Of a stretch of DNA of 64,000 bases, positions 1-64,000 are shown piece after piece. The first letter of the stretch is position 1, and each line of letters opens with the position of its first letter. The notes under the pieces are model-generated. The model saw nothing but the letters and a program-made list of their open reading frames with translations. It did not search any database and had not been told where the DNA came from. This DNA comes from Deltaproteobacteria bacterium (GTDB lineage Bacteria > Myxococcota_A > UBA9160 > SMWR01), in assembly GCA_032128375.1 (NCBI GenBank), contig JAQBGU010000209.1, positions 32,501 to 96,500 on the forward strand. Reading direction: 5' to 3'. The translations under genes and the position numbers were made by a program.

Positions 1-308
1 CCGGTCAGGAAGCCGCGACGCGCAGGATCGGCCAGGGCGGCGCGCTGGCGGATCCTTCCGCGAACCAGAAAGAAACCTGCGGTACCCGCCACACCGATCC
101 AAAATAGCATCCAGAAGGCGCCCGCCACGGTCGTTGTCAGATCTTGATTCACAGACAGTGCCAGGCTCTGGAGTGCCTCCCCGCCCGGAAAAGCGCTGGG
201 ATCGAGCCCAATCGCCATGCGATACATGTAGTCGCCAGCGCCGAAGTACCCTGTACAGACCGCGACAGCGAAAGTCACCCAGATCACGGTTCGCGTTCGT
301 TCGAACAT
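1..308 (-). CDS. Membrane protein running off the window edge; two hydrophobic segments followed by an RRGFL twin-arginine-like motif
   Basis: Manual translation from ATG 308 (GGAGG RBS at 313-317): MFERTRTVIWVTFAVAVCTGYFG...AGAFWMLFWIGVAGTAGFFLVRGRIRQRAALADPARRGFLT; open to position 1. Not in the ORF track because there is no stop in the window. Confidence 0.75.
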   Translation of the reverse strand, partial: MFERTRTVIWVTFAVAVCTGYFGAGDYMYRMAIGLDPSAFPGGEALQSLALSVNQDLTTTVAGAFWMLFWIGVAGTAGFFLVRGRIRQRAALADPARRGFLT

Positions 309-327
309 GACACCTCCATTTCCTTCC

Positions 328-357
328 ATTGAGGAAAATTGAGGACAATTGAGCACA
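328..357. repeat. Three imperfect 10-bp direct repeats
   Basis: ATTGAGGAAA ATTGAGGACA ATTGAGCACA. Confidence 0.7.
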
Positions 358-544
358 CTTTCACAGGGCGCCGGGGGCCGGGCCTCGCGGTGGAGGCCCG
401 GTCGACGCAGTATACGCATTGATTTTGTGCTTTTGGGGTGGATGATTGGCCTTCGCCTCGCCAAACTCCTAGCTTTCACATCTTGGCTGGGGATGACCTC
501 GAGCTCGAAGGCGGCGGAGGGGCCGCGATACAGACAAGGACACG

Positions 545-1015
545 ATGACCGGTCCCACTGTCATCCCTGACATTCCGTCGATCAAGGATTTCGTTGGCAA
601 GCCTCTCGGCACCAGCGACTGGATTACTATCAGCCAGGAGCGCATCCACACCTTCGCCAACGCTACCGGAGACTACCAGTGGATCCACTGCGACGTCGAA
701 CGCGCGCGCCGCGAATCTCCGTTCAAAGAAACCATCGCGCACGGCTACTTGACACTTTCGCTGGCCCCGGTGCTGCTCGCGGAGCTGGTGATCGTCAACG
801 GTTGCGAGACGGTGATCAATACGGGCCTCGAGAAGCTACGCTTGTCTGCGCCGGTCTTGGCGGGATCTAGAGTGCGGATGTCCGCCAAGCTGTCTGGAAC
901 CCGCGACTTGCAGGGTGGCGGGGTCCGCGCGACGTTCAGGATTCGGATCGAAGTAGAAGCTTCGGCGAAGCCCGCGTGCCACGGTTACGTGACATACGTC
1001 TATTATCCGAGTTGA
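545..1015 (+). CDS. MaoC-family (hot-dog fold) dehydratase
   Basis: FANATGDYQWIHCD and TIAHGYLTLSL motifs. Confidence 0.9.
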   Translation: MTGPTVIPDIPSIKDFVGKPLGTSDWITISQERIHTFANATGDYQWIHCDVERARRESPFKETIAHGYLTLSLAPVLLAELVIVNGCETVINTGLEKLRLSAPVLAGSRVRMSAKLSGTRDLQGGGVRATFRIRIEVEASAKPACHGYVTYVYYPS

Positions 1016-1104
1016 GCCGAACTCGAGCCAAGCCCGGCCCAAGACCGACGAATCCGTGACGATCGCGGCTTGACGCACCGATGGGTGACGCCGATCCTGC
1101 GGCC

Positions 1105-2745
1105 ATGCGGATTGCGATCGCACAGCTGAACCCGATCGTCGGAGACCTGATCGGCAACCGCAAGCTCGTCGAGCAAGCGGCTGCCAAGGCGGCGAGCGAA
1201 CGGGCAGATGTGGTGATACTTCCGGAGATGGTGCTGACCGGTTATCCGCCGATGGACCTGCTGGAGCGCGACGGGTTCGTTCGCGATCAATTGCGGGAAC
1301 TCGATGCGCTGTGTCCCGCCTCGCGCGGTGTGGCGATCGCCCTCGGTGCCGTTGTTCCCCGAGCAGGCGCGGGACGCGTGCGTTTGCACAACGCCGCGGT
1401 TCTACTCGCCGATGGAAAGCAGCGAGCGGTTCGGATCAAGAGCCTGCTGCCGAGTTACGACGTATTCGATGAGCGCCGCTACTTCGCTCCCGCGACCTCG
1501 CGAGAAACCGCAACGCTGTACGACGGTGGGCCGGAGATCGGCTTGACGATCTGCGAAGACGCCTGGGTCGAGATGATGGGATACGCGACAAACCCCATCG
1601 AGGAGCTCGCGACCGCCGGCGCGCGCGTGATTCTCAACCTGTCGTCCTCACCGTGGCACGTTTCCAAGGCCGCGGAGCGCAGAGAGATGGTCGGGGCGCT
1701 CGCCCGGGCCCATCAGGTGCCGATCTGCTTCGTGAACCAAGTCGGCGGCAACGATGAACTGATCTTCGACGGTGGATCATTCGTCAGCGACAAGCGCGGC
1801 CGGACCCTCGCGAAGTTTCCGCTGTTCGAATCACATTTCGACATCGTCGAAGTTCGCGACGATTCCGAACCCAACGCTGAGCAAGTCGACGACCCGGGCG
1901 CGATCGAACAACTCGAAGCGGGGCTGGTGCTGGGGATCCGGGATTATTTTCGCAAGCAGAACCTGCCGCCTGGTGCAGTCGTCGGCGTGTCTGGCGGGAT
2001 CGATTCAGCTGTGACTGCGCATCTCGCTGCGCTCGCGTTGGGACCCGACCGCGTGGTTGGAATCGCGATGCCAGGCCCGTATTCATCAGACCACAGCGTG
2101 GCCGACGCAGAGGCGCTTTCGACTTCGCTGGGGATCGAGGTACGGCGCGTGGACGTAACACCAATTTATGCAGCCTACCTCAGCGCCTTCGGAGCCGTGC
2201 TCGGTGAGCGCGACGATTACGGGATCGCTCAGCAGAACATCCAGAGCCGAATTCGCGGCGCAATGTTGATGGCTGTCTCGAATGCCGAGGGCCGGTTGGT
2301 CCTTGCCACCGGAAACAAGAGCGAGCTTTCCGTGGGCTACTGCACCCTCTATGGGGATACAGTCGGCGGGCTGGCGGTTCTAGGAGATGTGTACAAGCGC
2401 GACGTGTACGCACTGGCACGCCATGCGAACCGAGACCGAGTCAGGATCCCGATCAACACGATCGAAAAGCCGCCGTCGGCGGAACTCGCGCCGAACCAGC
2501 TCGATAGCGACGACCTCCCGACCTACGACGTGCTCGACGCGATACTGGCCGGCGCCATAGAGGGTGGGCTCAGCGCGGCAGGTATCCCGGTCCCGCCCGG
2601 CTCCAACAGGGGAGTCGTCAGGAACATCGCTGGGCGACTGGACAGAAACGAATACAAGCGCCGCCAGTCCCCGCTGGTGCTGCGAACCTCTTCGAAGGCC
2701 TTTGGAAGCGGGCGCCGTCTCCCGATCGTCCAGCGCTATCAGTGA
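1105..2745 (+). CDS. nadE: Glutamine-dependent NAD+ synthetase
   Basis: N-terminal nitrilase domain (MRIAIAQLNPIVGD, LPEM, KSLLP, ICEDAW) plus synthetase domain (GVSGGIDSA, NIQSRIR, TGNKSE, KPPSAEL, NEYKRRQ). Confidence 0.95.
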   Translation: MRIAIAQLNPIVGDLIGNRKLVEQAAAKAASERADVVILPEMVLTGYPPMDLLERDGFVRDQLRELDALCPASRGVAIALGAVVPRAGAGRVRLHNAAVLLADGKQRAVRIKSLLPSYDVFDERRYFAPATSRETATLYDGGPEIGLTICEDAWVEMMGYATNPIEELATAGARVILNLSSSPWHVSKAAERREMVGALARAHQVPICFVNQVGGNDELIFDGGSFVSDKRGRTLAKFPLFESHFDIVEVRDDSEPNAEQVDDPGAIEQLEAGLVLGIRDYFRKQNLPPGAVVGVSGGIDSAVTAHLAALALGPDRVVGIAMPGPYSSDHSVADAEALSTSLGIEVRRVDVTPIYAAYLSAFGAVLGERDDYGIAQQNIQSRIRGAMLMAVSNAEGRLVLATGNKSELSVGYCTLYGDTVGGLAVLGDVYKRDVYALARHANRDRVRIPINTIEKPPSAELAPNQLDSDDLPTYDVLDAILAGAIEGGLSAAGIPVPPGSNRGVVRNIAGRLDRNEYKRRQSPLVLRTSSKAFGSGRRLPIVQRYQ

Positions 2746-2784
2746 ACCGCTGTCGGGAAATGAGGGGCCACCGCGATCGAACCG

Positions 2785-3267
2785 TCAGTCCCCGTCGGAA
2801 ATGGCTCTGACATTCTCGGCTCGCGCGCCCCGCGGGCCCTCTTGCACGACGTATTCGACGATATCGCCTTCATTGAGGCCGTCGTAGTCGCTCGGACCGA
2901 GGCCGGAGCGGTGAAAGAAGACCTCGCGACCGTCGTCTCCGCGAACGAAGCCAAAGCCCCGATCACGCACGAGTTTTTTGATTTTCCCCTTGACTTTCGG
3001 ACCGGACGGGGCGGTGCGCTGGGCTGGCGTGCGGCGGCCTCGGCCGCCTCCGCTGCCGCCGCGCCGGCCGCGGCCCCCCGTACTGAAGCGATCACTCAGC
3101 ACGAACTCATCTTTGAACAGCTTGACCGGCACCACGAGGTCCTGCATGCCGTCGGACTCGGGGCTCAGCAGCACTTCTTCGTCACCGAGATCGACCACCG
3201 AATAACGCAAGCCGGTATTGCGGTGCGTGATCAGCGTCCCCGATTCGATTTCTTCCAATGTCAACAT
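2785..3267 (-). CDS. Cold-shock domain protein with an extra N-terminal domain and Gly/Arg-rich linker
   Basis: C-terminal RGFGFV (RNP1), EVFFHRS (RNP2), GPRGARAENV; GAGG RBS upstream. Confidence 0.88.
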   Translation of the reverse strand: MLTLEEIESGTLITHRNTGLRYSVVDLGDEEVLLSPESDGMQDLVVPVKLFKDEFVLSDRFSTGGRGRRGGSGGGRGRRTPAQRTAPSGPKVKGKIKKLVRDRGFGFVRGDDGREVFFHRSGLGPSDYDGLNEGDIVEYVVQEGPRGARAENVRAISDGD

Positions 3268-3517
3268 GTGGAAACCTCGAGGCGAATGCCCCGCGTCCAG
3301 GGCGTTACATCCGAAACCGGCGTCAGTTCAACCTGACCCCGCATGGGGTAAGAACGTTCTTCGTGCCGGAAATGGATTGGGCGCTCACACGTTGTGTGGA
3401 GTCACCAGAAATGCAACAGAGGCGGCAGGTTATAGGATCAACTAAGCCCGGTCAATCGGATCTCCGAGCCCAACGACCACGTCCCGGCTGCTAGCGTAAC
3501 GCCCGGAGAATCCGTCT

Positions 3518-4843
3518 TTGAGATCGCATGGACCCAGCTGGCTATCGTTTGCGCTCTTCGTGGCAACTTGCTGGCATTGCGATCTTGCGCTGGGCCAGCT
3601 CGATGCTCCCGACGCGCCGCGCGTGCCTTCCATCCTTCGGGTCGGAACCAGCGGTGACTATCCACCGTTTAGCAGCGCTTCTCGCGAAGAACCCGCCAAG
3701 TACATTGGATTCGACATATCGGTGGCTCGCGCCTACGCGGCGGAGCGCGGGCTCGAATTGCGATTCGTGCGATTTTTGTGGCACGAGTTGTCCCATTCGC
3801 TGGCTGCCAACAGGTTCGACATCGCGATGTCGGGGGTAACGATCCGGCCCGAGCGGACTGCGCTCGGGCGCTTCAGTGTCACCGTCGCCGAAACCGGTGC
3901 GGTGGTGCTCGGCAGACCCAAAGGGCGTTTTCGCAGTGTCGGCGACTTCAATCGTCTGACGATTCGAATCGGCGTCAACGCTGGGGGCCATCTCGAACGA
4001 GTCGCCACCGAGAGATTCGCGATCGCGACAGTGATCGCGATTCCTGACAACACCGCGATCATGGAGACGTTGCTCGCAGGCAATCTCGACGCGGCGGTCA
4101 CCGACACGCTGGAGGCACAGCACTGGCTCGAGGGAACCGATGACATCGACCTGCATGGCCCGTTCACGACCGATCGCAAGGCCTACCTCGTGCGAGCCGA
4201 TCGGCCTGGACTCGCCGCCGACCTCGACGCCTGGCTGCTCGAGCGAGAAGCCGACGGCAGTTTGCAGGCACTGCGACACGAGCATTTCGGCCTTGGATAT
4301 TCCCGCAGTTTCACCCCGCTCGATTCGTTGTTGGCCGCCATGGATGAACGATTGTCACTGATGCCGCTGGTGGCGGTCGCGAAGCGTGCGGCGGGGATGC
4401 CACTCGAAGTTCCGGAGCGCGAGGGGGTCGTTCTCGATGCGGCGGTCGAAAGTGCGCGCATCGCAGCCGAACGATTCGGCGCGGCGACCCCCGATGCGCT
4501 GGTAGTGAAGCGCCTGTTTCGCGCGCAGATGGAAGCCGCCAAAGAGGTCCAGTGGAGCGCGATTCAGGATCCCCTCTACGCGCCACCCGATCCGATACCC
4601 AACCTCGAGACCGAGCTGCGGCCCGCACTATTGCGAATCGGCGATCGGATTGGCCAGCTACTGGTGAGCTTGCCGGCGGGACTTGCCGGCGACGCGGTTC
4701 GCGCTGCCGCTCTCGACCAACTGCGAACGCCCCGGCTATCCGAAGCTTCGAAGTGGGCGATCGCCGATGCGATCACCGCCCTCTCTTCTGCAAAAATTTC
4801 TGGCAAAACTGCTGCAAAAACTGGCGCAAAAACGGAGCAGTAG
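3518..4843 (+). CDS. Exported cyclohexadienyl dehydratase (PheC-like, family-3 solute-binding fold) fused to an AroQ chorismate mutase
   Basis: LRVGTSGDYPPFS, FDIAMSGVT, VTDTLEA in the N-half; ERLSLMPLVAVAK...PEREGVVL...AQMEAAKEVQ...LRPAL in the C-half; signal-like N-terminus. Start codon uncertain. Confidence 0.8.
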   Translation: MRSHGPSWLSFALFVATCWHCDLALGQLDAPDAPRVPSILRVGTSGDYPPFSSASREEPAKYIGFDISVARAYAAERGLELRFVRFLWHELSHSLAANRFDIAMSGVTIRPERTALGRFSVTVAETGAVVLGRPKGRFRSVGDFNRLTIRIGVNAGGHLERVATERFAIATVIAIPDNTAIMETLLAGNLDAAVTDTLEAQHWLEGTDDIDLHGPFTTDRKAYLVRADRPGLAADLDAWLLEREADGSLQALRHEHFGLGYSRSFTPLDSLLAAMDERLSLMPLVAVAKRAAGMPLEVPEREGVVLDAAVESARIAAERFGAATPDALVVKRLFRAQMEAAKEVQWSAIQDPLYAPPDPIPNLETELRPALLRIGDRIGQLLVSLPAGLAGDAVRAAALDQLRTPRLSEASKWAIADAITALSSAKISGKTAAKTGAKTEQ

Positions 4844-4886
4844 AAGCTGGCCTCGGAGCGCACGCGAGTGTCGGTGGAAAAAGGCG

Positions 4887-5618
4887 TCAGCCCTTCTTCT
4901 TCAGTTCCTCGTCGATCAATGCCTTGAACGAATCCAGCGGCTGGTTTCCCGACAAGTACCGACCATTGATGAAGAAGGCCGGTGTGCCGGTGACTCCCAA
5001 CGCGCTCGCGGAGCTCTTGTCGGCATCGATGCGCGCCTTCACTTTCGCACCCGTGAGATCCGCTTTGAACTTGTCGACGTCGAGTCCGATCTGTTTCGCA
5101 TAGACGAGATAATTCGCTTCACTCATCTCGCGCTGATTCTCGAAGATCTTGTCGTGCATCTCCCAGAATTTGCCCTGTTGGTGGGCAGCCTCAGATGCCT
5201 GATGGGCGGCCAGAGCCTTCGAATGGATCGAAAGCGGCAAGTGCTTGAACGCGACGCGAACCTTGCCCGCGTATTGCTCTAGAACCTTCTCGAGAGTCGG
5301 ACCGACTCTCTGGCAGTAAGGTCATTGAAAGTCGGAGTACTCGACGACAGTGACCACCGCGTTGGCGGCGCCCTTGGCCGGCGCGCTCCCGACCTCGACG
5401 TCGTAGACCTTGCTGGGATCGGGGCGACGAGAGGGCGACGGGGCCTCGGCTCGAGCCGCCGGTTGTGCAGCCGCGGTCTGAACGGCCGTTTTGAGATTTG
5501 AGAGTTCGGTCGCACCGCGGTCGATCGAGCCTGCGATGAGGTAGCTCCCACCCAGCAGCGATCCACCTAGAATCAATGCCGCTGCGATCGGCCCTGTTAC
5601 TGACGAAGCTTGTGCCAT
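4887..5618 (-). CDS. DsbA/thioredoxin-fold oxidoreductase, selenoprotein (UxxC; Sec at TGA 5322-5324)
   Basis: Reading through TGA gives VVEYSDFQ-U-PYCQRVGPTLEKVLEQYAGKVRVAFKHLPLSIH...GVTGTPAFFING, joining ORFs 5322..5768 and 4887..5240 in one frame. N-terminal TM anchor; GAGGGG RBS before ATG 5618. Confidence 0.9.
5292..5310 (-). promoter_or_regulatory. Putative bacterial SECIS hairpin
   Basis: mRNA GAGAGUCGG-U-CCGACUCUC is a perfect inverted repeat beginning 11 nt after the in-frame UGA. Confidence 0.75.
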
Positions 5619-5698
5619 TGATATGACCCCCTCGGCGCTTGAATAGCTTATAGCGGCCTCCGAATCACGCAGCTTAACCCAACAATGCTGGAATTCGT

Positions 5699-6661
5699 TC
5701 AATAATAGGTCGAACGCGCGCGATGGCGCGGGTGCGCTTTCATCTCCGGCGACTGCCCGCGTGTCCAAAGCGCGTAATCGAGTTGCTGTGCAGTTGCGTC
5801 AATGCCAGCGTCGCGAAGCAGCCCCACGCAGCGCTCTACTGCGTGGACGGCGGCCGCACGGATTTCGATTTCCTGCTGCGAGCCGGCCTCCAGGCGCTGC
5901 TCGCCGTCGATCCGCTTCGCGAGCTCAGGCTCGTACACGAGCACGCCCAGGCGCCGGAGCACGTGCGGGACCAGATTATCGGCGAAGATCGTCAGCTGAT
6001 CCAGATCGCGAAACTCCCCGTATCCCTTGCCATCGAACACCGCAGCAAGGTCGGCCGAAGTCAACTGCGCGCGCTTGAAAAACGGCACTTCGAGTCCGTC
6101 GTAGTGGGAAACATCGCGGTATAGCGGCATCTCGGCCAACAGCTCCGCGAGACGAGCGGCCGAACCGTCGGCGGCGGTTATCGGACCGGTTGGGTCGCCG
6201 TCGAAGTGTTCGGACAGAAAGTGCCCCATGTCGTTGAGCGCACGCGCAAACAAGCCCATCAGCTCTGCAACTTCGGGGACGGCGATTTCTTGGCCGATAA
6301 TGCGCGCACAGTCTGCCGCGCTGAGGCCCGCTAGCTGCTTGGCGTCGAGCGCGCCTTTGTCTTCCCACAGCTCCTTCAGCGAGGTCGCCACCGTGAAATA
6401 CCCCGAAAGCCCGGGGCGTTTGGCGAGATACGGGAAGTAGCCGGAACCAAAGTTGATCGCGTCGAGACACAGAATGAACGCAACCGTCGCGTCGGGCTCC
6501 CCCACATAGTGATGTGCTGGGTTGATCTGCGGCGGCGGTGGCCCACCGGACATCTCGCTCGCGAACGCTTCGAGCGCGTGCGCATCAATTCGCACCCAGC
6601 GCGCTCGGTCGACTACAGCCTCGCAGCCGGAGCGAATCTTCTGGAAGAATTCGGCGCTCAC
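5699..6661 (-). CDS. Queuosine salvage family protein (DUF2419/Qng1-like N-glycosylase/hydrolase)
   Basis: LDAINFGSG, FFKRAQL..ADL, LTIFADNLVPHVLR, EIEIRA, LDYALW, C-terminal HRARSTYY. Confidence 0.88.
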   Translation of the reverse strand: MSAEFFQKIRSGCEAVVDRARWVRIDAHALEAFASEMSGGPPPPQINPAHHYVGEPDATVAFILCLDAINFGSGYFPYLAKRPGLSGYFTVATSLKELWEDKGALDAKQLAGLSAADCARIIGQEIAVPEVAELMGLFARALNDMGHFLSEHFDGDPTGPITAADGSAARLAELLAEMPLYRDVSHYDGLEVPFFKRAQLTSADLAAVFDGKGYGEFRDLDQLTIFADNLVPHVLRRLGVLVYEPELAKRIDGEQRLEAGSQQEIEIRAAAVHAVERCVGLLRDAGIDATAQQLDYALWTRGQSPEMKAHPRHRARSTYY

Positions 6662-7650
6662 TTCGGAGCCCTGTTCGGGGCCAGCGTCTCAGCTGTCGTC
6701 TCGATCCCGAACAGCGTAAGCGCGTTCGGCAGCGACTCGATGCGCGCGGGTAGGGTTCCGAGTGGTTCGCCGTCGATATCCAGCCGGACACGTCCCGGCT
6801 CAGCATAGGCTTCGATTGTCGTTCCGCGCGCCGTTACGTTGATCGGATCGTTCACGTGCGAACCGCGGTACAGACTCGGAAGCTGCGCGGCCAGGCGAAG
6901 TTTCGATCGATCAGGGACAACGACCAGATCCAGCTTTCCGTCATCGAGTTCGGCATCCGGCGCCACTTTCATGCCCCCTCCAAAGAACTGTCCGTTTGCC
7001 GCCGCGGCAAACACCAATCCCCCCTCGAAAACAGGCTTCCCGTCCACGCGAATCGACACGTGTTCGCTCCGGTACCGCGAAAGCGCGCGAAGCGTTCCGA
7101 GCAAGAATGCTATGCGGCCGCCAAATGCTTTACTGGACCGATTGACCAATTCATCGACGAGCCCGCTGAGCCCGAAGCTCGCAACGTTGGCAAAGTAGCT
7201 CGTTGCTTCCCGATCGGCTCCGCTCGCTGCGGCTCCCATTGCGTCTGCCGGGCCGACACGGAAGGTGATGCGGCCCGCATCGATCGTGCGGGTTCTGCCG
7301 GTTCTGAGCGCGGCGATCGCCGTGTCGAGGTCGCCAGAACCGCCGAGCGCGCGCGCGAAGTCTCCGCCGGTCCCGAGCGGCAGCACTGCAAGCTGCGCGT
7401 AGCGGCCGAGCTTGGCGGACAACAGTCCGGTGACGACTTCGCTGAGGGTTCCGTCCCCGCCCGCGACCACCAAGCGGTCCACCCCGGAGCGCACCGCTTC
7501 TTTGGCGATGCGCTCGGCATCGCGATCGGATCGGGTCCGCTCGAGTTCGAACGGACCAAGTGCCGCGCGAAGCTTGGGCTCGAGCTCGGGCCAGCGGCGC
7601 TGCGTCCTACCGCTTCGGGGGTTCAGGATCACCAAGGTGCGACTGCCCAT
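6658..7650 (-). CDS. Diacylglycerol kinase-family (YegS/BmrU/sphingosine kinase-like) lipid kinase
   Basis: ILNPRSG, AGGDGTLSEVV, PLGTGGDFAR, NGQFFGGGM, DIDGEPLG. Confidence 0.92.
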   Translation of the reverse strand: MGSRTLVILNPRSGRTQRRWPELEPKLRAALGPFELERTRSDRDAERIAKEAVRSGVDRLVVAGGDGTLSEVVTGLLSAKLGRYAQLAVLPLGTGGDFARALGGSGDLDTAIAALRTGRTRTIDAGRITFRVGPADAMGAAASGADREATSYFANVASFGLSGLVDELVNRSSKAFGGRIAFLLGTLRALSRYRSEHVSIRVDGKPVFEGGLVFAAAANGQFFGGGMKVAPDAELDDGKLDLVVVPDRSKLRLAAQLPSLYRGSHVNDPINVTARGTTIEAYAEPGRVRLDIDGEPLGTLPARIESLPNALTLFGIETTAETLAPNRAPK

Positions 7651-7653
7651 CGG

Positions 7654-9060
7654 CTAGCGAAGTTCTGCCAACAAGTGGGCGGCGGCAGCCGCGGCTTTTC
7701 GGAAATCATCCAGATTGAGGCTCTCGTTTTCGCCGTGCGCATTGCATGGCGGATCTTCCAGTCCCAGTAGAAGTGCGGGGATTCCCCCTAATACTTGGCT
7801 AAATGGGCCCACGAACGGGATGGATCCGCCGCAACCAATGATGACCGGCTCTCGACCGAAACCTGCGGCCAGTGCCCGACGCGCTGCATCAAATGCTGGA
7901 CCAACGGGTTGTGTCAGCCAGCCAGGTACGGCGGTCGCGGACTCGACTTCGACCTGTACCCCGAACGGCGGGTCGGTCTTCAAGAAATTCATGACGGTCT
8001 TCGCGACGCGATCGGCATCCTGGCCCGGCGCCAGCCGAACGCCCACACGCGCCCGCGCGACCGCGATCAGCTGGTTGGCCGCGGTGGCCAGCGGCATTCC
8101 CTCGATCGCGGTGATTGCGAGCGATGGCCTCCGCCAGATTCGCTCGTAGACCGAGAAGCGCCGGTCGCCGGCGAAAGGCGCATTGGATCGCAGACCCGCG
8201 TCCATGCGGAATTTCGCCTGATCGAAAGGCAGCGCGTCGATCGCGGCGCGCTCTTGCCGTGTCAGCTCGGGTACGTCGTCGAGCAGACCGGGCACCGCGA
8301 TCTCGCCGGTCGCGTCGATCAAGCGGGCCAAAAGACACGCGAGCGCGGTCGCTGCGTCTGGGACCGGCCCGCCCCACATCCCGCTGTGGATGGGATGATC
8401 GAGCGCTCTGACTGTCACCTCGATCGTGACCAGTCCGCGCAGGCTCGTCGTCAAAGAGGGCAGGCCTGTTTCCAGATTCGCTGTATCCGACAGGATCAGT
8501 ACATCTGCATCGAATCTGTGTCGGTGTGCACTGAGAAACTCAGCGAGGTGCTCGGAGCCGATTTCTTCTTCACCTTCGATGATCAATTTCACATTGATTG
8601 GAAGCGATCCAGTCGCCTCGAGCCAGGCGCGAAGCGCGGCAGCGTGCAGCAGGATACCGGCCTTGTCGTCGACCACGCCGCGTCCGTAGAGACGACCGTC
8701 GGAGCGAATGGTCGGCTCGAAGGCGGGGCTCTCCCAGTATTCCGGGCGACCGGGCGGCTGCACGTCGTGATGGGCATAGATCAGCGCGGTGGGCGCGTCT
8801 GGTCCCGCATCCAACCAGTCGGCGACCACATAGGGATGTGCGCCATCGAGCCGGAGGATCTCGACGCCCCGCAGACCGACATCGTCCAACAATTCCGCTG
8901 TGTGAACTGCGGAGCGTTCGACCTCGGCGGGGTCGAAACCCGCCGCCGACACGCCGGGAATTCGAGCCAGCTCGATCAACTCGTCGATGGTGGCGTCGAA
9001 GCGTCCTTGGATCGCATCGAGGACTGCTGCAGGTGCCGGCACGGCCGCGCAGCGTAGCAC
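7654..9060 (-). CDS. M20/M25/M40-family metallopeptidase (dipeptidase-like)
   Basis: YAHHDVQP, GRGVVDDKAG, EGEEEIGS, HSGMWGG, GGSIP, AHGENE; start may be GTG 9042. Confidence 0.92.
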   Translation of the reverse strand: MLRCAAVPAPAAVLDAIQGRFDATIDELIELARIPGVSAAGFDPAEVERSAVHTAELLDDVGLRGVEILRLDGAHPYVVADWLDAGPDAPTALIYAHHDVQPPGRPEYWESPAFEPTIRSDGRLYGRGVVDDKAGILLHAAALRAWLEATGSLPINVKLIIEGEEEIGSEHLAEFLSAHRHRFDADVLILSDTANLETGLPSLTTSLRGLVTIEVTVRALDHPIHSGMWGGPVPDAATALACLLARLIDATGEIAVPGLLDDVPELTRQERAAIDALPFDQAKFRMDAGLRSNAPFAGDRRFSVYERIWRRPSLAITAIEGMPLATAANQLIAVARARVGVRLAPGQDADRVAKTVMNFLKTDPPFGVQVEVESATAVPGWLTQPVGPAFDAARRALAAGFGREPVIIGCGGSIPFVGPFSQVLGGIPALLLGLEDPPCNAHGENESLNLDDFRKAAAAAAHLLAELR

Positions 9061-9128
9061 GCAGCCCGCTCGCGAATCGGTCTCGAACAGCGCATTCTTC
9101 CGGCATGATCGAAACGGAGAAACGACTC

Positions 9129-9989
9129 GTGAAACAACCGAAGATTCGCCGGGTGGCTGGCGCCGATGGGATCACACTGAATCTGCTCGAATGGAGTGCC
9201 GACGGGATTTCGCTGCTGTTATTACACGGCTTCGGCAACGAGGCACACATTTGGGACGACTACGCACCCGAAGTCGCACCCTGCTACGCGACGATTGCGC
9301 TCGACCACCGCGGTCACGGTGACTCTGATTGGGATCCACAGGGCCGCTACGGCCACAACGACATGGTCCGCGATGTCGAGGCGGCCACCGAAGCGCTGGG
9401 GATCGATCGCCTGGTGGTGATCGGGCACTCACTCGGGGGACGCATCGCGACGATCTTTGCCGGACGCAATCCAGAGCGGCTCGCCGGGCTCGTCATCGTC
9501 GACATCGGTCCCGAAGTCGACGCGCGTGGCACCACTCGGATCCGCCAGGACATCGAATCGAATCAAACCCCCAGTTTTGCCAACGTCGAGCAGTACGCCG
9601 CGGCTCTATCGCTCGCCTACCCGGCCGCCAGGCCTCACACGCTGATGAGAATGGCCCGCCACGGCCTGCGAGAAAGCGAGGACGGCAAGCTGGTACTGAA
9701 GATCGACCCTGCGCTTCGCGGAGTCATTTCCCAAGGTACGCCGAGTGTCATCGAAGCAGACGTCACCTCTCCCGAAGCACAATGGGAAGCGCTGGGAAAG
9801 ATCACGTGCCCGACGCTGGTGGTGCGCGGTGCCGCATCGGACATACTTTCGCCGGAGATCGCCGACAAGATGGTGGATGAAGTATTGGCGAACGGAAAAC
9901 TCGCGGTTGTTGCCCAGGCCGGACACTCCGTGATGACCGACAACCCGGACGGTTTCCGGGACGCGGTCAACGAATTCGTGCTGGCGTGA
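9129..9989 (+). CDS. Alpha/beta hydrolase
   Basis: LLHGFG, DHRGHGDS, GHSLGG nucleophile elbow, AGHSV; GGAG RBS before GTG 9129 (alternative ATG 9105). Confidence 0.9.
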   Translation: MKQPKIRRVAGADGITLNLLEWSADGISLLLLHGFGNEAHIWDDYAPEVAPCYATIALDHRGHGDSDWDPQGRYGHNDMVRDVEAATEALGIDRLVVIGHSLGGRIATIFAGRNPERLAGLVIVDIGPEVDARGTTRIRQDIESNQTPSFANVEQYAAALSLAYPAARPHTLMRMARHGLRESEDGKLVLKIDPALRGVISQGTPSVIEADVTSPEAQWEALGKITCPTLVVRGAASDILSPEIADKMVDEVLANGKLAVVAQAGHSVMTDNPDGFRDAVNEFVLA

Positions 9990-9999
9990 TCAGAATGGG

Positions 10000-12705
10000 T
10001 TAGGCGGCCCGTTCGACCGAGTTGACCAGCTTCGGCCGGCCCGGGCGAAGGGGGATCAGCGCGGGCAACACGATCAGGTTGCACACAATCGTAAAGCCGA
10101 CCCCCAACGTCAGCAGCTGGCCGAGCGTCGCCATGCCCAAGTGAGTCGCGAATCCCAGGCTGCCGAAACTCGCGATCGTCGTCATCGCGCTGAACGCTAC
10201 CGCGCGCGCCGTACTCGTCCTCAGCAGATTCGAATCGCCGGGAGCGCCCACACGGGCGCGGTGTACCAAATGAATGCCGCTATCGACACCAATGCCGAGC
10301 AACAACGGCAGCACGATCACATCCGCAAAGTTGAACGGAATGTCAAACAATACCGCTGCGGCAACGGTCAACGCAGAGGCCAATAGCAGCGGGATCAACA
10401 CGAGCGCGGTGTCGTCGATGCGCCTCCACAAGAACAACAAGAAGGCGGTGATCACGATGAAGGCGGATACCAGCGCCTCGGTCAACGCGGCAACGACTGC
10501 TTGCCCGGATGCCAGGATTTCGGATGCGGAGCCAGCCACTTCGGGCGTAATCGTTTGGACGTTCTCCACGAACGCGGCCAGCGCAGCGTGATCGTTGAGA
10601 TCCTCGCGGGGATAAATTTGAATTCGCACGCGACCGTCGGAGGTGATCATCCGTTCGAGGATCGCCTCGGGAAGTTTTTCGAGCGTAACGTGGCCCGCAT
10701 CGAGTGCTTCGTCGAGTGTTCGGAGCTGTTCCGGAAGCGTGCCGAGCACGCTGTCCTCGAGCGCTGCAATTTCGCTTTCCGCATCACGCGAGGAGGCGAT
10801 CCGATCGAGGTAGCTGCCGAGCGCGGTATGCAGCTTCGCTGCGCTGGTCACGAGGGGGCCATCTGAGGATTCTTCGAGCAGACGTTCCATTTCCCGGTCG
10901 AGATCTTCGAGTCCAGCGATCTGCTCGGCGAGCTCGGGTGATGGAACGCGGCCGTCCGGCCCCGGCGGCGGCGCCAGAAACATCGCGACGTCCTCGATGA
11001 TCCCCAGCTTCTGTTCCTGGTCGGATGGTACATAGTCGGCAACTGTGACGACCCGCTCCACCACATCGAGGCCGCGCAACCGCTCAGCGAGCAACTCGGC
11101 AGACTCGAGGCTCGGGGCCACCGCGTTCAGCGTCCACGGCGACGAGCTGCCCTTCTCGAGAAGTTCATTGAACGTCCGGACCGATTCGCTGGACGGATCG
11201 CGCACGTTGAGCGGATTGTTGTCGAACCGCGCTCGCGGCAACAGCACCATCGCACACAAACCCATCAGCAAGGCTGTGCTGCGCACCGCTCGCGGATGGC
11301 GGATCGGCAGACTCACCAGTCCCCCACCAGACCAGACGACCGAGGCGACGACGCCCCGACCGGCTGGAACCGGCGGCAAGCTCATCAGCGCCGGCAGCAG
11401 CGTGAGCGAACAAAACAGACTGACGAACATCCCGACGCCGGAGATCAGCCCGAGTTCTGCGACTCCTACGAAATCCGTAGGAACGAACGCAAAGAAACCG
11501 ATCGCCGTGGTGATCGCACAAATGAATATCGAGCTGCCGACGTCGCGAGCGGTCTCTGACAACGCCTCGTCGTGCTCGCGGCCGCTGGCCATCAATTCGC
11601 GGTATCGAATGCAGATGTGAATACCGAAGTCCACACCGAGTCCAATAAACAAGACCGCGAAAGTCACCGAGATCATATTGAGGTGACCGATTGCTACGGC
11701 CGCGAAGCCGGCGGTCCAGACCAGCCCAACGACGAGTGTGACCAGCGTCGAAAGAACGAGATGAATCGAGCGGAGTCCCAGCATCAGGATCACCGCCACC
11801 ATCACCAACGACGCGACACCGGCGGCGCCGGCTTGCGCGCTAACGGTTTGCATCTCCTCGAACGACAGCGCGACGTCACCGGTGATCCGGACCGTCACGT
11901 CAGAATCGCCTGTGAACCCGAGATCTCGGGCGATCTCGCGGACCGCCAGGATGGATCGTTTGGCGGGTTGCAGCTCGTTGAACTCGAGCACAGGTTGTAC
12001 GAGCAGGAAACGCCTGCGCGAATCGACATCGAAGTCTCTCTGGGCGAGCACTTCAGCCCACGACAACGAAAACGGCCGACCCTCGAGCCGTGCGGCAATC
12101 GCATCGGCGACTCGGTCGAACAGCGATCGCAGCTGGTCGCTGGTTACGTCGCCTTCGCGCACCGCGCGCCCACCGCGCGCCATCATCGAAGCCAGACCGC
12201 GAAGTGTCCCGTCACGAGAGAGCTCGGCCAGGTACGGTTGGGCGCCCGCCAAGTTATCTGCGAGGTCTTCGAGTTCCTCGGTTTCCAGATACAGGAAAGC
12301 GTGGTTCTCGAAAAATTCCCCGCCGCCGGGCAGGTAAGCGCCATGAAACAGCCGCGGCTCGGCCTCCAGCCGGGCTGCCAATGCCGCTGCCGCCTCACCT
12401 GCGCGTTCGGGCGTCGCCGCGTCGACCACGACGAACATGTTCTCGTACAAGATGGGAAACGCATCGTGGTATTGGCGTTCGATCCGCTTGAACGGAAGGT
12501 CTTGCGAGAACAACGACTCCGTATCGCCGTGGACACCCAAATGGCCAGAGATATAGAATACGATGCCGATCGTCAGCAGCAGCATGCCCACGGTCACCCA
12601 GACCGCGAATCGGCTCACCACATTCACCCACGCCGCGAGCCCTCGCCCGATTGCGTCCTCTATCGAACCTTTCACAGTCGACGCGTCTCCCGGAGACCGG
12701 CGCAT
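10000..12705 (-). CDS. hpnN: MMPL/RND lipid transporter, HpnN-like
   Basis: Two RND repeats with FAVLFIGLGVDFGIH and LPLLLGIGVDSGIH; large periplasmic loops; TGDVALSFEE. Confidence 0.85.
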   Translation of the reverse strand: MRRSPGDASTVKGSIEDAIGRGLAAWVNVVSRFAVWVTVGMLLLTIGIVFYISGHLGVHGDTESLFSQDLPFKRIERQYHDAFPILYENMFVVVDAATPERAGEAAAALAARLEAEPRLFHGAYLPGGGEFFENHAFLYLETEELEDLADNLAGAQPYLAELSRDGTLRGLASMMARGGRAVREGDVTSDQLRSLFDRVADAIAARLEGRPFSLSWAEVLAQRDFDVDSRRRFLLVQPVLEFNELQPAKRSILAVREIARDLGFTGDSDVTVRITGDVALSFEEMQTVSAQAGAAGVASLVMVAVILMLGLRSIHLVLSTLVTLVVGLVWTAGFAAVAIGHLNMISVTFAVLFIGLGVDFGIHICIRYRELMASGREHDEALSETARDVGSSIFICAITTAIGFFAFVPTDFVGVAELGLISGVGMFVSLFCSLTLLPALMSLPPVPAGRGVVASVVWSGGGLVSLPIRHPRAVRSTALLMGLCAMVLLPRARFDNNPLNVRDPSSESVRTFNELLEKGSSSPWTLNAVAPSLESAELLAERLRGLDVVERVVTVADYVPSDQEQKLGIIEDVAMFLAPPPGPDGRVPSPELAEQIAGLEDLDREMERLLEESSDGPLVTSAAKLHTALGSYLDRIASSRDAESEIAALEDSVLGTLPEQLRTLDEALDAGHVTLEKLPEAILERMITSDGRVRIQIYPREDLNDHAALAAFVENVQTITPEVAGSASEILASGQAVVAALTEALVSAFIVITAFLLFLWRRIDDTALVLIPLLLASALTVAAAVLFDIPFNFADVIVLPLLLGIGVDSGIHLVHRARVGAPGDSNLLRTSTARAVAFSAMTTIASFGSLGFATHLGMATLGQLLTLGVGFTIVCNLIVLPALIPLRPGRPKLVNSVERAA

Positions 12706-12902
12706 TTGTGTGACATCGGCGAACCAAGTTGGAATAGGGGGTACCGGAGTCTACCCGATGATGGCCGACTGGTCTTCGGATCCGTAGACTCATCTCCAAC
12801 AGTCACAGCGGGCCAAGACACAGAGTCGGGAGCGAGCGCGTTGCTGGACCGCCCCTGACCGGGACTCGACAAGCCGAGCGTACGAAACGGTAGGAGAAAT
12901 TC

Positions 12903-13565
12903 GTGGGTCAGCTAACGAACGAGCGCGATGCTTACCTTGCCGGCCTTGCCGTATGTGTGTCGTTGGCGTTGGGGGTAGCGGGAGTCTCGTCCGCCGACCA
13001 GGCGGGCCCCACAAAGCAGCCCGGCGAAATCGTCGACTCGCTGCACAACGAACTGCTCGGTGTGATGAAGGAAGCTGACACGCTCGGCTACAAAGGTCGC
13101 TTTTCGCGTCTGAAACCCGTGCTCGACGAACTGTTTGATATCCCGTTCATGGCCAAAAAGTCCGTCGGTCGCCACTGGAAGACCATCGATGATCAGCAGC
13201 AGGCGCGCTTGTTGGCGACCTTCGAGCGCTTTACCGTCGCCAACTACGCTGGACGCTTCTCCGATTACTCGGACCAGTACTTCGAAACGCTCAAGGTCGC
13301 TGAGTCGACCCACGGGACGTTTCTTGTGAACACCAAACTCGTCACGCCGAATGGCGAAACCGTGCAGCTCAATTACCGGCTCCGGCCGGTCGACGACAGT
13401 TGGCGCATCATCGACGTCTATTTGAACGGAACAGTCAGCGAGCTGGCGCTTCGCCGATCGGAGTATTCTTCGCTGATTCAGCGGGAAGGTTTTGATGCGC
13501 TCCTGACAGCTCTCGACGAACGCATCTCGGATCTCGAGTCAGAGAGTTCAGAGAGCCCTTCTTAG
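12903..13565 (+). CDS. hpnM: MlaC/Ttg2D-family periplasmic lipid-binding protein, HpnM-like
   Basis: Signal peptide; FDIPFMAKKSVGRHW, VANYAGRF, WRIIDVYLNGTVSELALRRSEY; divergent from the hpnN-like gene. Confidence 0.78.
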   Translation: MGQLTNERDAYLAGLAVCVSLALGVAGVSSADQAGPTKQPGEIVDSLHNELLGVMKEADTLGYKGRFSRLKPVLDELFDIPFMAKKSVGRHWKTIDDQQQARLLATFERFTVANYAGRFSDYSDQYFETLKVAESTHGTFLVNTKLVTPNGETVQLNYRLRPVDDSWRIIDVYLNGTVSELALRRSEYSSLIQREGFDALLTALDERISDLESESSESPS

Positions 13566-13575
13566 ACCCTAGCGA

Positions 13576-14499
13576 CTATTCGAACCCGCGCGCGCTCGGC
13601 AGTTCGACTTCAGCCCTCCGATTCTGGATGTACGCGCTGCGCAGAGCTGCATAATAGTCCACTGATGACCCCTCGAGCGCCTCCATCGCTGCAGCGTTGG
13701 TCTCTAATTCAACGAAGCCGCGACCGCCACCGAGGAACAGGTTCAGACTCGGCCCCACCAGGTACGTGAGCGGTTGGAACATGATATCGACGATGCCGCC
13801 CAATCCGTCGCGCACGGTGTTGGGGCCCAGAATCGGGACCACGAGATACGGCCCAGTATCGACACCGATACGCGCAAGGGTCTGGCCGAAATCTGCCGAA
13901 TGATGTTTCCAACCGGCCTCGACGGCGACATCGAACAGACCGCCGAAACCGATCGTGGAGTTGAGCAGGAAGCGGCCCAGGGTCTCGCCGGCGTCCTTGA
14001 CGCGAAACTGCAGCAGGTCGTTGACCAAGGTCGATGGCGAATTGAGGTTGATCAAAATTCGACGCACCCCCTTGCGGGCCGGTTCGGGGACCACGAACTG
14101 GTAGCTCTTGGTAATGGGAGACAGCACCATTCGGTGCATGCCCCGATTGAATTTGAAGAGCACGCGATTCAAATTTTCGAACGGGTCGGGTACGGTCTGT
14201 TTGTCTCCGGACTCGATGGCCTCGTCGAACTCCGCATCCAGCAGCGGATCCTCGATGGTGGCGATCTCAACCACGGGTACATCAGAAGCACCGGCGGCCG
14301 GCGGGACCGGGGCGAGCGAGCCCCGTGCGGGTTCGCTCGCGACCACGGAATTCTCAGAGGCGTCGTTGGCCAGCGAGACCGGAGGGAGCGACCGCTGCGC
14401 GGGTTCCGCCGATCCGCTCTCGATCGCGCCCGCCGAGGCTAGCAGCGGGACTGCCATCAGCAGCACGAGCATCACCCAGGCCCGCAGTGCCTTACTCAT
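13576..14499 (-). CDS. mlaA: VacJ/MlaA-family outer-membrane lipid asymmetry protein
   Basis: DPFENLNR..FKFN, RFLLNSTIGFGGLFDVA, DFGQTL, GPYLVVPILGPNTVRD, DYYAALRSAYIQNR. Confidence 0.9.
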   Translation of the reverse strand: MSKALRAWVMLVLLMAVPLLASAGAIESGSAEPAQRSLPPVSLANDASENSVVASEPARGSLAPVPPAAGASDVPVVEIATIEDPLLDAEFDEAIESGDKQTVPDPFENLNRVLFKFNRGMHRMVLSPITKSYQFVVPEPARKGVRRILINLNSPSTLVNDLLQFRVKDAGETLGRFLLNSTIGFGGLFDVAVEAGWKHHSADFGQTLARIGVDTGPYLVVPILGPNTVRDGLGGIVDIMFQPLTYLVGPSLNLFLGGGRGFVELETNAAAMEALEGSSVDYYAALRSAYIQNRRAEVELPSARGFE

Positions 14500-14924
14500 C
14501 AGATATTCTCCAGGCTCCAGAATAATGGAGAGGGTCTGCAGGTGAATTTGCGCAAGCGGGGAGAACTCTCACGCTGGTCGCTAGAGAGTTCCGGGAGCTT
14601 AGGGCGGGCACGCGCGCGGGTCCAGCGAATCGGGGGTCAGTCCAGCGATTCGCGTGGGTTGCTCCCCGCGGGGTCCAGATCCGGTGACATGGGTCGAATC
14701 GCTCGGTAAGCTCCGGGCCGTCGCGGCAGATATCCGACCCGGCGACAAGCAACGTGCTCCGCCCCCCAGCAAAGGACTCACTCCCACATCAAGGTACGCC
14801 GAAAAGGTACGTCGACAAGCAAGTTGCGACGTACCTGGCGGAATCGAATCAGACAGCAGGTTCGCGTTCCAGATTGGGATTTCCGGTCACAGAATCAAAA
14901 AGACAGACCTAGGAGGGCCATCGA

Positions 14925-16121
14925 GTGGACATCTTTCAGAAGTGTCGAGACTCGGCCAGCTACTACGCTCAGGTTCGCAACGAAGGAATCTACCCGTACT
15001 ACCGAACGATCTCTTCCGGACAAGATCCTGTCGTCACGGTTGGAAACGACGAACTCGTCATGCTGGGCTCGAATAACTACCTCGGGCTGACAAATCACCC
15101 CGAGGTGAAAGAGGCGGCGACGGTTGCGTTGGCAATCTACGGGACCGGCTGCGCCGGATCGCGCCTACTCAATGGCACGCTCGACCTACACTTGGAGCTC
15201 GAGGGTCGCCTCGCTGCTTTTCTGGGTCGCGAAGACGCGCTCGTGTTCTCGACCGGCTTCCAAGCAAATCTCGGCGTTCTTTCGTGTCTACTGGGACGGT
15301 CGGACATGGTGTTCCTCGATGCGCTCGATCACGCGAGCATCATCGATGGCTGTCGATTGGGATTCGCCAGACGCTACAAGTACCGCCACAACGACATGGC
15401 CGATCTGGAAAAGCGCCTCGAGAATACCTGCAACACGGGCAATGACGACAAGGCGAAGCTCATCGTCGTCGATGGCGTGTTCTCGATGGAGGGCGACCTG
15501 GCAGACCTCCCGTCGTTGGTGCGCCTGAAAAACCAGTATGGGGCCCGGTTGATGGTCGACGACGCTCACGGACTCGGCGTTTTCGGAACGCATGGGCGCG
15601 GCAGTGCTGAGCACTTCGGCGTCGAAAATGAAGTCGATCTTCTGATGGGGACGTTTTCGAAGTCGTTGGCGACCGTCGGCGGCTTCATTTGCGGCGACGC
15701 GGTGATCATCGACTACATCCGCCACGAGGCGCGGGCAGCGATCTTCTCCGCAGCGCCCCCGCCGCCCTCGGTTGCTGCGGCGATCAAAGCACTCGAAATC
15801 GTCGAGCGCGAGCCGGAGCGGCGCAAGCAGCTTTGGGAGAACACGGAATTCATGAGAAGGGAACTCACGGGACTCGGATACGACACCGGCGGCTCGCAGT
15901 CGCCTGTCATCCCGCTGGTGATCGGCGAGGATCTCGATGCATTCAAGATGACGGCCAAGCTGCAACAAGCGGGCGTCTTCGCGAACCCGGTGGTTTCCCC
16001 GGCGGTGCCACCTGGACGCTCCATGATGCGCACCTCCTATATGGCGACCCACACCATGGAGCAACTCGAACGCTCGCTCGAAGCATTCGCTTCGGTGGGC
16101 CGTGAGATGGGCATCATCTGA
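14925..16121 (+). CDS. spt: PLP-dependent alpha-oxoamine synthase, probably serine palmitoyltransferase
   Basis: GSNNYLGL, GCAGSRLLNGT, DHASIIDG, DGVFSMEGD, DDAHG, GTFSKS (PLP Lys); N-terminal YPYYRTI resembles bacterial SPT rather than BioF; GGAGG RBS. Confidence 0.7.
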   Translation: MDIFQKCRDSASYYAQVRNEGIYPYYRTISSGQDPVVTVGNDELVMLGSNNYLGLTNHPEVKEAATVALAIYGTGCAGSRLLNGTLDLHLELEGRLAAFLGREDALVFSTGFQANLGVLSCLLGRSDMVFLDALDHASIIDGCRLGFARRYKYRHNDMADLEKRLENTCNTGNDDKAKLIVVDGVFSMEGDLADLPSLVRLKNQYGARLMVDDAHGLGVFGTHGRGSAEHFGVENEVDLLMGTFSKSLATVGGFICGDAVIIDYIRHEARAAIFSAAPPPPSVAAAIKALEIVEREPERRKQLWENTEFMRRELTGLGYDTGGSQSPVIPLVIGEDLDAFKMTAKLQQAGVFANPVVSPAVPPGRSMMRTSYMATHTMEQLERSLEAFASVGREMGII

Positions 16122-16212
16122 CGCTTGGCGGGCCGAGTGGCTCACCCGAAAATTGGCGCCCAGCGCAAGGCCCCTGACGCCCTCGCCAGCGCTCAGTTCC
16201 CTGAAGCGCGCG

Positions 16213-17106
16213 TCAAGCCCGGCGGATCGACTCGCGGCCGGCGAAATCGTCAATGAATTGGCGTGCCGTTCGGCCCGATCGACTGGAACGCCGCAGTGCC
16301 CAGCGCAGCGCTTCTTCCCGCAACTCGGACGCGGGTGCTCGGATGCCCAGCTTCGCCGCGTAGTGGGAAACAATCGCGAGATAGGTGTCCTGCGTAAACG
16401 CGTAGAACCCGAGCGCGAGCCCGAATCGGTCGGAAAGTGCCAGTTTTTCGTCGATCGCCTCACCGAGCTGGAGTTCACCCTGGTTGTCGAGTCGAACTGA
16501 CTCGTTTTGCACGCCGGTCTCGGGCAACAGATGCCTGCGATTGCTGGTAGCGATGATTCGGACGTTGTCAGGAGGAGACACCAGGCTGCCCTCGAGCGCC
16601 GCCTTCAGCGCGCGATAGTCGGACTCGCCGGCATCGAACGAGAGATCGTCGCAGAACAGCAAGAAGCGATACGGGGCACCTCGCAACGCGGCGAGCACTG
16701 AGGGCAGATCCATCAGGTCGGATTTCTGAACCTCGATCATGCGCATCCCGCGGCTCGCGAAGCGGGGCAGCAAGCCCTTGACTGCTGACGACTTGCCGGT
16801 GCCTCGCTCCCCGTACAGCAAAACGTGATTGGAGGGAAAGCCAGCGACGAATTGCTCGATGTTCTCGACCAACAACGTTACCGAGCGATCCACCCCGATC
16901 AGGTCCTCGAGGTCGAACTCGATCGGTTCCTCGATCGCGAGCACACGTCCGCGCCCGCGGCGCGATTCCCAGCGAAACGCGCGGTACCGAGCGAACATCT
17001 CCTGGTTCGGGGGCTCACCGGCGAGGTCCGAAAGAACCTGCTCGGCAAGTCGGAAAATCCGGCCAAGCCGAAACCAGCGTCTCTGTTGGCTTGTATTCCG
17101 GTTCAC
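16213..17106 (-). CDS. DUF815-family AAA+ ATPase
   Basis: GERGTGKSS Walker A, FCDDLSF, ATSNRRHL, LSDRFGL, SRSGRTARQF. Confidence 0.9.
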   Translation of the reverse strand: MNRNTSQQRRWFRLGRIFRLAEQVLSDLAGEPPNQEMFARYRAFRWESRRGRGRVLAIEEPIEFDLEDLIGVDRSVTLLVENIEQFVAGFPSNHVLLYGERGTGKSSAVKGLLPRFASRGMRMIEVQKSDLMDLPSVLAALRGAPYRFLLFCDDLSFDAGESDYRALKAALEGSLVSPPDNVRIIATSNRRHLLPETGVQNESVRLDNQGELQLGEAIDEKLALSDRFGLALGFYAFTQDTYLAIVSHYAAKLGIRAPASELREEALRWALRRSSRSGRTARQFIDDFAGRESIRRA

Positions 17107-17185
17107 TTTTCCTTTTGACCCATGCTGGCGGATTGTAGACTGAGGCAGGCGACCGCGCGCCTGGTCGGTTACTTCGGAGCTTTTC

Positions 17186-17413
17186 GTGACGGACTTCCAA
17201 TCCCCAGGAGCAGATGAACGCGCCCGGGTGGGGCTGTGCTGTGACTGTCGCCAGGCATCGGCTCAGACGAGCGCACGCGGTAGTGCGTTCTGGCGATGTC
17301 GACTCTCTGAGACGAATTCGAAATTCATGCGGTACCCGCCGCTACCGATGCATGCGTGCGAGGGATTCGAACCCAGTTGCGATCGCAGGCCCGACGGCAA
17401 TCCTCATTCCTGA
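17186..17413 (+). CDS. Small Cys-rich hypothetical protein (putative metal binding)
   Basis: GLCCDCR...SARGSAFWRC...RYPPLP..AC.GFE pattern; GGAG upstream. Confidence 0.6.
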   Translation: MTDFQSPGADERARVGLCCDCRQASAQTSARGSAFWRCRLSETNSKFMRYPPLPMHACEGFEPSCDRRPDGNPHS

Positions 17414-18015
17414 TCGATTTTCCAACGCTCCGGAAGAGGCTGACCGATGATCTCCAAGAAGCTCTCCAGGAAACGGTAAGTGAGACCCCAGACGACATGC
17501 CGGCCCGGCTCGCCGACCAGAATGCCGGGGAAACGGTTCCGGGTTCCACGCACCACCGGGTGCTCGATATGGAATCGCGAATCCAGAAGCGATTCGACCG
17601 GAAACCAAAAAGTCTGACGAACCTCGTGGTTCGGAACGAGCGGTTGCGGCTCGGTGACGTGAAAAACGAATGCCGAGACAACCAGTTCGCGAGCCGTCCC
17701 CGGCAGGCCTGGCGAATCGTCCAGCTGGCCGAGTAGCTCACTGTCGTCCAGTGAAAGCCCCACTTCCTCGAGCGTCTCGCGTTGTGCCGCGGCCTGGGGG
17801 CTCGCGTCAGTATCATCGACGCGACCTCCCGGGAATGCCATCTGGCCGGACCACGGATCGTCTTGCCGGTTGGCCCGCTCGATGAACAAGACCTGGAGCT
17901 CGCCCAAATGCTCGCAGAGCGCGATCGCCACCGCCGCGCGGCGTTTGGGCGGATCGGAGACGATTTGGGGTCGATACTGCGCCAATGCGCTGCGGATCTT
18001 GTCGATCGGTGCCAT
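17404..18015 (-). CDS. Nudix hydrolase, CoA pyrophosphatase (NudL-like)
   Basis: DPWSGQMAFPGG and AAAQRETLEEVG Nudix box; VVWGLT. Confidence 0.9.
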   Translation of the reverse strand: MAPIDKIRSALAQYRPQIVSDPPKRRAAVAIALCEHLGELQVLFIERANRQDDPWSGQMAFPGGRVDDTDASPQAAAQRETLEEVGLSLDDSELLGQLDDSPGLPGTARELVVSAFVFHVTEPQPLVPNHEVRQTFWFPVESLLDSRFHIEHPVVRGTRNRFPGILVGEPGRHVVWGLTYRFLESFLEIIGQPLPERWKIDQE

Positions 18016-18247
18016 GGCTCGAAGATACTCGACCCGGCAGCAGCAGGCCGCGCGCGAGCCCAGAGCCCACATACCTGCCTCTTCAGTTTTGTAGAGAGAG
18101 CCGAAGCCAAGTCGCAAAACCGCATTTCCAGGTCACCGAACGACAGACAATCGGCGGAACTTCCAGTACAACCCAGGCTTCGGAGCAAAAGGTTAGTCAG
18201 CGGCGAAGACGCGGGCTCGCGGACGGGCTGCTAAGGTATGCAGGCGG

Positions 18248-18284
18248 CGCCCGATTCGCGGACGCGCCGCCCGATTCGCGGACG
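18248..18284. repeat. 17-bp direct repeat, two copies, 20-bp period
   Basis: CGCCCGATTCGCGGACG at 18248 and 18268. Confidence 0.85.
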
Positions 18285-18338
18285 ATGCGATCGACACGCC
18301 TACCGTTGAACACGGATCGGCGAGCGGGGCCGGCAACG

Positions 18339-19499
18339 ATGGCCGATGGCACACTTGGCACCAGTACCAGTGGCATCAGCAAGCGCGTACTCGCAGTGGC
18401 GATCAACGACCGAGCCGGGGCAACTGCGCAGCTCAGCCACTTGGATCTCGACGCGCAGGTCGCGTTGGTCTGCAGCACACCGTTGTCGCGCCGCAGCGAG
18501 ATGCTGGGCTTGCTGCCGCGGCCCGAAGACGTGATCCCGTTGATACCCGAGGCGGAACTCTGCTTCACCGTGAAAGCGATGGGCATCAGCGATGCCGTCT
18601 GGCTGCTCGACTACTCGACCGTCGAACAGGTCGTGGCGTGTGTCGACCTCGACATCTGGAAGGGAACACTACCGGATCGCGATGCGCTCGACTCTTGGTT
18701 GGACGCACTCGCCGAGGGCGACGAAGAACATTTCTTGCGTTCGGTGCTCGGGCTCGATCCCGAGATCGTCGTGATGTACTTGAAGCACCGAGTCCACTGC
18801 ATCCAGAAGCCCGACGACGACGACGATTGGGAAGACCCCGACGGCGGTCTGACGATCGACGGCCAGTTTTATCTGGTCCCGATCCGGGAAGACGACGACA
18901 TCGCTTCGATCATCGTCATGCTGAAGTCGTTGTTCGTCGGGGACTATTGGACGTACTTCCGAATGATGCTCGCGGTCATTCATGAACTCGATTCCGCCAA
19001 CGAAGAATGGGCGCTGCGCTGGCGAACTGGGCGGCTCGAAGACCTGGGCTTCCCCCCCTGGGATCGAGCCATGCGAATCTACAATTTCATTCGGCCACAG
19101 GAGCGCACGCTAATTGACGACGGAACCGACCCGTTCGATGTAAACGCGTGGGACCTTCCGATTTGGCTACCGAGGCTCCCTACGACGCTCGACCACGAGT
19201 ACCTGTTGTTTCGAACTCTGGCGCAACTAGACGAACAGCAGCGCAAGGCTGCGCTGTTCACCTTTTTCGCGCTCGCCAACAAGGTCGCAGTCGCCGACCG
19301 CATGGAGCTGTCGGACGCGGAGTCTACGCCACGCGCGATCGACAAAGCGGCGAGGTTCGCATCGGCGGGCCTGGCGCATATCTGTGAGAGCAGCGGACGT
19401 GATCCGGTCGATGTAATCGGGAAGGTGGTGGTCGAGCGGTTGTTCTCGGTGGGGGCCAATCTGGACCCAGAAGCGTCCAAACCCGGCCCCTTCTTGTAG
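18339..19499 (+). CDS. DUF6178-family hypothetical protein
   Basis: ELCFTVKAMG, VDLDIW, EEWALRWRTGRLEDLGF, LANKVAVAD patterns recalled for this family. Confidence 0.7.
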   Translation: MADGTLGTSTSGISKRVLAVAINDRAGATAQLSHLDLDAQVALVCSTPLSRRSEMLGLLPRPEDVIPLIPEAELCFTVKAMGISDAVWLLDYSTVEQVVACVDLDIWKGTLPDRDALDSWLDALAEGDEEHFLRSVLGLDPEIVVMYLKHRVHCIQKPDDDDDWEDPDGGLTIDGQFYLVPIREDDDIASIIVMLKSLFVGDYWTYFRMMLAVIHELDSANEEWALRWRTGRLEDLGFPPWDRAMRIYNFIRPQERTLIDDGTDPFDVNAWDLPIWLPRLPTTLDHEYLLFRTLAQLDEQQRKAALFTFFALANKVAVADRMELSDAESTPRAIDKAARFASAGLAHICESSGRDPVDVIGKVVVERLFSVGANLDPEASKPGPFL

Positions 19500-19544
19500 A
19501 CAGGACATTCTCTGGACCAGCTCTGAGCCAAGAAGCAGACAAGG

Positions 19545-19575
19545 AAAAGGCCCGCCGATCAGATCGGCGAGCCTT
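19545..19575 (-). terminator. Rho-independent terminator downstream of the histone-like gene
   Basis: Minus strand AAGGCTCGCCGATC-T-GATCGGCGGGCCTT followed by TT: GC-rich stem ending in a U4 tract. Confidence 0.75.
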
Positions 19576-19620
19576 CGGAAGCCTTGCTTCGAGCTTCATT
19601 TACATCCGGATCGTCTGCGA

Positions 19621-19830
19621 TTACAGATCGACGGGCTTCAGGGTCTTGCGCTTGTTGCCGATTGCGCGCGCTTCGGCGGCAGCAATCATGTCGCGAACGA
19701 CCTTGTCCAGTGCGCCGTAGAAGTCGCTACTCACATTGCATTTCTTGGTCGCAGCCTTCGTGCGCGACTTCGAGATGATCAGGTCGCCAGCCTTCTTCGT
19801 TGTTGCTGCCTTCTTTTTCTTTGCTGCCAT
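19621..19830 (-). CDS. Bacterial histone-fold protein with Lys-rich N-terminal tail (69 aa)
   Basis: MAAKKKKAATTKKAGDLIISKSRTKAATKKCNVSSDFYGALDKVVRDMIAAAEARAIGNKRKTLKPVDL; histone RKT...DL motif; GGAGG RBS. Confidence 0.85.
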   Translation of the reverse strand: MAAKKKKAATTKKAGDLIISKSRTKAATKKCNVSSDFYGALDKVVRDMIAAAEARAIGNKRKTLKPVDL

Positions 19831-19926
19831 GCGTTCCTCCAATGCACCGGTTCAGTTCTTTGTTCGCTTGCGAGCAAAGCCGGCATTCACCCCCATGACG
19901 TGCCGTACGGCATGGTTTAGGCGCGC

Positions 19927-19954
19927 AGCATAGGCGTTATCGCGGCCTTCGCAA
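19927..19954 (-). promoter_or_regulatory. Putative sigma70 promoter of the histone-like gene
   Basis: Minus strand TTGCGA-16 nt-TATGCT about 100 nt upstream of the ATG. Confidence 0.45.
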
Positions 19955-20101
19955 TCAGAAAACAGCCTCCAGAGGCTCTGAAACGCCGTTTTTCGTGACT
20001 TGGCGGATCGAAGGATTCTCCCAACGAGTCGCGCAACGCTGGTATGCTGCGAATTCCTGGAGCGGAACAATGTCCGCTGCCGACGAGGAACCTCCACTTC
20101 C

Positions 20102-21520
20102 ATGGACTCTCAACACGACGATCTTGTGTATCGCCCCCTTCACGAACTGATCGGACTGCTGGCCGCTGGCGATCTGTCGCCGCTCGAATTGATGGAGACG
20201 GTTCTCACCCGCATCGATTCGACGCACGAGAACATCAACGCGTTCGTGGCGTTGCGTGATCGTGACGAGCTGCGCGCGGATGCCGACGCCGCTGGCGAAC
20301 GCATCGCGCGGGGCGAGGGACGGCTTCTGGAAGGCATCCCGCTGGGCGTAAAGGACTTAGAAGACGCGCAGGGCCTCGTCACGTCGATGGGCTCGATCCC
20401 GTACAAGGACAACACCGCTACCGCAGATTCCGTTCAAGTCGCACGACTCCGCGCCGCCGGCGCGATTGTGGTCGGCAAGACCAACGCTCCCGAGTTCGGC
20501 TACACCGCAATCACGAAAAACCTGCTGTTTGGCGCGACCCGCAACCCTTGGGACCTCGATCGCACGCCTGGGGGGTCGAGTGGCGGATCTTCGGCGGCGA
20601 TCTGCGGCGGTGTCATCCCGCTTGCGACTGGCAGCGACGGTGGTGGCTCGGTCCGTCTTCCGGCTTCGTTCACCGGCTGTTTCGGTCTCAAGCCTAGTTA
20701 TGGCCGAATCCCACACGAAACAGTGCAAGCATGGCCGATGAGTGACACAGCCGTGCACGGTCCGATCACGCGCTGCGTAGAAGACGCAGCACTGCATCTC
20801 GATGCGGTAGTGGGGAGCCATCCACTCGATCCCAATTCCCTGCCTCACCCGGGGATTGCGTACCGCGAAATACTGGCCGACTTGCCGACGGGGCTTCGCA
20901 TCGGCTACTCGGCCGACCTGGGCTTTGCCGTCGTACAGGCAGATGTGGCGTCCATTGTGTTCGACGCAGCGCGGAGCTTCGAGGCGATGGGGCACCATTT
21001 CGAAGAGCTGAAGGAAGGGATTCCAGAAATGGGACGCGACTGGGGGATGGTCGGCGCATTCGAACAGTTGGGCCAGCTCGGCCATCTGCTTCCCGATCGC
21101 GAGGACGATTTCGGACGCTCTTTCATTGCCGGCGTGAAGACCGGTACAAAAATGAACGCCGAGACCTGGGGTCAAGTGCGACGCCGTCGCGCAGACCTCA
21201 ACCGCTGGTGCGCTGCGATATTCGACCGCTTCGACCTGCTGCTCACTCCGACAGTACCCTTCGATCCGCCACCTGCACGCGGCCCGTTTCCGAGCCAGAC
21301 CGACGGACGCCCCCAACCGCCGGTTGGCGTCGCGAGTTTTACGATTCCGTTCAATCTTTCGTGGCACCCCGCGGCGACCGTCCGCGCCGGATTCTCGCTG
21401 GCGGGCTTGCCGGTGGGATTGCAGATCGTCGGGCCACGCCACCGAGACGACCTGGTGCTACAGGCCGCGTATGCGTACGAACGCGAAAGGCCATGGGCCG
21501 ACCGCTGGCCGACTCTCTAG
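20102..21520 (+). CDS. Amidase signature family enzyme
   Basis: GVKDL, GKTNAPEFG, TPGGSSGGSSAA, GSDGGGSVRLPA (Lys-Ser-Ser triad). Confidence 0.93.
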   Translation: MDSQHDDLVYRPLHELIGLLAAGDLSPLELMETVLTRIDSTHENINAFVALRDRDELRADADAAGERIARGEGRLLEGIPLGVKDLEDAQGLVTSMGSIPYKDNTATADSVQVARLRAAGAIVVGKTNAPEFGYTAITKNLLFGATRNPWDLDRTPGGSSGGSSAAICGGVIPLATGSDGGGSVRLPASFTGCFGLKPSYGRIPHETVQAWPMSDTAVHGPITRCVEDAALHLDAVVGSHPLDPNSLPHPGIAYREILADLPTGLRIGYSADLGFAVVQADVASIVFDAARSFEAMGHHFEELKEGIPEMGRDWGMVGAFEQLGQLGHLLPDREDDFGRSFIAGVKTGTKMNAETWGQVRRRRADLNRWCAAIFDRFDLLLTPTVPFDPPPARGPFPSQTDGRPQPPVGVASFTIPFNLSWHPAATVRAGFSLAGLPVGLQIVGPRHRDDLVLQAAYAYERERPWADRWPTL

Positions 21521-21614
21521 TCTACTCGCCGACGCCATGCCAGCGCTTTTCGCAGACGGCGACGCTGAGAAAATCTCACCCGTCCGAGCGGGGCAGTCGC
21601 GATAGGATGTCGCG

Positions 21615-22637
21615 ATGCACTCGATTGATCTACGCAGCGACACCGTAACCCGTCGCACGCAGGCCATGCGCGACGCGATGGCTACCGCGCAGGTGGGTGA
21701 TGACGTCTACGGTGAAGATCCGACCGTCAACCGACTACAACAGACAGCCGCTCGCCTGTTGGGGAAAGAATCTGCGCTGTTCGTCCCGTCCGGCACAATG
21801 GGCAACCAGGTCTGCATCGCCGCGCAAACGCGAATGGGCGATGTCATGCTAGCTGGAACGGGTGCGCACGTTCTTCTGTACGAAGGGAGCGCACCCGCAG
21901 CGTTGTGGGGAGTGCAGATCAACCCGATTGGAAGCGCGGGCATGTTCGGCCGCGCTGACGTGCTCGCAGCCATCGCCCCCGATGACGCCCACTACGGACC
22001 CACACGACTGCTGGTGGTCGAGAATACCCACAACCGCAGTGGCGGCCGAGTCTTCCCGCTCGATCTGTTGCGCGAGGCCACCGGTGCTGCGAGAGAAAGA
22101 GGCCTTGCGGTGCACCTCGACGGCGCCCGACTTTTCAACGCAGTTGCTGCCACACAGATCCCCGCCGCCGTCTGGGCCGAGCCGTTCGACACGGTCACAT
22201 TCTGTCTATCGAAGGGGCTCGGAGCGCCGGTCGGTTCGGTGGTGGCAGGCTCGGCCAACTCGATTCATCAGGCGCACCGGGCGCGAAAGCGATTGGGCGG
22301 CGGGATGCGGCAGGCCGGAATTCTCGCTGCGGCCGGGTTGTATGCGCTCGAGAACCATGTCGAGCGGCTGGCGGATGACCACGCCAACGCACTGCGGTTC
22401 GCGCTCGGGCTCGAGAAACTCGGAATCACCGTCGATCCCGCGCCCGAGACCAACATGGTGTTGTTTCGTGTCGAACAGACGCGCCAATTTGCGTCCGAAT
22501 TGCACAAGCGCTCGTTGCTGATCAACCCGGTGGGGGCGCACGAGTACCGGGCCGTGACCCATCTCGATGTGAGCGAGAACGACATCGACGATGCACTGGG
22601 TCGCATCGGAGAAATCGTCGCGTCTGGCGTTCGGTAG
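21615..22637 (+). CDS. ltaE: Low-specificity L-threonine aldolase
   Basis: IDLRSDTVT, VGDDVYGEDPTV, SGTMGNQ, ENTHN, HLDGARLFNA, CLSKGLGAPVGS. Confidence 0.95.
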   Translation: MHSIDLRSDTVTRRTQAMRDAMATAQVGDDVYGEDPTVNRLQQTAARLLGKESALFVPSGTMGNQVCIAAQTRMGDVMLAGTGAHVLLYEGSAPAALWGVQINPIGSAGMFGRADVLAAIAPDDAHYGPTRLLVVENTHNRSGGRVFPLDLLREATGAARERGLAVHLDGARLFNAVAATQIPAAVWAEPFDTVTFCLSKGLGAPVGSVVAGSANSIHQAHRARKRLGGGMRQAGILAAAGLYALENHVERLADDHANALRFALGLEKLGITVDPAPETNMVLFRVEQTRQFASELHKRSLLINPVGAHEYRAVTHLDVSENDIDDALGRIGEIVASGVR

Positions 22638-22689
22638 AGCCCGAGTGTTCCGGGTGTAAGGTTCGCCGGTGAACTTCAGACTCGGAACA

Positions 22690-23382
22690 CTAAGGTCGCA
22701 GATTGTACTTCAAGATGCACCAGACCGCGCGCACACCGTCCTTCCAACCAATCTTCTTCCCCTCGGAATACGTTCGGCCTGCGTACGAGATGCCGACCTC
22801 GTACACGCGACAGTGTAATCTCGCGACCTTGGCAGTGATCTCGGGCTCGAAACCGAACCGGTCTTCCTCAATCTGGATCTGTTGGATGATTTCCCTACGG
22901 AAGACTTTGTAACAGACCTCCATGTCCGTCAGGTTCAAGTCGGTCAACATGTTCGAAAGTAGCGTCAACAGCCGATTGACCACGGAGTGCCAGAAGTAGA
23001 AGACGCGATGAGATTCGCCTCCCACGAAGCGCGAACCAAACACCACATCGGCCTTGCCTTCGAGAATCGGCGCGAGCAGTTTTTCGTATTCCCGAGGATC
23101 ATATTCGAGATCGGCATCTTGGATCAGCACGATGTCGCCCGTGGCGACGGCGAAACCGGTTCGAAGAGCCGCCCCTTTCCCAGCGTTTTGCGCGTGGAAA
23201 ATCACCCTCGAGACACGCGATTCCAGTTTGGTCCGGATCAGTTCCGCCGTGCCATCGGTCGAGGCGTCATCGACGATGATGATCTCTTTGTCCTGTACCT
23301 GCGAATCCAACACGGCATCGATGACTTGTTCGAGAGTCGTGATTTCGTTGTAGCAGGGGATTACGATCGACACTGCCGGCAT
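22690..23382 (-). CDS. GT2 glycosyltransferase (polyprenol-phosphate sugar synthase-like)
   Basis: [51 protein letters not shown]. Confidence 0.93.
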
Positions 23383-23527
23383 TGGTGGTTGGGACCCTCT
23401 CAACGTGTCACGATGCGTGACTGCTGATGTTCACGCGTCTTCGCGTATCTTCACACCAGTTCGCGATTGCGGTGCGGCACCGAAAGGCTAACACGAAATG
23501 GGGGACACGACCCCCAGCACCCACCGT

Positions 23528-24104
23528 CGCCTTGTCCACCCTCACTTCGAAATGCTGGACCCGCTGGTCGTGCTCACGTATATCGCCGCACACACAAAGA
23601 CACTCCGGCTCGGAACCGGGATCATCATCTTGCCGCAACGGAACCCGTTGGTGGTCGCGAAGCACTTGGCCCGTCTAGATGTCGTGTCGCGCGGTCGCCG
23701 AGCCCGCTTACCACGGCCCATTTGTGCGATATTCCGGCATCCAGGCCAAGCCCAATCCGCTTCGAGCGGCGGGACCACTGGTCGTCATCGGCGGACACAG
23801 CCCGGCTGCGTTCCGCCGAGCAGTGGAACACGGTAACGGCTGGTTCGGTTTTGCACTCGATGCCGACAAGACCCAGAGTGTCGCGCAGCAATCCAGCAGG
23901 CGAGCCGCAAGTACCAGCGACCGCCAGAGCCTGGGAGCACTCGAAATTAGTGTTGCTCCGCTCGTGAAACTTTCAGCGGATGAGGTCCATCGTTTCGAAG
24001 ATCTCGGCGTCGATCGGATGGTGCTGTTGTTGCCGCGAAGTTGGAAACCCGACGAAATCGTGGATTTCATCGAGAAGACCGCTGCGCTGATCAGTCCGAG
24101 CTGA
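23528..24104 (+). pseudogene. Degraded LLM-class (F420-type) oxidoreductase
   Basis: LDPLVVLTYIAAHTKTLRLGTGIIILPQRNP...LDVVSRGR in one frame, then EPAYHGPFVRYSGIQAKP...GGHSPAAFRRA in another; N-terminus and an internal ~40-aa block are missing. Confidence 0.8.
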
Positions 24105-26280
24105 CCGGGTCCGAACGGACTCGGGATAGGAACTGTTCAAACTCTTCGGCTGGCACCGGGCCGCTGAACAAGAAGCCCTGCATCTCGTCGCAACCCTGTT
24201 CGTTCAAAAAGACCGCTTGCGCCTCGAGATCGACACCTTCCGCAACGACCCTCAGACCCAGACCCTGCGCCATGCTGATTACGGCGGTGGTGATCGCGCC
24301 AGTCGCGGAATCCGAATCCGCGTCGCGCACGAACGAGCGGTCCATCTTCAGTGAGTCCAATGGAAAGTTGGCGATGAAGCTCAGCGACGAGTAGCCGGTT
24401 CCAAAATCGTCGAGAGCTACCTTGACCCCGATATGCCGCAGGTCCCGCAAGACCACTGCGATCGCTTCTGCGTCGTGCAGCATCACACTCTCTGTGATCT
24501 CAATTTCCAAGTAACACGGTTCTAGACCAGTTTCCTGCAGGACTGCAGCGATCACCGAACCGATGTTCTGGCGCTGAAACTGCACGATCGACGCGTTCAC
24601 AGCGACGCGGATCGGCTCGAAGCCGGCTTCCTGCCAGGCTTTGTTCTGGCGGCACGCAGTCCGCAACACCCACTCACCGATCGGCAGGATCAAGCCCGTC
24701 TCTTCGCAGATGGGAATGAACTCGCTGGGCGACACCACGCCCAATTCCTCATTCGTCCAACGCAGCAATCCCTCCATGCCGATGACACGACGCGTGGCCA
24801 GATCGACCTTGGGCTGATAGAGCATTCGCAGCTCATCGCGCTCGATAGCGTGACGCAGCTGACGCTCGAGCAGGAACCGGCGGTCGCTCGCCGCATCCAT
24901 CGACGCTTTGTAGAACCGGTAACCGTTGCGCCCGGCTTGCTTCACCGAGTTCATTGCGCGATCGGCGTGCTGCAGCAGCCCTTCGGAACACGCAGCGTCT
25001 GCCGGGAACACAGCGATCCCGATACTCGCCGTAACCGTTATTTCGTGCCGGTCGATACGGATCGGCGCGGTGATTTCGGCGAGCAGCCGCTCGGCGATGT
25101 CACCGACCACTTCCGCGTCGCGAAGCTTCGGCAGAATGATCGAAAATTCGTCTCCTCCGAGCCGGGATACCGAGTTTTCCGGCTCAAACGGCTCCGAATC
25201 CGCCATCTCGAACCGGCCCAGGATGTCGTTGCGGCGAACGTATTCGCTCAGACGCTCCGCGAGGATCTGGAGAACCCGATCGCCCGCCGAGTGACCGAGC
25301 GAGTCGTTGAGCCGCTTGAAGCGATCGAGGTCGATGTAGAGCAGCGCCAGCAGTAAGTCGTTCTCGATCGATTCGGCGATCTCCCTTTCGAGTTGCTCAT
25401 TGAAGTAACGCCGATTCGAAAGCCCAGTGAGGCCGTCGAATTTCTCCAAATAGCAGTTTCGTTCTTCCGCTTCGTGCTGATCGGTGATGTCTTGAATCGT
25501 CCCGGCAACGTACGAGTCGGGCTCGTCATCGCCTTGGATCGATTCACCTCGTAACCGCACGTATCGGACGCCCCCGCCCGGAAGCACGATCCTCTGCTGA
25601 ATCGCAAAGTGTCCCTGTGTTGCCAGCGCCTCGCCGATTTCCTCACGTGCGGCCTGGCGTTCGTCGGGGTGAGCCGATTGCCAGAACTGCTGATAACTTG
25701 CCTCGCTGAGCTTCGGATCCAACCCGAGAATTACGAAAACCGCTGGCGACCAGTGCATGTCCTTGGTCGTGCGTCTCCACTCCCAGCTCCCAAGCCCGGC
25801 GATTCGGGCTGCAGTCGCGAGCGACGCCGCACCACGACGAACTTGGCCAACGTCTTTGTTCGCACGCATCAGATAGGCGACCCGGGTCCCGAGTAGCCGC
25901 CAACTGAGGGGCCTGTTGATGAAATCCGATGCACCGGCGTCTAGCGCTTCACGTATCTCCTTGACGCTTTGCGTCGAAGCCATCACCAATACCGGCGTAT
26001 GTCTCGCAACCAACGATTCGCATTCTCGTTCGCGCTGCCGAAGGCTTCGGCAGAACTCGATGCCGAGAGATTCCGGCGGCGAAAGTTCCAGAAGCACCAG
26101 GTCGGGTTCGCGCTGCTCGCAAATCTCGAGCGCCTCGCGCCCATCGGCGGCATCGATGACCGAGTACCCCTCGTTTTCGAGTGCTTCCCGCGCGAGGGTT
26201 CTGATGAGCCGATCCCCGTCGACAACCAGGATCAACCCGTTAGAACCCTTTGCGGCCAAGCGTGACATCTCTGTGTTCAT
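24091..26280 (-). CDS. Receiver-like + PAS + GGDEF + EAL cyclic-di-GMP enzyme
   Basis: LILVVDGD..PDLVLLE; LGSWEW..SAHPDE (PAS); DLDRFKRLNDSLGH, RLGGDEF; EGLLRW, DDFGTGYSSL, AEGV. Confidence 0.92.
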   Translation of the reverse strand: MNTEMSRLAAKGSNGLILVVDGDRLIRTLAREALENEGYSVIDAADGREALEICEQREPDLVLLELSPPESLGIEFCRSLRQRERECESLVARHTPVLVMASTQSVKEIREALDAGASDFINRPLSWRLLGTRVAYLMRANKDVGQVRRGAASLATAARIAGLGSWEWRRTTKDMHWSPAVFVILGLDPKLSEASYQQFWQSAHPDERQAAREEIGEALATQGHFAIQQRIVLPGGGVRYVRLRGESIQGDDEPDSYVAGTIQDITDQHEAEERNCYLEKFDGLTGLSNRRYFNEQLEREIAESIENDLLLALLYIDLDRFKRLNDSLGHSAGDRVLQILAERLSEYVRRNDILGRFEMADSEPFEPENSVSRLGGDEFSIILPKLRDAEVVGDIAERLLAEITAPIRIDRHEITVTASIGIAVFPADAACSEGLLQHADRAMNSVKQAGRNGYRFYKASMDAASDRRFLLERQLRHAIERDELRMLYQPKVDLATRRVIGMEGLLRWTNEELGVVSPSEFIPICEETGLILPIGEWVLRTACRQNKAWQEAGFEPIRVAVNASIVQFQRQNIGSVIAAVLQETGLEPCYLEIEITESVMLHDAEAIAVVLRDLRHIGVKVALDDFGTGYSSLSFIANFPLDSLKMDRSFVRDADSDSATGAITTAVISMAQGLGLRVVAEGVDLEAQAVFLNEQGCDEMQGFLFSGPVPAEEFEQFLSRVRSDPVSSD

Positions 26281-26437
26281 CGACCTGCCGGAGCTTTGGA
26301 TCAATCGATTATCGGCGTATCGGTAGATGCGCGTGAATGATGGCGTTGAAGAGTTGAACAAATACGATGATCTTCGGGTCCAGATGCGGTCTGGTGGCCT
26401 GCTACTGTATCGCGCACCAAAACCGGGAGATGCATTG

Positions 26438-27226
26438 ATGGTATTCGACAACATCCTGTTCGATTCGAGCGAGGGACTCGCTCGCCTGACCCTCGATCGG
26501 CCGAAGGCCGCCAACGCACTGAATCTCGATCTCGCCAAGGAACTCCTGGAAGCGGCGACAATCTGCTCGGAAGACTCGTCGATTCGCGCGGTGCTTCTCA
26601 GCGGCTCTGGCAAGATGTTCTGCGCCGGTGGGGACCTGCGCAGCTTTGCCGACGCGGGTGACCAGGTCGCCGCGCATCTGACCCAACTCGCCAACACGCT
26701 TCATGCGGGCATTTCGAAGTTGGCCCGAATGAATGCGCCGCTCGTAGTCGCAGTCAACGGAGCGGCCGCCGGCGCGGGAATGAGCCTGGTCTGTATGAGC
26801 GATCTGGCGATCGCGGCGGAATCTGCAAGCTTCACGATGGCGTACACAGCAGCGGGTCTCACGCCTGATGGCAGTTCGACCTACTACCTTCCTCGGGCCG
26901 TCGGAACGCGACGTGCCAGGGAGTTGATCCTCACCAACCGGCGCCTGTCAGCCGCTGAGGCACTGGACTGGGGCCTCGTGCAAAGCGTGGTGCCCGATGA
27001 CGAATTGATGGCCGAGGCCGAGAAGCTCGCGACCAGGCTGAGTCGGGGCCCGACGCTCGCATTCGGCGCCGCCAAACGATTATTGATCGACAGTGCGACG
27101 GCGGAACTCGAGTCCCAGATGGACGCCGAGACGGCGGCCATAGCGGAGATGACCCGAAACGCAGACGGCCGCGAGGGAATCGCGGCGTTCCTCGAGAAGC
27201 GACGGCCTGAGTTCAAGGGTCGATAG
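26438..27226 (+). CDS. Enoyl-CoA hydratase/isomerase (crotonase, PaaG-like)
   Basis: FCAGGDL, VNGAAAGAG, GLTPDG, EGIAAFLEKRRPEF. Confidence 0.92.
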   Translation: MVFDNILFDSSEGLARLTLDRPKAANALNLDLAKELLEAATICSEDSSIRAVLLSGSGKMFCAGGDLRSFADAGDQVAAHLTQLANTLHAGISKLARMNAPLVVAVNGAAAGAGMSLVCMSDLAIAAESASFTMAYTAAGLTPDGSSTYYLPRAVGTRRARELILTNRRLSAAEALDWGLVQSVVPDDELMAEAEKLATRLSRGPTLAFGAAKRLLIDSATAELESQMDAETAAIAEMTRNADGREGIAAFLEKRRPEFKGR

Positions 27227-27242
27227 CGCGCGCTCTGCCGGG

Positions 27243-29150
27243 ATGACCGTTTCGGCGTTACCGCTTTGGTTGGCGGTAGCCGCTGTCTGCACGCTCCAGC
27301 TCTGGCTCGCATTCCCCAGCGAGATCGTCGCCAGCGCAAATCCTTACGACCAGATCCGATATCTCGAGATGGCCGAATCGATTGGTGACGGCGAGTGGTT
27401 GGGCCCCTTCGACGTCATGACGCTCACACGGGATGTGGGGTATCCGTCGTGGATCGCCGCCGTGCACATCACGGGAATGCCGCTGCGGATCGCAAACGAG
27501 CTGTTGCTGATGGGAGCCGGCCTGCTGCTGTGCTTGGCATTGGTTCGTTCCGGTATTCCCGCAGGTATCGCCGGCCTCCTGTTCGCCACCCTTGCTCTCC
27601 AACCGCACGGAATGCTCGTTATGCGCGACCTGCTGCCATCGAGTTTCTATGCTGCGCTTCTGCTCGTTTCACTCGCGGGCATGCTGTTCAGCGTTACGGC
27701 GCGAACGGATGCTTGGCAACGGGTCCATCTGATCTGGACCGCGATCGCGTTGGGAATGCTGTGGACGACTCGACCCGAGCAGATGTTGATCGTGGTGTTG
27801 GTGCTGACGTTTGGCGCCTGCCGTTTCGCGCTGGCCCGCAGCAGTGTGACCTCCATTGGGGCCGCGCTCGGGCGCTCTGCGCTGGCAATGGCCGTGCTCG
27901 CGGCTGGGATCGGGTTCGTCGTTGGTTCAGTTGCGGCCCTCAATTATGCCCACTATGGCGTTTGGCGAACCTCGGACTACAAGGCGCCCGGCTTCGCGGC
28001 CGCGAGTCGGGTGCTGCTATCGATCGTTCACGAAAACCCGCGACGGTTGGTACCCGTGCCGTTCGACGTTCGCGAGCGTGCCTACGCGGTGAGCCCCGCG
28101 TTCGCGGCGCTGCGACCTGCCCTGGAAGCACCCAGCTGGGCTCGAGGCGTCAGCTGCAACATGGACGATGTCTGCGACGACCTTGCCGGCGGCTACTTCC
28201 GCTGGATTCTGCGGGAGGCCGTGGCGCAGCAAGTCGATAGCCGCTCCGCGGCAGCGCTCGACGCGGGTTTGGCTCAGATCGCGCACGAGCTGGAGCGCGC
28301 GTGTGATAGTGGCGCCCTGCAGTGTCAGCGCTCCCTATCGAGCTTCCTCCATCCCTACCCCGAGACCTACATCCCACATCTCCTCGATTCGCTTCGTCGG
28401 GTATTCAATCGCATGGCGAGTTCCGGCGGTGTGCGCGATCGTGCACCTGCCAGAGACGCCGTTAATTTGAATATAAATCTGCAAGACAAATTCGATTACG
28501 TCGCGAATCGGCGCACCGAGTTCGCTCATCTTCGTCGCGACCGCATCGTCGTGTGGGCTCATGCCACGGCGGATCCGATCGTCTCGGCCCGATTCGACAT
28601 CGCCGGGCATCGATCTGAGGTTCCTCTAGAAGTCGAGAAAGACGCGGCCGAGCGGGGATACCGGCTCCGGTTCGAGGCCGAGCAGCTCGACGAACGGCCG
28701 CTCACGCGTTATCCGGTCGTGGAACTCGAGCGCGCATCCGGTGCGACCACGCGCGCCCCGATTCCGCTGCTCGGTGCCTCCAGCACAGTCGACGGCGTGT
28801 CGCTCGAAACCGAACGATGGGATCAACCCCAGCCGGTCGGCGCCGCGCAGACCCGAGTGCGCGGCGCTCTTTGGACAGTGCATGCCGGTCTCATCCGGCT
28901 TGCGAGTCTGGCCGGCGTCGTATCGCTGATCACACTCTCGGGCGCGCGCGGTCGCACCTGGGATGCCGCTCTCGTCGCTATCGCACTGATGGGCGTCGCG
29001 GTAGCTAGCCGGCTGGCACTGTTGACGATGGTGGATGCGTCGTCGTTCCCCGCCTTCAGCACCCGCTACATCTACCCCACAGTATCACTATTCAGTGGCG
29101 TGATGATGCTTCTCACACATCGCGCCTGGCTGGTTTATCGCAATCGTTGA
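27243..29150 (+). CDS. Polytopic membrane protein, possibly GT-C-type glycosyltransferase-like
   Basis: Multiple TM segments; early D..Y..A...GYP, TRPE, C-terminal RYIYP; large soluble loop with Cys pairs. Confidence 0.6.
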   Translation: MTVSALPLWLAVAAVCTLQLWLAFPSEIVASANPYDQIRYLEMAESIGDGEWLGPFDVMTLTRDVGYPSWIAAVHITGMPLRIANELLLMGAGLLLCLALVRSGIPAGIAGLLFATLALQPHGMLVMRDLLPSSFYAALLLVSLAGMLFSVTARTDAWQRVHLIWTAIALGMLWTTRPEQMLIVVLVLTFGACRFALARSSVTSIGAALGRSALAMAVLAAGIGFVVGSVAALNYAHYGVWRTSDYKAPGFAAASRVLLSIVHENPRRLVPVPFDVRERAYAVSPAFAALRPALEAPSWARGVSCNMDDVCDDLAGGYFRWILREAVAQQVDSRSAAALDAGLAQIAHELERACDSGALQCQRSLSSFLHPYPETYIPHLLDSLRRVFNRMASSGGVRDRAPARDAVNLNINLQDKFDYVANRRTEFAHLRRDRIVVWAHATADPIVSARFDIAGHRSEVPLEVEKDAAERGYRLRFEAEQLDERPLTRYPVVELERASGATTRAPIPLLGASSTVDGVSLETERWDQPQPVGAAQTRVRGALWTVHAGLIRLASLAGVVSLITLSGARGRTWDAALVAIALMGVAVASRLALLTMVDASSFPAFSTRYIYPTVSLFSGVMMLLTHRAWLVYRNR

Positions 29151-29184
29151 TCTCAGTCGTCGCCTCGGTCCGTCACGCTGTCCG

Positions 29185-30873
29185 TTACTCGGTCCCGTCG
29201 GTTACACAACCCAAGGACGCCGAACTCACGCAGCGAATGTATTTCGCGAGCGTACCGCGGGTAGCTTTCAGCGGGGGTGCGGCCCATTGCGCTCGCCTGC
29301 GATCGAGTTCATCGTCGCTGACGTCCAAGTCGATCACCCCCTTCTTGGCGTCGATCGTGATGACGTCGCCGTCGGCAACGAGTGCGATCGGACCACCGTC
29401 TTGCGCTTCGGGAACCACGTGACCGATCAAAAAACCGTGAGAACCTCCGGAGAACCGCCCGTCGGTAATCAGCGCGACCTCGGCCCCGAGTCCAGCCCCC
29501 ATCAGCATCGATGTCGGGGTCAGCATCTCGGGCATTCCGGGTCCGCCTTTCGGTCCTTCATAGCGGATCACGATTACGTCGCCGGCCACGATCCTTTTTG
29601 CCTCTACTGCAGCGAGCATGTCCTCTTCGCAATCGAACGGCCGCGCCGGGCCCGAAAACAGATACCCCTGCTTGCCTGTGATTTTTCCGACCGATCCTTC
29701 TGGAGCCAATCGGCCGCGCAAGATCTGGATGTGGCCGTGGGGTTGGATCGGGTCTCCAAATGGACGGATCACCTGCTGGCCGTCGGCGAGCGGCGGCAGA
29801 CCCGCGAGGTTCTCGGCGAGTGTCTTGCCGGTTACCGTGAGGCAGTCGCCGTTCAGCGCGCCGTTTTCGAGCATCCGTTTCATCACCGCGGGCGTCCCGC
29901 CGACTTTGTGGAGATCTTCCATCACGTAGCGGCCGCTGGGCTTGAGATCGGCGAGGTACGGTAAGCGATCGCTGACCTGCTGGAAGTCGTCGATCGTCAG
30001 CGGAACACCGATCGCATGCGCGATCGCTAGCAGATGAAGCACGGCGTTAGTCGAACCACCCAGCACCATTACGATCGCCATCGCGTTGCGAAAGGCGTCT
30101 GGGGTCATGATATCGCTCGGTTTGATGTCTTTTTCGAGCAGCAGTGCGATTGCGGCGCCGGCCCGCCGGCATTCCTGCAGCTTCGCCGGGTCTTCGGCCG
30201 GGCTCGATGAGCTGTAGGGCAGACTCATGCCGAGTGCTTCGATTGCGCAGGACATTGTGTTCGCGGTGTACATTCCGCCGCACGCACCGGCTCCCGGACA
30301 AGCATTGCGCACGATATCGCTGCGCTTGGGCTCGTCGATACTCCCGGCGATATACTGGCCATAACTCTCGAACGCCGAGATGATGTCGAGCGTCTCGCCG
30401 CTGCTGCTCTTGCCGGCCTTGATGGTGCCACCGTAGACCATCAACGACGGTCGGTTTACACGCGCCATCGCGATCAGCGTGCCGGGCATGTTCTTATCGC
30501 ATCCGGGCAGCGAAATATTCGCGTCGTACCACTGGGCGCACATCACCGTTTCGATCGAGTCGGCGATCAGGTCGCGGGACTGCAGCGAATAGCTCATCCC
30601 TTCGGTGCCCATCGAGATGCCATCCGACACGCCGATCGTGTTGAATCGCATACCCACCAGACCCGCTTCGACGACACCCTCCTTGACCACTGTCGCGAGA
30701 GCGTTCAGGTGCATATTGCAGGAGTTGCCGTCGTACCAGACGCTGGAAATTCCGACCTGCGGCTTGTTCATGTCCGCCTCGGTCATGCCGGTGGCGTAGA
30801 GCATCGCCTGCGATGCTCCCTGGATCTTCGGTTGTGTAATTCGGCGGCTGACCTTGTTGCGATACTCTTCCAT
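29185..30873 (-). CDS. ilvD: Dihydroxy-acid dehydratase
   Basis: [59 protein letters not shown]. Confidence 0.96.
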
Positions 30874-31033
30874 GAGGACTCCGGCTCGTGGCGGGTTTGC
30901 GGCGGTCTGCCGGCAAACACCGTCCACCTGGCCGACAGAATAGCGCCCCCTCAGTCAAGGATCCGCCGGAGTCGCGATCGACGCGTGAATCGCAACATAC
31001 GACCCAATCGAGCCGACAACGGAGGGCCGAGCA

Positions 31034-31888
31034 GTGGAGTCGCACGAACCGCGCATCAAGTTGGGAGTCGCACTTCGCAGCATGGGTCCACAGTCGACCG
31101 CCGCGGCGGTTCTCGAATGCACGCTCGCGGCCGAGTCGGCCGGCTTCGACGACGTCTGGGTACAGGATCACATCGCGATCGCTCCCGACGACGCGGAGGG
31201 TTCGGGCGGACGCTATCTGGATCCGCTGGCCACGCTGGCGTTCCTCGCGGGCGCCACCCGGCGAATTGGGCTGGGTACAGGCGTGCTGATCCTTCCCTAC
31301 CGGGAGCAGTTGGCGACCGCGAAGTGGGTCGCGACGATTCAGGAGTTATCGGCCGGGCGACTGCTGCTCGGGGTCGGAATCGGCTGGTTGCGTTCCGAGT
31401 TCAACGCGCTCGGCCTCGACAGATCCCAGCGCGGTACCGCCAGCGACGAGACGCTCGAATTCCTGAACCGCTGCTTCGCAGACGACGAAGCCGAAGCACA
31501 CGGCCAGAAGTTCCTGTTCCTGCCTCGGCCACCGCGGCCGCCCATCTATGTTGGCGGCGCGGCGCCGCACGCGCTCGAACGCGCCGTTCGCTACGCGGAC
31601 GGATGGTTGCCGATGGGTGGCGATCCGAAGTTGCTCGCGGAACCGATCGAGCGTCTGTGCGAGCTGGCCGCAGCGGCCAACAAGCCAGCACCAGCGGTGG
31701 TACTGATGACGGGCTTCCCGGTCGACGACGCTGAGAGAGCCGCCGCACAGGTTCACGCACTCGCCGACATCGGCGTCACGCACTTCATCCACGCCAGTCG
31801 ATACGAAGATGCGGCCGCGTTCCGACGCAGCATCGAGTTACTGGCCAGGCACGTGTTGCCGGTCACTCTGGGTCTGAGCTCGACCTGA
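31034..31888 (+). CDS. LLM-class (F420-type) oxidoreductase
   Basis: GFDDVWVQDH, DPLATLAFLAG, LGTGVLILPYR, GVGIGW..EF. Confidence 0.9.
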   Translation: MESHEPRIKLGVALRSMGPQSTAAAVLECTLAAESAGFDDVWVQDHIAIAPDDAEGSGGRYLDPLATLAFLAGATRRIGLGTGVLILPYREQLATAKWVATIQELSAGRLLLGVGIGWLRSEFNALGLDRSQRGTASDETLEFLNRCFADDEAEAHGQKFLFLPRPPRPPIYVGGAAPHALERAVRYADGWLPMGGDPKLLAEPIERLCELAAAANKPAPAVVLMTGFPVDDAERAAAQVHALADIGVTHFIHASRYEDAAAFRRSIELLARHVLPVTLGLSST

Positions 31889-31894
31889 AGAGAG

Positions 31895-32233
31895 CCGCGA
31901 TACGGGGCCCTGGATCGCCAACGTCAACCCGAATGCAGCGGCGCCAATTGCGGCGACCAGCGGCGTGAGCTCGATTCCGAAGTTGCCCAGTGCAACGACG
32001 ACGAACATGCCGAGCACGACCAGGCGCGCGTTCCCCAGGAACAAGCGGAGCGTGATGTCGATGCCCCGACGTTCGGCCATCGCGACCGCCATGCGAGCAA
32101 CCGAACGCGACACGACCATCCCAGCCAACAAGATGATCGCACCGACGATCTGGAAACTGTAGTTCACGGTCGCGATCCGGGAAATCTACTCGACACCCTT
32201 TTCGACACCATGAAGGTCCAGCACTTCGTCCAT
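31895..32233 (-). pseudogene. Truncated MscS mechanosensitive channel remnant
   Basis: MDEVLDLHGVEKGVE*ISRIATVNYSFQIVGAII...LGNFGIELTPLVAAIGAAAFGLTLAIQGPVS: MscS TM1-3 with an in-frame TAG; the cytoplasmic domains are absent. Confidence 0.75.
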
Positions 32234-32557
32234 TGCCTTGCGGTTCCTCGTAGATGGGTGGAGGGTGGATGGGTCGGGAAGTAGATGGGTGGGGTTTGAT
32301 GAGTCGCGCGAACACGATTCGCGTCGGGGGTGCATTCCACACGCGATCGCTCCTGCGGGAGTCAAAACTCGGGGCTCGGCGTTCGGCGCCTACAGCCAGA
32401 AGGTGCGGCCGGACAATCGCGCGTACCGAGGCGAGTGGCGGCGCCGAACCACTCGCGCCATGCTCCGTTTCGGAATCCAGCATCCGGCTGGATCCAGAAC
32501 CGTCCGATTCGATCCAGCGAAACCCAATGAGCGCGATCGAATTTCGAGGAGCCCCCC

Positions 32558-33421
32558 ATGAAGTTCGGAATGTTCTTTGCCAACTCGGGACCGTTTTCCA
32601 ACCCGGAAACCTTCGAAGTCCTGGTCCGAACGGCGGACGAGGTCGGCGTCGAGTCGATCTGGACCGTCGAGCACGTCGTGGTGCCCGTCGGATACGAGTC
32701 GCAATACCCCTACAGCCGAGATGGCCGCATGCCCGGGCCGGAAGATTCGTCGATTCCAGACCCCATACTCCCGCTCGCGTATGCGGCGGCGATCACGAAG
32801 AACATCCGGCTCGCGACCGGAATCGTGATCCTCCCCCAACGCCACCCGGCCTACGTCGCGAAGGAATTCGCGAGCCTCGACCTGCTCTCGAACGGTCGCG
32901 CGATCGCCGGCATCGGAATCGGTTGGCTCGAAGAGGAGTTCAACGTAATCGGCGTCCCGTTCAAGGAGCGCGCGGCGCGCACAGAAGAGTCGGTTCGCGC
33001 TATTCGTTCGCTCTGGAGCGAGAAGGCGGAAGCGTTCGAGGGCAAGTTCTACAACTGGCCACCCGTCGAATCGAATCCAAAGCCTGTGCAACCCGGCGGC
33101 GTCCCGATCGTCGTCGGCGGCCATGTCGAGGGAGCAGCCCGCCGCGCCGCGCGAATCGGGGACGGTTTCTTTCCCGCCAAGGGCGGCCTCGAAACGCTGC
33201 CAAAGTTGTTCGACGCAGTGGCGGACGAGTGCGCGAAGGTCGGCCGCAAACCGTCGGAGATCGAACTCTCGGCCGCCGGCGGAAAACTCGACCTCGACAC
33301 CATCAAACGTTACGAAGACATCGGCGTGTCGCGCCTGGTGATCCCGCCGCCTGGCTTCGACCCGGAAGGCTTGAGGCGCGGGCTGAACGAACTCGCGGAG
33401 AATGTGCTGTCGAAGCAGTAG
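32558..33421 (+). CDS. LLM-class (F420-type) oxidoreductase
   Basis: ESIWTVEHVVVP, YPYSRDG, IPDP, LATGIVILPQRHP, GIGIGWLEEEF; GAGGAG RBS. Confidence 0.92.
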   Translation: MKFGMFFANSGPFSNPETFEVLVRTADEVGVESIWTVEHVVVPVGYESQYPYSRDGRMPGPEDSSIPDPILPLAYAAAITKNIRLATGIVILPQRHPAYVAKEFASLDLLSNGRAIAGIGIGWLEEEFNVIGVPFKERAARTEESVRAIRSLWSEKAEAFEGKFYNWPPVESNPKPVQPGGVPIVVGGHVEGAARRAARIGDGFFPAKGGLETLPKLFDAVADECAKVGRKPSEIELSAAGGKLDLDTIKRYEDIGVSRLVIPPPGFDPEGLRRGLNELAENVLSKQ

Positions 33422-33645
33422 TCGCGGGGGGTGTGGCGCGTGGTGTCTCGGTAGCAGTTGGTTTCACTCGACCTTTCCAACAATACCTACTCGTCTGACT
33501 TGGTTTGGGCTGGGCGTTCCGACGCAACGCCGTCGGCACGGATAGAAGGTTGTTCGGCGTGGTCCGGACCACCCCAGAATCCGCCAGGAACGCCAGCGCG
33601 ATCTACCCTGAGGAGTGAGCGCCATCGCTATGTAGAATCGAAATG

Positions 33646-33828
33646 TCAGCCAAGGGGCTGACGGCAAGGCCTACATAGAGGCGGCTTGCGAACAGGTAAA
33701 AAAAAAGATCGCAGCTCGTGACGAATCCCGGCACAGAGCAGGTCGATTGTGGCACTCGCGTTGGCGGAAGATGACGAGCCAACCCAGATGATCAGGCCAA
33801 ACAGCACGCCTACGACCAAGGATGGCAT
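33646..33828 (-). pseudogene. Possible N-terminal remnant of a secreted protein
   Basis: Strong RBS (AGGAGG); signal peptide MPSLVVGVLFGLIIWVGSSSSANA-SATIDL, then low-plausibility sequence running across a T9 tract. Confidence 0.35.
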
Positions 33829-33922
33829 CCTTCGCTCCTCCTGAATCAAATCGAACTACTTGGGGAGTGGCAAGTCAGCTGACGAAGTGTCGAAAATTGA
33901 GGACGGGGAACAGCGGTACCGC

Positions 33923-35794
33923 CTAACATACCGCCGAATCACCCGGCTGCTCCCGCCATCCGCGGGCTTCCAAGATCGACCGAGCGAGCTCCCGTTCACC
34001 GATGTGTATCGCGACCGCGGCAACGTCGCCTTGTTTGAGCTTCAACCCCGCGTGCATCGGCATCACCCTTTCTCCGCAACGAATCGTCAGCACGACCAGA
34101 CGTTCTTTGATCGAGGCCAGCTCTGAAGTCCCACCCTGGTCAAAAGTCGACTGCTCCGGTCCCCTGAATTCCCAGTAGGTCACCTCGAGTTCGTTGTGCC
34201 GAGCGCGCACCTCCCAACGCTCGACATCGTGCGGGCCGTCGAACAGAACCACCACATCTTCGCGCGCGACGAGTTCAGGTGCGAGGCCAACGTCCGGGTT
34301 CGATGCTGCAACGTACCCGCGAGGAACCCCGTAGTACTGGCGCGCGCGGCTGGCGAACACGCTGTTGAGCATCTGGTTCGATGTCAGGCCGATCGCGGAA
34401 CCCACCAGGTCGAAACGACCGCGCTGCAGCGTCCGCTCCGCGAGTGCATCGCCGAAGATCACCCGGAAGCCCGCCTCTTCGGCCCGGCGGCAGTGACCCG
34501 GATTGTAATCGATGAACACCACCGGGACGCCGCCGGTGCGCAGTTGAATGCCGAGTTCCAGCCCGAGTCCCTGCGCGCCGAGGATCGCCACGGTGTCTCT
34601 TCCCGGCAGGCGTACCTCGAGCAGTGTTGCCATTGGCCCGGCTGTCAGCCCCGCCAGCACCACGGTTCCGGCAATGCACAAGAAAACCATCGCGCGGAGT
34701 TCGGGTCCGCCCGCGATCCCCTGTTGCTCGAGTGCTGTCGCGGTCAGCGAAGCGACCGCCGCGGCGACGATGCCGCGGGGCGCGACCCAGGCGGCGAACA
34801 GGCGCTCTCGGGTCGTGAGCTCCGATCCGAGGGTGGATAGAAGGACATTGATCGGGCGCACGACGAACACCAGCGCTGCCAGCACCGCGATGCCACCCCA
34901 GCCGAGTGCCAGCACATGTTCGATCCGCACATCTGCAGCCAATAGCACGAATAGCAAGCCGATCAGCAGAATCGTTATTTGGTCTTTGAATTCGCGAAGG
35001 TCGCGGTCGACCCGGGTGCGCAGGTTGCCGACCACCACGCCAGCGACCGTAACCGCGAGGATTCCGCTGTGGTGGATAATGACGTCACAGCCTTGAAAAA
35101 TCAGCAGCACCGCGGCCAGCGTGAACACATTCTCCAGGCCCTCCGGGACGAAGCCCCGAATCCGTAGAATTCGGGCAAGTCCGAGTCCGGCGACGCCACC
35201 GACGACGGCCCCAAAACCCAGGCTCGTCACCAGCAACATCGGCGCGGTCAAAATTGAATCGCTGCCCTGCAGTGCGATGCCGAGTAGCAACACCGACAGA
35301 ATCGCGCCGATCGGGTCGATGAGCACGCCCTCGGCTTCCAACACGGTCACCAACCGGGGTCGCAAGCGGAGATGCCGAACCAGCGGGCCTACGACTGTCG
35401 GCCCCGTGACGACGACCAACCCGCCGAAGAGCAGTGACTGCATCCACGCCCAACCGAGAGCGAGGTGGGCTGAAACCGCCGCGCCGATCAATGTGACAAC
35501 GGCTCCCCAGGTCACCAGCCGCCTGATCGGTGTCTGCTCGCGTCGGAGCCGCGAAATTTCGAGGTTGAGCCCTCCCTCGAACAGGATCACGGCGACGGCG
35601 AGGTCGACCACTGCGGTCAAACCCTCGCCGAGCGAGCGCGGCGTGATCCACGCCAGGCCATCGGGCCCGAGTCCGGCGCCAGCCACCAACAACAATACGA
35701 TCCCTGGCACGCGCAGGTGTCGCGAGGCGGACTGCATCAAGATGCCGACCGCGAGGGCAACGACGAGAGTCAACGCGGGAGGGGCGCCATCCAC
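33923..35794 (-). CDS. CPA1 (NhaP-type) cation:proton antiporter with C-terminal TrkA-N-like domain
   Basis: AVAVILFEGGL, VTGPTVV, EGVLIDPIGA, FVVRP, APRGIVAAA; C-terminal ILGA..G..IDYN..GDAL. Confidence 0.9.
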   Translation of the reverse strand: MDGAPPALTLVVALAVGILMQSASRHLRVPGIVLLLVAGAGLGPDGLAWITPRSLGEGLTAVVDLAVAVILFEGGLNLEISRLRREQTPIRRLVTWGAVVTLIGAAVSAHLALGWAWMQSLLFGGLVVVTGPTVVGPLVRHLRLRPRLVTVLEAEGVLIDPIGAILSVLLLGIALQGSDSILTAPMLLVTSLGFGAVVGGVAGLGLARILRIRGFVPEGLENVFTLAAVLLIFQGCDVIIHHSGILAVTVAGVVVGNLRTRVDRDLREFKDQITILLIGLLFVLLAADVRIEHVLALGWGGIAVLAALVFVVRPINVLLSTLGSELTTRERLFAAWVAPRGIVAAAVASLTATALEQQGIAGGPELRAMVFLCIAGTVVLAGLTAGPMATLLEVRLPGRDTVAILGAQGLGLELGIQLRTGGVPVVFIDYNPGHCRRAEEAGFRVIFGDALAERTLQRGRFDLVGSAIGLTSNQMLNSVFASRARQYYGVPRGYVAASNPDVGLAPELVAREDVVVLFDGPHDVERWEVRARHNELEVTYWEFRGPEQSTFDQGGTSELASIKERLVVLTIRCGERVMPMHAGLKLKQGDVAAVAIHIGERELARSILEARGWREQPGDSAVC

Positions 35795-35964
35795 GGCGCC
35801 TAGCCTACCGCGCAGCTGTTAGAATGACAGCACCCAAGCGCCAAATCGACGCGCCGGACAGCGATGGAACCGATATAGGGTGCTGGCGAAGCCAAGTCGA
35901 TCTCGTAGCTTCGGCGACAGCCAGTCGAAGCGAGCACACCCATTCGAACGAAAGGCAGGACTGT

Positions 35965-36750
35965 ATGGCACTCGAAGGATTCGCGGATTTCTCTTTCACT
36001 CACGATGGTGTAACCAGAGCGGTCTACAAGAGTGGCACCGGCCCCGGGGTCGTCATCATGCACGAAATTCCGGGAATCACTCCCGAGGTCGCCGCGTTTG
36101 CGAGACGCGTTGTCGACGACGGCTTCACCGCCTACCTGCCTCACATGTTCGGTGAACCCGGCAAGCCCTTCTCGCTCCCCTACGTTGCAGGACAGATGGC
36201 GCGGGCGTGTATCAGCCGAGAGTTCTCGGTACTCGCGAAGGGCGAGTCGAGCCATATCACCCATTGGCTGAGAGCTCTTTGTCGCCTGGCGCACGATGAA
36301 TGCGGTGGCCCCGGGGTCGGTGCCATCGGCATGTGCTTGACCGGGAACTTCGCACTGGCGCTGATGGTCGATGAAGCCGTGATGGCGCCCGTGCTGAGCC
36401 AACCCTCACTGCCGTTCGGTGTATCGGCGGCCCATCGCGCCGCACTTCACCTGTCCGACGCTGACCTCGAGATCGTCAAGAAGCGCGCCGCAGCAGGATG
36501 CGGAGTCCTCGGTCTGCGCTTTACCGCGGACCCAATGTGCCCAGGCGAGCGTTTCGAAACGTTGAGGCGCGAACTCGGCGACGGCTTCGTTGGGATCGAA
36601 GTCGATTCCGGCCCCGGCAACGCGCACGGGATCGCACGAAGTGCGCACTCCGTCGTAACCGCCGACCTCGTCGACGAGCAAGGGCATCCCACCCGAGAGG
36701 CACTCGACCAGGTTCTCGGGCTGTTCCGCGAGCGATTGCGGCCCGCGTAG
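35965..36750 (+). CDS. Dienelactone hydrolase-family protein
   Basis: MHEIPGI, GAIGMCLTG nucleophile, D..CP, AHSV. Confidence 0.88.
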   Translation: MALEGFADFSFTHDGVTRAVYKSGTGPGVVIMHEIPGITPEVAAFARRVVDDGFTAYLPHMFGEPGKPFSLPYVAGQMARACISREFSVLAKGESSHITHWLRALCRLAHDECGGPGVGAIGMCLTGNFALALMVDEAVMAPVLSQPSLPFGVSAAHRAALHLSDADLEIVKKRAAAGCGVLGLRFTADPMCPGERFETLRRELGDGFVGIEVDSGPGNAHGIARSAHSVVTADLVDEQGHPTREALDQVLGLFRERLRPA

Positions 36751-36773
36751 CCGGCCCGAGTTCCGGCGCGGCG

Positions 36774-37412
36774 CTATTCGTCGCCCGGTCGACTGATGCG
36801 CAATTCGGCTCCCGCTCCTTCGGGGGCCGGAACTTCCTGGATTCGTTCGGGTACATCATCGAATTCGAGCTTCAACGCGCGACAAATCGTTGCGTGTAAC
36901 GCGTACGTACAGATCACGTAGCTGAATTCCAGGATCTCCTCGTCGGACAGCGTCTCGCGCAGGCACTCGAAAGTGCCGTCGGGAACGCGACCGTGCGACA
37001 GCACCAGGCAGTCGGTGTACGCGAGTACCGCCCTTTCTTGTCGTGAGAAGCACTCCGCGGTGTTCCATGACGGAATCGCCTCGATCTGCTCCTCGCTCAG
37101 CCCGACAGATCTCGCGGCCTTGCAATGCTGCGAGAACACGAACTGGCTGCCGACCGCGAAGCCTGCCCGCATCTGACCCAGTTCGCGCAACTTCGGGTCG
37201 ATCTTTCGGTTCTTGCTTCGGTACAAACCAAAGCCTGCGACGGCGTGGTTGAAGACGTCCGGAACCACAGCGAACACTGTCCACCAATCTCCCGGAGTCC
37301 CGGTTGCGGTGCCCGGCTCGGCGACCGGATCCCGATCGCCGAACAACAGGTCATACATCTGGGTAATGTCCGGTGTGGCGTCTGCGCGGGGAACTTGTTT
37401 CAGTCGCGGCAT
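36774..37412 (-). CDS. Carboxymuconolactone decarboxylase/AhpD-like protein
   Basis: DPKLRELGQMRAG...FVFSQHC, FSRQERAVLAYTD, LSDEEILE. Confidence 0.85.
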   Translation of the reverse strand: MPRLKQVPRADATPDITQMYDLLFGDRDPVAEPGTATGTPGDWWTVFAVVPDVFNHAVAGFGLYRSKNRKIDPKLRELGQMRAGFAVGSQFVFSQHCKAARSVGLSEEQIEAIPSWNTAECFSRQERAVLAYTDCLVLSHGRVPDGTFECLRETLSDEEILEFSYVICTYALHATICRALKLEFDDVPERIQEVPAPEGAGAELRISRPGDE

Positions 37413-37529
37413 TCGGGTGACTCCTAAGATGGGGTGTCGGTTGGTGTGCGCTTGCGCGCACTGCGTGTTAGTCGTTGGCTGCTGGTGTCAGATTGGTGAG
37501 CTGCTGTGAGGCTGTCGATCGCGCGCCTT

Positions 37530-38318
37530 CTATCGGGAGCGCAACGACACCATTTTCGTCTCAGCGTTGACGACGAGTTGTGGGGTCGGCAGGAGCTGCG
37601 CCTTTCGACCGTCACAACTACGCCCGCTGCGCAGATCGAACTGATACCCGTGCCACGGGCAGACGATTTCGCCCACCGCGTCGGGAGTGCCGAGCGGACC
37701 GAGCATGTGTGGGCACATCGACGAATACACAACCAGCTCCCCGTCGAGTTCCACCACGCGATACGGGCGACCGCTGAAATCGACTTCGATGGGCAACGCC
37801 TTGCGAAGTTCCGATTCGGTTCCCAACGCGAGGGTTCCCTTCATCGGAACGGCCCGGCCGGCGAGCCGCGACTCCCGAAGCATCATCATCAGTTCGTCTT
37901 CGTCCCAGAGCCGGCTGTAAAGCGCCGTGTACGCGGCTCCGATCGCGTCGACCGCGCCAGGTTCGATGCCGGGCAGATGAAACTCCACCTCGATGTTGGT
38001 GCGGTTCGCGTCGATCGGCTCGACCGTCGTCCAGATTTCGCTGCCCGTTCCCGAGCCGGCGATCGTGCGCGACACGTATCGCGACCGCGGCGCATCGATG
38101 ATCAACTCGAGCGAGATTGTTCGAGAATCGGAAGACGCCAGCGTGAGTTCTACCCGCCACCCCCAGTCGCCGCTGTCGATGTGCTCGAGCGCGAGAAACG
38201 AACCGTTGTGGAGCCATGGGAGGTGTTCCCAATCGCGCACGTTCTCCCAAACGCGCTCGCCGGACGCCGAAACCTCTCGTCGGTAGGTAGCCACGCGGGT
38301 GAGACCCTCGACCTGCAT
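37530..38318 (-). CDS. SRPBCC-type domain plus C-terminal Rieske [2Fe-2S] domain protein
   Basis: WENVRDWEHLPWLH and LWDED in the N-half; CPH...CPWHGYQFDLRSG at the C-terminus. Confidence 0.85.
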   Translation of the reverse strand: MQVEGLTRVATYRREVSASGERVWENVRDWEHLPWLHNGSFLALEHIDSGDWGWRVELTLASSDSRTISLELIIDAPRSRYVSRTIAGSGTGSEIWTTVEPIDANRTNIEVEFHLPGIEPGAVDAIGAAYTALYSRLWDEDELMMMLRESRLAGRAVPMKGTLALGTESELRKALPIEVDFSGRPYRVVELDGELVVYSSMCPHMLGPLGTPDAVGEIVCPWHGYQFDLRSGRSCDGRKAQLLPTPQLVVNAETKMVSLRSR

Positions 38319-38462
38319 CGATTCAACTCCGGACCTGCCCAGGGTCGTGTTACGGTCTCGCCATGCCCTGTGCCGAAAAGAGAGGGTCAAGGATACCACC
38401 TCGGTCGACCATCGCTGGTCGAGTCGATATACAGTTCGATGGGCCAAGACCACGGAGTCGCA

Positions 38463-40016
38463 ATGAGCGAAACGCGTTCAAATGGTTCGAATGAAGAAAC
38501 CGGCCACCGCGGCATGCCGAAGCGCGCGGTGGTGATCTTGCTCGATAGCCTCAACCGACACATGTTGGGCGCATACGGAGGCGGCGAATTCGACACGCCG
38601 AACCTCGATCGCTTCGCGCAATCGGCGGCGCGCTTCGACAATCACTACACGGGTTCGCTCCCGTGCATGCCTGCGCGGCACGATCTTCTCTGCGGTGCGC
38701 TCGATTTCCTGTGGAAGCCGTGGGGTTCCATCGAACTCTGGGAGGAACCGCTGACGGTCCCGCTGCGACGCGCTGGTGTGACGACTCAATTGATCTCGGA
38801 TCACCCGCACCTGTTCGAAACCGGTGGTGAAAACTACCACTGTGACTTCACGGCTTGGGACTACCAACGCGGCCACGAGAGTGACCCATGGAAGACGCGC
38901 GGCGACCCCAGTTGGATCGGCACGCCGGTTTTCAGTCGCGGCAAGGACATGCCCTACGAATTGTCGCGTGGCCACTTCCAGGACGAAACGGACTTCCCCG
39001 GCCCGCGCACGATGGCTGCGGCGGCCCGTTGGATCGACGAGGTAGCCCAGCACCACGATCGCTTCCTGCTGTTCGTCGACGAGTTCGACCCTCATGAACC
39101 TTTCGATACGCCGGAACCGTACGCGTCGATGTACGACGATAGTTGGCCCGATGCCCACCTGATCTGGCCTCCCTACACCGGGGCCGGCTTCGCCGACGGC
39201 ATCCTCACGCCTCGCCAGGCACATCAGATTCGCGCCTGCTACGGCGGGAAACTCACGATGATCGACCACTGGTTCGGTCGCATCCTGGACGCGCTCGAGA
39301 CTCGACAACTCGCAGACGACACGGCCGTGATCGTCTGCACCGATCACGGCCACTACCTGGGTGAGAAGGACGCCTGGGGGAAGCCGGCCGTTCCGATTTA
39401 TGAAACTCTCGGCCACACTCCGCTGATGATCTCTTGGCCCGGCTCGCGAGAGCGCGCGCCGATTCCCGCTCTGACGACCAACGTAGATATCTATGCGACG
39501 CTGCTCGATATCTTTGGCGTGAGTTCGACTCACGCAACCCACGGAAAATCACTCGTGCCGTTGCTCGATGGCAGGCAGACCCGCATCCGCGATCTTGCGC
39601 TATCGGGAATCTGGGCGCGCGAGGTGCATGTCCTCGACGGAGAACACAAGTACGCGCGCGCGCCGGTCGCTGGGAACGCACCGCTGAGTATCTGGTCGAA
39701 TCGGTGGTCCACGATGCCGATTCATCGCTTTCCCGATATCAAACTGCCCAGCCCCGACCACCGCGCAACACTGGACCGTATGCCCGGATCGGACATCCCG
39801 GTGATTCGGCAACCCTTCGGAGCCGAGGACAATCGTCCGTTCTGGGCGCTCGGCCGTTTCACGGGCGACCGACTCTACGATCTGAGAGAAGATCCGACGG
39901 AGGAACGAAACCTCGAAAATTCTGCTCTGAAACGCGAGATGGAAGAAAAGCTGCGCGCGGCACTGGTCGGCGTCGAAGCGCCGGCCGAGCAACTGCAGAG
40001 GTTGGGGCTGTGCTAG
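38463..40016 (+). CDS. Formylglycine-dependent sulfatase
   Basis: ILLDSLNR, CMPAR, FDPHEPFD, TDHG. Confidence 0.92.
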   Translation: MSETRSNGSNEETGHRGMPKRAVVILLDSLNRHMLGAYGGGEFDTPNLDRFAQSAARFDNHYTGSLPCMPARHDLLCGALDFLWKPWGSIELWEEPLTVPLRRAGVTTQLISDHPHLFETGGENYHCDFTAWDYQRGHESDPWKTRGDPSWIGTPVFSRGKDMPYELSRGHFQDETDFPGPRTMAAAARWIDEVAQHHDRFLLFVDEFDPHEPFDTPEPYASMYDDSWPDAHLIWPPYTGAGFADGILTPRQAHQIRACYGGKLTMIDHWFGRILDALETRQLADDTAVIVCTDHGHYLGEKDAWGKPAVPIYETLGHTPLMISWPGSRERAPIPALTTNVDIYATLLDIFGVSSTHATHGKSLVPLLDGRQTRIRDLALSGIWAREVHVLDGEHKYARAPVAGNAPLSIWSNRWSTMPIHRFPDIKLPSPDHRATLDRMPGSDIPVIRQPFGAEDNRPFWALGRFTGDRLYDLREDPTEERNLENSALKREMEEKLRAALVGVEAPAEQLQRLGLC

Positions 40017-40122
40017 CCCTGAGAGAAGGAAACGCGTGTCTCGCGACCCGAGCCGGAATCAAGACCGTTCCTGGCAGAACACATCATGAAAACAGTGCGA
40101 ACTGCGGCGACTCGAAGAGTAT

Positions 40123-42399
40123 TCAGCCTCGCTGCTCGGCTTGCGGGCGAAGCTGATTCGGAGAACCGGCGGCACGCGGATGGAATCGCCACCAGCCGGT
40201 GATCAGCGCCATGCACAGCGCCGTCGCAAAGGTCAGTGCAGACCCCAGGCGGAAGCTCAGCGGCTCGTAGCGGAATTCCACCGCGCGCTTCCCGGCGTCG
40301 ATGCGCACCGCACGGAACAGGTGGTTGGCACGCAGGATCGGCACCTCGCGCCCGTCGACGGTCGCTTTCCACCCCGGATAGTGGAAGTCGGTGAGCACGA
40401 GGTAGCCCGCCGTAGGGGCCTCGATGCGGACCACGACACGTTCGGGTTGGTAGCGGTGAATCGTCGCTGGTGCGAATCTCGCTGCAGCGTCGGGTATCTC
40501 CGTCACGGTCTCGGCTGCGACCTCCAATACGACCTCCCGTCGGGGGTCGAAGTGCTCCTCAGCGAGCGCGGCTAGGGCTGCCGCCCCGTCCGCGACTGAG
40601 CGGGCACGGGCGATAAAGAAAGCCCGCGGCAGCGTCTCATCGCGTTCGTACAACTGAAATAACGTTGAGTCATGCCTGCGAAGGCCCGCCGATTCCGGCA
40701 CCCAGGAACGAAGCCTTTCCGGCGCGATGAGTCCCGGAAACAGGTAGAGGCGCACACCGGCCAGATCGAGCAGCGGCAGACGGCTGTCGGAATTTAGTTC
40801 GAACTTCCCGTTGAATGGCACCGCACGGTGTTCACCCGAGGCCAGTTCGAAATACTCGGCGTAGCGAATCGGCGCCAGCGGCTCGTAGTCGTTGACGACG
40901 AGCAGGTCGGAATACATGCCGAGTTTCATCAGCTGGATCCTGCGAGAGATGTAGAGCCGATCCCCGTTGAGAATCTGTCGGATCTGGTCGACCTCGACAC
41001 GGTCGGCGTGATCGCTGAGAAAGGTCGGAAAATGCCAGGGTCGCACGTCCCGGTTGGCCGATCCGGCGAACACGCTCGATACCTGGAGCGCGACCACAGC
41101 CGCCACCGCCACCCGACGAGGCCTACCGGCGGGTAACAGGCCGAACAGCACCAGCAGTCCGATCAGACCGAACAGCCATAGATTCACCTCGCCGGCTGCG
41201 ATCAGCGCCAGCGCGGCACCAGTGCCCACCGCCAACCCGAGCCACCAGCCGACGTATCGCCAGGTCGCACGGCTCGAAGTTTCAACCAACTCGTGCAGTC
41301 GGGCAACGGCGAGTCCACAGAGCAGCGCCTGAGCGAACGCGTAGATGGTCAGAAACTTCACAGGACGCCTGAATAGCGCCCCCACCGGCAGTTCGGTGTA
41401 CGCGCTATACAGGAAGCCGCCATTGGCGATCAACACGGCGATGGCGGCCGATACCAGTGCAAAGGTCCACGGCCAACGCTGCCGCTTCGAGTCGGCGCCG
41501 ACAAACACCGCGAGGACACCCAGCGCTCCGACCGCGGCGACATCAGAGCCCGACGCGATCGAGTGACCGAAACGCGACCAGCTCATCGAGCCGAAGCGCA
41601 TGATCTCGACGAGTTCGAGTTCTCCGGGTCCTCGCACGCTTTCGAACACAAGTTCGAGCGTCGGGAGAAGCTGCACCGCCGAGAGCGCGACACCCGCAAT
41701 CACCCAGACCAGCAGGGTCACACCCAACGCGAGCGCCGTGCGCACGTTCGTGTCGAGGGCGAGCTGGGCCAGGCGGAATAGCGCGTAGGCGGAAGCGACG
41801 TACATCGTGTGCAGAAAAATTTCCGATGCGCCATTGAAGATCTGGAATGCCACGGCGACCGCAAGCCCCAACCGCGCCGCACGCGAGCCCCTGACGACCT
41901 TTTCGACGGCGAGCACGGTGATCGGCATCCACGCCAATCCGGCAACCATGAACGGCTGGTTGACCCAATCGATCAGGCGGCCCGACCAGCAGAACGTCAA
42001 GGCCGCCGTCAACCCCGCGGCCCACGGGAGCCCGAGCGCGCGCACCAGCAACGCCGTGGCGATCGCCGCGGCACTCATGTGAAGCACATACGAGAGCTCG
42101 AAGCCCAGTGCGGTTCCCGCCAGGTACACGGCGTTCGGCAGGTAGAAAAGGCCGACGTAAGGGATCGCCATGAAGGGCAGCCCGCACAACTGGTGGGGAT
42201 TCCACAGCGGAAGGCGGCCCGCACGGAGCGACTCCACGGCGTACTGTGTCATCGGCTGCTGCGACACAAAAATGTCGAGATTGGATACGGTGAACCACGA
42301 CAAGGCCGAGTCGATGACTCGAAACTTCCAGAACAGCAGCACAGAAGAGACGAGCAGCGCGTTCCAAGCGAGCTTCTTGCGGTCCAGAATCACCTTCAC
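40123..42399 (-). CDS. YfhO-family (GT-C) membrane protein
   Basis: GRLPLWNP..LCGLPF, LFYLPN, AVQLLPTLE, LPRAF, YPGWKATVDG, ANHLFRAV, EFRYEP. Confidence 0.9.
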   Translation of the reverse strand: MKVILDRKKLAWNALLVSSVLLFWKFRVIDSALSWFTVSNLDIFVSQQPMTQYAVESLRAGRLPLWNPHQLCGLPFMAIPYVGLFYLPNAVYLAGTALGFELSYVLHMSAAAIATALLVRALGLPWAAGLTAALTFCWSGRLIDWVNQPFMVAGLAWMPITVLAVEKVVRGSRAARLGLAVAVAFQIFNGASEIFLHTMYVASAYALFRLAQLALDTNVRTALALGVTLLVWVIAGVALSAVQLLPTLELVFESVRGPGELELVEIMRFGSMSWSRFGHSIASGSDVAAVGALGVLAVFVGADSKRQRWPWTFALVSAAIAVLIANGGFLYSAYTELPVGALFRRPVKFLTIYAFAQALLCGLAVARLHELVETSSRATWRYVGWWLGLAVGTGAALALIAAGEVNLWLFGLIGLLVLFGLLPAGRPRRVAVAAVVALQVSSVFAGSANRDVRPWHFPTFLSDHADRVEVDQIRQILNGDRLYISRRIQLMKLGMYSDLLVVNDYEPLAPIRYAEYFELASGEHRAVPFNGKFELNSDSRLPLLDLAGVRLYLFPGLIAPERLRSWVPESAGLRRHDSTLFQLYERDETLPRAFFIARARSVADGAAALAALAEEHFDPRREVVLEVAAETVTEIPDAAARFAPATIHRYQPERVVVRIEAPTAGYLVLTDFHYPGWKATVDGREVPILRANHLFRAVRIDAGKRAVEFRYEPLSFRLGSALTFATALCMALITGWWRFHPRAAGSPNQLRPQAEQRG

Positions 42400-42670
42400 G
42401 GAGTGATGAGGATCACTCCCAGTTCTGAGATGGCGATCCTCAAGGTATCACATCCGCTGTGCGCGAATTCCAGCGCAGCGACTCGCGCGGGGCTGAGATG
42501 CCAACGATCGAAACACCCACGCATCACCAAAGCGCTCCAATCGCCAGCAGTTTCACTTCCGAAATGGCGGATCCCGAGCTGGTATCGCGAAAGCGTTGTT
42601 GACTCGAGAGCAGGCGGCGAGTAGAAGTGGGATCCCCAGCCGCTTCCGGCGGCGTCACCGAGGAGCCGAC

Positions 42671-43126
42671 ATGTCCGCGAATGTCACACAGAACGAGAAG
42701 AGCGAATTTTTCGAAGCGATCGACGCCGCGAGCAAGACCGCCATCTGGTGCGCGGTAGCGACGGTCGCCGACGACGAGCCGCGTGTGCGGATGGTTCACC
42801 CGACCTGGGAAGGCGAGACCCTTTGGTTTGCGACCGGAACCGGATCGCCCAAGCACCAGCAAATCGAAGCCAATTCGAGCATCGACATTCAGTTCCAGGT
42901 CGCTCCGCCCGATTTCGTCCACATACTGGTTCGCGGCCAGGCCGAGATCGTCGGTGACGAGGTCGAGAAGAAGCGGGTTTGGGACGTGATCGATTACGAC
43001 CTTTCCCAGTTCTGGTCGGGAGGCCCGACGGATCCCAACTACACGCTCGTCAAAGTTACTCCATCGCGTGTCGAACTATCGAAGATGTTCGGCTCGATGG
43101 ACAAGCGGGTCTGGCGGACCGATTGA
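42671..43126 (+). CDS. Pyridoxamine 5'-phosphate oxidase-like split-barrel (FMN/F420-binding) protein
   Basis: ATV..DEPRVRMV, LWFAT..SPKHQQIEAN, GGPTDPNY; GAGGAG RBS. Confidence 0.85.
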   Translation: MSANVTQNEKSEFFEAIDAASKTAIWCAVATVADDEPRVRMVHPTWEGETLWFATGTGSPKHQQIEANSSIDIQFQVAPPDFVHILVRGQAEIVGDEVEKKRVWDVIDYDLSQFWSGGPTDPNYTLVKVTPSRVELSKMFGSMDKRVWRTD

Positions 43127-43196
43127 TCCGACCGGCTCGCGCAAGCACGCTGCTGCGCCGGAACCGTGAGGCGCGTGAGGCGATAGGAGAATTCGA

Positions 43197-43988
43197 ATGA
43201 GTGAAGAACTGCTGGTAGAAACGGATGGCGCTATCGCGACGCTGACTCTGAATCGACCGGATCGACTGAACGCCATTTCGGTCTCCATGCTGGACGATCT
43301 CGCCACACAGCTCGTCGCGTGCGACCGCGACCCAAACGTGCGCGTGATCATCCTGACCGGCGCGGGACGCGGATTTTGCGCCGGACTCGACCTGCAAGAT
43401 GCCTCGGCCGGGACCGGTATCGGCTCCGGTGGTGGGGGACCAGCGGTCAATCTCGACTTGCGTGATGCACCGCCGACCGTTCTTCACAAAATCGACACGC
43501 CAACGATCTGCGCTCTCAACGGGGGCGCTGCCGGCTACGGGATGGACCTCGCGTTGGGTTGCGACATCCGCATCGCGGGGCACAGCGGGAAGCTGGCCGC
43601 TGCGTTTACCAAGCGCGGCGTGCTCCCAGAAAGCGGTGGCACCTGGCTATTGCCTCGCCTGGTGGGCTGGGCGAAGGCATCCGAGATCATCTTTACCGGC
43701 CGCACGCTGTCGGCAGACGAGTGTCTCGAACTCGGTTTGGTGAACCGCGTCGTTGCGGATGACATGTTGATCAAGGAAACCCGCGCACTCGCGGAAGAAA
43801 TCGCCGCGAATGCGCCGCTCGCCGTCGCCGCCTCCAAGCGTATGATGCGGATGGGTCTGTCTGAACAATTCGACGACCACGTTCACCACGTGTTCTTGCA
43901 GTTGATGCCGCTATTTCGAAGCAAGGATTTTGCCGAGGGAATGCAGTCCTTCCTCGAGAAGCGCAAGCCCGATTTCAAAGGTCGATAG
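43197..43988 (+). CDS. Enoyl-CoA hydratase/isomerase
   Basis: LNRPDRLNA, FCAGLDL, NGGAAGYG, LPESGG, SFLEKRKPDF. Confidence 0.93.
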   Translation: MSEELLVETDGAIATLTLNRPDRLNAISVSMLDDLATQLVACDRDPNVRVIILTGAGRGFCAGLDLQDASAGTGIGSGGGGPAVNLDLRDAPPTVLHKIDTPTICALNGGAAGYGMDLALGCDIRIAGHSGKLAAAFTKRGVLPESGGTWLLPRLVGWAKASEIIFTGRTLSADECLELGLVNRVVADDMLIKETRALAEEIAANAPLAVAASKRMMRMGLSEQFDDHVHHVFLQLMPLFRSKDFAEGMQSFLEKRKPDFKGR

Positions 43989-44009
43989 CGTCCGCAGACC
44001 CTCGATCGA

Positions 44010-45371
44010 ATGTGCTGCCCGCCGATCATCACCAGTCTGTTCATTACGGCTCTGTTCGTTGGATCGTTGGGCTGCGACCCGCGGGATCCGGCGACCAGGA
44101 CCGAGCGCCCGAATATCATCCTGGTCATCGGCGATGACCATGGCTATCGCGACTTTGGATTTCTGGGTTCGGACACGGCGATCACGCCTCGACTGGACGC
44201 ACTGGCCGCTGGGGCGACGGTGTTCACGCACGGCTACTCGACCGCGAGTAGTTGCCAGCCTTCGCTTCGCACGCTGCTGACCGGGCTTCAGCCGCTCCAG
44301 TTCGCGGCGCGCACTGCGGACGCGCCGCGAACCGGCCGCGCGCGGGGCGAGCAGGAGAGCATTCGGCGCATCGCCACGCTGCCCCGCATCCTGGGTGCCC
44401 ACGGATACTCGAGTTTTCAGAGCGGGAAGCACTGGGAGGGAACCTACGCGGACGCCGGATTCGACGAGGGGATGCTCAAAGTCGACACAACCGAGGGCTG
44501 GAAGCAGAGCGTTCGCATTGGGCGGGCAGGACTCGATCCCGTCTTCGACTTCATCGATCGGCATCGCGACGGGCCATTCTTTGTCTGGTTCGCGCCGCAG
44601 CTGCCTCACATTCCTCACGATCCACCGCCCGAGTTCGTTCGCCCCTATCTCGCAGGAGGTCTCCCGGCCGATGTCGCGACCTATTTTGGAGCCGTGTCGT
44701 GGTTCGACGCGGGTCTCGGACAGCTCATCGATCACCTCGATCGGATCGGGATCCGCGACCAGACCCTCGTCGTCTACGCCGCCGACAACGGCTGGGAAGA
44801 ATTGACGATGACCGGTCCCGAACCCCTGGTCAAACAGGTGGCGTCCATGGGAGGGCCCAGTGGAAAGATGTCACTCTATGACCCGGGCTTCAGAACCCCA
44901 GTCATTTTCGACTGGCCGGGACGAATTCCACCGGATCGCGTGATCAACACCTTGATATCGCTGGCGGATGTGTTCCCCACGCTGTTGAGCTTTGCGGGAA
45001 TCGAAGCCGTGCCGAACCGCGATGGGCGCGACCTGCGTTCGGTTATCGAAGGGTCCGAGTTGCTGGAGCCAAAGCCGCAGATCGGGAACGTGGAGGTGGT
45101 CCGCTCCGATACGCGAAGTGGCGAACACGTTTCCAATCGGCGGCTCGCACCCGGCGGTTACTTTTATCGAGATGATACCTGGCACTACATCGAATATTCG
45201 ACCCGACCTGCCGAGCTCTACCGTGTAGTCGATGACCCGGACGAAACGCATGATCTCGCACTGCAAGAGCCGCTGCTCGTTGCGCGCTTCAGCGCTCAGA
45301 TCGCAGCGTGGGATTCGCGCATGCGGACCAGAGTGCCACCTGACCCGTACGTGGAGGAACCGCTGCCCTGA
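44010..45371 (+). CDS. Sulfatase-family hydrolase, probable lipoprotein
   Basis: Lipobox SLGC; PNIILVIGDDHG, CQPSL.TLLTG, SGKHW, PHIPH, ADNG. Confidence 0.88.
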   Translation: MCCPPIITSLFITALFVGSLGCDPRDPATRTERPNIILVIGDDHGYRDFGFLGSDTAITPRLDALAAGATVFTHGYSTASSCQPSLRTLLTGLQPLQFAARTADAPRTGRARGEQESIRRIATLPRILGAHGYSSFQSGKHWEGTYADAGFDEGMLKVDTTEGWKQSVRIGRAGLDPVFDFIDRHRDGPFFVWFAPQLPHIPHDPPPEFVRPYLAGGLPADVATYFGAVSWFDAGLGQLIDHLDRIGIRDQTLVVYAADNGWEELTMTGPEPLVKQVASMGGPSGKMSLYDPGFRTPVIFDWPGRIPPDRVINTLISLADVFPTLLSFAGIEAVPNRDGRDLRSVIEGSELLEPKPQIGNVEVVRSDTRSGEHVSNRRLAPGGYFYRDDTWHYIEYSTRPAELYRVVDDPDETHDLALQEPLLVARFSAQIAAWDSRMRTRVPPDPYVEEPLP

Positions 45372-45450
45372 CCAGGACTCGTTTCGCGTTCTCCCGCGGC
45401 GAACGCCTCCACGTCGTCGGCCGACCCAAGACGCCAGGCGGAACTCCTGC

Positions 45451-46263
45451 TCAAATATCGTCGAAGCGTCCGCCGCGTCCGTGTCCGGCGGCGAAACGGC
45501 GCGCGCCCTCGGCCGTCTCGCCCGACTCGATCGCTCCCATCCCCAACTCGAACTCCCGCGCCAGCGCCTCGGCATACGGCAAGCTCCACTGGTCGTAGGC
45601 AGAGCGGCGGTCGGCGCGCATGCAAATTTGTGGAAAGCGCGCGATCTCATTTGCCAAACGCTCAGCCGCCTCTCGGGCGGTCCCCACGGCGACCACCCTG
45701 TTGGCCAGGCCCATCGCGAGCGCTTCGTCAGCGCCAACTTCTCGGCCAGTCAGAATCAAGTCCATCGCACGGCCGTGTCCGATGATTCGCGGCAATCGAA
45801 GCGTCCCCCCGTCGACTAGCGGTACTCCCCAGCGGCGGCAAAAGACACCCAGGCGCGCGTCCTCCTCCACTACACGCATGTCACACCAGAGTGCGAGTTC
45901 GAGTCCGCCAGCGACCGCGAAGCCGGAAATCGCCGCGATCACAGGCTTCGACAACAGCATTCGCGAAGGTCCCATCGGGCCGTCGAGCGAAAGCGGGTTC
46001 CAGGCCGAGCCCGTCTGCGGGCGAACGACCCGATTCCCCTGGCCTGTTCCGACCGACTTCAGATCTGCACCTGCGCAGAAAGTTCCTCCGTCGCCGAACA
46101 AGACGGCGACCTTCGCGTCGTCGTCTCGTTCGAAATCTTGGAACGCCTGCACGAGAACATCGGCGGTGGGGCGGTCGACCGCGTTGCGGCGTTCGGGTCG
46201 GTGCAAGATCACGGTCGTGACCGGGCCCGAGCGGTCGACTCGAACTGCGGGGATTTCGCCCAT
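45451..46263 (-). CDS. Crotonase/enoyl-CoA hydratase
   Basis: RPERRNAVD, FCAGADL, AVAGGLELALWCD, RRWGVPLVDGG. Confidence 0.93.
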   Translation of the reverse strand: MGEIPAVRVDRSGPVTTVILHRPERRNAVDRPTADVLVQAFQDFERDDDAKVAVLFGDGGTFCAGADLKSVGTGQGNRVVRPQTGSAWNPLSLDGPMGPSRMLLSKPVIAAISGFAVAGGLELALWCDMRVVEEDARLGVFCRRWGVPLVDGGTLRLPRIIGHGRAMDLILTGREVGADEALAMGLANRVVAVGTAREAAERLANEIARFPQICMRADRRSAYDQWSLPYAEALAREFELGMGAIESGETAEGARRFAAGHGRGGRFDDI

Positions 46264-46385
46264 GCGGTTTCCTCCGTTCACCTGACGAGTCATCGACTGT
46301 ACCATGGCGACGCGCAGCGGACGGCCGTTCCACGCAGATAGAAATCCACTCAGAACGGCTCAGAACAACTCAGAAGGAGAATACG

Positions 46386-47399
46386 GTGCTCATCGACGGT
46401 CCGCTGATCGGAACCACGAGTGCTGGCGAGGTGGGGAGGCGTCTGGAAGAGTTCGGCTTCGATGGAGCATTCACGTTCGAGGGGCCGCACGATCCGTTCT
46501 TCCCGCTGATTCTCGCCGCTCGCGAGACACGCAGAATCGAACTTGCCACTGCGATCGCGATCGCGTTTGCCCGAAGTCCGATGCTGCTGGCGAATATCGG
46601 GCATGACTTACAGGCCATCTCCGAGGGTCGCTTCATCCTCGGTCTGGGTTCCCAGATCAAGCCGCACATCGAAAAACGCTTCTCGATGCCCTGGTCGAAG
46701 CCGGCGGCGCGGATGCGCGAACTGGTGCTGGCAATTCGCGCGATCTGGGCCGACTGGAGCGGCGGCGCGAAACTCGACTTCCGTGGCGAATTCTACCAAC
46801 ACACGCTGATGACGCCATTTTTCAATCCCGGACCGAACCCCTTCGGCGATCCCAGAATCTTCGTCGCCGGCGTCGGGCCGCGGATGACCGAAGTCGCAGG
46901 CGAAGTCGCTGACGGTTTCATCATCCATCCGTTCCACACACCCGTGTCAATACAGGACACGACACTGCCGGCACTCGAACGGGGTTTGGCGAAGGCAGGA
47001 CGCAAGCGCGAGGACTTCGAAATTTCGTTCCAGGTCATGGTGGTGAGTGGCCATGACGACGAGACGCTCGAAAATGCGGATAAGCAGGTGCGCGGCCAGA
47101 TCGCGTTTTACGGTTCGACACCAGCCTATCGGGGTGTGCTCGAGTCTCGAGGCTGGGGCGACCTTCAACCCGAACTCAATCGACTCTCCAAGCTGGGTCA
47201 ATGGTCCGAGATGATTGGCTTGATCAGCGACGAAATGCTCGAATCAATCGCCATTTGTGGCAAACCAAGCGAACTCGCCCAAAAGATCCGCGTCCGCTGT
47301 GGTGGTGTGGCTGACCGCGTCAGTCTGGTCGCCGCCTACGCACCCGATCCGGAGGCGTGGGCCGATGTGGTTCGGGACCTCAAGGCTCACGACGCCTGA
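46386..47399 (+). CDS. LLM-class (F420-type) oxidoreductase, MSMEG_2256-like subfamily
   Basis: EGPHDPF, IAIAFARSP, LGLGSQIKPHI, AFYGSTPAY; AAGGAG RBS. Confidence 0.9.
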   Translation: MLIDGPLIGTTSAGEVGRRLEEFGFDGAFTFEGPHDPFFPLILAARETRRIELATAIAIAFARSPMLLANIGHDLQAISEGRFILGLGSQIKPHIEKRFSMPWSKPAARMRELVLAIRAIWADWSGGAKLDFRGEFYQHTLMTPFFNPGPNPFGDPRIFVAGVGPRMTEVAGEVADGFIIHPFHTPVSIQDTTLPALERGLAKAGRKREDFEISFQVMVVSGHDDETLENADKQVRGQIAFYGSTPAYRGVLESRGWGDLQPELNRLSKLGQWSEMIGLISDEMLESIAICGKPSELAQKIRVRCGGVADRVSLVAAYAPDPEAWADVVRDLKAHDA

Positions 47400-47400
47400 C

Positions 47401-48066
47401 ATGCAGGCGCGAGTGTCGCTGTGGATCGGGCTTTGGCTGGTTTCTCTGTCTCACTCGACCGCCGCCAGCGAACCCGCCTGGACGCAAGTGCTCGAACGTG
47501 GCGGCGTAGTAGTGCACGAGAGGTCGGCGGGCGAAGGGAACCCCGTTCAGTCCAGAGCGACGACGCAAATCGACGCAACAGTACTGGAGATCCTCGCCTT
47601 TCTGCAGGACGATGCGAGACGCACCGAATGGATGGCCTACTGTGTCGAAGCCCGCTCACTCGCAAAGCGGAGCCGCTGGAATCGCTTGAGCTACACCCGA
47701 CTCGCCGTTTGGCCGTTTTCGGATCGCGACGTAGTCGTCGAAACACGGGTCACACTGGACCCACGGGTGACATCGGCCGACGTCCAGATGCGAAACGTCG
47801 ATTCCAATCTCGAGGCTCCCGTCCAGGGCATCATCCGAATGCCATCGATGCGTGGCGATATCCGTCTCGAACAGATCGATCGGGGAACGCAAGTCGCCTT
47901 CACGTTGTCGATGGAGCTCGGCGGTCGCGTCCCGGCCAGTCTCGCTCTGTTCGCAAGACGAAGGATCCCCTTGGAATCACTCGAAAATCTGCGGGAGTTG
48001 GTTCCTTCCACCCGCAGCATGTACGCTGAACTCGTCGGAACCTGGCAAAGCGAGCTTCGGCAGTGA
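47401..48066 (+). CDS. Secreted START-domain (lipid-binding) protein
   Basis: Signal peptide; EWM..C, WPFSDRDVV, GGRVP. Confidence 0.8.
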   Translation: MQARVSLWIGLWLVSLSHSTAASEPAWTQVLERGGVVVHERSAGEGNPVQSRATTQIDATVLEILAFLQDDARRTEWMAYCVEARSLAKRSRWNRLSYTRLAVWPFSDRDVVVETRVTLDPRVTSADVQMRNVDSNLEAPVQGIIRMPSMRGDIRLEQIDRGTQVAFTLSMELGGRVPASLALFARRRIPLESLENLRELVPSTRSMYAELVGTWQSELRQ

Positions 48067-48112
48067 CGCTGGGTCGCTGCTCGATTGAATCGACCGATGC
48101 TATGTTCGCGTC

Positions 48113-49346
48113 ATGACTGTGCGCGTTCGGAACGCTGAACTCTTCGCGATCACCGAATCCAGCCTGACGCTGTATTTTTCCGTCGAGGCGGACGCTGGAC
48201 CGATCGATGCCCCCCGCGAGCGTTCGGATCGACGGAGAGATTCGCGGTGTCTGCGAGGGGATTGCTGGCACGCGAAAGGTCCAGATCGACGGCTTGGATC
48301 CAAACACGGAGTATCAGCTCGAGATCGAGACACTCGATGGCTCGAGGGCCATCCACGACGATCCTTTCCCGGCGACCGCGAGGACCCTTCCAGAACCGAG
48401 TGGCGAACTCACCGCGTCGTTCGCGACGCTGAACGATCTCCACTTCGGTGAACCGCGCGTCGGCGGGGTGTTGGCTCCAGACGGCGAGCCGGCCGAAGAC
48501 CGCCCCGGCTGGGGATTCGTGGAGGAAACCGAGGGCGAAGTGCCGTATTGGAAGTTCATGAACGAGGATGCGATCGCCGGGATCAACGCGCTCGACGTCG
48601 ATGCCACCTTTATCAAGGGCGATATCGCCGATCGCGGGTTGCCCGAGCAGTTCGCGGCGGCTGCCGATGCATTCTCGAAGTTTGAAATGCCGCATCACGC
48701 CTTCCTCGGCAATCACGACTACTACGCTCGAAACCATTCTGTTTCAGGACACGACGGTCGCGAAGTCGACGGATACGCGCTGCTCGGCCAGCCGCCGGCA
48801 CCCCGCTCAGTCGACCTGGGCGGATGGCGGCTGATTCTGCTGGAGACGGCCATCCCGGGCGACCATCACGGGGAGTTCGATGACGAGCGCCTCCATTGGC
48901 TCTACCAAGCTCTCGCCCAGTCGCGCGAAGCGGCGATGCCCACACTGATCATGATGCATCACCAGCCGGTCCCTCCCGAACATGCGGGCAGCTACCCGAA
49001 TACGATCGGGATCAAACCACACGACTCGCTCGCGTTATTCGAATTGATCGGATCGAATCCGCAGGTACGCGGCGTACTGATCGGGCACACCCATCGCAAC
49101 CGAGTTCGACGCTACGCAGGCTCAGGAAACGTGCCGTTCATCGAGGTCTGCTGTACGAAGGACTACCCCGGTGGTTTTGGACACTACAGGCTGTTCGACG
49201 ACGGATCGTTCCGGCAACAAGTGCACCGGACTTCGACCGAGCGGGCACTCGCCCACTCGACGCGCTGCTCGACCTTCTTCCAGGGTGGCTATCGAAAATT
49301 CGCGCTGGGCGCACTTTCCTGTCGAAGCTTCGTCGTCAGCGCCTAG
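48113..49346 (+). CDS. Metallophosphoesterase (CpdA/Icc-like) with N-terminal FN3-like domain; frameshifted at the C6 run 48210-48215
   Basis: DLH, GDIAD, GNHD, HH, GHTH motifs; removing one C joins MTVRVRNAELF...GPIDAP to ASVRIDGE. Confidence 0.8.
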
Positions 49347-49432
49347 CAGGCTTTGTGCGCGCAAGCCTCGCCGCGAGGCGGCAAGAGCGCTTCTGGCAGA
49401 TCGGCGGTTCGATCCATTTTCCGGGAGACCCG

Positions 49433-50326
49433 ATGAGCGAAAGGTCCGTGCTGAAGTTCGCTGCATCGTTGGCCTATGTCGACCCCACCGAATTTTGCGA
49501 AATCGCACGCTGCGCGGACGCGAACCATTGGGACACTTTGGTGGTATCCGACCACCTCGTCTACCCAGAAAAGATCGAAACCCCCTACCCCTACACCCCA
49601 GACGGGGAAACCCGCTGGGACGCGCAGGCGCCCTGGCCCGATCCGTGGGTCGCGATTTCCGCGATGGCCGCGGTGACCAAGCGACTCCGTTTCCTCACGG
49701 GCGTATACGTACTTCCCCTTCGCGATCCGTTCGCGGTTGCAAAGGCTGTCGGCACCGCGGCAGTCATGAGCCACAACCGCGTATCGCTGGGGTTCGGGGT
49801 GGGATGGATGCGCGACGAGTTTCTGCTTGCCGACAAACACTTCGAAAATCGCGGAAAGCGGACCGATGAGATGATCGAAGTGATTCGCACGCTGTGGAGG
49901 GGCGGAATGGTCGAGTTCCACGGAGACCACTACGACTTCGAACGGCTTCAGATGACACCCGCACCCACTCGAGCGGTTCCGCTGATCGGCGGTGGATTGT
50001 CACGACCGGCTCTGCGTCGAGTCGGACGCGTGCTCGACGGTTGGATCTCGGATCTTCACACGACCGACGAATTGGGGAAGATCATCGCCGAGATTCGCGG
50101 TTACCGGGTTGAATTCGGGCGCGGCGACGAACCACTTCAAATCGTAGCGGCGTGTAGCGACGCATTCGGGATCGATGGCTACCGAAGACTCGAAGCAGCC
50201 GGCGTCACCCATGTGCTCACGATGCCCTGGCTATTCTACAGCGGCGCCAGCGCCACACTCGCCGACAAACTCGAGGGCCTGAAGCGCTTCGCTGGTGAGG
50301 TCATCGAGCCCATGTCCGGTCTGTAG
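49433..50326 (+). CDS. LLM-class (F420-type) oxidoreductase
   Basis: VSDHLVYP, YPYTPDG, WPDPWV, TGVYVLPLRDP, GVGWMRDEF; GGAG RBS. Confidence 0.92.
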   Translation: MSERSVLKFAASLAYVDPTEFCEIARCADANHWDTLVVSDHLVYPEKIETPYPYTPDGETRWDAQAPWPDPWVAISAMAAVTKRLRFLTGVYVLPLRDPFAVAKAVGTAAVMSHNRVSLGFGVGWMRDEFLLADKHFENRGKRTDEMIEVIRTLWRGGMVEFHGDHYDFERLQMTPAPTRAVPLIGGGLSRPALRRVGRVLDGWISDLHTTDELGKIIAEIRGYRVEFGRGDEPLQIVAACSDAFGIDGYRRLEAAGVTHVLTMPWLFYSGASATLADKLEGLKRFAGEVIEPMSGL

Positions 50327-50497
50327 GAGTCCGATCCGCAACAAGATCCTCGCGGTTCGGGCGGCTGTGCACCCCCTATCGCTCGCACAGCTTGGGGTAT
50401 GCTGTCGCCCCGGCACGGCGCAATATCCTTCCCCCGCATCCATCGACCGCCAATTGATGCGATTTACCTCGGATGATCAGGGAGCCAATCGAGTCCG

Positions 50498-53400
50498 ATG
50501 TCGGGAATGAACGAGTTGCTGTGGCGCGGTCCGCTACACGATGTGCGCGTCGAAGAGCGCTCGCGCTTTCTGTTCTTCGCCGGCCTCGCGACCCTGGTCG
50601 GCATCGCGCAGACGCTCGGGTTGACTGGCGCGGAAGCCCTGTTCATGTCGGAATACGGGACCGAGTGGCTGGCCGAGACCATCATCGGGAGTTCAGTCGC
50701 CACGGTCCTCGGCTCGTTCGCATATGCGGCTGTGGTCGGCGACGCGCGCAACGACACGCTGTTCATCCAGATGTTGCTCGGAGCCGCCACACTGCTCGTG
50801 CTTTCAACGGTCGGCCTCGCGTTGGACGTTCCATGGATTTCCACATTCTTGATGTGCTTTTTCTTCGTAACCCAAGCGATCTTCTTCAATCACTGGTCGA
50901 CATTCACAGTCGACTACTTCGATACGGTTGCAAGCAAGAGACTCTTCCCCCTGTTCACGCTCGGATGGAGTCTCGGCGGCGTACTCGGTGGTGGGCTCGC
51001 GATCGCCATCAGCAGCGGAATCGATCCAAGTGCCGTGATCGCGGGCTGGGCTCTGTCTCTACTCATCGCCGCAACGCTGCTTAGATTCGGCCGTCGGAGA
51101 CTTCGAAGTTGGGGACCGCTCGAGATCGAGGAGGCGGACGAGACATCAGTAGAAGGAGTTCAAGGTGCCATCCGCTACGTGCGCGCGTCAGCGCTCGGAA
51201 TGGCCCTGGTGGTATCCACGGTCGGAATGGTGCTGGCGTTAGTCGTTGCGCGCTTCATGTGGCTCGAGGCGTTCGCGAAGCGCTTTCCGAAACCCGAAGA
51301 GTTGGCGTCGTTCATCGGCGTCTTCCTCACCGCAACCAATATCATCGAGATCGCGATCTTGCTGGTGGTCGTCCCTTGGTTGATCCGCAGGGTCGGCGTA
51401 CCGACGGCGAATCTCGCGCACCCCGCGCTGACGATGCTGAGCTTCGCGGGACTCGCCGTCCAATCCAATGTGTACACCGGTGCGATTGCGCGAATGAACG
51501 GGGAGATGCTCGAAAACGCCCTCGCCCAGCCGATTCGCGTGCTTCTTTGCAATGCCATTCCGCTGCGTTTCCGCGGACGCGTCAAGGCATTTTTGGAACT
51601 GAATATTTTCTACGGTGCAATGTCGATCGGAGGGGTCGCGCTCGCGATTGTCGCGGCCCCCAATCCTCGCTCACTGGCCATCGCTGGAGCAATCGCGGGA
51701 GCGATCTACCTGATTGCTAACGTAGGGGTGCGTCGTGAATACCTGCGCACGTTGATCGACCAACTGCGTGCCGGCCGGCTCGACCTTTCTGACCTCGGTG
51801 AGGAAATCGGCAACTTCGAGGCGGCCCGACTCGCGGACCTCTGGGAACAGCTGCTCCACGACGAAGGAGAACACCCTTCCTCGTCGCTGCTCAAGATGAT
51901 CCCCAACCTCGCCTCGCGCGGGATCATTGAACCATTGCGCCGCGCAGCGACGAATCCGAAACCTGAGGTTCGGCTCTCGTGTCTCAGCGAACTTGCTCGC
52001 GTCCGTGCAGTGGGCGTGGAACTCACGCTCACCGAAGCCCTGGACGATCCGCAACCCCGGGTGCGTCTGGCAGCGATACGCGGCCTGCTCATGCTCGGCG
52101 ACGATGCACTATCCGCCGATACCAATCGGCGGTTGATGAGCGATCCAGATCCACTGATACGCGTCGAGGCCGCTCTTCGCGCGGGATGTCTTGACATGAT
52201 CGAAGAGATGATCGCGGCCGACGATACCGCCTCTTGCGTTGCCGCGCTGACGACAGCCCCCGCGTCGATGATTGGCGCGGTGATGCTGCGGGTACGCGAC
52301 GAAGAGCCGGCAATTCGCGCGGCTGCTCTGGAATTCGTGGCCCGATCCGGAACCGGGCAGATCGGCATCGCAGGGGCCCGCGAGGTTCTCGATCACGTCG
52401 ATCCTCGCGTGAGGCGAGCAGCGGTACTGTTACTTGCGAATATCGGTTCCCGCGATGCGATCGAGTCCATCGCCAGCGTTATCGGCGACCCGTCTGGCGA
52501 AGTCCAGTTCGTCGCCGAGACGGTTTTGAGTTCGCTAGGTGATGCAGGAATCAAAGCGGTCGATCGCTACCTTTCCGATGAAATCGAACGCGCCGCAGAG
52601 GCCGCCTTGCGCGTCATCGCACGCTCTGGATCGGAACGCGTAGAGGAAATCCTCGAACGCGAGATGCGCGATCGGGTTTCCGCGCTTTGGTACTGGGTGA
52701 TCGCAAATCATCGGGTTCCGGTTGACGACAGCCTCGGCAGCCGATTTCTACACGCCGCCTACTCTGATACAATCGCGCGGAGTCGCCGATTCTGCTTTAA
52801 GATCCTCGAACAACTCGAGGGCCCTGGCATCGTTCAGAACGTCGAAAAGGCGCTGCGCTTCGGTTCACCCCGATCGCAGGGCGACGCGCTGGAAGTGATG
52901 TCCCATCTGGGTGATCGAGTGTCCGCACAGCATCTGGTCACGTTGCACGAGTCGGGACCGTTACCCGAGCGGATTGAGATCGTTACCCGATCGATCGACG
53001 TCCCGCGCGACCCGGCGGCGTTGATCGAGGCCTCGCTCACATCGGGTGGCATCTGGATTCAACGAGGCGCCGCCGTCTATCAGGCCGCGGAAGATAGTCC
53101 GCACCCGGAGGGAGAAAACATGGAACGCTTGCTGGCACTGAAGCAGATCTCGCTGTTCAACGGGCTGAGCTTGGACCAGCTCGAGGCCGTGCATCAGATC
53201 AGCCAAGAAGTCGAGTACCTCGAAGGAGAGCTGATCATGCAGGAGGGCGAACACGACGACCAGCTCTATCTGCTCCTCGAAGGTCGCGTTTGTGTCTACA
53301 AAGACTACGGAAACGCGAACCAAACCGTGCTCAACGAGTTGGAAGCGGTGACCTACATTGGCGAGATGGCCGTTCTCGATGGAGAACCCCGCAGCGCATC

Positions 53401-53548
53401 TATCGTTGCCTCGCGACACTCTCGGCTGCTTTCTCTGGATGGCCGCAGCCTGCGCGAACTGGTGATGCAAATGCCAGAGATCTCGTTCGAAATTTTTCGC
53501 GTACTTGCCACGAGGGTACGCGTAGCGGAGAGCCGGATGCGCACTTGA
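50498..53548 (+). CDS. NTT/TLC-like MFS membrane domain + HEAT repeats + cyclic-nucleotide-binding domain protein
   Basis: About 12 TM with SKRLFP; repeated D.DP.VR..A motifs; C-terminal LYLLLEGRV..IGEMAVLDGEPRSA. Confidence 0.88.
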   Translation: MSGMNELLWRGPLHDVRVEERSRFLFFAGLATLVGIAQTLGLTGAEALFMSEYGTEWLAETIIGSSVATVLGSFAYAAVVGDARNDTLFIQMLLGAATLLVLSTVGLALDVPWISTFLMCFFFVTQAIFFNHWSTFTVDYFDTVASKRLFPLFTLGWSLGGVLGGGLAIAISSGIDPSAVIAGWALSLLIAATLLRFGRRRLRSWGPLEIEEADETSVEGVQGAIRYVRASALGMALVVSTVGMVLALVVARFMWLEAFAKRFPKPEELASFIGVFLTATNIIEIAILLVVVPWLIRRVGVPTANLAHPALTMLSFAGLAVQSNVYTGAIARMNGEMLENALAQPIRVLLCNAIPLRFRGRVKAFLELNIFYGAMSIGGVALAIVAAPNPRSLAIAGAIAGAIYLIANVGVRREYLRTLIDQLRAGRLDLSDLGEEIGNFEAARLADLWEQLLHDEGEHPSSSLLKMIPNLASRGIIEPLRRAATNPKPEVRLSCLSELARVRAVGVELTLTEALDDPQPRVRLAAIRGLLMLGDDALSADTNRRLMSDPDPLIRVEAALRAGCLDMIEEMIAADDTASCVAALTTAPASMIGAVMLRVRDEEPAIRAAALEFVARSGTGQIGIAGAREVLDHVDPRVRRAAVLLLANIGSRDAIESIASVIGDPSGEVQFVAETVLSSLGDAGIKAVDRYLSDEIERAAEAALRVIARSGSERVEEILEREMRDRVSALWYWVIANHRVPVDDSLGSRFLHAAYSDTIARSRRFCFKILEQLEGPGIVQNVEKALRFGSPRSQGDALEVMSHLGDRVSAQHLVTLHESGPLPERIEIVTRSIDVPRDPAALIEASLTSGGIWIQRGAAVYQAAEDSPHPEGENMERLLALKQISLFNGLSLDQLEAVHQISQEVEYLEGELIMQEGEHDDQLYLLLEGRVCVYKDYGNANQTVLNELEAVTYIGEMAVLDGEPRSASIVASRHSRLLSLDGRSLRELVMQMPEISFEIFRVLATRVRVAESRMRT

Positions 53549-53747
53549 ATCTGGCCGCGGCAAGCTGCGGCGTGGCTCAATTGGCCGCAGGGTCTGGCGG
53601 GAGATCTGGCGCGGGGGGTTAGTCGCGCCAATCGGCCCCTGAATCGCGCAGATCGGCCCCCCGACTACCGCCTGATCCCGTTCCGCGACTTGCGCAATCC
53701 GAAATTGCGCACCATCTTGCCGGCGTGCGAACGGGTGTCGGTTCCTC

Positions 53748-54200
53748 GTGATCACCAGCGCAATATCGACCGCGATCAGTGCGAGTCGCGAGCGCGTATG
53801 GCACGCACTGACAACTCCCAGCGAACTGATTCGTTGGAACGATCAGATCGTCTCGCTGGTCGAACCTGCACCAGGGTATCCGCGGGTCGGCCAGCGCTCG
53901 CGGTGGCGCTACCTGATGGGTTCGGTCGAGATCACTGCCACTCAGACCATTCGGCGGATCGAACTCGGGGAGCGACTGCAGTCCGAGATCCGTCTGGGTT
54001 TGTTTCACTTCGATGAAACCTATGCCTTGCAGAGCGATCCCGAAGACACGAGACGCACACGCGTCAGTCTGCGAGTGACGGCATCGAATTCGATCCCTGT
54101 CGTCGGAGGTACGATCGACCGCTTCGAGGTAAGAAGGCTGACGGCCGCCTTGATCGACTCGCGCTTGCGGTCCGTTCAAAAATGGTGCGAGAACCAATAG
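53748..54200 (+). CDS. SRPBCC (polyketide cyclase/START-like) family protein
   Basis: ISASRERVWHALTTP..W; C-terminal L..VQKWCE. Confidence 0.8.
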   Translation: MITSAISTAISASRERVWHALTTPSELIRWNDQIVSLVEPAPGYPRVGQRSRWRYLMGSVEITATQTIRRIELGERLQSEIRLGLFHFDETYALQSDPEDTRRTRVSLRVTASNSIPVVGGTIDRFEVRRLTAALIDSRLRSVQKWCENQ

Positions 54201-54260
54201 GAGCCTGACCCGTCTGGGATCGTGCGGAGAGGTGGAAGCTGCCTCCCGAAAGCGCAGAGC

Positions 54261-54284
54261 GCGAAACTGCGAAACTGCGAAACT
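54261..54284. repeat. 8-bp tandem repeat x3
   Basis: GCGAAACT GCGAAACT GCGAAACT. Confidence 0.9.
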
Positions 54285-54310
54285 AGAGTCGCTAGATCCT
54301 GCTCTCGCCT

Positions 54311-56143
54311 ATGATCGTGACGATGGGAATCTTGCGATCGGGCCTTGCACTGACAGGGCTCCTGCTCGGCTGCGCGGGTGGCGACCCCTTTGGGGCGCTG
54401 CTGCCCGCGGCTCCGCCATTCGACGCTTCGGCGATCGAAGCCGACATCAGCTGGTTGGCCGATGATGCGCGAGCTGGGCGCGGCGTCGGATCTTTGGGTC
54501 TCGAGCAATCGGCGGCCTACATCGGGTCGGGCTTTCGCAGTGCCGGCTTCGAGCCCGGCGGAGACGACGGCTCGTTTCTGGCGCAATTCGAGATGCCCAG
54601 TTCGGTCGAGGTGATCGATGCACGGATGGCACTAGCCGGCAAACCACTGGTTCGCGGTACAGACTTCGACGCATTCCTCACAAGCGCCAGCGGCAGCGTC
54701 GCCAGTGAGCTCGTGTTCGCGGGCTACGGAATCACCGAACCGGAGCATGGCTACGATGATTACGCGGGGATCGATGTCGAGGGCGCGATCGTGCTGCTGA
54801 TCGCCGACCGCCCCAACATCGAACTGGGGAATGGGAGCGGCAGCCCGTCATTTCTCAGGCGTTCCTACAAATTTGCCAACGCGAAAAAGCACGGTGCGGC
54901 AGCGGTGCTGCTCGTGCCCTCGCTACCCGATGCGGAAGACCTTCCCGGCAATGCCGGCAATGAGTCCAACAACCCCACCACACAGGCTGGTGGAGTGATC
55001 GCGATCAGTCTGAGCCGTGCTGTCGCAGACCGAATGTTTCCCACGTCGGGTCCAGCCCTTTCGGAACTGCAAGAACGGATCGACGCCACTGGCCAGCCGA
55101 TGTCGATGCGGATCGAAGACTCGACGCAATCGGTCATGGCCGAGGTCACGGTCGAGGTCGAAAGGAAAGTCGGTACCGTCGCGAATGTCCTTGCTATTCG
55201 CGAGGGGACGGACCCGAAGCTTCGGCATGAAGCGGTTGTCGTCGGCGCGCACTACGACGGCCTCGGTCATGGAGACTTCGGCTCGCTTGCGCCAGACCGC
55301 CGCGGCGATGTGCACAACGGCGCGGACGACAATGCATCCGGTGCAGCGGGACTGTTGGCGCTTGCGCGAGCCTTCGGGCGGCAGCCCGCAGGCCGTCGCA
55401 CACTCGTGTTGGCCGCATTCGCTGGCGAGGAAGTCGGCTTGGTGGGTTCAGCAAACTACGTTCGGAACCCCTTGATTTCGGTGCAAGACACCGTCGCGAT
55501 GGTCAATATGGACATGATCGGGCGTCTGCGCGATGGCAGGCTCGTTGTATTCGGAGTCGAGACGTCGAGCGCGTTCCCCGGCTTGGTAGGCCGCGCGGCT
55601 CGGGGTATTCCGCTGCGCGCCGAGCTGTCGGCTGGGGGTTATTCCGCTTCCGACCAGACGAGCTTTTATGCGCGCGACATTCCAGTGCTGTTTTTCTTCA
55701 CGGGCAGCCACAGCGAGTATCACACCCCTGACGATGACTCCGACCAGATCAATTCCAGTGGAGAGGCCGACGTACTGCGCGTGGTGTATCGCGTGGTTCG
55801 CGAACTGCTCGACGCGGACGAGCGCCCGGAAGTAATCAGCGCGGCACCCCCCGAAAAGGGTAGCGGGGGAGGCTATGGCCCCTATCTCGGCACCATTCCG
55901 GATTTCGGCGGAATGGCGGAGCGCGGAGTGCTGCTGCAGGGGGTTCGCGGAGACAGTCCGGCCGAAAAGGCCGGACTCCTCGGTGGTGACCGGATCGTAG
56001 GCTTTGATGGCGCTGCGATCGCGAACCTCGAGGAGTACGCGGCGCTGCTTTTCGCGGCGCGCCCGGGCCAGAGGGTCGAGGTGATCGCTGTTCGCAATGG
56101 CGAGCGCATGACATTCGAGGTCACGTTGGGTCAACGCCGGTGA
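54311..56143 (+). CDS. M28 peptidase with PA and PDZ domains, lipoprotein
   Basis: Lipobox LLGC; VFAGYGI, GAHYD, NGADDNASG, GEEVG, DMIGR, SDQ, YH; PYLGTIPD..SPAEKAGL. Confidence 0.92.
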   Translation: MIVTMGILRSGLALTGLLLGCAGGDPFGALLPAAPPFDASAIEADISWLADDARAGRGVGSLGLEQSAAYIGSGFRSAGFEPGGDDGSFLAQFEMPSSVEVIDARMALAGKPLVRGTDFDAFLTSASGSVASELVFAGYGITEPEHGYDDYAGIDVEGAIVLLIADRPNIELGNGSGSPSFLRRSYKFANAKKHGAAAVLLVPSLPDAEDLPGNAGNESNNPTTQAGGVIAISLSRAVADRMFPTSGPALSELQERIDATGQPMSMRIEDSTQSVMAEVTVEVERKVGTVANVLAIREGTDPKLRHEAVVVGAHYDGLGHGDFGSLAPDRRGDVHNGADDNASGAAGLLALARAFGRQPAGRRTLVLAAFAGEEVGLVGSANYVRNPLISVQDTVAMVNMDMIGRLRDGRLVVFGVETSSAFPGLVGRAARGIPLRAELSAGGYSASDQTSFYARDIPVLFFFTGSHSEYHTPDDDSDQINSSGEADVLRVVYRVVRELLDADERPEVISAAPPEKGSGGGYGPYLGTIPDFGGMAERGVLLQGVRGDSPAEKAGLLGGDRIVGFDGAAIANLEEYAALLFAARPGQRVEVIAVRNGERMTFEVTLGQRR

Positions 56144-56203
56144 GCGTAACGATCTGGGGACCAGGCGCTGTGGGCCTGGTGGTCGGCGCGCGCTTGGCGC
56201 TCC
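56140..56203 (+). pseudogene. N-terminal remnant of a Rossmann-fold protein (ketopantoate reductase-like)
   Basis: GTGA-coupled to the M28 stop; VTIWGPGAVGLVVGARLA (GxGxxG), then abuts the stop of the convergent gene. Confidence 0.55.
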
Positions 56204-56207
56204 CGTA

Positions 56208-57236
56208 CTACAGGACCTGTTCAGCCACCAGACGCAGCGCGTCCGGCTGGCCTGCTCCGAGTAGCAGGTTCGATGCCGGAGAATTCTTCCAGGCACCGAT
56301 TCGATCGATGATTCTCTCCTTCGGACCGACCAGCGCCACCGCGTCGACGAGTTCGTTCGGGACGGCGGCCATTGCCTCCTGCTTCTTGCCATCCAGGTAG
56401 AGGTTCTGAATCTGCTCTGCGGCCTCTTCGTAACCGAGGCGCTTCGCGTAGTCGTTGTAGAAGTTGTGTCCCCGAGCGCCCATGCCACCGATGTAGAGTG
56501 CCAGCATGCCCTTGACCGGAACTCGACACGCATCAATGTCGTCACCCAGGATGGTCGTCACAAACGGAGCAATGTCGAAATCGGCAAGCGATTTTCCGCC
56601 CCCAGCCTTGGCAATGCCCTCTTCGATGTGCGGAACCAACGCGTCGGGTTGTTCCGGGTCCATCCAGACAGGGAACACGCCGTCGGCAACCTCGCCGGCA
56701 CATGCCAGCCCCTTGGGGCTGATCGCCGCGGTATAGATCTTCATATCCGAACGACCATGAAGAATGCTCTTCAGCGGCTTGCCGTGCCCGGTGGCTCCTT
56801 CCGACATGAAGGGAATTTCGTAGTGGTAGCCCTTGTGCTCCAGCCGGGCCTCGCGCGCCATGATCTTGCGGCAGATCGAGATATACTCGCGGGTTCGTGT
56901 CAGCGGCCGACCGTACTCGACGCCGTGCCAGCCCTCGACGACCTGCGGGCCCGACGGCCCGAGCCCTAGCGTGAAGCGGCCACCGGAGAGCTTGTCGAGG
57001 GTCATCGCAGTCATGGCCGTCATCGCCGGCGTGCGCCCAGGCATCTGCATGATGGCGGTACCGAGACCGATTTTCGTGGTCTTTGCGGCGATGAACGACA
57101 GCGGAACGATCGCGTCGTTCCCATACGCCTCGGCGGTCCAAGTCGAACTGAAGCCGAGGCGTTCGGCCTCGAGGATCAGGTCATAGTTGATCGTGATATT
57201 CGGGCCGAACTGGCCGGCCAGCAGACCGAGTCGCAT
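56208..57236 (-). CDS. LLM-class (F420-type) oxidoreductase, Rv3520c-like subfamily
   Basis: WTAEAYGNDA, GTAIMQMPGRTPA, GPSGPQVVEGWHG, LYIGGMGA..NFY; GAGG RBS. Confidence 0.92.
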   Translation of the reverse strand: MRLGLLAGQFGPNITINYDLILEAERLGFSSTWTAEAYGNDAIVPLSFIAAKTTKIGLGTAIMQMPGRTPAMTAMTAMTLDKLSGGRFTLGLGPSGPQVVEGWHGVEYGRPLTRTREYISICRKIMAREARLEHKGYHYEIPFMSEGATGHGKPLKSILHGRSDMKIYTAAISPKGLACAGEVADGVFPVWMDPEQPDALVPHIEEGIAKAGGGKSLADFDIAPFVTTILGDDIDACRVPVKGMLALYIGGMGARGHNFYNDYAKRLGYEEAAEQIQNLYLDGKKQEAMAAVPNELVDAVALVGPKERIIDRIGAWKNSPASNLLLGAGQPDALRLVAEQVL

Positions 57237-57380
57237 GGGGGTACCTCTTATCGGGATTCTGGTAGTTGGGAGAGATCGGGATGAGCAGAGTACAAAACTA
57301 GCAGCCATCAAGATACAGCTTTCCCCACCTCGAGCTTCTGACCGTGCAGCTGGACGTCGCGGGTCAACGTGCGTGTCATC

Positions 57381-57855
57381 TGAACCCACGATCTCTTCGT
57401 CGCTGAGACGCTCACCATCAATTTCGGCGGTCAGCAGGCCGCTCACCAGATCGTCGCCCATCTGAGCACGCCGGCGACCCAGATCGTTGCGGAAGTAGTC
57501 ATCCAGCGAGCGGAACCCGGCAATCCCGGCCGGGGGAACCTCTGAGGAGCCGGGCTCGCGGTGGAGCCTTCCTTCAGTCCATACGCGAATCTGTTGCGGG
57601 TCTTGGTCTGGGACGCCAATGAACGCCGCGATGACCTCCATCGGGAGAAGCTGCGAGATCTGTGATGGCGTCAGCCGCGCCTGCATCGACGAATCGATCG
57701 ATGTGGCGAATGGCGATCGCACGAACCTGGCTTTCCATTCCCGCAACGCGACGTGGCGTCAGAGCCCGCGCCACCAACCCCCGGATCTTCATCTGTCTTG
57801 GCGGATCCATCGTGATGATCATTGCTGGACTGAATGAAGTCGTGTGGCGGGGCAC
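57381..57855 (-). pseudogene. Cytochrome P450 fragment
   Basis: MDPPRQMKIRGLVARALTPRRV...; frameshift near 57651; LPMEVIAAFIGVP...DDLVSGLLTAEIDGERLSDEEIVG; no I-helix end, ExxR or Cys pocket. Confidence 0.82.
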
Positions 57856-57858
57856 GAA

Positions 57859-59514
57859 TCAAGCGATCAGCGCGCCGCGCCCCCGCCGTTCGAATTCGCT
57901 CCGGATCGCCGCTTTTTCGTCTTCTGCGATCGGCCGGTAGCAATCGGACTCGGGATTGGATCGATAGTAGACCGTTTCGTCGCATTCCCAGCGCTCGGCC
58001 CGCAATTCGCGCTTCATTACCTTGCTGGTATGCGTGATGGGGAGAGCGACGGTCAACCGAACATATCGCGGCGTCCATTTGGTTCCGAGATCGGACTGTG
58101 AGGCGAGGAAGCGGGAAAACTCGCTCGCATCGAATGCCTCGGGGTCCGACATCTGGAGGGCCGCCATGACCTGGTCCCCGACCTCCGAATCTGGGACTGC
58201 GTAGACAGCCGCGAGTTCGACCCCGGCGAATCGGGCGAGGATTCGTTCGACGGGAGCCGCTGCGAAGTTTTCTCCATCGACTCGAAGCCACTCGAAGTCG
58301 CGTCCGGCAAAATAGAAATACCCTTCCTTGTCGCGGTACGCGAGGTCACCGGTCCAGAACATTCCACCCTTCATGCGAGCGGCATCGGCTTCGTCGTTGC
58401 GGTAGTAACCTTCGAATAGCGCACGGCCGACCGTATTCACGATCTCGCCAATCGCATGTTCGGAATTCAACAGCCGGCCCTCGGCATCGAACTCGGCGGG
58501 TGGACACTCGCTGCCGGTTTCGGCATCGAGCACAAGCGTACCCTCTGCCGCCACACCCAATGCGCCAGCCGGCATATCGTCGGTCCTGCTGATCGATGCG
58601 CCGGTCTCACTGGAGCCATAGCCATCTTTCACCTCGACTCCGAATCGCGCTGAGAAGCGCGCGATGTCGAGGTCCGCGGCCTCGTTGCCAAACACGAACT
58701 TCAATGTGTTATTGGCATCGTCTGCGCGGGCTTGCGTCGCGAGGATGTAAGTCAGAGGCTTTCCGACGTAATTGAAGTACGTGGCCCGGAATTTTCGAAC
58801 ATCTTCGATGAATCCCGACGCGGAGAATTTTCTGCGCAGCGCCATCGTTCCGCCAGCGATCAGCGTGGGCGCAAAACCCGTGAACAACCCGTTCGAGTGA
58901 AACATCGGCATCACCTGATAGGACACCGTGGTCTCGTCGAGCCCGGCAATTCCGACCAGACTCTGCCCGACCAGGTGGAGCTTGCCCTGGCTGCAGATGA
59001 CCGCCTTGGGGGCGCCGCTGGTCCCCGAAGTGAACAGCAGCAGCAAGGTGTCCTCTGCGCGTACTTCGACGGCTGGAATCGATGCCCCGGCGTGCTCGGC
59101 GATGGTTCGAGCATAGGCGTCGGACTCGACATCGAAGATTCGGGAGTCATCGACTCCGGTGTCGAGCCCCCCGAGTAGTGGAAGATGCCGGCTTTCAGAA
59201 ACAATCAACTGACAATCCGTATGCCGGATATCCCGCGCCAGCTCTGCGCCCCGCAGTGTCGGATTGATCCCCACCACGACGCCCCCTGCGAGTGCCGTCG
59301 CACCCAGCCACATCGGAAACTCCGGGATGTTGTCGAGCAGTACACCGACATGGAGCGGCCCATCGTTTCGATTGGCGAGGAGAAACGCGGCTCGGTCCGC
59401 GCACGCTTGCAGATAGTCCGGGTACGAGACCACACTGTCCTCGAACAGGATGGCCGCGCCAGAGTGGTTCGCGCATTCGATAACTGCGTCCCGGAACGGC
59501 TTCAGGCCTGCCAC
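57859..59514 (-). CDS. AMP-binding acyl-CoA synthetase (FadD17-like)
   Basis: FTSGTSGAPKA, PMFHSN, YGSSE, TGDL, RVDGEN. Confidence 0.93.
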   Translation of the reverse strand: MAGLKPFRDAVIECANHSGAAILFEDSVVSYPDYLQACADRAAFLLANRNDGPLHVGVLLDNIPEFPMWLGATALAGGVVVGINPTLRGAELARDIRHTDCQLIVSESRHLPLLGGLDTGVDDSRIFDVESDAYARTIAEHAGASIPAVEVRAEDTLLLLFTSGTSGAPKAVICSQGKLHLVGQSLVGIAGLDETTVSYQVMPMFHSNGLFTGFAPTLIAGGTMALRRKFSASGFIEDVRKFRATYFNYVGKPLTYILATQARADDANNTLKFVFGNEAADLDIARFSARFGVEVKDGYGSSETGASISRTDDMPAGALGVAAEGTLVLDAETGSECPPAEFDAEGRLLNSEHAIGEIVNTVGRALFEGYYRNDEADAARMKGGMFWTGDLAYRDKEGYFYFAGRDFEWLRVDGENFAAAPVERILARFAGVELAAVYAVPDSEVGDQVMAALQMSDPEAFDASEFSRFLASQSDLGTKWTPRYVRLTVALPITHTSKVMKRELRAERWECDETVYYRSNPESDCYRPIAEDEKAAIRSEFERRGRGALIA

Positions 59515-59517
59515 GAA

Positions 59518-62046
59518 CTAGATCCGCCCGGGTACTTGATCGATCGGGAGCTCGATCGTGAAGCGAGTGCCGCGACCGAACTCGGAATCGACCGAGATGC
59601 GTCCATCGTGCCGCTCGAGGATGCTGTGGGAAATCGACAAGCCCAATCCGGTTCCGACGCCGACTGGCTTGGTTGTAAAGAACGGGTCGAAGATCCGGGT
59701 GCGAAATTCTTCGGGTATCCCCGGACCATCGTCTTCGAAGATCAATTCGATGCCATTCTCGCCGGTACGAGTGGTGATCGTGATCGTCCCTTCGGACCCC
59801 ATTGCGTCGCAGGCGTTCCCGAGCAGGTTCATGAACACCTGATTGAGTTGTCCGATGTAGCAGTGGACGCGCGGAATGTCTCCGTAGCTGCGGACGACGT
59901 CGATCTGATTCTTGAACCGTGGCTCCATGATCTCGAGGGTCCGATCGATCTCTTCGTGAAGATCCACTTCTTGCAGCTCGGCATGGTCCATCCGCGAGAA
60001 GGTCCGAAGATCTTGGACGATCTTCTTCACGCGATTGGTCCCCTCCCGGCTGCTGTTCAGCAGCTTCTGGATCTTCTCTTGGGTGCGCTCGATCTCGCTC
60101 GGGCTTTGTTCCGGATCGACGAGCTTTTTCACGAATTCGTCGATGAGCACCAGGTTCGCGTGCACGAAGCCGATCGGGTTGTTCAACTCGTGGGCGACAC
60201 CGGCCACCATCTGGCCGATCGATTTCATCTTGTCGGAATGAATCAGCTGCACCTGGGTCGCGCGAAGCTCGGCGGTCCGTTGCTCGACCCGCGCCTCCAA
60301 CGTTTCGTTGAGTCCAGCGATTTCGTCGAAGGCTTTGGCATTTTCGATCGCGACAGAACTCTGGTTCGCGAGTGTACGCACCAGCACCCGGTCGTCACCG
60401 GCCAGCCGTTCTCCGGAAATCTTGCGGCCTACTGCGATGCAGCCGAGCAGGTCGACTCCATAGAGGATCGGAACCAGCAGCTCGACTTCGAGCGCATCGA
60501 ATACGTCGCGACAGGCCTCGCGGTTCTCGAGGTCGGGCTCGTCATCGAAATCGGCGCGCGACAGCTCCTCGCGCCGCATCCACAGGTGCTTCCAGATCGG
60601 ATGACCCGATGGGATTTCGCTGTCGAGCGCGCTCTCGGACCAGTCGCCGCGCGAGTTCATCGGGCGCAACTGTTTTCCCTCGTCTTCGACTAACAGCACC
60701 ATGGCCCGATCGACACCCATGGAGTCGGTTAGCGCCACCAGAATCCGATCCGTGATTTCGGTCAACGAGAGCATCGAAACCATCGCCTCGGAGATCTCTC
60801 GTACCGCGTCGCTGTAGGCACGGTCGCGATCGAAGAAGCGATCCACCAGTTCCTGCAGCCGGTCGCGCAGTGGGTTGAACAGCAAGATCGCCAGAAACAA
60901 GAACGTCACTTGAAACCACAGAAAGTCGATCTCGAGCCACGTAACCAGCACATCTGCGAACGTGATCAGCAGCGCGAACACGCTTGTGATCGCGAAACTC
61001 GAGGCGCCATAGGCAGCCGACGACCTCGCTAGCATGCGCAGATCGAAGATCTGTTTGCGAACGATCCCGTAGCCGATCACGACCGGAAAAAGAAACAACC
61101 ACAACAACGCCAGGTGATAGTCGTAGGGTTGCTTGAAGACCCATTCAGCAGTCAACACGGCCGCGACCGGTGTGAAGCTCAGCAGCGCGCCCCAAAAGAC
61201 CACATCTGCGTGATCCCGAATGATGTGGTCGTTGGCCTTCGCGCGTTCGATCCCAACGATTGCCAGCGAACCCACGAACAGCGCGACCGTGAATCCGATG
61301 CCGCCAAACCACAACAGGCCCAGGGGCAGATTCAACGGTTCCGCGAGCAGGGTCAGGGCTGCAAGCCCGAACGCGAATGCGTACGGGACCAGCTGGATGC
61401 GTCGGTGTCTGACCAGCCAATCCGGCTCGATCGGGTAGCTGGTGAACAAGTGAAATGCAGAGGCACCGATAAACGGGACATTCACGAAGAGCCGAGGCCA
61501 CGCCCAGCTGATCGCGTCCATCTCGATCGAGGTCGACAACTGCACGCTCATCGCCGAGCAGAACAGCACCAGCGCCCACGCTTCAGATTTGCCGGGCCGA
61601 AGCCACCACACTGCACCCCCCGTCACCAAGTAGATGCCCGAAACGAGGACCACCAAGAAGTGAAACAGCCCCGTCGCGGTTCCGCGAACTTCTGAGAACG
61701 GGACCGGCACGAGTTCGGCGATGTAGCGCTCTCCACTCGGACGCTCGATCAAGTACGCGTTGGCAACGTCGAGCTGCATCCAATCGACGCCTCGCCGGGC
61801 TACACGCAGAATCGAATCGCCGTTGACTGCGAGCCATCGATCACCGCTGCGGATTCCGGCCGCGGTCGCGGTCTCCGAGACGTCCGACAGAACCACGTCC
61901 CCACCGAGGCGCGTCGCAACAAATGGGTGAGTGATGCGTTCGCCCGGGTTCAGAAGCGCAGCCAGGGACAGCACGATCGAAGTCGCGGCCCAGCACACCG
62001 CGAGGGCCGCGGTGATCTTGCGCATTCGAAGGTTTGAAGCGTTCAT
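59518..62046 (-). CDS. Membrane sensor histidine kinase (PDZ-like + multi-TM + GAF + HisKA + HATPase)
   Basis: AGIRSGD..AVNG; TM bundle; LLVPI..LANQSSVAIENA; AHELNNP, NLLGNA, DDGPGI, FFTTK, GTGLGL. Confidence 0.92.
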   Translation of the reverse strand: MNASNLRMRKITAALAVCWAATSIVLSLAALLNPGERITHPFVATRLGGDVVLSDVSETATAAGIRSGDRWLAVNGDSILRVARRGVDWMQLDVANAYLIERPSGERYIAELVPVPFSEVRGTATGLFHFLVVLVSGIYLVTGGAVWWLRPGKSEAWALVLFCSAMSVQLSTSIEMDAISWAWPRLFVNVPFIGASAFHLFTSYPIEPDWLVRHRRIQLVPYAFAFGLAALTLLAEPLNLPLGLLWFGGIGFTVALFVGSLAIVGIERAKANDHIIRDHADVVFWGALLSFTPVAAVLTAEWVFKQPYDYHLALLWLFLFPVVIGYGIVRKQIFDLRMLARSSAAYGASSFAITSVFALLITFADVLVTWLEIDFLWFQVTFLFLAILLFNPLRDRLQELVDRFFDRDRAYSDAVREISEAMVSMLSLTEITDRILVALTDSMGVDRAMVLLVEDEGKQLRPMNSRGDWSESALDSEIPSGHPIWKHLWMRREELSRADFDDEPDLENREACRDVFDALEVELLVPILYGVDLLGCIAVGRKISGERLAGDDRVLVRTLANQSSVAIENAKAFDEIAGLNETLEARVEQRTAELRATQVQLIHSDKMKSIGQMVAGVAHELNNPIGFVHANLVLIDEFVKKLVDPEQSPSEIERTQEKIQKLLNSSREGTNRVKKIVQDLRTFSRMDHAELQEVDLHEEIDRTLEIMEPRFKNQIDVVRSYGDIPRVHCYIGQLNQVFMNLLGNACDAMGSEGTITITTRTGENGIELIFEDDGPGIPEEFRTRIFDPFFTTKPVGVGTGLGLSISHSILERHDGRISVDSEFGRGTRFTIELPIDQVPGRI

Positions 62047-62152
62047 GCGGCCAACGGCACGTTGGAGAGGCTAGAAGCCTATGCGGTGATGCGCCAGCCT
62101 CAGCCGACCACGTTGCGCAAGGATCGCGCGAGGACGCCCCGCTATCGAGGTG

Positions 62153-62509
62153 TCAGCGGGCGCCCCGGCTACTCTGGGGTGCTACGAGCACCGGAGCGGG
62201 GCGGTAGTTGAAGCCGCTGTTGTTGAGCCCATGGATGAGTTCGCCCGATGGAGCTGGCTGGGAGGTCTTGTCCCGACGCAATCGATCGAGCCTGAATTCC
62301 ATGACTGTGTGAAACTTTTCCGAACCAGAGCTCTCACAGGTTTGGCCGCGCTGAGCGGACGCGATGTCGTCTGATGCCCGGACGACGCTCACACCCGGGG
62401 TAGACAAAAGCAGCAAGCAGAAGGCCGCAGCAACCACCCAGGCTATTTTGCAGTCCACCAACCGCTGGGTCGCTTTCGCCGTCAATCGTGACCTTCTCGA
62501 CAATGACAT
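62153..62509 (-). CDS. Small hypothetical exported/membrane protein
   Basis: GGAGG RBS; hydrophobic IAWVVAAAFCLLLLS segment; LNNSGFNY near the C-terminus. Confidence 0.5.
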   Translation of the reverse strand: MSLSRRSRLTAKATQRLVDCKIAWVVAAAFCLLLLSTPGVSVVRASDDIASAQRGQTCESSGSEKFHTVMEFRLDRLRRDKTSQPAPSGELIHGLNNSGFNYRPAPVLVAPQSSRGAR

Positions 62510-62695
62510 CAGAGCCTCCGGAATCGGCGCCGACAGTGGTACCTTTGGCGCGTGTAATCTGCCGAGTCTGGAATCGGTGCACTGCGCCGCGAACTTGAAC
62601 TCGAAATCCGCCATTGCGTCACTGCTGTGCTGGTCTTGCGCCGAAGTTGCGTACCGGTTGCCGTCGCCAATCCCGACTCGGCTTCGGAGGCTTCC

Positions 62696-63763
62696 ATGCA
62701 CCTGGTCAGTTTCGAGCGTCTCGAAGCACCCAGCCGCGCCGCTCGGCGCGGTCACCACCAACCTCGACACGCAGACCGACATCGGGAACGACACTACGAG
62801 CCTAGACGCCTGGAAGACGAGGTCTTGGGATTCGAGGCACTCGAACCGGGGCGACCCGGGTCACAACGCTTGGGCGCGGTGCTGCAGCTGGGTCCGCAAG
62901 CAGGCTGGGTAGTCGACCTCAACCGCGCATTGGCGATCAAACTGGCCTACGAAGATGTGGGAGCGCCAGAACCCGAGGCCGATTCGCTCGTCCCCGCGAA
63001 CATGGCGGGTTTCTTGCGCTTGGGATCCAGCTCAATGGCGGCCGCGCGCGTTGCGTTGGACTTCGCGATCGAGGCGCTGGCCGACTACGATGCGCCGGAC
63101 ATCTTGCGCGCCGGCGCTGTCGAACCCATCGAGCGATTGCGCCTGCGCGCGCCGGTCCCAAGACCGGGAAAAATCGTTGGGGTCGATTCGAACTACCCCA
63201 ACGCGTTTGGTGCGCTCGACAGCGAGCCGACATTTTATCTGAAGGCGCCGTCGTCGGTGATCGGATCCGAAGACGAAGTACTGCTCCCCGGCGACGCTTC
63301 GAACGTATTGTCGGGAGGCAGCCTCGCAGCGGTGATTGGAATGCGCACAAGACATGTTTCTGCACAAGACGCACTTCTGTGCGTCGCGGGTTATTGCGTC
63401 GCCAACGACATCACTGCATCCGCGCCGGACACCAACGACCCCGCGAAATTCGGAAGGTCGCACGACACCTTTTGCCCGCTGGGCCCAGAGCTCATCACCG
63501 CAGACGAAGTTCCGGAGCCAAACGCACTCGCGCTGCGAACCGGTGTCGCCGCGGATGCGTTTGCATCGGCCAATACCAAGGAGATGCGCATCTCGGTTGC
63601 CGGACTCATCGCCCGCATCTCACAGCAGCTCACGCTCGAACCGGGTGACATCGTGCTGACGGGCACACCGATGGCTACCACACCCCGATCGCTGCACGAC
63701 GGAGACGTCATCGAAGTCGAAATAGAAACCCTGGGAAGACTCCGAAACTATGTCCGAAACTAA
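62696..63763 (+). CDS. Fumarylacetoacetate hydrolase-family protein with N-terminal extension
   Basis: PRPGKIVGV..NY, YLKAPSSV, GYCVANDI, DTFCPLGP, TLEPGDIVLTGTP, LGRLRN; GGAGG RBS. Confidence 0.88.
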   Translation: MHLVSFERLEAPSRAARRGHHQPRHADRHRERHYEPRRLEDEVLGFEALEPGRPGSQRLGAVLQLGPQAGWVVDLNRALAIKLAYEDVGAPEPEADSLVPANMAGFLRLGSSSMAAARVALDFAIEALADYDAPDILRAGAVEPIERLRLRAPVPRPGKIVGVDSNYPNAFGALDSEPTFYLKAPSSVIGSEDEVLLPGDASNVLSGGSLAAVIGMRTRHVSAQDALLCVAGYCVANDITASAPDTNDPAKFGRSHDTFCPLGPELITADEVPEPNALALRTGVAADAFASANTKEMRISVAGLIARISQQLTLEPGDIVLTGTPMATTPRSLHDGDVIEVEIETLGRLRNYVRN

Positions 63764-63810
63764 AGTGTCCGAAACTAAAGTGTCCGAAACTAAAGTGTCC
63801 GAAACCAAAA
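63741..63810. repeat. 15-bp tandem repeat (three perfect units plus partial flanks)
   Basis: TGTCCGAAACTAAAG at 63751, 63766 and 63781; partial copies at 63741 and 63796. Confidence 0.92.
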
Positions 63811-64000
63811 AACGAAGCTATTCGAAACCAACTCCGCGGGCCACCGCGCCTACCTCCCGCGAGGCAATCTGCTAGCCCAAGATTCACCATACATCCGAAA
63901 GCGGAGGCGGCCAGAGGTGGCCGGAGGGGAAGTCAAGCACAGCGGTGCACCGAGTTCCCATCCCTCAAAGAGAAATCACCGTAACAAAAACCTCACCCGC

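Follow-up and report, generated by a model that had tools for sequence, protein, structure and literature searches.

Does the in-frame TGA at 5324..5322 of the window, by which we mean the whole 64-kb stretch of DNA that was analysed, end a gene, or does it encode selenocysteine (Sec) within one? An open reading frame listing made with translation table 11 cuts the locus into two pieces, 5322..5768 and 4887..5240. The original prediction was that these belong to a single hidden selenoprotein gene, in which a TGA on the first Cys of a thioredoxin motif splits the ORF track. We found the TGA at exactly this place: it is codon 99 and lies in the context EYSDFQ-TGA-PYC, and translation with TGA read as U gives a single unbroken DsbA-type protein (Table 1). 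Considering the evidence described below, we hold it very probable that the locus is one gene for a membrane-anchored, exported selenoprotein of the DsbA class with Sec at codon 99. With this the annotation of the locus is repaired, the two 'hypothetical' ORFs being one enzyme.

A single reading frame across the TGA

Orthologues at 41 loci are of equal length to this gene when the frame is read through the TGA, and their N-termini start at a matching Met (MAQ.SS...), in agreement with the ATG chosen here. A promoter and terminator scan of 4600-5900 returned neither kind of element. Past the TGA, the frame had been predicted to continue into a DsbA C-terminus with a cis-Pro GTP, and profile searches agree with this. 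Pfam matches extend across the TGA over residues 80-237 (PF13462, 2.5e-30; PF01323, 4.5e-28), and the match to PF01323 scores 98.8 bits against a cut-off of 25.6 and covers profile positions 1-190 of 191. The GTP was located as G211-T212-P213, which is invariant among 36 aligned homologues; these residue numbers are taken from the alignment to 4pwo_A, which makes this the predicted cis-Pro loop.

An AlphaFold2 model, built with an alignment of 36 sequences, has pLDDT values above 90 over approximately residues 70-244. The model is a thioredoxin fold with strands at residues 89-95, 120-126, 214-217 and 220-223, into which helices are inserted at 135-207 (pLDDT >90), and its helix at 100-103/106-115 begins directly after U99. 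The thioredoxin fold into which a helical domain is inserted, the CxxC-type motif at the start of helix 1 and the G-T-P loop place the protein in the DsbA structural family. The top Foldseek matches were DsbA-type chains, led by TsdA (4pwo and 7unn), after which Wolbachia alpha-DsbA2, a Silicibacter oxidoreductase, BdbD and ScsC were the next nearest.

The N-terminal part is of a different character. The model places a helix over residues 9-50 at low confidence, and an Ala/Pro-rich linker lies between the hydrophobic helix and the catalytic domain. Residues 1-98 contain no Cys, and hence no lipobox Cys. The N-terminal hydrophobic segment is present in the orthologues too; certain distant Sec forms carry a lipobox in its place.

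Table 1. Features of the selenoprotein locus, with positions counted in the window
Feature	Position	Strand	Remarks
Shine-Dalgarno-like GAGGGGG	5627..5633	minus	8 nt before the ATG at 5618..5616; seen directly in the sequence
Predicted selenoprotein CDS, complete	5618..4887	minus	243 codons and a TGA stop at 4889..4887; TGA at codon 99 read through
N-terminal hydrophobic helix, about residues 9-32	5523..5594	minus	membrane anchor or uncleaved signal
Catalytic DsbA/Thioredoxin_4 domain, residues 80-237	4908..5381	minus	Pfam, AlphaFold2, Foldseek
UGA codon 99, predicted to be read as selenocysteine	5322..5324	minus	position 1 of the U-P-Y-C redox motif
Whole predicted SECIS region	5283..5324	minus	lower stem in which the UGA and the next bases pair 3' of the hairpin (minimum-free-energy prediction only)
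Putative upper SECIS stem-loop	5292..5310	minus	within the R-V-G-P-T-L codons, 11 nt after the UGA
Cis-proline loop G211-T212-P213	4980..4988	minus	faces the active site; aligned to G-T-P of 4pwo_A

Sec machinery of the genome and the TGA codon among relatives

Sec machinery had been named as something to look for in this genome, and all of it is present. The genome (6.2 Mb in 249 contigs, 91% complete) has a tRNA-Sec that scores 68.7 bits, over the Rfam cut-off, and that ARAGORN reports as tRNA-SeC(tca), together with selB (290.9 bits, on contig C74), selA (510.8 bits) and selD (334 bits), each over its family cut-off. The selD gene itself carries one in-frame TGA. It is one of three further genes in which a UGA is followed, 14-19 nt on, by a perfect stem with a GGU[C/U] loop, the other two encoding a glutathione peroxidase (GPx, VNVASQ-U-GLT) and a ResA-like WAxxUGC protein. 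As far as their sequences go, the GGU[C/U]-loop hairpins of this genome fit a single SelB that would recognise all of them.

Apart from these genes, the genome encodes two FG-GAP/UnbV_ASPIC proteins (on contigs C143 and C217) whose reading frames contain a TGA with a GGUC-loop hairpin after it. Across 31 related genomes, TGA was found in 10 of the 20 FG-GAP/ASPIC matches listed; six genomes have a TGA in the same column with the same hairpin, and four more distant paralogues have Cys there. The TGA proteins match no NCBIfam model. Terms for the family are absent from a 2026 review (PMC13188914), and a limited search of the literature found no link between the family and selenoproteins. Going by codon column and hairpin, these proteins may form an uncatalogued selenoprotein family.

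Homologues of the window's gene were found in all of 61 related genomes searched in six frames, and at 41 full-length orthologous loci (L022-L062) we read the codon aligned to position 99. It had been predicted that relatives would share the TGA, and five of the 41 do, the remaining 36 having TGC or TGT. The TGA forms are that of the window itself, one from the same genus (79% identity), one from the same family (68%) and two from genomes of the same order but of other families (53% and 49%). A 'TGA' that appeared for genome G018 in the homologue listing is a terminal stop, and the orthologue of that genome has TGC. The selA gene scored over its cut-off in 53 of the 61 related genomes, including 5 of 5 with a TGA form.

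The closest three Sec forms (L022-L024) and their three nearest Cys forms (L025-L027) have flanking genes in common, which encode a queuosine-salvage protein (Q_salvage), a YegS-like lipid kinase and a fusion of SBP_bac_3 with chorismate mutase (CM_2). These common flanks indicate that Sec and Cys forms alternate at one orthologous locus. In a quick maximum-likelihood tree, L022, L023 and L024 group together (SH-aLRT 95) as sister to the Cys clade L025-L027 (88), and L052 and L053 form a second Sec group (support 88). At least two changes are required on this tree, of which well-supported branches force only one. A syntenic Sec/Cys swap at the nucleophile of an envelope disulfide catalyst is a natural experiment on the benefit of selenium, and the swap is of special interest in an organism in which DsbB and VKOR were not detected.

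The codon is also found well beyond these relatives. We scanned a collection of species genomes for the codons D-F-Q-TGA-P-[FY]-C, independently of any hairpin, and at least 122 stretches matched. Among the listed matches 80 distinct loci were fetched, 75 of which are homologues and five of which are chance matches (L075, L084, L091, L117 and L128). The homologues with DFQ-U-P[FY]C, at least 75 in number, come from metagenome-assembled genomes labelled Chloroflexota/Anaerolineae, Myxococcota, Desulfobacterota, Acidobacteriota, Planctomycetota and others.

Contigs assembled from four sequencing runs all have TGA here, where TGC or TGT would have spoken against Sec. Contigs assembled independently from runs X1-X3, which may be the source of this DNA, show 0 differences. 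The contig of X4, a run of the same study, is from a diverged strain that shows 16 differences along with one 3-nt insertion over 5139-5618 (480 nt), none of them in the TGA or the hairpin. None of the 12 runs listed was an RNA run that contains the stretch.

A covarying hairpin downstream of the UGA

Immediately after the UGA, the original prediction placed a SECIS-like stem in the form of a perfect inverted repeat. Both the repeat and its position hold: GAGAGTCGG-T-CCGACTCTC, an inverted repeat without mismatch (9+1+9), lies at 5310..5292 and begins exactly 11 nt after the TGA. Its 1-nt loop does not hold, as no such loop can form; the repeat must fold with a loop of 3 to 5 nt, and the RNA is predicted to close a GUC triloop with 8 bp of stem or, in an equivalent drawing, a GGUCC loop with 7 bp. 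Lower stems similar to that in Table 1 are predicted in L023, L024, L052 and L053, in registers that differ.

Energy does not single out this hairpin, the 66-nt fold being not unusual for DNA of 62% G+C (z = -0.83, with 40 of 200 shuffles folding as well). Perfect inverted repeats of at least 9 bp with a spacer of 1-5 nt are rare, the window containing seven where 20 first-order Markov simulations gave 2.85 on average. An Rfam scan of 5100-5500 with E values up to 10 found no SECIS family and gave three chance matches (mir-H3, RAGATH-25 and Plastid-ycf3). That the hairpin is more than a chance repeat follows from its comparison with relatives.

For this comparison, pairs were scored in a fixed register, bases 15-22 against bases 26-33 counting from the T of the TGA. 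All eight stem pairs form in every Sec orthologue (5/5), whereas the 36 Cys orthologues average 4.5 pairs and never exceed 6; the five Cys forms with an identical RVGPTL peptide reach only 5-6 of the 8. The Arg codon is AGA or AGG in 5/5 Sec forms and CGN in 35/36 Cys forms. Where it is AGA it pairs with Thr ACT, and where it is AGG it pairs with Thr ACC, an A-U to G-C compensatory exchange at synonymous third positions.

Pairing of the same kind was found among 26 Sec forms from several phyla, which were picked by GGTC at the loop offset and not by their stem. In this set 93.8% of 208 cells are paired, compared with 27-60% in controls that shift the partner by 1-3 columns, the members being related, so that shuffle statistics overstate significance. 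Many of the unpaired cells come from L096 and L119, which are in a shifted register. Both sides change at three of the eight pairs and the loop GGUC is invariant; pair 18-30, for example, is GC in 17 forms, AU in five, CG in one, GU in one and something other in two. The hairpin overlaps codons of a conserved peptide, and part of this conservation is protein constraint. The compensatory stem changes expected in homologues are thus seen both in the AGA/ACT and AGG/ACC pairs and in the pairing of the 26 forms, and a hairpin embedded in coding sequence offers a clean example of covariation at synonymous sites.

Three styles of hairpin occur among the homologues from the motif scan, each with GGU in the apical loop. 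One is that of this gene, at 11 nt from the UGA; Desulfobacterota have a style with two hairpins, and Chloroflexota a third. A near-invariant SECIS, (A/G)G(A/G)GUCGGUCCGAC(U/C)C(U/C), is common to Myxococcota, Acidobacteriota, Planctomycetota and others. The SECIS of the E. coli fdhF type is likewise a stem-loop right after the UGA, with an upper hairpin from 11 nt and a small apical loop with a conserved G and U. The two are unrelated in sequence, and the bulged U of the fdhF type is not evident in the perfect stem here.

Could the TGA be a lesion? The locus would then be a pseudogene, a Cys-type DsbA gene in which a nonsense mutation, or an error of sequencing or assembly, turned TGC or TGT into TGA, with a hairpin beside it by coincidence. 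One base separates these codons, Cys is the residue in 36 of 41 orthologues, and gene calling with table 11 does split the gene. Against this, the TGA recurs in five orthologues, whose identities range from 49 to 100%, and in no fewer than 75 homologues of other phyla, the frame is open and conserved past it, the hairpin with its compensatory change is confined to TGA forms, and the contigs of four runs agree; we consider a lesion very improbable. Much the same small probability goes to a true or leaky stop, from which a 98-residue anchored stub would result, perhaps with low near-cognate read-through by Trp or Cys, the hairpin being a pause or regulatory element and not a SECIS. A UGA followed by C, as here, is a context in which termination is weak, and a hairpin behind a stop can favour read-through; the case for Sec is, moreover, a comparative one. 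A stub, however, would lose the whole catalytic domain, on which purifying selection is clear (36 homologues at 57-71% identity, with many invariant columns). A UGA exactly at a redox-active Cys is the usual signature of Sec, and the genome, which has the complete Sec machinery, shows the same style of hairpin after the UGA of selD and of GPx.

It could also be argued that the inverted repeat is a mere by-product of coding for R-V-G-P-T-L, with no role in recoding, and that any insertion of Sec depends on another element, since RVxPTL is also conserved in Cys forms and the DNA is constrained by the protein. Yet the same peptide in five Cys forms, written with CGN for Arg, gives only 5-6 of the 8 pairs, whereas the otherwise rare AGA or AGG completes the stem in all five Sec forms, and the covariation of AGA/ACT with AGG/ACC is synonymous. 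To this reading we assign the lowest probability of all.

Insertion of Sec at the UGA, as originally predicted, is supported by the Sec machinery, the alternation of Sec and Cys and the covarying hairpin, and the Sec reading suggests the following mechanism. During translation, SelB with Sec-tRNA(Sec) would bind the hairpin 11 nt after UGA-99, and Sec would be inserted at this codon in place of termination, as the comparative evidence indicates. The product would be a thiol-disulfide oxidoreductase of about 243 residues, tethered to the membrane by its N-terminal hydrophobic helix and facing the cell envelope. In it, Sec would replace the N-terminal, solvent-exposed nucleophile of CxxC. With Sec at this exposed position, the enzyme would be expected to cycle between a selenolate/thiol and a selenenylsulfide, exchanging with cysteines of exported proteins.

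Direction of catalysis and place among known families

The gene product had been described as a DsbA-like oxidoreductase. As a class, oxidoreductase is right; the reading as a DsbA-like oxidase goes beyond the evidence. Searches of the 91% complete assembly gave 0 matches to DsbB (PF02600) and 0 to VKOR (PF07884), and at this completeness either may lie in missing sequence. Among the 61 relatives, all of which have matches to this protein, DsbB occurs in 10 and VKOR in four, so the orthologue group does not appear to depend on a recognisable DsbB or VKOR. Where DsbB does occur in relatives, it adjoins a different, weakly matching DsbA paralogue, as in the same-genus genome G001. The window's genome has one DsbD_TM/CcdA gene, on contig C87 and unlinked to the selenoprotein gene. 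The neighbouring genes, which are conserved only in the closest clade, suggest no redox partner.

We lean towards a reductase or isomerase because the motif is of the C-P-[FY]-C type without His, as in TsdA, because DsbB and VKOR were not found, and because a reductant of the CcdA/DsbD type is present. From these features, a reductase/isomerase-like or general exchange role appears somewhat more likely than that of a classical DsbA-DsbB oxidase. This is the weakest part of our account, and our confidence in the direction of catalysis is much lower than in the decoding of Sec.

Related proteins of known structure give some perspective on this point. ScsC and BdbD (PDB 4gxz, 4xvw and 3eu3) have the same thioredoxin_4-type fold class and a catalytic domain of similar length, with lower sequence similarity (E 1e-13 to 1e-15) and with Cys, not Sec. 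ScsC partners the reductant ScsB, and BdbD partners the oxidant BdbC; opposite partners on one fold illustrate that the reaction's direction is not set by the fold. The nearest solved relative by sequence is TsdA of C. diphtheriae (PDB 4PWO, 'DsbA', and 7UNN; E 1e-22), which is also the closest in structure (34% identity across 171 columns at a Foldseek E of 1.3e-12). Like this protein, TsdA lacks His in its motif, and the two also agree in the EFSDF-x-C-P-F-C context and in the G-T-P cis-Pro loop. It differs in being actinobacterial and in having Cys where this protein has Sec, and its natural reoxidant is likewise unknown. According to its description, TsdA has a CPFC motif and a T248-P249 cis-Pro loop, reduces insulin in vitro and can substitute for the oxidase MdbA (PMC9974433). 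The same paper sets TsdA apart by the missing His from the CPHC/CGHC of DsbA, MdbA and PDIs, in which this residue is believed to play a part in the high redox potential (PMC9974433).

Among curated families, NF041057 of NCBIfam (Rcas_1661 family thioredoxin-like (seleno)lipoprotein, 'DsbG-like') gives the best match (E 2.7e-37 over profile positions 46-246 of 247), and this protein shares with it the position of UxxC and the character of an exported thioredoxin-like protein. The score of 128.6 bits is under the curated cut-off of 190, and the lipobox that goes with the family is missing. Orthologues L023, L024, L052 and L053 score 102-116 bits, the 12 sampled homologues with this style of hairpin score 95-128 bits, and only one of 22 sampled Sec homologues passes the cut-off. 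By these scores, the gene is best placed in a subgroup that neighbours NF041057 and not in the family itself, and this subgroup probably escapes the curated selenoprotein model. A score below the cut-off may be why annotation pipelines would miss the Sec codon. A broader proposal, which is possible but which we regard as doubtful, is that these genes form a distinct multi-phylum subfamily of exported TsdA-like selenoproteins outside NCBI's model, acting as a selenium-dependent envelope isomerase or reductase in sediment bacteria without DsbB or VKOR. If this were true, the common SECIS would mean either joint horizontal spread of the gene and its SECIS or one old Sec form repeatedly converted to Cys.

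Selenoproteins of this general kind are known. A 2005 report on the Sargasso Sea describes UxxC selenoproteins of a 'DsbA-like' type (9 sequences) and a 'DsbG-like' type (1 sequence), and ties the DsbA-like set to COG2761 (PMC1088965). DsbA-like selenoproteins followed in 2006 from the myxobacterium Anaeromyxobacter dehalogenans, from Desulfovibrio desulfuricans and from Desulfotomaculum reducens (PMC1794560), and the 2026 review lists a 'DsbA-like protein form 1' (PF01323, UxxC) and a 'DsbG-like protein' (NF041057, UxxC) (PMC13188914). The gene described here is therefore hidden from ORF callers, as predicted, but its kind is already catalogued in all three sources; our knowledge of selenoproteins is unchanged in kind, the UxxC DsbA-like and DsbG-like types having been catalogued since 2005. 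With a PF01323 match over the gathering score and U-P-Y-C at residues 99-102, the protein falls within the definition of DsbA-like form 1. Like that form (Zhang, Fomenko and Gladyshev 2005; Zhang et al. 2006), it has a UxxC with Sec first, widespread Cys homologues and a SECIS directly downstream whose apical loop contains a G. It is itself of the Thioredoxin_4/TsdA type and membrane-anchored, which by description would set it apart from the DsbA-like set tied to COG2761. The latter we take to be of the FrnE type.

Candidate selenoproteins elsewhere in the genome

Outside the window, the same genome encodes a glutathione peroxidase, a ResA-like protein and SelD with in-frame TGA codons (table). 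We found that in each of the three genes the UGA is followed, after 14-19 nt, by a hairpin whose stem is perfectly paired and whose loop reads GGU[C/U], and these are likely further selenoproteins of this organism; the ResA-like protein scores below the NF041054 cut-off of 300 bits. A protein that weakly resembles linalool dehydratase/isomerase also carries an in-frame TGA, and 11 nt beyond this codon comes a GGUC-loop hairpin; the combination may be due to chance.

Features discussed in this part (G000, genome of the window; C, contig; other G numbers, related genomes)
Feature	Location	Strand	Details
Glutathione peroxidase (L188)	G000:C135:6978-7490, outside window	-	VNVASQ-U-GLT; PF00255, 132 bits
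ResA-like WAxxUGC protein (L187)	G000:C35:6465-7607, outside window	+	NF041054, 244 bits
SelD (in L018)	G000:C140:3308-4234, outside window	+	PAGG-U-ARK
Linalool dehydratase/isomerase-like protein (L186)	G000:C20:10506-12014, outside window	-	503 residues; KVWPL-U-LSG; weak PF18566 match
FG-GAP/UnbV_ASPIC repeat protein (L189/L191)	G000:C143:14077-16437, outside window	-	One in-frame TGA
FG-GAP/UnbV_ASPIC repeat protein (L190)	G000:C217:13097-16639, outside window	-	One in-frame TGA
PF00497-PF01817 fusion protein	window 3518-4843	+	441 residues; convergent neighbour of the Sec DsbA-like gene
DsbB with DsbA paralogue	G001:C210, G034:C190, G028:C292, G060:C110, G044:C253, G030:C9

FG-GAP/UnbV_ASPIC repeat proteins

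The in-frame TGA codons of the two FG-GAP/UnbV_ASPIC repeat proteins lie in the contexts NEDDI-U-MDL and GADL-U-SSF, and a hairpin with a GGUC loop lies downstream of the TGA in both genes. When these proteins were compared with their relatives (L192-L202), the TGA occupied one aligned column common to six genomes (46-100% identity), accompanied in all six by the hairpin GAACGTCGGTCGACGTTC, and four distant paralogues carry Cys at that column. The proteins matched none of the NCBIfam models, the family terms do not occur in the 2026 selenoproteome review (PMC13188914), and a literature search returned no description of the family as selenoproteins. Possibly, then, these proteins constitute an uncatalogued selenoprotein family.

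Neighbourhood of the Sec DsbA-like gene and DsbB in relatives

The convergent neighbour of the Sec DsbA-like gene joins a family-3 solute-binding domain to a type II chorismate mutase domain, the latter barely above its cut-off at 28.5 bits, and this fusion adjoins the gene in the closest relatives too. In those relatives that bear DsbB, it lies a few hundred bases or less from another DsbA paralogue, which matches the Sec DsbA-like protein weakly (53-96 bits), suggesting that the classical DsbA-DsbB pair is a separate module with a patchy spread in the order of the source organism.

Conservation and diversity of the hairpin

In two sequencing runs (X1 and X3), short contigs from other, diverged organisms of the same samples match the Sec DsbA-like gene solely within window 5292-5342, with 7 differences in 51 nt, which fits the view that no part of the gene is more conserved at the DNA level than the TGA and its hairpin. 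Two Sec-containing DsbA-like domains (L067 and L068) occur in the same orientation, 630 nt apart, in SHYY01000058.1, a contig of a MAG whose record is labelled Myxococcales bacterium; each has its own TGA and an identical hairpin style, and they are a tandem pair of genes or else belong to one selenoprotein with two domains. Among the loci listed (L063-L142), the D-F-Q-U-P-[FY]-C active site is accompanied by three hairpin styles that are split by phylum (Myxococcota/Acidobacteriota/Planctomycetota, Desulfobacterota and Chloroflexota) and that share GGU within the apical loop. Such phylum-wise styles for one active site could provide material on SECIS/SelB co-evolution.

Follow-up and report, generated by a model that had tools for sequence, protein, structure and literature searches.

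To our knowledge, bacterial histones came to be accepted only between 2023 and 2025, and only the proteins of Bdellovibrio and Leptospira have been studied. The alpha3-truncated prokaryotic histones are defined, in the classification of Schwab et al. 2024 (PMC11390915), by an R-x-T-xxxx-D motif, an RD clamp and an alpha3 helix of only 3-4 residues. In the same source, a closed ring (torus) homotetramer defines the face-to-face (FtF) category, and the archaeal protein HTkC (9F2C) is described as a ring-tetramer FtF histone. HLp from Leptospira perolatii (9QT0-9QT2) is reported as a stable tetramer wrapping about 60 bp (PMC12701072), and its residues R49, N53 and R55 are described as the tetramer network by Hu et al. 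2025 (PMC12701072). For HTkC, R45 is reported to make a salt bridge with the opposing C-terminal carboxylate, and the R45A mutant to be a dimer (bioRxiv 10.64898/2025.12.06.692711). The group named "bacterial dimers" is defined as lacking R48 and N52 (PMC11390915), and HBb, also called Bd0055, is reported to bind DNA as a dimer (PMC10627809).

We analysed a stretch of 64,000 nucleotides, called hereafter the window, and found on its minus strand a gene for a 69-aa protein (P0001). We read its product, with good confidence, as a nucleoid-associated protein, namely a histone from the FtF branch of the alpha3-truncated group. It is an uncharacterised member of that published family, not a new kind of protein. 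The features of the locus are collected in Table 1.

Table 1. Features of the histone locus, in window positions
Feature	Position	Strand	Basis
Intrinsic terminator: 14-bp hairpin (19546-19576) and U-rich tail	19541..19576	minus	terminator scan and folding
Histone CDS, 69 aa and stop TAA (19621-19623)	19621..19830	minus	ORF call and homologues
Codons 16-69, predicted histone fold	19624..19785	minus	AlphaFold2 model, Foldseek and VIA-align matches, profile matches
Codons 1-15, Lys-rich N-terminal tail (6 Lys)	19786..19830	minus	low pLDDT and tail survey
Inferred 5' UTR, ~90 nt	19831..19920	minus	start point deduced from -10 box
Shine-Dalgarno GGAGG	19836..19840	minus	5-nt spacer to ATG
Candidate 5' UTR hairpin	19893-19915	minus	read from the window's own sequence
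-10 box TATGCT	19927..19932	minus	TAT and final T invariant, 10/10 same-family sequences
-35 box TTGCGA	19949..19954	minus	TTG kept in 9/10 same-family sequences (by eye)

An earlier reading made from the sequence only had proposed, over an interval whose ends coincide with the terminator and the -35 box, a monocistronic unit with a strong ribosome-binding site, a plausible sigma70 promoter and an intrinsic terminator. The unit was confirmed as monocistronic, because it is flanked by a convergent DUF6178 gene (end at 19499) and a divergent amidase gene (start near 20071). The ribosome-binding site was found as proposed, and so was the terminator, whose GC-rich hairpin lies about 45 nt beyond the histone stop and is followed by a U-rich stretch. 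The 101-nt terminator region folds at -42.2 kcal/mol (z -3.35 versus shuffles) and was also flagged by a terminator scan. Inspection by eye revealed, in all 10 same-family sequences, a GC-rich hairpin and then a T-rich stretch downstream of the stop. The sole Rfam match between 19300 and 20200, CC1840, scored 24.1 bits against a gathering threshold of 50 (E 0.77); it overlaps the terminator and was treated as chance.

For the promoter, a consensus scan with a threshold of 9 of 12 matches found none upstream of the histone gene, and the two boxes with their 16-nt spacer give 8 of 12. The promoter was judged by conservation, in an alignment of the upstream regions of the window locus and nine same-family genomes (10 sequences). 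The -10 box reads TATGAT in most of these relatives, and in 9 of the 10 sequences a TTG lies 16-18 nt upstream of it (by eye). The proposed promoter thus holds as a pair of boxes conserved in the family, and not as a match to the consensus at the scan threshold. Within the 5' UTR, 75.9% of the cells of the hairpin were paired, versus 23-60% with the partner slid, and its covariation score was reached by 23 of 500 shuffles; RNAalifold gave no consensus structure for the 5' UTR of 10 family members. These data hint weakly at a conserved hairpin.

Of the 2227 candidates of a homologue search, 1928 proteins reached E <= 0.01. Identity with P0001 over the aligned part is 78-100% for the 120 homologues that were listed. 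Eleven of them are named "histone H3/H4" (JGI) and one "DUF1931 domain-containing protein [Myxococcota bacterium]" (NCBI); two carry the name "citrate lyase gamma subunit", which is probably a chance-level artefact of family scans. In species genomes, 432 related loci were confirmed among 462 candidate stretches. Codon positions were compared over a 53-codon core, gapless in 89 of the 89 related loci fetched, and the differences from the window amounted to 0.137, 0.098 and 0.451 per site for positions 1, 2 and 3, with a mean amino-acid difference of 17% and a mean nucleotide identity of 77%. Substitutions are concentrated at the third codon position; therefore, the 69-aa ORF read from the sequence is a real gene, and it is under purifying selection. 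Identity of the core sequence stays at 67-91% across bins whose labels name many different phyla. A tree of 81 cores (53 columns) was mostly unresolved, with 50 of 73 inner branches open, and gave no donor or transfer direction.

The first check proposed for the protein, an HMM search against histone-fold families, failed for P0001 alone: it matched none of the Pfam histone models (PF00808, PF09123, PF00125) at E <= 10, nor any in NCBIfam. Its best Pfam match, PUF_NOP9 (E 0.11), was at chance level, as were the matches to XPRTase, citrate lyase gamma and BsmA in the Pfam and NCBIfam scans. Against the sequences of the PDB, P0001 alone matched only 9f2c (E 0.068) and 9qt0 (E 0.58). A profile of 46 close relatives picked from the 120 listed homologues (profile A1) matched the same two entries with E-values of 2.1e-5 and 0.0083, and nothing else at E <= 10. 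Among its 46 members, one matches the Pfam family Histone and one matches DUF1931.

A broader profile (A2) was built after an exhaustive search of 1.84 billion representatives, which gave 113 clusters at E <= 0.001, of which 40 were fetched. It holds 30 sequences: P0001, five of its close relatives, and 24 full-length singlets from the 40 fetched, among which doublets, fragments and long fusions had been set aside. Against the PDB, A2 matched HTkC (9f2c, E 4.4e-14), HLp (9qt0, E 1.7e-12), HBb/Bd0055 (8cmp and 8fvx, E 4.7e-8 and 1.6e-7), HmvA (E 4e-4), NF-YB (E about 0.01) and HMfA (E 0.28). When its members were compared singly with Pfam at E <= 1, 15 of the 30 matched DUF1931 (best 4.2e-5), 12 matched CBFD_NFYB_HMF and five matched Histone.

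An AlphaFold2 model of the monomer, built with A2, had a mean pLDDT of 81.8 and predicted a helix alpha1 at residues 21-27, a long alpha2 at 35-58 and an alpha3 of one turn at 66-68. The nine best Foldseek matches of this model are all chains of HLp, HTkC or HBb (probability 1.00, target TM-score 0.74-0.85); their E-values, 0.006-0.13, all lie above 0.001, a level to be expected of so small a protein. With VIA-align, the model superposed on HLp, HTkC and HBb with Z scores of 7.0-7.2 and an rmsd of 1.1-1.4 A over 53-56 residues, a Z of about 7 being a middling value for small helical models, and the next tier consisted of nucleosomal histones (Z <= 5.4). The L2 motif R-x-T-xxxx-D is present as R61, T63 and D68, with R61-D68 as the RD clamp; T63 and D68 are invariant in A2, and R61 nearly so. 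The protein ends in N-K-R-K-T-L-K-P-V-D-L, followed directly by TAA, so that its last residue, L69, comes one position after D68, and this C-terminus is kept in all 89 loci. Judged from the profiles of its relatives together with the predicted structure, the single sequence being insufficient, P0001 is an alpha3-truncated prokaryotic histone. The stand-alone histone with a shortened alpha3 that had been proposed from the letters is thus upheld by both approaches.

The tail is made of the first 15 residues, six of which are lysines. Model confidence is low over residues 1-13, with a mean pLDDT of 50 in residues 1-10 and of 66 in 11-20, so that the basic extension is probably disordered, in line with the sequence-only reading. 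A survey of tails covered 81 loci, namely the window locus and the best 80 of the 432 confirmed relatives. A basic tail was found in 81 of 81, with a length of 9-20 residues (median 15) counted to the first core residue, 2-9 K+R (median 5) and no more than two acidic residues. The start codon is ATG in 74 loci and GTG in seven, with an SD-like word upstream in most, and the in-frame residues upstream of the conserved start are not conserved. Only the MAA[K/R]KK start and the charge are conserved in the tail; its length and the remainder of its sequence drift. Bins titled Methylomirabilota have a short M/V-A-K-K-G-K version, and the tail is absent from more distant relatives of 54-57 aa.

Between codon 1 and the start of alpha1 there is no ATG, GTG or TTG in frame, and before the fold only one further in-frame start exists, a TTG located four codons ahead of the ATG (73 aa, without SD). 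Therefore, if alpha1 is translated, the tail is translated too, and the start downstream of the tail that would have undone the sequence-only reading is not there. No recognisable modification motifs were found in the tail, and we infer that an arm making electrostatic contacts with DNA explains its pattern better than a docking site with sequence specificity. A Lys-rich tail is a normal trait of the FtF family and not a novelty, positively charged tails of this family having already been published (PMC11390915, PMC12701072). The statement that most such histones are tailless thus fails for the FtF family, given these published tails (PMC11390915) and the 81 tailed loci of the survey. Similarly, the epithet "eukaryote-like" is to be read as a likeness of composition only, for a tail of about 15 residues in which little beyond the first few positions and the charge is kept.

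To describe the distribution of the gene, the A2 profile was run at E <= 1e-5 on a sample of 301 genomes of the phylum, the window's genome (6.2 Mb, 91% complete, with a single copy of the histone gene) being excluded from the group counts. A match was found in 9/9 genomes of the same family, in 37/38 of the same order and in 10/10 of the rest of the class. For the whole class, 56/57 genomes had a match, with E-values of 1e-23 to 1e-30; in the rest of the phylum, 25/243 had a weaker one (E 1e-6 to 4e-17). This persistence in the class fits the earlier suggestion of histone-based chromatin in the lineage. The phylum is probably Myxococcota, the close homologues and the neighbour-sharing relatives being mostly titled Myxococcota or Deltaproteobacteria. 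Neighbours of the window gene recur beside the histone among 80 loci (NUDIX 27, amidase 20, beta-eliminating lyase 17, DUF815 11, DUF6178 6), which points to a resident chromosomal gene. None of these five neighbours suggested a functional link to chromatin.

The window's genome has two genes of the HU/IHF family (PF00216) only, and both exceed the equivalog cut-offs, one for IHF beta (126.1 bits, cut-off 115) and the other for IHF alpha (130.4 bits, cut-off 111). No HU was found in this 91%-complete assembly. Hand counts of PF00216 matches in the same 301 genomes, which are matches and not copy numbers, gave exactly two in 55/57 genomes of the class. In the rest of the phylum, 212/243 genomes had three or more matches and 31/243 had two or fewer. 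The one member of the order without the histone (G008, 99% complete) had four. The two matches found in nearly all of the class, together with the four of G008, suggest that the histone stands in for HU in the class, as reported for Leptospira (PMC12701072), the third PF00216 gene of other genomes being a putative HU. The relatives are not independent, and one event in evolution may account for the pattern across the class.

Comparison with the solved structures was used to place P0001 among the alpha3-truncated histones. A reading as a "bacterial dimer" of the Bd0055/HBb type, which would bend DNA or bind it end-on without a closed tetramer, finds some favour in the data: A2 also matches HBb significantly (4.7e-8), the predicted monomer fits HBb (Z 7.2) as well as HLp (7.1-7.2), these tied Z scores meaning that the fold does not separate the two groups, and bacterial dimers have been reported from Myxococcota_A (PMC11390915). 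In contrast, A2 matches the FtF structures with E-values four to six orders of magnitude below those for HBb, and identity is 33-34% to HLp and HTkC versus 21-23% to HBb (VIA-align). In both the profile and the PDB alignments, R55, N59 and R61 of P0001 align with R49, N53 and R55 of HLp, and R55 aligns with R45 of HTkC. Within A2, R55 is nearly invariant and N59 invariant, and the corresponding residues of HBb are S and D. The N59 marker is not universal, since even HTkC carries E there in place of N. With R55 and N59 at the R48 and N52 positions, residues reported as missing from bacterial dimers, P0001 lies outside the published definition of that group (PMC11390915). The dimer reading is therefore unlikely. 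Because the sequence is closer to HTkC and HLp and because R55, N59 and R61 are present, P0001 is assigned to the FtF branch, and by analogy it probably forms a ring tetramer that DNA wraps. The Bd0055-like character first attributed to the protein is not retained, its nearest structures by profile E-value being HTkC and HLp and its FtF tetramer residues being absent from HBb-type dimers.

Two further readings question the gene or its role. A short ORF without Pfam match, in a high-GC genome with many spurious ORFs, might code for no protein, or its translation might begin downstream of the tail. This possibility is negligible, and conservation refutes it: there are 1928 homologues, substitutions concentrate at third codon positions, the ATG and the SD are conserved in place with no such conservation of the in-frame residues upstream, and no start codon separates codon 1 from alpha1. 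Histone folds also serve as protein-protein scaffolds, and P0001 could, like NF-Y or TAFs, serve a dedicated task in regulation or scaffolding instead of packaging bulk chromatin. The weak A2 match to NF-YB (about 0.01) and the presence of IHF alpha and beta in the genome go in this direction. The protein, however, stands alone with its 69 aa, has a strongly basic tail and lacks any additional domain, and its gene, near-universal and single-copy in the class, is equipped with a strong SD and with a promoter and a terminator of its own. The residues by which HLp contacts DNA (K15, K17 and T57) are kept as R23, K25 and T63, all three invariant in A1, and the nearest characterised relatives are described as abundant nucleoid proteins (PMC10627809; bioRxiv 10.64898/2025.12.06.692711). 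We consider such a dedicated role very improbable, more so than the dimer reading, and retain the FtF nucleoid histone.

A mechanism can be proposed for this FtF histone by analogy with HLp and HTkC. A ring-shaped tetramer would form from two handshake dimers, joined by contacts of R55, N59 and R61 and of the carboxylate at the free C-terminus (L69). The positively charged rim of the ring would serve for non-specific wrapping of DNA, with candidate contacts at K21/S22/R23 and K25 in alpha1 and in the L1 and L2 loops (N32-S35, T63). In the alignments, the predicted tetramer-interface and DNA-contact residues are conserved across the family of the histone. The flexible Lys-rich tail of 15 residues would emerge beside the DNA-binding end of alpha1, and would most likely add electrostatic DNA contacts that raise affinity or compaction. 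The gene's own promoter, strong SD and terminator would suit constitutive high expression. A search of sequencing runs listed no RNA run for the window, and the three runs that cover nearly all of it are DNA runs from a single study, which are silent on expression. The histone appears to act in this lineage as the general DNA-packaging protein alongside IHF and in place of HU.

A bolder version is conceivable, in which the tailed FtF histone has displaced HU throughout the class as the bulk chromatin protein, and the tail is a regulated DNA-clamping arm, neutralised for example by acetylation. If true, it would be a bacterial counterpart of tail-based chromatin control, and the core identity across phyla-labelled bins would fit a constraint as tight as that of eukaryotic H4. 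We regard this version as doubtful.

The gene belongs to a large, very conserved and uncultured FtF branch, counted in the 1928 relatives and in the 432 loci of the species genomes scanned, and the tails of this branch are the most basic. The gene looks like a fixed part of the core genome in one bacterial class, where IHF is present and HU apparently missing. It is therefore a good candidate for asking what a tail does on a bacterial histone, and whether histones can replace HU. The known kinds of chromatin proteins are unchanged, since the literature already describes this family, its occurrence in Myxococcota and its positively charged tails (PMC11390915, PMC12701072). The additions made here are modest: class-wide persistence, the apparent absence of HU, a conserved promoter and a clean survey of tails.

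Compared with known systems, the protein shares with the tails of eukaryotic core histones an N-terminal Lys-rich extension that is predicted to be disordered, whereas its own tail is much shorter (about 15 aa) and its sequence is unconserved beyond the first 6-7 residues. Like HBb/Bd0055 of Bdellovibrio bacteriovorus (8CMP, 8FVX), it is an alpha3-truncated bacterial singlet histone with an RKT...D motif, and its monomer fold is equally close (Z 7.2). In contrast, HBb has neither the R and N of the tetramer interface nor a basic tail, and its match is weaker (4.7e-8; 21-23% identity). Of all solved structures, HTkC gives the strongest match in sequence (E 4.4e-14, 34% identity), and its tetramer-critical R45 aligns with R55. 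It differs in being archaeal (Thermococcus kodakarensis), tail-less and coexistent with nucleosomal histones, and in having E where P0001 has N59.

The other solved FtF histone, HLp, comes from a different phylum. The SMC/MAP neighbourhood of Leptospira is absent from the window locus, and IHF alpha and beta are present here. The tail of P0001 exceeds that of HLp in length and, by far, in basicity, with 6 Lys among its 15 residues, and S52, T56, T61 and F63 of HLp are replaced by G58, K62, V67 and L69. Other features are shared. Leptospira has been reported to lack HU (PMC12701072), and none was found in the window's genome. Both proteins are bacterial, stand-alone and about 63-69 aa long, with a short alpha2, an alpha3 of one turn and a chain that stops one residue past the clamp Asp. 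The N-terminal residues of P0001 are predicted to be disordered, and the first 6-7 residues of HLp are reported to be invisible in crystals (PMC12701072). Both keep the R/N/R tetramer triad and the RD clamp, the basic DNA contacts of alpha1 are kept as well (K15 and K17 of HLp being R23 and K25 here), and the predicted structure superposes on that of HLp with an rmsd of 1.1-1.3 A at 33% identity.

The histone subfamily was found to be shared by genome bins with many different phylum labels. In the 80 related histone loci (L004–L083, the best of 432 confirmed relatives), the protein was 67–91% identical to that of the window, and the bins were titled Myxococcota, Planctomycetota, Methylomirabilota, Eiseniibacteriota, Latescibacterota, Krumholzibacteriota, Spirochaetota, Gemmatimonadota, Acidobacteriota or Verrucomicrobiota. 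Such high identity across differently titled bins reflects either an unusually strong constraint or old transfers. Phylum labels were clustered on the histone core tree, itself mostly unresolved, with 21 label changes versus a mean of 37.8 after shuffling; as few changes were obtained in none of 200 shuffles. Some bin titles may also be wrong, because loci titled Spirochaetales or Opitutales keep the gene order of the window.

As for the genes lying downstream in the window (see the table), DUF815 was present beside the histone gene in 11 of the 80 related loci, NUDIX in 27 and DUF6178 in six. No functional link of these neighbours to the histone was evident.

Features in and around the histone gene (window coordinates)
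Feature	Position	Strand	Remark
DUF815 AAA-type ATPase, NUDIX hydrolase and DUF6178 genes	16213–19499		downstream of the histone gene
Cys31 codon	19738–19740	minus	K-K-C-N-V stretch, alpha1/L1 junction
Leader hairpin, CCATG...CATGG	19893–19915	minus	few bases past the inferred transcription start
Upstream hairpin, AGCCTCTGGAGGCT, then T-run	19957–19977	minus	short; flagged terminator-like by the terminator scan

Two hairpins were noted around the promoter. The upstream one, with its T-run, lies directly 5′ of the −35 box of the histone gene, and most of nine same-family sequences, aligned and inspected by eye, carry a hairpin or palindrome followed by a T-run at the equivalent position. No same-strand gene is located upstream of it within the window. 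It might act either as an insulating terminator or as an UP-like element. For the leader hairpin, 75.9% of cells were paired among 10 family members, and 23–60% when the partner was slid. Its covariation score was reached in 23 of 500 shuffles, and RNAalifold returned no consensus structure for the histone 5′ UTR in the 10 members. It may, tentatively, form a 5′ stem-loop stabilising the mRNA.

Only one of the sampled genomes of the same order, G008 (99% complete), gave no histone-profile match. It has four HU/IHF-family matches, the class maximum; 55 of the 57 class genomes have two. The window's own genome has a single histone gene. Divergent paralogues are suggested by the second or third, far weaker match to the histone profile (E 1e-6 to 1e-8) in many genomes of the order (G078, G103 and G238, for example). 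Among distant relatives, proteins of about 97–127 aa (P0153, P0172, P0182, P0187, P0192, P0194, P0207, P0208, P0213 and P0221) contain the fold twice in tandem, as two matched stretches per protein. Judged from their sequences, these are natural pseudodimers related to the singlet histone family.

Cys31 is invariant among the 46 close relatives, and other residues occupy its position in many distant ones. Its role could be purely structural or redox-sensitive. HLp, the FtF histone of Leptospira perolatii, differs from the window's histone at the aligned position, where it has F25.
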